Shown here in pieces: positions 1-64,000 of a DNA stretch of 64,000 nucleotides (positions are counted from its first letter, which is position 1; the number at the start of each line of letters is the position of its first letter). Origin of the DNA: Flaccisagitta enflata (taxonomy: Eukaryota); contig OZ231126.1 in the NCBI GenBank assembly GCA_965153355.1, positions 37,572,001 through 37,636,000 of the forward strand, given 5' to 3'. The notes below the pieces were generated by a model. The model was not told where the DNA came from. It worked only from the letters and a program-made list of their open reading frames with translations, and made no database searches. Position numbers and translations under genes: made by a program.

Positions 1-8091
<8,091 letters not shown>

Positions 8092-9011
8092 AAGTACTGA
8101 CATTGCATTTCAGCATTGGTAATTACCAATAAAGGCGGCTAATCGCCGTAGGAAAAAACTCGTAAATGCTGAGAGAAAAATGAGAGTTGCAGAGAGGTGG
8201 ACAGGGGCATCCAACCCCTATCCACTCCCCAACCTCAACCCCCACACACAAGCATCTAGACCCCTTGTTTTTCCACTCGGACGGACAAACGGACCAACAG
8301 ACCGGTGGATTGACTGACGGACAAAGCCTCTCATAGTCTGGAGTTGAAATGAGAGATAGACTGTGCTGCCAGGATGCACAATTATCACCTGGGACATTTC
8401 AAAGTTCCATTAGTCATTAGACTTCAACTAACTCGATTCCTCGTTTTTGGGAAAAATGCGGAAAAATAAAAAAAATATTAAAAAAATCATAGCTCCAAAA
8501 CTATCAATCACGCAGAATTCTGCTTGGCGTCAACTGAAAGAGGAGAATTAGCTCTTTCTTAGCTATCAATTTCATGCGTAGTACCATTCGGGCCCAAAAA
8601 CTTATCAACTTCCTCAAACCACTCATGAGAAAAAGGGGAAATCGATTTCCGCCGTAGGTCTCAAACAGCCGAAGGTATTCTTCGACTTTTTTCCAAATAA
8701 ATTTCGATTTGAGTGATTTACTGATAGAAAAATAGTTTTTGTGCTGTACTGTGCTATGCCAATGCAGCAATGCTCCTACTGCCGGCGCCCGGCAGGCAAA
8801 CCTATGAGGTATACTGTGGTTTGTTAATTCTAAACCTTTGTCGATTTCTCACCTTCATTAGCTGTTGATGCAGGTTACACCGTTGTAGCTGATCCTTATT
8901 CCATGTGCCTATTTGTTCTGTTTACTTTTTTTATTTTCATTTTCTTTTTGCCAACAAGTCATGTCTGTCTGCTCATCTGTCTAAGTCTGCCTCTCTCTCT
9001 CTCCCCCTGAT

Positions 9012-9081
<70 letters not shown>

Positions 9082-9882
9082 CTGGTCATTTACACGAACA
9101 ACGGCAAATTAAACCAAGTTGACTGGAAAAGAATTGCACCACACTTTATTTCGTGATTTTGTCACAGCAGTGGGATTACAGGAAAACAGACGTTCAAGAC
9201 GTCGACCTCAGTCAGATGATTAATAAAAAACAGGGTGTTTTATATCAAAGTTAGTTTTAAACAATAGTCAACTGATAAAAAGAGCTAGTGTTATTTAATT
9301 ATGATTTTTACAACGTATTTCCCTTTTTATTTGTACAATTCTATGATGAATTCAATGGTGACGACCATTTTTCAAATATTTGGTTTTTTTTTTTTCAAAC
9401 AAACTAAGCCTAAGGAGTTGATGTGGTACGAGAAGCTAGAAGAGCACCTCATTCAGTCACACTGTAGCCAATTTAAGTCAGCTACCAACTACTGACTAGA
9501 TCAAGCAAAAAAAGAATCTTTTCTACATCCATGCTTGTGCCGATTAGGCCCCTTTTGATGCAACATCGCAACTCTAGGAGAGGGTAAGAGGTTCGGACTG
9601 GCTGTCTCTCCATCTATCCGGGATCTCACTGAACAGTGAACAAGGTGACGTCTCGTCCAGACGCCAGGCGACCTTAGTTGCTCTTTTGACGAATTTCATT
9701 TCGCATTTGAGACGTAAGCGCAGTGAAGAAGATTTGACGGTTGTTCAGAAAATGCTCTCCGAACGACACGCGCGGCGCTACGAGTGGCCAGAGTCATGAT
9801 AGAAACGTAGATTGCTGTTGAAGTTTTGTTCCTATTTCTTTGAGTTTGTTTTTCTTTTCTTTTATGATTGTTGTCGGTCGCA

Positions 9883-11411
<1,529 letters not shown>

Positions 11412-12176
11412 TTTCTTGTCGTCGAGTTATTCGTCACTGTTGAAATGTCTAAAATGTATTTTACGATTCACAAGCCTTGATTTAAGGTGTTTTTTTTTTT
11501 GTCTGTTACTCCAATTCACTTGTGAGTACAAAGATATTATCACATGAAAGGAGATTGTCGAATTAAGAGATTACCATCTGCGTCGTTTTTTATCATTGGT
11601 TCATGTAACATGGGACCACGTCATCAGTCCATGTTCTTCAGTCTTTTTAAACATTTCCGAATCATGGCTTACTTCATCGGTTGAAGCACAGGTTGATGAC
11701 CAAAAAGAGTTTGTTGCGATAGGTCACACGGTATGAAGGTCTATTGCAATCATCTATAAAAAGTTGAGAAAAAAAATCATCAACGTAATTTCCCTACTTC
11801 AAAAATAATATCTAAAACATTGAATTTCACGTAAGACAAGATTTATCGGTGTTGTTTTAAGTTAAGGTTTTTTTTCATTCATGATTCAAGAAAATGAAGG
11901 CATGTTGGTAGCTCAATGCAGTGGATCCATTGTCCGAATTCTGTCCACCACCATACACCTCCGTAAGTGACCTTAATGTTCGAATTGGTTAGGTTGAGAT
12001 AAGGTTTTTTTTATTTAGGAGTGAGGAAGGTTTGGAACCAACAGGCTTTGTATAAAATTACTGACTAGGTCAAGAGTCAACAAAAATGTAGAATCACAAT
12101 ACAATTATTTACAATCACGATAAAACTGCGACCCCCGCAAAAATGTGTGGAATATCATAGAAGTTCATTTCTTGAC

Positions 12177-12378
12177 TCAGTTGATCTCTTCTTTTAGTTT
12201 ATCCTTCTTTTCTTTCAGTTGATCGGCGAGCAATTTTAATTGTTCATATTTTCGTTTGAATTCATCCGCTTCTCTCCGTTTTTCTTTATTGGAAGTCTTT
12301 AAAGCCGCGATTTCACGCTGCAATTGCTCGCCTTCCACCTGCAGAGAGAAAACAAATAACGAATCTCTCGATCTTAGG

Positions 12379-12470
<92 letters not shown>

Positions 12471-13314
12471 GATTTCATCATCCTTCTGTTGTTCAAATCA
12501 TCTTGTGGTTGTAACCATCATGTTTAAGTGGTCATTATTTTCACATTGGTTTGGTTTTCGTCGGTATTAACCATGGCAAAAAAAAAAAAAGAGACAACTT
12601 ATATAGCTTATTTCTGCTGAGCTAAAGATATAAAATATAAAAAATTCATGGCCGTTTGAAAGATCTGCAAAAGATCTTTCAAACGCGACATTGCTTGTGG
12701 TTCTAGCTTTATTCGTTGAGAAATGGCACAAGAATGAATGAAAACATTGCCATATTCGATTTTGCGATTCAACTGTATTCAAAAGGTTTTAACAAGAAGT
12801 AATTCACTTTGCCAAGCTCTAACTTCTAAACGGTTTGAGTTACAGATCTGGGATTGGTCTTGAATGAAAGAAAATTCAGAAATCTTTGAAAATATTTAAA
12901 AGAAAAAGTTCAAAAATATTTTTTTTCTCTGTATTTTTATGAACTAACAAAAAAGTACAATTTTTTCAACTTGGCTTTTATAGTCTTGACCATCTACTCT
13001 TTATCCCTATGTCATTTCTAAACGAATAAAGCTACAACAACCAGCATGGTCCCATTTTGAAGATCTTTTGAAGATCTTTAAAACGATCATGGATTTTGCT
13101 ATGTTTCTCTCATTGGATGAATGTGAAACATTGAAAAACAATTTGTCTCTTTTTTTCTTTTGCCATGGTTATTTTGTTGTTGTCGCTATCATCAATACAT
13201 CATGTTGAGGTTGTGGATAAGGTTGTTTTTACTGTTGTTACTGTTTTTTTACGTTTTTTGCGTTCTTTTCTTTGGGCATGTTGTTGTTGTTGTTGTTGTT
13301 GTTGTTGTCGTTTT

Positions 13315-13362
<48 letters not shown>

Positions 13363-13394
13363 TTTTACGTTTTTTGCGTTCTTTTCTTTGGGCA

Positions 13395-13470
<76 letters not shown>

Positions 13471-13527
13471 ATTGTTGTTGTTGTTGTTGTTGTTTGCGTA
13501 CGTCTTTCCATGCCTTTTTGTTCTTTT

Positions 13528-13587
<60 letters not shown>

Positions 13588-14729
13588 GGCAGTCGCTGAT
13601 GTTGTTGTTGCTGCTGCTATTGTTGTTGTCGTTGTTGTTGATTTCATCTTCCTGCTGTTGCTCAAATCATCTTGTTGCGGTTGTTATCATCATGTTAAAG
13701 TGGTCGTTATTTTCACATTGGTTTTGTTCTCGTAGGTATCATTTTGTTGCTGTCACTATCATCATGTAGAGGTTGTTGATGTGGTTGTTTTTATTGTTGT
13801 CGTTGTAGTTGCTGTAATTGTTGTTGTTGTTGTTGTTATTGTTGTTGTTGTTGTTGTTTTTGTTTTTGTTGTTGTTATCATTATCCGTCAATAAATTTCC
13901 TAACCTTACCTTCAACCGCTTTTCCTCCTCGTCTTTGCTCTCCCTGCAGTTTTGCGCGTAGCCTCGATTTTTGAGAGTTCTCCGTTTCTGTTTTAGTTTG
14001 TTTATCTCATCTTTTGAGAGTCCATTTAGTCTTTTGTTCAATTCCACGATGGACAACGTCGTCAATTCCTCCACCGTAACGCCTACCCGCTGGAAAAGGG
14101 CATGAAGGAACTTGAGTTTGTCCATTATATAGAAAGCTAGACAAGCAATACAGCAAGGCCGGATACACGGCCAATGCCATTTGCGGAAGGGTGAGCGGGG
14201 GCGGAAATGCGCGTTTTTACATTTTCCATCTCGATCACCATGGACGGACGGACGGACAAATCCTCTTATAGAGTTGCGTGTCAACTAAAAATTCAGATTG
14301 TGCATGAATGGATAAATGAATGAATGAATGAATGAATGAATGAATGAATGAATGAATGAATGAATGAATGAATGAATGAGTGAATGAATGAATAAAAGAA
14401 TGATGGAATTATGGAATTATGGAATGATTCAACGAATTAGTGAACGAATAAATGAAAGAATTCATGCATGAATGTCTACAAGTCGTGTCATCCTTTCTAG
14501 AGGCCTAGCTGGGCCTGGCTAGGCTTTTTTGAACCTGAAGAGTTTCCAATTCTGGATCTGCAACTTCAATGTCCTTGATCTTCCTCTTCTTCGCTATTTT
14601 CGCGTCTTCTCCTTCCTCTTCTTCTTCCTCAAAATCGTCGTTGATGTGTGAGGGTAGAGTGGACGAGGAACTTGGGGCGTCCGAGGCGTCCACGGGCGAG
14701 AAGATGGTCGACGTTTGATGACGCTTCAT
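12177..14729 (-). CDS. maf: Maf-family bZIP transcription factor (~178 aa); exons 14729-14535, 14089-13910, 12338-12177
   Basis: Extended homology region plus basic region [46 protein letters not shown], then zipper exon [39 protein letters not shown]; both introns are phase 0 GT..AG. An upstream coding exon cannot be excluded (open frame back to an acceptor at ~14748). Confidence 0.9.
12570..13169. mobile_element. TA-flanked MITE (TIR ACCATGGCAAAA...)
   Basis: Inverted ends, TA on both sides; a paralogous empty site at ~13640-13790 lacks the insert; internal sequence resembles ~29255-29302. Confidence 0.75.
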
Positions 14730-15519
14730 GGCGGTGTTCGGGTAGGACTGGAAAGGGGGGGGGGGTAGAAATGAAGTGACGAACTGTGTCGTAGTCAGTG
14801 GAGAAGGTGACGGATGGAACTCCTCTTATCTGTTATGATCGTTAGTCATTTTATCATGATGTTTCTATCTCTGACTACACATCAACCTCTCGCATGGCGT
14901 TTTTGTCTTATTTTTCGATACGTGATAGTTGGTCCGTCAGTCTACATCTACAACCACTGCAATTGCACGCCTCTAAGAGTAAGCACGGACATTAATAGAG
15001 GCAAGTAGACTTATTACCATTGAGTAACGAAGTAAATGCGTTAAGATTTAACTCAATTTTGATGGAGTCTCTCCTGTAACAATTGTAATTTCACAAGGCT
15101 TGAGTATACTTGTATAATGGGGTTATCATCAAGTACCTTTTTAAAAAAAAAACCTTCAATTGAGGAAAATATGCTATCCAATGCTTTTTTCTTCGAGAAT
15201 GTCGTCTCAGTTATCACATAGGATTAAAAGCTTCAAATGAGATGATAATTATTCGATGCTGTTTTAATTCCTTGACTTTGTTTTTGCGGATCATATGACG
15301 GTAATCCCGAGCGACGAATTACGTCGAAAACAACGACGAATCGACGATGACGAAGCAAGAATTTGACGATGAAAAACGAAAGAAAGAAATCCTCGACCAT
15401 GCGAACCTGGCGGAATTTTTGCGAAGTTACCTTGTTACTACCGTAAATACATATCTTTGCGCCTTGAATTTAGCCGTTATCGTATCTTTATGTATTTCCG
15501 TTGAGATGTTAAATTATTA

Positions 15520-15616
15520 GGAAGCGGAAGTGAGGGTCAGCGACAAAAGCCAGTCATCTGTAATTCCTGACGCGACTCATCCGATGATATCAATCTTGCT
15601 CTTTTGTTCCAAAAGA

Positions 15617-15708
<92 letters not shown>

Positions 15709-15855
15709 ATCACATCTCATTCTCTCATTCTCAGAGAGCGTAGAGATTGAGAGAGAGGTCCTTCTTTACATGAACAGGATGACGTACGTGTCCGTAGCCG
15801 TCGTATCGGCGGTCGGGCCGGCGCATGTCTGAAGCGCGTGGCGTGATTGGTCGCC
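15520..15855 (-). promoter_or_regulatory. Candidate promoter region of the maf gene
   Basis: Locally GC-rich region upstream of maf with ETS-like CGGAAGTG (~15525), CRE-like TGACGT (~15780), CCAAT (ATTGG ~15846) and a GA repeat; motif presence only. Confidence 0.25.
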
Positions 15856-16643
15856 TGGCATTACAGAAGAATTGGAGAGAGAGAGAGTAAAAAGATAGGA
15901 TAGACTGGAGAAAAGGCAGATGCGTTTTGTTGGGCAGCGCGCGTTGCGGCGGCAACGAAGCAAGTGACGACTGCATAAATGAACAAAAATTAACGATCGA
16001 ATGATGGAGAGAAGGTGTTCTTTGACGACGATGACGGCGACTGAAGATTGTAATGACGCCCGGGACGACCGAGATGGCGATGAGAAGAATGGCTGCGGCT
16101 GGATTGTATTTTTTATTTGTATGGATCAAAATGCCGCGAGATTTTAATCTGACAGGACTTGCCTGAACTCATTGCGCATTAAACACTGAATTCCTGAATT
16201 GGTCCGATTTTTGAGAATCTACATTTATGTTATAACTTGACAATACACTCTATTTTTTTCTTAAAGAACTTTATGTTCTGGCTGATATAGAGACTTCTTT
16301 CTGAGCCTTTCCGAGCCTTTCTGAGCCTTTAGTTATGCAATGATGTAGGCTGTCAATTGCAATCGGAATATCGACACTCATTCTTTCCAAATTGATAGAT
16401 ATGGGAGCAATTGTAAACACTTACAATTTAACAATACAACTCGCAATCTGAAGATTTATAAATTTGATAATCGTGGGCTCAAAATTGAGCTACTAATTAC
16501 TAAGTTGCCAGTTGTTTAACATTGATAGTAAATCTCAAACAAACGATGATAGGCAAAGCAAGGTATCTAGAGAACGTGCATGTAGCTGTAGCTTGCATTG
16601 TTCGGTATTTAGAATGTTTCAAAAGCAAAGCATCAAAAAGTTA

Positions 16644-17242
16644 CAGTGGGGTTCATGGAATAACACCCTAAACTGGAGGACGGTATTTGGGTGTCTTAAC
16701 TTTATTTGACAAACTTGGTATATGATATATAAGTTGTTCAATTGAGGCTTGTGTCCTTGAGTTTTTGGGTTGCTATGGAAACTGTAATTTTTTTTTTCAA
16801 GCATTTGTAATTGCTAGAATATCAATATTTTGACAGATATGATCAAGGAACATTGCTCAGAACTAAATTTACTACAGTAAATTTCCCACAGTATGTTCTT
16901 TAAGAATATTGCTCGTTTAGTTGTTTCTAGGGAGCATCACACATAGAAACCAATAAATGATGCTCCCTAGCAACAGCTAAATAAGCGATATTCTTACAGA
17001 GCATACTGTGGGAAAGTTGTTGTAAATTTGATTTTGAGCTACATTTCACTACATTCCACTACATTTCACTACATTTCTGAAAACATTGATATTTCAGCAG
17101 TTCGAAAAAATAATTTTGGTTTCCACGGACACCGAAAAACTCAATTGAACAACTTATATTTCAAGTATCAAGTCTGTCCAATGAAATTAAGACACTTAAA
17201 TACCTTCCTCCAGTTGAGTCTGTTATTCAACGGACCCCACTG
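16644..17242. mobile_element. Palindromic Tc1/mariner-type MITE
   Basis: TA|CAGTGGGG...CCCCACTG|TA with long imperfect inverted arms. Confidence 0.8.
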
Positions 17243-17669
17243 TAGGACAAAGCTATCACGATACTCTTGAAATGGTTATTTCATATTGATCATCCTAATA
17301 CGACACCATAGCACTATGGTCTGAGAGCACACCATCTCAGGACAAGAAAAATTACGGCAGCACTTTGGACCTATAAAATGGGCAAAAACTGGTACAGTTG
17401 CTGACTGAAAACAAGAAAATATATGGTTTTATATGCGCCCTAGCTCATCCAAAGCCTCATTTTCCTCCTTGAAGTTAACTACGTCGCTCAAAATTGAATG
17501 TTGCAAAAAATGTTTTTTTTGGTTTCATTTGTTACTTTTCTAGACTTCAAAAATGATACTAACAATATAAGGGAGGACACAAACTTTTTGGAAAAGCTTC
17601 AGGGAGGATTGAACACGACTTGTGTAAAATTTGGTAACCTTGCTCCCAGATTTGAAGGACCTATAAAAA

Positions 17670-18210
17670 AACAGGTCGCCCAAGGGCAATATGTGGTCAG
17701 CGATACCCGTTGCCCTGCTTTGCATGGTTGTTAATCGGAATGAGAGGAAGCAGGACAGCGGCCCCGAAGGGGACGAAGTCCTGTAGAACACAGGGGTATC
17801 TTTGTTTGTCCGTTCGTTCGTCCAGCCGTCCGTCCGTCCGTCAGTCCCCCCAGGCCCTCTCAGGCCTGAAATCTGCCCTCTCAGGCCTGAAATCTGCCCT
17901 CTCAGGCTTGAAATCTGCCCTCTCAGGCCTTGAATCTGTGGGGGAGATTCAAGGCCTGGGAGGACAGGTTTCAGGCCTGATACGGCAGATTTCAGGCCTG
18001 AGAGGGCAGATTCAAGGCCTGAGAGGGCAGATTCAAGGCCTGAGAGGGCAGATTTCAAGCCTGAGAGGGCAGATTTCAGGCCTGAGAGGGCAGATTTCAG
18101 GCCTGAGAGGGCCTGGGGGGGACTAACGAACAAATGGACGAACGAACGGACGAACAAAAGTCCCCCTGTGTTCTACAGGACTTCGTCCTCTTCGGGGCCG
18201 CTGCCCAAAA
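17670..18210 (+). mobile_element. Helentron/HINE-like non-autonomous element with inverted 21-bp minisatellite core
   Basis: Subterminal IR CAGCGGCCCCGAAGGGGACGAAGTCCTGTAGAACACAGGGG, (GTCC)n, array of CTCTCAGGCCTGAAATCTGCC that flips orientation mid-element, A-run ends; related copies elsewhere in the window. The superfamily call is inferred from structure. Confidence 0.7.
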
Positions 18211-18779
18211 ACCACAAATTTCCGATCTAAAATGAAAAAGATTTTGTCAATTTTCGCGCCTTCAAGATAGTGAACCTAATGACTTCCTGAGCAAAAAAAT
18301 GCCCTTAGATGAATCAGGGCTGAGGCAAAACCCTATATAGATGTGATCTAAACATTCTAGGGGACATTTGTATACCATAGCTATCGTCCCTAGGTACTGC
18401 CTTATAGTTTTGTCTTGGTATGATACGCTCATGGATCTATGTGCATAGGTCAGTGAAAATATCCATAATCATTCAGAAATTGTCTTATTTCTAAAAGTCT
18501 ATTCTCCAGAAGCATGGAAAAAAAACCAGCGTCAGGAATGATTGGCTCAATGCCGTAGAGTTTAAGAATTTCATTCTTGTCTTCGATATCGCTTTCCAAA
18601 ACGAGGGTGGATTTGACTCTGTCAACAAACCTAAAAAATGTGTAGGGGTGTTGGAGGGTGAGGGGATGGAGGAGGTTGTCAAAGACTACTAGTGGTATGG
18701 AGTACCAGTAATGACGGCTGTCGCCGTGAGGAAAAGTCGTAAGCATCGGTCACTTTTCACCATGCTTTTGTCTTCAGTC

Positions 18780-19556
18780 ACTGAATTTTTTATTATTTGT
18801 TAGATCAAATCAAAAGCAGTTGAATGTATTGATTGCACTGAAAATCAAGGAAAAATAGAACTGAGCAAAATGAGCTAGATGAGCTGAAATAATCAAAATA
18901 TTTCAACCAGACAACCAGCTTTGCTCACTGATATGCTTTCTTGTATTTGCATGCTTAAATCAAAAAATTAATTTATTCACCCTTTTTTAAATATGAGAAA
19001 AAGAGCAAGTTAAATGAGCTAAATGAGCCAGAATACTTAAAAGATATACTCACAGATAAGCAGCTCTGCTCACTGACATGTTTTTTTTATTTGCTTGGTT
19101 AAACAAGTAGGAAAATATTTATTCATTTATTGTATTTGAAATCAGAAAGAATAAACTGAGCTAAGTGAGCTAAATGAGCTAAAATGTTCAAAAACGCCCT
19201 CATAGATAAGCAGCTGTGCTCAAAAACAAGGTTTTTTGTATTTGCATGCTCAAGTAAACATAAATACACTCCTTTATTGATCCTACAAAAAAATGAAAAA
19301 AAAAAATTGAAAAAAATTTCATTCAAACTTTTCGTAAATAAATCTTGAAAAAATCATAGCGCGAAGAATATTTGACGTAGAGCATTCTGCTTGCCGCCAA
19401 ATGAAAGAAAATAATTAAATTTACCTACTCTATTAATTTTATCGGAGGCCTCAATCAGCCGGATGAGATGCTCAACTTTCTTATAAGAAAATGAAAACCC
19501 TGTTTCTCTCAAATATGTCAAAAAGTCGAAGACTGCCTTCGACTTTTTTCCCGATC
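18780..19556. repeat. Dispersed repeat family; inverted copy ~40692-41300, partial copy ~8450-8700
   Basis: Terminal GAAGACTGCCTTCGACTTTTTTCCCGATC (~19528-19556) is the near reverse complement of ~40692-40720; shared (TGAGCTAAA)n subrepeats. Confidence 0.6.
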
Positions 19557-19770
19557 AAATATGATGATACTTGTGAGCGCATGATGGAGAGTACGGTGCA
19601 GAAAGCAGAACAAAAAAAGTTTGCCTAAACTTTTGATTCCACTCAGAGCAACATCATCAGAGGCGGCATTGCATGATTTTCGCCTCTTGGGGCCCCACGA
19701 CCTTAGATTTAAAGTGAAAAGTCAGCTGCCGTTTGGCTTAAAACTGTACAACAGGTTACAAAGTGAAAAC

Positions 19771-38675
<18,905 letters not shown>

Positions 38676-39807
38676 ATTTTCTCAATTAATTCGACAGATC
38701 GTTCTATCTTTAATGTTAAACGATGTAGCGTTGAGGAGAGAGGATGAAATATTCTCCATTCTCATGTAAGCATATGACATCGAGTTGATTGGACCAAGGA
38801 TGATTTTTGTAAGATGGGACTGTAAGTGGGATCTCCGTCGCCTCGTTCGTTACTTGTGGCTGCGTTAATGAAGTAAAATTTTATATTTTTGTTTTGACAC
38901 GGGATAATCTAGGGCGGAATTTCTTATTCATGCAAAATTAAAGATTTTTCGTGATTGTAGATTTTTTCCTAATACTTTTGGAAAGGGCTATTCTATACCT
39001 GTGTGAAGTGGAGACATGACATGACTACCCTTTGCCATCACTTAAGGGGCAGAAAAAAATCCTAATAGGGCTAAAAAATGAGGTTTTGCCAAGTGCTGTA
39101 TCTGCAAGGAAATGAAATCGAATTTTTTCTGCCATTTTGCATTTGGAGTAGCAATCTTGTTTTACTTGTCATTTCAAAATGAATCGAGATAGAAGAACGC
39201 GGTTGGTGGCATTAGCTCAGAAAGTCGATGTAGTTTCAGAATCTCACCAATTTTATTTCAAGCAGAGATATGTCCCATAATGCTTGCTGACAAACTTATG
39301 TTCTAGATAGTAAGACTCTTTTAAATTAGTATATCTAAAGTTATGAATTTTGGAAAACACAAATTTTGTTATTTCTAAGATAGACTTATCACATTTCTTA
39401 TTACACCAGATTGCCCTATTTTTGCTGCAAATTATGTTCCAGAGGACGTTTATGATCATTCTGGACAGTCACACCAAATCTGGCTTTGTGTTAGCTAGTT
39501 GTACTATTTGCTTGCTAACAAAAATCATTTGTTGCATTTGAATGAATGATCATTACAAACCACAAAAAAATTTATTAAAAAAGGCATGAATAAAAAATTC
39601 TATTCGACTGAGCAACATGTCTTATTCTTTTGCCAATTTTTCCCTTCCTTCAAATTAGTCCCAGTTGCTTTTTGTCTGTCTGTGTACTTGTCTGTTCACT
39701 GTCTCTCTCGTCCCACTTTTTGCTCAAATTGTCTGTCTGTCTTTCTGTCTGTCTGTCTGTCTGTCTTTGTTTTTCTGTCTGTCAGCCTATCTGCATCTCA
39801 CGCTCTT

Positions 39808-39900
<93 letters not shown>

Positions 39901-41879
39901 TCCTCAAGGAAGTGTTTATAGAATGATTCAATCAATTTATGGATCAAAAAAATTCTCTCAATCAAAGTCAACAAATGTTTTTCACTATTCAAAATTGGAG
40001 TGTTAAATAACTCTGAATTATAATTTCTATTTTTTTTGTGTGTCCGTGTAATATGTCTGTGAGGGTCCACAAGGCCAGCTTCCACATTTTTCAGTGTGGA
40101 TATATGGAGGGGTGTTGTTCCACTTGTGATGCCATAAAAATGATCACATTTTTTCATATGCAAGAGCTATCAAATCGACTTTTCGTTCACTCAATATCTT
40201 TCATAACTATCCTTCTAGTGGAGCTAGATTAAGTAATAATAGGTAGTGATTGTAATATTGTCGCGGACGAGTGGGCAGGGGCTTCCTCCACACACACAAA
40301 CTTATACAATCTAAACAGCAACATCTCTATCATGCGCTTTTACACTTTCCTACTAGTTCGTTATGGACCGACGACCCAACTGACGGACAGACAATGCCTC
40401 GACTAAAACGGCTGAGATTCAAAAACTACAGTTACACTGCACCCCGCTATAACGAACCCAAGAGTAATGAAAATCTAACGGATGAGTCGGATACGAAATC
40501 TTGGTCTATTCATACATTTTTAGTCGCGGACACGCGACTCTATAAGCCACTGTTCGGTCGGTCGGTACGTCGGTTGGTCGGTCAGTCGGTCGGTCGGTCA
40601 CAAAGTTGTTTTTCGAGGTTTTCCGCTCCTACCCACCCGTCCGCGACTAATGCTGCCGTGTATACGGCCTTGTTTTCTTGTAACTTGCAATGATCGGGAA
40701 AAAAGTCGAAGGCAGTCTTTGAATTTGACATATTACAAAGAAACATGGTTTTCATTTTTTCATGAGAAAGTAAGGTATCTCATGGGGCTGAATGAGCCCT
40801 TGGACAAAACTGATAGGGTAAGTAAATTTGATAATTCTCTTTCATTTGGCGCCAAGCAAATATTTTTTGTTAAGAATTTCCAAAAAAAAATTTTTACAAA
40901 AAATTCCAATTTAATTTTTTTTCGATTTTTCATGATTATGTGTAAGATCAATAAAGGAGTGTAATGATTTTTGTTTGGACATGGAAATACAAGAAAACAT
41001 GTTTATAAGCATAGCTGCTCATCTGTGAGGGTGTTTTTGAGTATTCTTGCTCATTTAGCTCATTTAGCTCGGTATTTTTTCTGATTCTAAATGGGATAAA
41101 TAAATAAATATGAGCATGTGAGCATGTAAATAAGAGAAAGCATGTCATTGAGCATAGCTGGTTGTCTGGTTGAGTAATCTTAAGTATTTTAGCTCATCTA
41201 GCACATTTGGTTCAGTCCTATTTTTCTCTGATATTCGGTACAATCCACTCCGGTGTGTCAAATACGAGTGATGACTGAGTTTGAGAGCATAACGCTGACT
41301 CAAGATGGGGCTGTTGATTTTTAAACGATCACCGTTTTCCTTTTTCCGAAATTCCAGTGGCAACCATTTTTTCGCGATCGAAATATAATGCAATGTCTGC
41401 ACTCTCGTTCCCCAAGAAACAAATTGATTAACCAAAAAAGACCATATTACTGTTTCATTGAATTTGATATGACTAACCGAGAGACTTTTCCGTAAAGCTT
41501 TAAAGAGGATAGCGGCATTTGAAAGTGATTGGAATGCCTACTATAACAAGGCAAAGGATGAAAAGTCGATAACATGATTACAACGTTATGCAAATAAGGG
41601 GCAAAACAGGTTTTTGAAAAAAAAACGGAAGATGACAGAAATTAGAAAAAAGAAAAACGGTGAAGGCATTAAAATGAGTAACCCCATGATGTCCTAACGT
41701 TATATTCTCAGGGATTAATGTTTTGCATATTGACACACCCAAACAATCCATATATGAAATTGCTTTCAATTTGATCTAACAAATAAAAAAACAAGGTCAA
41801 CAAACCTTAGTCGCGTGGTAATAAAGGTAATAAAGGTAATTAAGGTAATCAAGGTGATTACATAATTAATAATGATTAC

Positions 41880-42252
41880 CTAAAAATACCTATCTATACC
41901 TAAAGTACCCTAAAGTACCTAAAGTACCCTTAAGTACATGATATGCCTTAAGTACCCTTAAGTACCTAAAGTACGCTAAAGTACCCTAAAGTACCCTTAA
42001 GTACCGCAAAGTACCCAATAGTACCTAAAGTCCCTGAAGTACCCTATAGTACCCTGAAGTGCCCTTAAGAACTCTAGAGTACCCTAAAGTACCCTAAAGT
42101 ACCTTTAAAATGAAGATTTAAGCTCCATTTCAAAAATGTTAATTATTACTAAAATAACTTAAGGGGTGACTTAAGTGACCTTAAATGACTGAAATTAATT
42201 CTAATTACCCTAAAGTACCCTAAAGTACCCTAAAGTACCCTAAAGTACCTTT
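41880..42252. repeat. ~10-bp minisatellite (AAAGTACCCT)n within a HINE-like element; similar tract on the opposite strand at ~24200-24305
   Basis: Direct reading; the element ends AGTCGCGTTCACGCGACTAAAA at ~42350. Confidence 0.75.
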
Positions 42253-43721
42253 AAAATGAAGAATAGAGCCATATTTCAAAAAAGTTACGTGACGGACAGA
42301 CAGACCGACCGACACAGCGGCTTCTAGAGTCGCGTTCACGCGACTAAAAATTGCAGTGACTGAAGACAAAAGCTTGGTGGGGATTGGTCAATGCTTACGG
42401 CTCCACTTGATGCTATGTGAAAGTTAGACAAATTATCAATGTATGAATCATGAATGTTCTCCATAATCAAAACGGGATTACAATACTGTCGCAGACTTGT
42501 GGACAGGGTACATCCTTCGCCTTAACACTCCCCTTGCGCACGCACACACACACACACACACGCACGCACGCACGCACGATTAGGAAAAATGATTATCAAA
42601 AACAACAAACTGTTTTAAGTCAGTTCCATGCGCAACTTCCATGGTGTGCTCTCCATAAGAAAGGATTCGTCTTGATACCGCGCTAGCGTTTGTCAGAATA
42701 ATTTTAGAGAAAATCTGAAATCAGATTTGGAATCAACACGATCAAAACTGTCAGACCTGGAGAGATCAGCCGCGTTCAGGCCTTTCTAAAAGCTTGAAAG
42801 CATTTTTCATCGCACTTGACTTAACTCCCCTGAAACTGAGTTGTTTTTTATCGCTAAAAGTTGACATTCTAACTCCCAGGACACTTTCTATGTCATACTG
42901 GATGAGCAAAATCATCAGATAATCATTTTTTATGATATTCTTACGATAAATTTGGGTGTTGAAAAAATCAGTCAACTTTTTTCCCCACACGTTTATACCT
43001 CTAACTCTCCTGCAAACGTTCCTACTCTATGGTTTTATGCTGACTACAAAATGTTCCACTTCCAAGCCAGGAGAAAATGACAAAACAATAAAAAGTGTCT
43101 TTCTGTAATAAAAGTATTGCGATCACAGTAGACGTTGCAAAGTGAAAATTTTAGAAGAAATAAACGCGCAGCGTGTTAACATAAGTTTTGGCATAAGATT
43201 TAGAAGACGTTTTACCACTTAAGACTATGATTTTCGAATTCCTCGTGAAAAATTATGTGGGGGTATTTACTTTAAGGGCTTGAAAAAATTGACCAAGAAA
43301 GTTGGGTTACTGCTAAAGCCGGGTCTGTATACGAGGTGTTTTTTAACATCATAATACTATAAAAGTCTGAATGATTTTGAGACTTAAGTAAATGCCCTTC
43401 AGGGGTGGGGCACCGTTCAATGCGTTTTATCAAGGTATACTAAGGTGGAAAAGTGTGACATGTGAAGAAGTATTAAAGTAAGTGTTTATATGAAAAAACT
43501 TGGAAGCATCCCTACAAGGAGACTAAAGGTGAGACAAACATTCACTGTGTCCAACAACAATCAATCACTTTTCGTGTTTGTTACTGCATCATCATTGCAA
43601 AGTTCTATGAAGGATAAAAACGTGCAATACAATTTTGGATCTTATTCGTTCTATTAAAGTTGGATGAACAATTCTCACACCAACGAATTAAAGTACTATT
43701 TTGGATCTTCTTCTTTCTAGA

Positions 43722-48921
<5,200 letters not shown>

Positions 48922-50680
48922 CATTCTTTACGTCTCATGATCTACGTCTGAAAACTTTGAAATGTGCACTTAACGTTAAAGTAGTCTGACAAGGGTGTCT
49001 TAAAATAAAAATGATGACAATTGACATTCATGACACTGAACATTGCAGAATTTCTATTGAAATGTCGGAAGAGATCTGAATCGGGTGGACATAGACACTT
49101 GGAACAAGTGCTAAGGAAGTACATAAACTGAAAATGATGTATTTCACGAACACTGTTTACTGTCCGAAATATCGAACAAGATCATATTGTAAACATAAAC
49201 TAACGCTGCTTTCATCTAGACATTGATGCAGAACTGAAGATGACGAGAAAATGACGATTACTAAAGTAACTTAAACTAACAAACATATAGACTTCTATAT
49301 GAAACTATTTGACTCATTCCCATTACATCAGTTTTCTTTGGTAAACGAATTTTATGGAGAAAATATGAGTTGCATGCAAATGAAACGAGTCCAATGATTT
49401 TATTAGTTGTATCCGGTTTTGTTTGTCCCGCGCTGTAGACTATATGAACGGCAAAGTTAACAAAGAAATCTCACCAATCCAAAGTACGCAGAATTCAAAT
49501 TAAACGCAAGTCATTGCCTCACCTTTTTGCCGCATTCAAAATGCTCATCAGCTTCATTGTGCTTGAGATTCCACTGGAAGGAACGTGAGTCGGGCTCAGA
49601 CTTGTACCATATTTGGTCATGAACGAAGGATCTGTAAGATGTCAAAGCAATTATACAAATGGGATATGACAGGATGAACCGAGTTTAAACACTTTTGTTT
49701 CAGTTCATTTTCAGCTCACTTTTTGGCATCAAATCGCCAAATATTGACTCAAAACTGTTTTGGCATATCTATTACATGCCCTACTAATTACTCATTTATG
49801 AACCATCCACTAGTATAGGGTTTTAAACAGCGAGTATGTTATGAAAAGAACAAAATTTCTGTCCAAAAACCCGAAATCAGCGGACACTCATTTTTAAGCG
49901 GTAACTTCAAGCTATTATGCCCACTACAGTTTGATTCCGATGGTCAATTTCTTTTTACATGTCTGCTTAAACCCAAGTGGCACTATTACAGACAATTTTT
50001 GCGATGGTTTTATATAATTTTTACAGTCCTAATCAGTTATGGTATAAAAATTGCCAGCTGACAACAAAAAGTTCTAAAAAATGACTCTGCAATTTCTGTT
50101 TTTTGTTTCGGGCACTTCCTCTTGGAGTTAAGGTATGAAATTTTTATCGTAACTAAAAAAAAGGCGTTTCTACACTTGTATAAAATTTCAGAGCAATCTG
50201 GTCATTTTAAGTATGGATTTTATCATTTTTTGTAATTTTTCCCATCCTATTTGGCTTTTTCGAAAAAAACATTTTTCAGTCGGTAAATAACAAATCTCCA
50301 ACACGAATGAAGATTTTGCATTTCCAAAGACATCAGACTCGAGCAAATGTATTTTGGATGCATCTGATGTTTTTGGATTTTTTGATTTTTCATTTCCTAT
50401 GCAAATTTGTTATTTACCGTGTACTTATGTCACACCCATTTTTTTCCCATCCAAAAATGATGACCATTTAGTATGAATGTCCTGTAGAAATCGAGCTTTG
50501 CTGAATATAATGATGTGACTGTAAAAAATTTAACCATGCAACATAGCCAGATAACACTCTGAAGAGCTTGGTTGATTGCTTGATTGATTGTATGCTTGCT
50601 TGCTTGCTCGATATCAAACAAACTTGTTTGATTTATCAACACAAAGATGAGGATAAGAATTGACAAAAAAGGAGAGAGGT

Positions 50681-50756
<76 letters not shown>

Positions 50757-52093
50757 ACAGAGAACAAAGAAAGACAGAAAAAGAAAATGAAGAAAAAAAA
50801 GGGATGAGAAAGAAACAAAAAGCAAAGAATGATAAGGGCAGAGATAAGAAACAAGTGACGCGGGGTCACAATATTGTTTCGGACAAAGGGCAGGGGCAGC
50901 TAACCCCTATCCACATCAAACGCCCCACCCAACTCCCCTCCCTTTACAGACACACACACCAAAAAACTTCTAAAACACTTGTTTTCCCACTTTTCCACTC
51001 ATGCTCATTGACTGACGAACGGACCAATGGACGGACAAAGCCTCTTAAAGAGCTAAGACAGAAAGAAAGAAAGAAAGAAAGAAAGAACAGAGAAAAGAAG
51101 AGGTTTTGTCCATGCATTGGTCTGTTGGTCCGTTGGTCCGTTGGTCCATTGGTCCGTTGGTCACGCTCGAGTTGAAAACGCGAAAAACGCGTATTTATGA
51201 TGCTGCAGTTGGTATTGTTTGTGTGTAAGTGTTGGAGGGGGGTTGGGGGTGTGGTTGGGGTGAGGCAACGACATTGTGACCCCGCATCACTTGTTTTGGT
51301 TTCATTTGGTTATGTGTGTTGGTGTCTTTCGTCAATGGGTCGGCCAGTCAGTTACTTTTGAAAAATGGTTGTCTTATAACATATTTGCCAAATGCTAGTG
51401 GAGATAGGTTTTTAAATGCCCTTGCCCCCCCCCCCTCCCCCTCGTGACTAGCCCTAATCTAGCCGCTGTTTATGTAAATCTTCCAAACTGCAGGGAAAGA
51501 GAATGTTGGATTACAAGTGCCATTAAGTAAAATGCTGGTCAGGAAAAACTTTGTCAGGTAGATTTATGACAAGTTGAAAGAAGTGAAAGAAAATTGGGGA
51601 CCAATTTTCACCAAATTTTTAGAGTAGTTGTAGAATGCATTTACACATATATCCTTAATTGTCTAACATACATTGATGTATTTTCCAGCTGTCAAAAAAT
51701 ATTTGAACTTGAAAAGCTAATCTATTGCTGAAAATAAGAGTTTTTCACTGTTTTCTGTTATCTTTTTGCTATAGAATCTTCATAATTTTTTAAATTAGTC
51801 ATAAATTAGTTATTATTTGTATTTTTATTTATCAATTTATTATGTCTACCATTATTCAATATTTGTCCTGCTTTGATAGGCTATTAAAATATTCTAAACT
51901 AAAAAAATATTCAAAAAATAACATTTTTTGGCAAAAAAATGGGAAAAAATCTTAAAATTTCATCAGTTTTTATATTCTTCATATTGAATAGCATACTGCT
52001 GAATAAATATAACAAGGTTTTAAAAAACTTAGTCATCATTTTTTTAGTAAGATAGGTTAAGATGTGTAGATAAGAAAAATAGGTCTATCAAAG

Positions 52094-53015
52094 TGTTAGA
52101 AATGTATGTTCGTCCGTCTGTTAAGTGTGTGTGCTTTTGTTTCTTTGCGTGCTTTTGGCTTTTCCTCTTTTCTTATTATTCAATGCCAGTGTCTTTTGTT
52201 TCTCGCCATTTTTCATAATGAAGGCTAGATGGGTAACCATATGGTTGCGCCTTGTATTTTATGCCATTTGTTTTTATTACGTAAACAAACATACGTAACT
52301 CGTCTTCGTATCATCCAATTTTGGATTGATTGTTTTTATTTATGTACGGCATTGCTTCCTAGAGTGATTGATTGATTTTTCGTGATTGATTGAATGCGCC
52401 CTTGGAATTCACTAATTTCAATAATCTCTCATCTTTTTATTGCAGATGAACTTATGAACGGACAATTAACGTTAGTTGACATCGACAGACTGTGGGTTGA
52501 AACCAACGAAAGTGGGCCTAAAAGTAAGTTTTATGGACGCGTCTTTGCTTTTATTAACGTTGTTTTTATCTTGTCCTCCGGTCTGTTATTCTTGTCTTTT
52601 GCATTGTTGCATTTTTATCGCCGGATTTTAGTATGGTTTTTATCGCTTGCCCGATCAGCTTACTATGGGGATGATATGGATGAATTTAATGGGATGGGCC
52701 GGGGCAGGGGCAGGTATTATCAGGTGGCATGGGCTCTGAAGAAGATGAACATGTTGTCATGTGCTGTTTCTGTCCTTTATTGTGTCCTGTCTCGATTTCA
52801 TGTTATCTTTTGCGTTTGCTGATCACTATTAACGCCCACTTTCCCTTTCATTTTTCCCCCTCTCTTCAGTTGTTGAAATTTTTTATGGAATAAACGAGAC
52901 GATCACCTTCCTATTTTCCAATTCGGCCACCTTTCTTTCACCACAAGTCGTCAGTCAGCTAGTTGCCCATGGACAGTGCCAGCTGAAACTCGTGGGCGTA
53001 GTTTATATTTCAACA
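52094..53015 (+). repeat. 5' LTR (922 bp, TGTT...AACA)
   Basis: Matches 57592-58505; terminal TGTT/AACA inverted ends; AATAAA near 52888. Confidence 0.92.
52394..52822 (+). other. 142-codon hydrophobic ORF inside the LTR (identical copy at 57892-58320); coding status unproven
   Basis: ORF track gives identical translations; TM-like stretch VFAFINVVFILSSGLLFLSFALL and a hydrophobic C-terminus. Confidence 0.3.
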
Positions 53016-53076
53016 ATTTTTAAATCGACTCATCCCTTACGACTTTTCCCGACCCCCCGGCGGCGATTTCGTCGAC

Positions 53077-55797
53077 ATGGCGGCGACTAATGGCGACGAT
53101 AATCAGTCGAACGCATCAACGTCCTCTCGTGCGTCCTTCTTCGGATTGAATCAATGTCCGAGGACAGATACATTGTGTGGTATGAGGGACGAATTAAAAC
53201 GTGAAATGGGGCGATGTCAACAACTGTTTAACGCCGTTGCAATGACTGTAGTGGACACCAACGAGTGGGAAGATGCGACGGTGGAATCCGACGCAGCTAG
53301 ACACTGCTTTCGTGATATGGTGAATGACTACATCATTTTTGCTCGCCAAATGGCAACGGACAAACTGCCAGGCGACCCTCTTCGTTTCGCGGCGTCGAGT
53401 CTGCGGCGCCTCCGGCGCCAATGGTACGCAATGCGTTTCTTCGACCTCGAGAATTATCAAGAGGGTTTTCCATCTCTCTCTGACATCGTCCACGCGCACG
53501 GAAGACATAGTGGGAATAACCAACATCCTCATTTTTGTACCCCAACAAGACAAAATTGTGTCAATCAAAAATGCGTCCTTTCTCCTCAATTGCCAAATGG
53601 TCAATCGCCTCCAAATTCGCCCATTATATTAAGAGACTCTATCGATCAGTGGATGTCACAGATTCATTCGGATTATAGCTCGCGCATAAACATCCATGAT
53701 GATACATTGGACAATCTCGTCGACGCCGAGACACTCGCCAAAACCGTCAAAAGCAGCGTCATGAATGGTGCGGCGACGAGAGAGGAGGCAGAGAAAGGCG
53801 GTGGAGGAAGAGAGGAAGAAGAGGGTATGCAGGAGGAAGAGATGGCAATGAATCTGCAGCGACAGCAACGTGAGGAGTGGCGTCTGGAGCAGGAGCAGCA
53901 GCAGCAACGGTGGCAGCCGGAGCAGTGCCAAGAGCAACGCCGAGAGCAACAATCACAGCATATGCAGCCGGTGCGAAGACAGCCACAACTCCAACACGGG
54001 CAGTCGCAGCAGTCGGAGCTGTTGCAACAGCAACAGCAGCAGGAGCAACTACAGCGACAACAGCAAGCTGCAGCGTATAAAAAACAGCAGCGAGAGCAAA
54101 TATCTCAACAGCAACAGGCTGCCGAGCAACAAAGGCTACGGCAGGAGCAACTACATCAACAGCAGGAGCAGCTGCTTCAACAACGTCAATTGCAAGAGCA
54201 GTCACGTCAACAACAGCGGATTCAATTGCAACAGCAAGAGGCTGAAGAGCAACAGCAACAGCAAGAACAAGAAAGGACACGCATTCAACATCAGCAGCGG
54301 CTCCTTCAGCAACATCTGCAGCAACAAAATTCCGTGATTGCTCCTGTGATAACTGCTCATCCTCTTACAGCGAATTACGAACCCCTCAATAGTGGATACA
54401 TCAATATGGATGTTGGGCAACAGCCACAGCCTAAAGACAGCGATGCAGAGTCTGATGCATCAATGATAACAGCAAATGACGAAGCAGAGAAGACAGCTGG
54501 AAGAGAAGACGACCAAGGGGTAGCGGACGAGGCGAATGAGCGGCGGACGCATCCACAGCTCGCGCCATCTGCAGCCCTAGGGACGGCGCACCCTGAAGCT
54601 GATCGTCAACTGCATCGTCTACAACAAAATGCTGCCCAATTGATGGAAGAGAATGCGGCGCAGCAGTTGCAGATTCGACAGAAAGACTCGGAATTGCGAG
54701 CAGTTTATATGGAAATCCAAGATTTGAGAAGACGCCAACAGACGAATCATCTAGCTCGCCAAACTGCTCGTCAACCGGAAGTGGTGAATCTGCAGCCTCA
54801 GAGCGACGCCATCGAAGCCTTTTTAAAAAGAGCGTCTTACGATAACCTCATGCGAGCGAGGGAGGTTGGTCTGAGAACAATGGAGAGAGATAGACCAAAT
54901 AAGCCTCTGCAAAATCTTTCATCTACTGATTATATGATGTGGAAACGAAAGTTCAAAGACTCTGCAAAACACGATGGACTGACGCGGATGGACATTCTCT
55001 CAGAATTACCTAAATGGTTTTCTGGTCCAGCCAAAGAAATCGTTGAAACGGCGATGATTGGAGTAACGGAAGAGAGCGCCGAGGAGGAGTTGAATGTTGC
55101 CTTCAAGAAGATGGACCTACTCTTTGTGGCAAATCGCAGCAACATCCCGGATCTCTTCAACAAAATCGTCGCAAAGCCGAGGATTCAATCTGCTGACCAT
55201 GACGGACATTTCCATCTCGCATCAGTGCTGTTAAAGGCAAAGAAGATCGCGCATACATGTGGAGAATTGTACCATTGCTACAGAAATGAACTCTTGCAGC
55301 AAATTATCAATAATAGAGTTCCTCACCTGGCGGACAAGTTCTGGGAAAAATACCATGAATCGTTCGTCAAGGGCATCTCCTTCTCCTTTGACCATCTCGT
55401 CGATATGATTGAGACATGGGCAATTATCCAACGCAGCAAAGGAGTGGAAAGAGAATCTGCAGCAGTGGTAGTAGCGGCAGCGTGCGGCAACAAAACTCGA
55501 GCATTGTTGACGGAATGCTGCAACGTCTGCAATGACAATCACGCGACGGAGGAGTGCCATCAGCTCCTCGTACTTGATGTCGACGATAGAGTCCAAAAAT
55601 TGGCATCCCGTCGACTCTGTTTTCACTGTCTCAACGTCGGGCACTCGGCAAAAGGATGTGCCAATCGACCAACATGCCAAATTTGCAACAAACAACACGC
55701 TACTATTCTCCATGGACGGACTTACCCCAAGAAGAGCGATGATGAGGAGGTGAAAGAAGGGGGTGACGATGTCACCAACGGTGATAAAGATTTGTGA
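53077..55797 (+). CDS. gag: BEL/Pao-like Gag (906 aa) with Gln-rich region and three C-terminal zinc knuckles
   Basis: Uninterrupted ORF starting 61 bp after the 5' LTR; CNVCNDNHATEEC, CFHCLNVGHSAKGC and CQICNKQHATILH match the triple Cys-His arrangement of BEL/Pao Gag; capsid-like segment DYMMWKRKFKD...LSELPKWFSGPAKEIV. Confidence 0.88.
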   Translation: MAATNGDDNQSNASTSSRASFFGLNQCPRTDTLCGMRDELKREMGRCQQLFNAVAMTVVDTNEWEDATVESDAARHCFRDMVNDYIIFARQMATDKLPGDPLRFAASSLRRLRRQWYAMRFFDLENYQEGFPSLSDIVHAHGRHSGNNQHPHFCTPTRQNCVNQKCVLSPQLPNGQSPPNSPIILRDSIDQWMSQIHSDYSSRINIHDDTLDNLVDAETLAKTVKSSVMNGAATREEAEKGGGGREEEEGMQEEEMAMNLQRQQREEWRLEQEQQQQRWQPEQCQEQRREQQSQHMQPVRRQPQLQHGQSQQSELLQQQQQQEQLQRQQQAAAYKKQQREQISQQQQAAEQQRLRQEQLHQQQEQLLQQRQLQEQSRQQQRIQLQQQEAEEQQQQQEQERTRIQHQQRLLQQHLQQQNSVIAPVITAHPLTANYEPLNSGYINMDVGQQPQPKDSDAESDASMITANDEAEKTAGREDDQGVADEANERRTHPQLAPSAALGTAHPEADRQLHRLQQNAAQLMEENAAQQLQIRQKDSELRAVYMEIQDLRRRQQTNHLARQTARQPEVVNLQPQSDAIEAFLKRASYDNLMRAREVGLRTMERDRPNKPLQNLSSTDYMMWKRKFKDSAKHDGLTRMDILSELPKWFSGPAKEIVETAMIGVTEESAEEELNVAFKKMDLLFVANRSNIPDLFNKIVAKPRIQSADHDGHFHLASVLLKAKKIAHTCGELYHCYRNELLQQIINNRVPHLADKFWEKYHESFVKGISFSFDHLVDMIETWAIIQRSKGVERESAAVVVAAACGNKTRALLTECCNVCNDNHATEECHQLLVLDVDDRVQKLASRRLCFHCLNVGHSAKGCANRPTCQICNKQHATILHGRTYPKKSDDEEVKEGGDDVTNGDKDL

Positions 55798-57591
55798 CGG
55801 CAAGTGCAAATCCCATCAACTCCTTCTTTATGTCGTCCTTCTAATCATTCTCATGACTCTATCGTCAATCATTTTGGGAAAAAGTCGTCCTTACGTGTGT
55901 CCGCATCTTCGCTGTTTTTTCCTAAACCTTCGAGCGCTTAAAACGTATAAAAAGTAAAATCTCATTGCCAATTTCTATACGACCATCGATCTCCATTTGC
56001 GCCCCACTTGGATCTGGTGAATCTTGCCTCAACTTGGAGGCGAGTGTACGAAAGAGCCATGGAGCGGAGCATCTTCGAGTTGATGGAGAGTGAAAAAGGC
56101 GTCGATTGGGATCTTTGCTAATAAAAGCGGCTCTCGCCGTAAGAAAGAGTCGACTTCGTCTCTTCGACTTTTTTCCAAATGAACGTTTCCTTCTACCAAA
56201 TAGTGTATGGACAGATCGAGAAAGACTTTGCGTTTGATATATACGTCGGCGCCTTTTGCTACGCTGCACCGTCGTGATAGAAGCCTAGGGGGCGTCAGCG
56301 GCGTCAATGAGCGTGAATTCATGTCCGGAGGATTCATGTCCGACGCCTAAAAAAGGGAAGAATTCGTCATGGGACTGCTCGGAGATCGTGTGGATGGATT
56401 TGGACACGCAAAAATGGCTAAGTTTTGAGAGAGAGAAAGATGGGGGCGCATGGGTTTTTCATTTAGTAGCCTTGGATATGGATGAATTTTGCTCTGACTT
56501 GTTTTGACCGATAAAGAGCGCGCGATTTCATGTCTGGTTCTATTTGTCCATGCTATCTTCTCTTTCCTTGATACGACATTTGCGCGGTTCAATATCCTAA
56601 CAAACATTGATTCATTTCATATTAACATATGATTATACACGCTCCAATCGATTTCCTGTCCATTCAGTTCATTCGTGTCTACCAAAAGCTTCCAACGCAA
56701 TCGAGTCTTACGTCATTATGCATCTCGAGTGGCTCGTCAACTGCAGTGGCGTCTCCATCGAAGCCTCAAGCCCGGGTGACCAGTTAAGCCTCAAGTTGCC
56801 ATCCGACCTATCGCGGGCATGAAGGCTGGAACCGCAACCCAAGGCCGTGGCGTCGTGGTTCCGCTGCTTGATTTGCCCACATCACCAAACCCGTCGTCAT
56901 CCTCTCCTCGCATCTTGCTTCCGTTGACGAGCTGTTGGAGGATCGGGTTGCGCTTCTCCGTAATGGAGACAGTGCAGGTGATGTGTTCGTTCCTTGTTTG
57001 AGTATTTTAAGATACACTCGTTTTTAATTCTAGAATAGTAAATTATTAATTTATCTTTGTTAACGGTGCGGGTTTGAATTTACGAATGTTTTCGTATATT
57101 TTGTGTTTTTGTGTTGTGTTTATCGTGTTTTGTGGTTTGTTTTTACCGTTTTGTTTGATATTTTGAATTGTTATTACGAATATTTCGTATGAGTTGTATT
57201 TTAGTAGTATATGCCCCTTCTTATTATTTCCCACTCTCAAGTCAAATCCCAGGCTTGGAGTGCTCCAAGGCCCGTTTCCCCTTCCCCCCCCCTCCCCTTA
57301 ACTTTTACAGAACGGGTGCCTCAACCTCCTTGTCGCCGCCTCGTCTCCATCCGTTTCGTCGTTGATCGTTGAAAAATTGCTGGTGGTGGATCCTTTCCGG
57401 ACGGGAGTCATCATTCGTGCAGTCGTCGATCTGTTGATAGTTAGGGTGGGGATGTAAGAGGCGGTGGACGGGGGAGGGGCGGCCCAATTTTTTTTTAAGG
57501 AAGGTAGTATCGGTTTTTTAATAGGGTTTCCCCGACCGGAAACTAGATGTCGGATTTTTGAAATTCGTGAAATTCCAAAAATGGGGCAGAA

Positions 57592-58505
57592 TGTTAGAAA
57601 TGTATGTTCGTCCGTCTGTTAAGTGTGTGTGCTTTTGTTTCTTTGCGTGCTTTTGGCTTTTCCTCTTTTCTTATTATTCAATGCCAGTGTCTTTTGTTTC
57701 TCGCCATTTTTCATAATGAAGGCTAGATGGGTAACCATATGGTTGCGCCTTGTATTTTATGCCATTTGTTTTTATTACGTAAACAAACATACGTAACTCG
57801 TCTTCGTATCATCCAATTTTGGATTGATTGTTTTTATTTATGTACGGCATTGCTTCCTAGAGTGATTGATTGATTTTTCGTGATTGATTGAATGCGCCCT
57901 TGGAATTCACTAATTTCAATAATCTCTCATCTTTTTATTGCAGATGAACTTATGAACGGACAATTAACGTTAGTTGACATCGACAGACTGTGGGTTGAAA
58001 CCAACGAAAGTGGGCCTAAAAGTAAGTTTTATGGACGCGTCTTTGCTTTTATTAACGTTGTTTTTATCTTGTCCTCCGGTCTGTTATTCTTGTCTTTTGC
58101 ATTGTTGCATTTTTATCGCCGGATTTTAGTATGGTTTTTATCGCTTGCCCGATCAGCTTACTATGGGGATGATATGGATGAATTTAATGGGATGGGCCGG
58201 GGCAGGGGCAGGTATTATCAGGTGGCATGGGCTCTGAAGAAGATGAACATGTTGTCATGTGCTGTTTCTGTCCTTTATTGTGTCCTGTCTCGATTTCATG
58301 TTATCTTTTGCGTTTGCTGATCACTATTAACGCCCACTTTCCCTTTCATTTTTCCCCCTCTCTTCAGTTGTTGAAATTTTTTATGGAATAAACGAGACGA
58401 TCACCTTCCTATTTTCCAATTCGGCCACCTTTCTTTCACCACAAGTCGTCAGTCAGCTAGTTGCCCATGGACAGTGCCAGCTGAAACTCGTGGGCGTAGT
58501 TTATA
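57592..58505 (+). repeat. 3' LTR (914 bp, lacks terminal TTTCAACA)
   Basis: Copy of the 5' LTR up to ...GTAGTTTATA, followed directly by the TSD CAAAG. Confidence 0.9.
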
Positions 58506-59812
58506 CAAAGAGAAAAATAGCTGTAACTTTTTAAATTTTTGAGATTTTGCATTAATATTTTTTGCTACAAACATGAAAAAATATATGCTAGCATATGAAT
58601 CCATTGTTTTGTAAAAAAAAAAAAAAATTTTTTTGCCCTTGGTGAAACTGAACTGTCACGATAATTTTCATCATGTCATATTTGATTGATTGTGTTAGAC
58701 TCTTTACATGTACTTAAAAGAATGTTCCGTTTGAATTTGTATCTAAGAAATCTAACCCAGGTATAAGGTCAGTACTCAGTGGTTCGTGATATTGTGATAT
58801 CGTATTCAGCTAAGCACATATTGTTTTTAAACCAACATGCTAATTAGCGGATCAATCGCTGTTATCTGTTAGTGTTTATTTTTGCAGCTTGCATACCGAT
58901 AGAAGAATCAAACATCTGGTGCTGCCATCTGTCGTCGGGTCGCTCTCGTTGCATTCGTAGACGTAACATCATCTAAAAAAACAAACAAACAAAAATTAAC
59001 TCTTTGATTGCCTTTACACTAACCGTTAACAAATCTGAGTTCCGATAAACGATGAGCATGCACTGAAATACCATCATGTGAAAGTGTGAAAAAGAAAATC
59101 CTTTAATGTGCAACATTCGTCGGACATTTACACAAAAATAAAGAGACAAACAATTAAAACTCTGTGTAACTCTGTGATGACAAAACAATTTTGAGGGCAT
59201 GCGTGAAAGTTGGCTCCGTTGCAACGCGTTGTCCCTGTTCCTGTTGCACAGAAAGTGGACAACGCTGCCATCATGTACTTAATTACCTGTTATTGGAAAC
59301 ATTATCAATGTCATTTTTTGGTGATCTCGGCGATGAAAATCTAAGACTGTGACTAAAGCAGAGGAAAATGTGTCAAATATATAAAATTCAAGGCGTGGTA
59401 GACAAATCACAATTCATAGATAGAACAAAATCAAAAAGCAAGGATGCATTAACTCAAGATGTACAATATGTATACAGTTTTGAACGTCATGGTGATGTGT
59501 GGATAGATACATTAAAATAAGTTTGCATCATGGAGAGCTCACAAGAATCAAGATACATGTATGTACAGATTCTCAATTTCGACATTGATAATTATTATAA
59601 GCCATTGGTATGGAATCTACTACGCATGCTTTAATTGATACATGTAAAAGAATTTCAAATTAACATATACACAAATTTAAAAAAGTATAAGACAGTCGCG
59701 TTTGATAATTACCAATGAACGACGTCGCATTACAAATTCCAAATCCCATATCGGTTTCTGAACAAACAAATTATGAAGTCAAAATTTAATAGAATGGCAC
59801 GATCGAAGTATT

Positions 59813-59926
59813 TGACATGGCAAATGACATGAAAAGTGACATGATAAATGACATGACAAATGACATAACAAATGACATGATAGGTGACATGATAAATGAC
59901 ATGACAAATGACATGATAAGTGACAT
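59813..59926. repeat. 12-bp minisatellite (AAATGACATGAC-like)
   Basis: About nine degenerate copies. Confidence 0.8.
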
Positions 59927-61665
59927 TCCGATTTTGATGTGGATATTCACGATCGACGAAACAGAATCGTCTTGCTTCAATTCCGGAATGCTAATTGAAT
60001 GCATAAAAAAAGAGCGAGTAATGAATAATTATAATGGGCGAAAGATTCTAATCTAACGATCGAAAAAGAAACAAGTCTAACCGGCTTTCCATGTAGACAA
60101 AACTCTAAAAGAATGGAAGAGAAGCGATGTTTTTGACCGCTGAAATGAATTAATCGAGAAGAAAAATTTAAGGCGTTGTATGAAATTCATTTTGCGCTTT
60201 GAACTCTCCAGTTTCAGATTTCAGTTTTCTCCAATTTTGAATCGTCGCATTAATGATTTACAAACATCTTTAGGTGCGACAAAGCACCTCTATAACTGGC
60301 TGTGTCCGTCAATTGGTTGGTCTGTGGGGTAACGCATTCGTTCGACGATCCTCACGTCGCACCTTATTGGCCTACTTGGCCTTGTTTTACAGAAATCAAG
60401 ATTCGGAACATGGAATTTTATGGCACATTTGCGCTCGAATTCGTCTGAAATGTCTGGATTAAAAGCGATGTTAGGCCGCTTTGTTGCTCACTCACTTTTC
60501 ATTATTCCAACTCTTGAGCTTTAGGAACTAATCAAAATTATAGACCGTTAGGCTAACGTGTTATTAGAAAGGGATTTATATTAAATCCATTTCTCGGTGT
60601 CGCGATTAAATCTTCATTCATTAGTAGTCCTAACTTAGGTCACAGGGAAAGATCGACCACAAAAAATAGTTGCGGTCGCGCAACTCTATAAGAGGCTTGG
60701 TCCGTCCGTCCGTCCGTCCGTCCGTCCGTCCGTCCGTCCGTCCGTCCGTCCGTCCGTAAGTCAGTCTGTTCGATGTTCGTTGGTCAATCGGTTCGTCAGC
60801 ATGAGTCGAAAAGTGGGAAAACGAGCGTTTTTGGATACATTTTGCGTGTTTGAGTGTGTGTGGGCGGTTGAGGTGTGGATGGGGGTTGGCCGCCCCTGCC
60901 CACCCATCCTCAATGATATTGTGACCCCGCATCAATTTTTAGTAGTGGACACGCAAATCTGGTCTTTGTCCATCCATCTGTTGATCCGTCCGTCCGTCCG
61001 TCAATCAGCACTAGTCGAGAAGTGGGAAAACGAGCGTTTTAGATGCTTGTGTGTGGTAGGGGGCGTGGGGTGTGAATTTGGGTTTGGATGATTCTTCCCA
61101 CCCGTCCGCAACGATATCTTGAGCTCGTGTCACTTGTTTTCAAACCCCAAAGCCCAATATTTGTTATGTCTTTCCTCTCTCTGCTGTCGTTCTTGTCCTC
61201 TGCCATTTCTGTCTTGTGTTGACTCGTACCCTCCAATGCCAATGACAATGTTGACAAAGACATTTACATTGATCACAACAATTGATTCAGATGCATGCAA
61301 ATAAATAGCCACTTAATTAACTGGAGGACTGCAAATAATCTCTCGCTGATCTGTCGCCCTTGGTCTTACAACAACAGGTTCAGTATTGACGAGTTATTGA
61401 AAAAACCCATGGTAGATTGTAGCCTTGGTGTATTGATGGTCTGCCATTTCTTTCATGGGTCCTCACGACTCCATACTAGGGCTTTGTTGATGGGCCATTC
61501 TCCGTCTGCTTCGGTTCGCTCTTTGGGCATGCTGTATTTTTCTGTAAAAGATTGCCCTATAAAACCCCCTCTTTGCATATGTCATGTGAATTCTGATAAT
61601 AAATACATGATGTTTTCTTCTTCTAAAAACCTGAAGGATTAACATAAAGAAAAAGAAGCTAAAAG

Positions 61666-63451
61666 ATGGAGACGAACGTTTACGAGACGGCGGTTCAGCC
61701 GAAGAAACAGGCGACGCCGGAAAAAGTGGCGAAATGCGTGTTGATCCTCATCGTGCTCATCGGGTTCCTCCTGACAGTCATCATGCTCATCTACGTCATG
61801 GCCAGAGTCGATGAAATCGATGGAGTAAGTCTTAAAGAACGATTTGAATTCTCAGTGAAAACTACCATTAATAATAGTTTTGGCAATGCCCTTTGTGAGA
61901 GGTCATGCTCTTCTCGGGTACACAGACAGAATTACAGATGAGATGGACTTAGGGACGCACCTACTGACATGGCATAACAGTCTGTTGTACAAGATAAAAA
62001 CCAAACCACTCATTTGCTTGTTATCGTTAGCGGATGTTTGCTTGTCCGTTAAAATGCAATCATCTTTTTCTCGTGTGACAAATTAAATTTACACTTGTTG
62101 AAATTCTTTTCAACAGAGAATCGGTGGACTTCACGGGGACACCGATAGAAACTCGGAACAAACCCACTTGACTAATTTGATAAGAGAAATGGAAAACTTT
62201 CGCATAGAAATGGATAAGCGGTTTGATACGATGAACCAAAAAATAGACGCTCAGACCACTTTGATAAATGAAAAAGTCGACGCTCAGACCATCTTGATAG
62301 ATACAAAAGTAGGAGAAAAAGTAGACGCTCAGACCACTTTGATATATGAAAAAGTCGACGCTCAGTCCATCTTGATAGATACAAAAGTAGGGGAAAAAGT
62401 AGACGCTCAGACCATCTTGATAGAGACGAAAGTAGGTGAAAAAGTAGACGCTCAGACCACTCTGATAAATAACAAGGTAGACGCTCAGACCGCCAATATA
62501 ACCACCGTAGTAACTGAAGTAGGTTCCAAGGTAGACGCAGCTGACAATAAAATTATGACATTGAGCGGTTCGGTTGATACGAAAACCAAGGCGATTGATA
62601 GTGCCATAGTCACTTTGAGTGAGTTAGTTGTCAACGAAACGAACTCTATCGATGCGGCCGTGTCTAACTTAGATGTGTTAGTGCGCACAGAAACGAAAGC
62701 TATCGATGGCGAGTTGACCAAACTCAGTAACAAGGTAGACAAGGAAACGGAGGATATTGACTCCGACATTGATGAGATAAGACAAATGGTGGAAATGGAA
62801 ACGAAACACTTGGATGAAGCAGTGGCCAACTTGACTGAAAAGGTAAAGAAAGAAGTGGAAGCTAAGGGAATAGTTGACTCCATCACTGCTCTGGGCCAGA
62901 AGATTGAGGGACATATCACGGCACTCGATCAAGACTTGACTGACATGAACGCGGCGATTGTAAACGAAACCGGCGAAATTGACGCACAAACGAAGAAAAT
63001 CGAGAAAGACATGCAAGCCGCGATGTTTGCGATCAATGGGGCAATCAACACACAGACGGACCAAATCGATGAGGCCATAGAAAATGTGGGCAACAAGTTG
63101 GGGAATGAAACACTTGAAATCGATGCAGCTATTACCAATCTGGGCGGGAAAATTGATGGACATTTCAAAGCGCTCGATCAACACTTGACTGACATGAACG
63201 CGACGATTGTTGAGGAAACTGGAAAAATTAAAGGGGACATAGGCCAGCATGAAGGAGAAAGAGAAAATGACAAAGAAGAAATCATTGGCCGTGTAAGTGG
63301 CGATAACAGCAGGATATCCGGAGAAATTAGAAGTTACGTATTTGACAGGAAGAAAGAATTGGAAGCTCAGGTGCAAAACGAAACTAAGGAAATTGATGAC
63401 AAATTAGCCGAGTTTGACACCAAATTATCGAAAGTCCCCGGAATAGGTTAA
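61666..63451 (+). CDS. Type II single-pass membrane protein with long coiled-coil stalk; exons 61666-61824 and 62117-63446 (or to stop at 63451)
   Basis: Short N-tail, TM segment CVLILIVLIGFLLTVIMLIYVM, phase-0 intron (GGA|GTAAGT ... ttcaacag|AGA), then ~440 aa amphipathic repeats (EKVDAQTTLIN / EKVDAQTILIDTKVG) with several N-x-T sequons. It ends at ATA G|GTTAAG, a plausible phase-1 donor, so a further domain may lie outside the window. Confidence 0.75.
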
Positions 63452-63482
63452 GATTAGGAGAGGGAAATTCAAAAGGGGGCCC

Positions 63483-64000
63483 TTTTGGGCAGCGGCCCCG
63501 AAGGGACCGATGTCTTATGCTTTCACACTGAGGGGAAATTTCTCCTTCTTTTGGGCAGCGGTCCCGACGGGGTCGATGACCTATGCTTTTGGGCAGCGGC
63601 CCCGAAGGGGTCGAGGACCTATGCTTTCACACATAAGGGAAATTTCAACTCCTCCTCTTTCTCCTCCTTCTCCTTCTCCTTCGTACCCCCCTCAAATCCC
63701 AGCCTCGAGGTCCAAATCCCAGCCTCGAGGACTAATTCCCAGCCTTGAGGCCCAAATCCCAGCCCCCAGGACCAAATCCCAACCTTGAGGTTCAAAACCT
63801 AACCTGGAGGCCCAGATCCCAGCTTTGAGGCCTTGAGGCTGGGATTTGGTCCTCGAGGCTGGGATTTGGGCCTCAAGCCTGGGATTTGGCCCTTGAGGTT
63901 GGGATTTGGGCCTCAAGGCTGGGATTTGAGGGGGGACGGAGGAGAAGGAGGAGGAGGAGGAGAAATATCCCCTATCTGTGAAAGCATAGGTCATCGACTC
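63483..64000. mobile_element. Related HINE-like element with triplicated terminus and 20-bp inverted repeat core (runs off the window)
   Basis: TTTTGGGCAGCGG[C/T]CCCGA motif three times (~63483, 63548, 63587); unit CAAATCCCAGCCTCGAGG.. then its reverse complement. Confidence 0.65.

What the first reader, a model, noticed from the sequence alone, without database searches (positions are those of the whole stretch)
52089..58510. Young Gag-only BEL/Pao LTR element with an intact 906-aa poly-Q Gag and no pol
Seen: apparently identical ~0.92-kb LTRs, an intact CAAAG TSD, a PPT and one uninterrupted Gag ORF that stops ~25 codons after the third zinc knuckle. The remaining 1.8 kb shows no protease (DSG/DTG), RT (YVDD), RNase H or integrase motif that I could recognise. 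Known: canonical BEL/Pao elements encode gag-pol as one long ORF; Gag-only non-autonomous elements (TR-GAG) are described mainly in plants. Inference: a non-autonomous family that keeps its own capsid and borrows enzymes in trans, rather than a decayed copy.
Basis: partly seen in the sequence, partly recalled or inferred. Interest (0 to 1): 0.8.

Follow-up and report, generated by a model that had tools for sequence, protein, structure and literature searches.

The report
Retrotransposon primed by its spliced leader
This is one of about 30 copies of a capsid-only jumping gene in a likely arrow-worm genome; it likely borrows its enzymes from a full-length partner, and faulty copies preserved in the genome indicate that both likely start DNA copying from their own spliced RNA leader instead of the usual tRNA.

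Summary
The Gag-only element is real: identical 914-bp LTRs, CAAAG target duplication, a 906-aa Gag, no pol. It belongs to a family with 29 places on all nine contigs and 20 different target duplications; none of 34 loci has pol, and gag is under purifying selection. An autonomous BEL/Pao partner (at least 145 LTR junctions) shares the LTR at 92-95%, while the two gags are synonymously saturated.

There is no tRNA primer site. The bases after the 5' LTR pair with an exon junction made by splicing an intron inside the LTR, and this pairing covaries over six autonomous families. Eight aberrant insertions in two families carry the LTR end followed directly by the reverse complement of that spliced leader. 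Four of them run on into trans-spliced leaders matching published chaetognath SL1 or SL3.2. None carried an unspliced primer.

Best reading: Tf1-like self-priming, but from a cis- and trans-spliced leader, in BEL/Pao elements. Nine literature searches found no such report. Primer cleavage, a strict need for splicing and enzyme borrowing are inferred. The LTR ends TG...TA, and a decayed integrase tip survives.

The parts
52089..52093 (.). 5' target-site duplication CAAAG
52094..53007 (+). 5' LTR, 914 bp, ends TG...TA (non-canonical)
   Evidence: the ...ATA end abuts the duplication in 20 of 23 two-LTR sister copies
52446..52523 (+). 78-nt leader exon; its acceptor (CAG ending 52445) receives the trans-spliced leader, its end is a GTAAGT donor
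   Evidence: SL1 joined exactly here in L105 and L108
52524..52869 (+). 346-nt intron inside the LTR
   Evidence: absent from the inverted copies in L105, L106, L108, L109; 11-13 nt of the junction in L107, L114
52870..52878 (+). 3' part of the inferred self-primer (9 nt after the second acceptor)
52889..52923 (+). AATAAA and poly(A) site (about 52921-52923)
   Evidence: a 24-nt poly(T) copy joins this position in L105
53008..53020 (+). primer-binding site, complementary (13 bp) to the spliced junction, not to a tRNA CCA end
53077..55797 (+). Gag ORF, 906 aa, Q-rich middle, capsid-like helical region, three zinc knuckles
53842..54351 (+). glutamine-rich tract (43.5% Q); the partner's Gag has a longer one
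55519..55713 (+). three zinc knuckles (Cx2Cx3Hx4C, Cx2Cx4Hx4C, Cx2Cx3Hx4H)
   Evidence: ligands invariant in 7 aligned Gags
56207..56738 (+). decayed remnant of the integrase tip and the spacer behind it
   Evidence: 65% DNA identity to partner, E 3e-46
57171..57591 (+). 3' untranslated stretch shared with the autonomous partner at 93-94%, ending in the polypurine tract (57577-57591)
57592..58505 (+). 3' LTR, identical to the 5' LTR
58506..58510 (.). 3' target-site duplication CAAAG

Best explanation
This is a very young copy of a multi-copy, Gag-only BEL/Pao family that likely rides on the enzymes of an autonomous partner with the same LTR, and both likely prime reverse transcription with their own spliced 5' leader rather than a tRNA. 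Shown in genomic DNA: (1) element RNA receives a chaetognath spliced leader at 52446 and loses the intron 52524-52869; (2) the resulting junction is complementary to the 13 bases after the LTR; (3) DNA copies of that processed leader are joined base-exactly to the LTR end, as expected when plus-strand synthesis copies a still-attached primer too far; (4) RNA is polyadenylated near 52921. Inferred: the leader is cut 9-10 nt after the acceptor, probably by the partner's RNase H as in Tf1, to free the 3' end. The first DNA jump then uses the roughly 40 nt between that cut and the poly(A) site. The unspliced 3' LTR restores the intron in each new copy. The element's own Gag would help package its RNA, and the partner's Pol (likely made by read-through of a UGA) would supply protease, RT, RNase H and integrase. 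Co-packaging would explain how the LTR and last 0.4 kb were replaced by the partner's long after the two gags diverged.
For: Family and selection. Partner. Pairing of the post-LTR bases with a site 128-147 nt inside the LTR end, 11 of 11, in 9 of 9 LTRs from three families; 0-3 of 1000 shuffles match it. The same architecture holds in six autonomous families (A, B, C, D, E, J), and the spliced junction pairs as well or better in each: window -12.6 vs -10.0, B -13.5 vs -11.0, D -23.4 vs -18.0, J -18.4 vs -12.5, C -19.0 vs -18.0, E -17.4 vs -17.1 kcal/mol. In family B the intron has slid by one base yet gives the same junction. Fossils: 6 sites in the window's LTR family (reversed-pattern controls 0) and 2 in family D, found with a pattern predicted beforehand. 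L105 and L128 carry all 33 nt of published SL1, L127 all 33 nt of SL3.2, L108 SL1 without its first two bases. Five of the eight have intact 5-bp duplications. The same search for an unspliced primer gave 0.
Against: No RNA evidence: the raw-read run laid 0 reads, and contigs of two RNA runs showed no splice joint and may hold DNA. Equilibrium folding does not favour the primer helix in cis: probability 0.00-0.14 in the six spliced leaders, and forcing it costs 12.6 kcal/mol in the window copy. No fossils were found for families C and E or for a leader trans-spliced directly to the second acceptor. Unspliced RNA also pairs over 11-14 bases in every family. In three partner copies a weaker GT site pairs one base better than the donor used. 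L106 and L109 copied a cis-spliced RNA without SL, so trans-splicing is not required. No SL RNA gene was among the 12 of 25 genomic SL1 matches viewed. The LTR tree needs only one change between Gag-only and partner copies, so repeated LTR exchange is not shown.
Confidence: 0.8

Rival explanations
1. Self-priming is real, but the normal primer is the unspliced 5' end (Tf1 style, transcription starting at the AG at 52868); spliced leaders prime only occasionally, and being long they are the ones that leave fossils.
For: Unspliced pairing is 11-14 bases in all six families. The site in the window resembles an initiator (recalled consensus). A short primer cannot be over-read, so it would leave little trace. 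Family C's unspliced leader folds the helix at probability 0.98.
Against: Even an 11-nt unspliced primer should convert the G-U position when copied; 0 sites show that conversion continuing into upstream LTR sequence, while the standing site matches the spliced form base for base. The intron slide in family B keeps the spliced junction, not the unspliced sequence.
Confidence: 0.1
2. Another RNA (a tRNA fragment or host RNA) primes, and the fossils come from template switching of nascent DNA onto co-packaged spliced RNA through the 13-base match.
For: These RTs jump often: the fossils continue with jumps to poly(A), gag or pol. Half-tRNA primers exist in other elements (PMC6317226, passages). 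No tRNA library was searched.
Against: It does not explain why six unrelated primer-site sequences each match their own LTR junction, nor why all eight joins fall exactly at the LTR end.
Confidence: 0.06
3. The Gag-only copies are passive deletion derivatives whose Gag has no role.
For: 19 of 34 copies examined lack the full frame. The element derives from an internal deletion.
Against: dN 0.0046 lies below the non-coding tail's 0.011. The frame has stayed open across dS of about 2 from the partner.
Confidence: 0.04

Closest known systems
Tf1/sushi self-priming (Ty3/gypsy chromoviruses); also predicted for plant Tcn1 and TAR/Houba
   Same: No tRNA site; the element's own 5' RNA pairs with the site abutting the LTR; cleavage would free the primer (PMC7175516 passages; PMC6317226 passages; bioRxiv 2022.12.06.519325 passages).
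   Different: BEL/Pao superfamily, in an animal. The primer is not the first 11 nt but a leader of about 120 nt ending in an exon junction, built by cis-splicing and often SL trans-splicing. The flanking 'pretzel' helices are only partly present.
TR-GAG of plants (PMC4350172, passages)
   Same: LTR element with target duplication, polypurine tract, a single gag ORF and no pol, in many copies.
   Different: 6.4 kb rather than under 4 kb; BEL/Pao Gag; self-primer site instead of tRNA-Leu; the autonomous partner, not found for TR-GAG1, is identified here.
Animal Gag-only elements: CM-gag of Culex (reference title only), MaLR and bhikhari (recalled)
   Same: gag retained, pol lost.
   Different: Other superfamilies as recalled; none recalled as self-priming.
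BEL/Pao (Belpaoviridae) elements (PMC3118150, passages)
   Same: Partner Pol has Peptidase_A17 and DUF5641; Gag resembles DUF1759 clusters; three knuckles; 5-bp duplication.
   Different: Autonomous members here have gag-UGA-CT(N)-pol in one frame, a third ORF with no membrane segment, about 13 kb length, TA ends in two families, and form a long-branch clade of unnamed sequences.
C. elegans Cer1 (PMC3315495, passages)
   Same: An LTR element whose RNA is SL trans-spliced.
   Different: Cer1 has a tRNA-Pro site and its full-length RNA skips the splice sites; here the spliced RNA supplies the primer.

Membership tests
BEL/Pao LTR retrotransposon | Pol with Pao-type domains in PR-RT-RH-IN order | tested here: met
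   Met by the partner (Peptidase_A17 5e-28, DUF5641 3e-19; RT and protease only weak, 0.007 and 0.035); the window element has no pol
BEL/Pao LTR retrotransposon | Gag with DUF1759-type capsid and three zinc knuckles | tested here: met
   Knuckles; 60-65% identity to the partner's Gag in conserved blocks; Atlas top hits DUF1759 at 0.92. Pfam itself gave no hit; fold hits to PNMA2, copia and Arc capsids are weak, best E 0.054
BEL/Pao LTR retrotransposon | LTR ends TG...CA | tested here: not met
   TG...TA in this family, its partner and family B; CA in C, D, E, J. Common rather than strictly defining
BEL/Pao LTR retrotransposon | tRNA primer-binding site (recalled as usual) | tested here: not met
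   No TGG start; matches the element's own junction. Half-tRNA primers not searched
Non-autonomous Gag-only element (TR-GAG-like) | Many independent insertions with gag only and no pol | tested here: met
Non-autonomous Gag-only element (TR-GAG-like) | Length under 4 kb, Copia- or Gypsy-type Gag, plant host | tested here: not met
   6412 bp, BEL/Pao Gag, animal host; works like TR-GAG but is not one
Non-autonomous Gag-only element (TR-GAG-like) | Mobilised in trans by a partner's enzymes | not testable with these tools
   Inferred from shared LTR, primer site and polypurine tract
Tf1/sushi self-priming group | Site after the LTR complementary to the element's own 5' RNA | tested here: met
Tf1/sushi self-priming group | Primer is the first 11 nt of the transcript | tested here: not met
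   Fossil primers run through a 78- or 114-nt exon into a 33-nt SL
Tf1/sushi self-priming group | Three-duplex 'pretzel' structure | tested here: inconclusive
   Helix behind the site beats shuffles in D, E, J (0-2 of 200) but not in the window copy, A or C; the other helix in none of six
Tf1/sushi self-priming group | RNase H cleavage frees the primer | not testable with these tools
   Inferred by analogy (PMC7175516)
Tf1/sushi self-priming group | Ty3/gypsy chromovirus ancestry | tested here: not met
   Partner Pol is Pao-type

The most novel reading that the evidence does not exclude
A whole BEL/Pao clade in arrow worms has replaced the tRNA primer with one that the host spliceosome builds: only RNA whose LTR intron has been removed, usually after spliced-leader addition, can start reverse transcription. 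Splicing would then be a switch for retrotransposition, with a Gag-only satellite family exploiting the same switch.
Probability: 0.55. Interest if true: 0.9.

Novelty: new variant of a known kind. Interest (0 to 1): 0.82.

Why it matters
In the papers consulted, self-priming is described for Tf1/sushi-type gypsy elements and predicted for two plant lineages. Here it appears in a third superfamily with a different primer, and the genome itself holds DNA copies of the primer, cap-end leader and poly(A) tail included, so the claim rests on more than complementarity. It ties retroelement replication to SL trans-splicing and shows how an intron can persist inside an LTR. It gives a cheap search rule, 'LTR end followed by the reverse complement of the leader', for finding the primer of any element that lacks a tRNA site. 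It also supplies a Gag-only family with its likely helper identified, so why a parasite keeps its own Gag becomes testable. TA-ended LTRs without a tRNA site would be missed or mis-trimmed by annotation that expects TG...CA.

Tried and rejected
Pfam on Gag: no hit. Foldseek on the Gag model (pLDDT 77, pTM 0.39): nothing at E <= 0.001.

First idea, that TTTCAACA after the 5' LTR is the true CA end and the 3' LTR is clipped: rejected, because the ...ATA end abuts the duplication in 20 of 23 two-LTR copies. An RNase H remnant glimpsed by eye in the tail: not supported (E 6).

Sequencing runs: the one raw-read run laid 0 reads. Contigs from two marine RNA runs and one unlabelled run cover the element but show no start, strand or splice joint and may be DNA.

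Metagenome scan: 10 loci, five inspected, none showing both an LTR end and a primer site; one has the same UGA-CTA gag-pol junction.

Fossil searches with no hit: SL joined directly to the second acceptor, family C, family E, unspliced primer. SL RNA gene: not among 12 of 25 matches viewed. ARAGORN on the element: 0. Leader folding did not support a cis helix. Third ORF of the partner: no Pfam or Atlas hit, no hydrophobic segment. Earlier scan notes: none.

No named BEL/Pao reference elements were available, so the clade was not placed among named lineages.
Full report
Observation. The element spans 52094-58505 between two CAAAG copies. The LTRs (52094-53007, 57592-58505) are 914 bp and identical. 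One ORF, 53077-55797, gives 906 aa with a Q-rich middle and three zinc knuckles. Pfam finds nothing in it. Its C-terminal third resembles DUF1759 (BEL/Pao Gag) clusters at 0.92 in the Atlas and folds as a helical domain whose best, non-significant, matches are PNMA2, copia and Arc capsids. It is 60-65% identical in two blocks to the ORF upstream of pol in an autonomous element. It is a Gag.

Family. A search of G000 with the 3' half found 29 places covering most of the query, window included, on all nine contigs; counts are lower bounds. I fetched 33 stretches. All are collinear with the window, some truncated or with insertions. None of these 33 nor L031 matches pol at E <= 0.001. Of 23 with two LTR starts, 20 have a 5-bp duplication directly after an ...ATA end, all different. 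15 of 34 copies (33 plus the window) keep the 906-aa frame. Among these 15, mean dS is 0.019 and dN 0.0046. Variants shared by two or more copies are 20 synonymous to 11 non-synonymous (P 2e-7), and the non-coding tail differs by 0.011. Gag is therefore under purifying selection during the family's spread.

Partner. Five weak 3' hits led to elements of about 13 kb whose LTR is 92-95% identical to the window's. They encode Gag, an in-frame UGA, a 1350-aa Pao-type Pol and a third ORF. A partner-type LTR junction occurs 145 times, against 19 for the commonest Gag-only junction. 25 of 35 listed places have an unbroken 1348-1350-aa pol frame; I checked four of these as partner copies. The window's tail keeps a 65% remnant of the integrase tip (56207-56738), so the family arose by deletion. 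Synonymous sites between the two gags are saturated (dS 1.8 and 2.5), yet identity jumps to 93-94% from 57171 to the end. The simplest reading is an LTR replacement during co-packaging. An LTR tree of 25 Gag-only and 8 partner copies needs one change only, so one replacement suffices. A quick tree of 73 of 117 Pol segments puts the partner in a long-branch clade of 26 unnamed sequences.

Priming, first sign. The 5' LTR is followed by no tRNA-type site. The next 11 bases pair with a site 128-147 nt inside the LTR end in 9 of 9 LTRs tested from three families with different sequences; 0-3 of 1000 shuffles do as well. In the six families where both parts could be read (A, B, C, D, E, J) that site begins at a pyrimidine-tract YAG acceptor with a donor upstream. 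The spliced junction pairs as well as or better than the unspliced RNA, always up to the last LTR base. Family B has shifted the intron by one base and keeps the same junction.

Priming, fossils. One sister copy (L056, the same as L107) has its primer site rewritten to the reverse complement of the spliced junction. Two pattern searches found six such sites, with reversed controls at 0. After the LTR end they carry 11 nt (L114) or 13 nt (L107) of the exon; the whole 78-nt exon and a foreign 31-33 nt (L105, L108); or the inverted LTR from base 430 back to base 1 without the intron (L106, L109). A pattern predicted for families D and E found two more, both D. The foreign piece equals published chaetognath SL1 in L105 and L128 and SL3.2 in L127 (PMC2481426, table passage). 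That places the host among arrow worms by inference and shows trans-splicing at 52446. L105 continues into 24 T and the LTR from about 52921, marking the poly(A) site. L106, L107, L109, L127 and L128 have intact duplications, so they look like integrase products. In LTR elements the bases added after the LTR end during plus-strand synthesis are a copy of the primer (established knowledge, recalled), and these eight joins are exact. The matching search for an unspliced primer gave 0.

Against. RNA data did not test it. Folding does not favour the helix in cis, so a Gag chaperone or priming between two RNAs must be assumed. No fossils were found for C and E. Trans-splicing is not required, since L106 and L109 lack SL. 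Searches were exact-match and junction-specific. An SL RNA gene was not seen in 12 of 25 matches. Cleavage by RNase H and use of the partner's enzymes are inferred.

Comparison. Tf1 primes with its first 11 nt after RNase H cleavage (PMC7175516, passages; bioRxiv 2022.12.06.519325, passages). Self-priming is also predicted for plant Tcn1 and TAR lineages (PMC6317226, passages). TR-GAG elements are gag-only plant elements under 4 kb, the one detailed having a tRNA-Leu site (PMC4350172, passages). Cer1 is SL-spliced but has a tRNA site (PMC3315495, passages). Passages of PMC4402516, PMC3118150, PMC3601003, PMC12460157, PMC5753468 and PMC3286476 gave nothing on BEL/Pao priming. Nine searches (listings only unless named above) found no report of self-priming in BEL/Pao elements or of a spliced primer. 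The library lacks most subscription papers and Repbase entries, and no supplements were read, so a prior note cannot be excluded. The element works like TR-GAG and like Tf1 but belongs to neither.

Verdict. Observation confirmed, interpretation supported, and a larger finding beside it: a BEL/Pao clade that very likely primes from its own spliced, often SL-capped leader. New variant of a known kind; confidence 0.8; interest 0.82.

Noticed in passing
L027:5163-7289 and equivalents in families B-E, J: Autonomous members carry a third ORF after integrase (709 aa in the partner), low in complexity, with no Pfam or Atlas hit and no membrane segment, so not an envelope. It is lost from the Gag-only family.
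   Followed up: partly
L027:755-760; families A-E; L129: gag and pol lie in one frame separated by UGA followed by CTG, CTA or CTC in five families and one metagenome contig, a likely read-through signal (recalled).
   Followed up: partly
L105 (G000:C1:40379629-40382649): After copying the SL cap end, the DNA continues with 24 T, then the 3' exon and intron, and stops exactly at the intron's first base, as if the template were a splicing intermediate of the 3' LTR.
   Followed up: partly
L106, L109, L128: Insertions made of one LTR plus an inverted partial LTR, with two identical left-type ends and intact 5-bp duplications. In L106 and L109 the inverted copy reaches LTR base 1, so the copied RNA began at or upstream of it.
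   Followed up: partly
L115-L126: 25 exact genomic copies of SL1 (32 nt); the 12 viewed are followed by varied sequence and not by GT, like retrocopies of trans-spliced RNAs; some recur (L115 and L123; L117 and L124).
   Followed up: no
L031 (G000:C6:72196501-72206500): An older, decayed relative with the same Gag-only layout, about 71% identical, whose LTR is about 70% identical to the window's, the partner's and family B's.
   Followed up: partly
L034 and L035 (G000:C2:14090401-14103300): A tandem of two Gag-only units sharing a middle LTR inside one GCGGC duplication.
   Followed up: no
L047, L039, L040: L047 has an N gap and shares flanks with two other copies on other contigs; possible assembly chimera.
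   Followed up: no
window 50849-51297 and 60684-61140: Dispersed inverted copies of a short repeat family with (GTCC)n tracts flank the element at some distance.
   Followed up: no
window 13739-14284 (-), 33089-36635 (-): Exon-like frames resembling a Maf-type bZIP and an aminopeptidase (by eye, recalled motifs); host genes not analysed.
   Followed up: no
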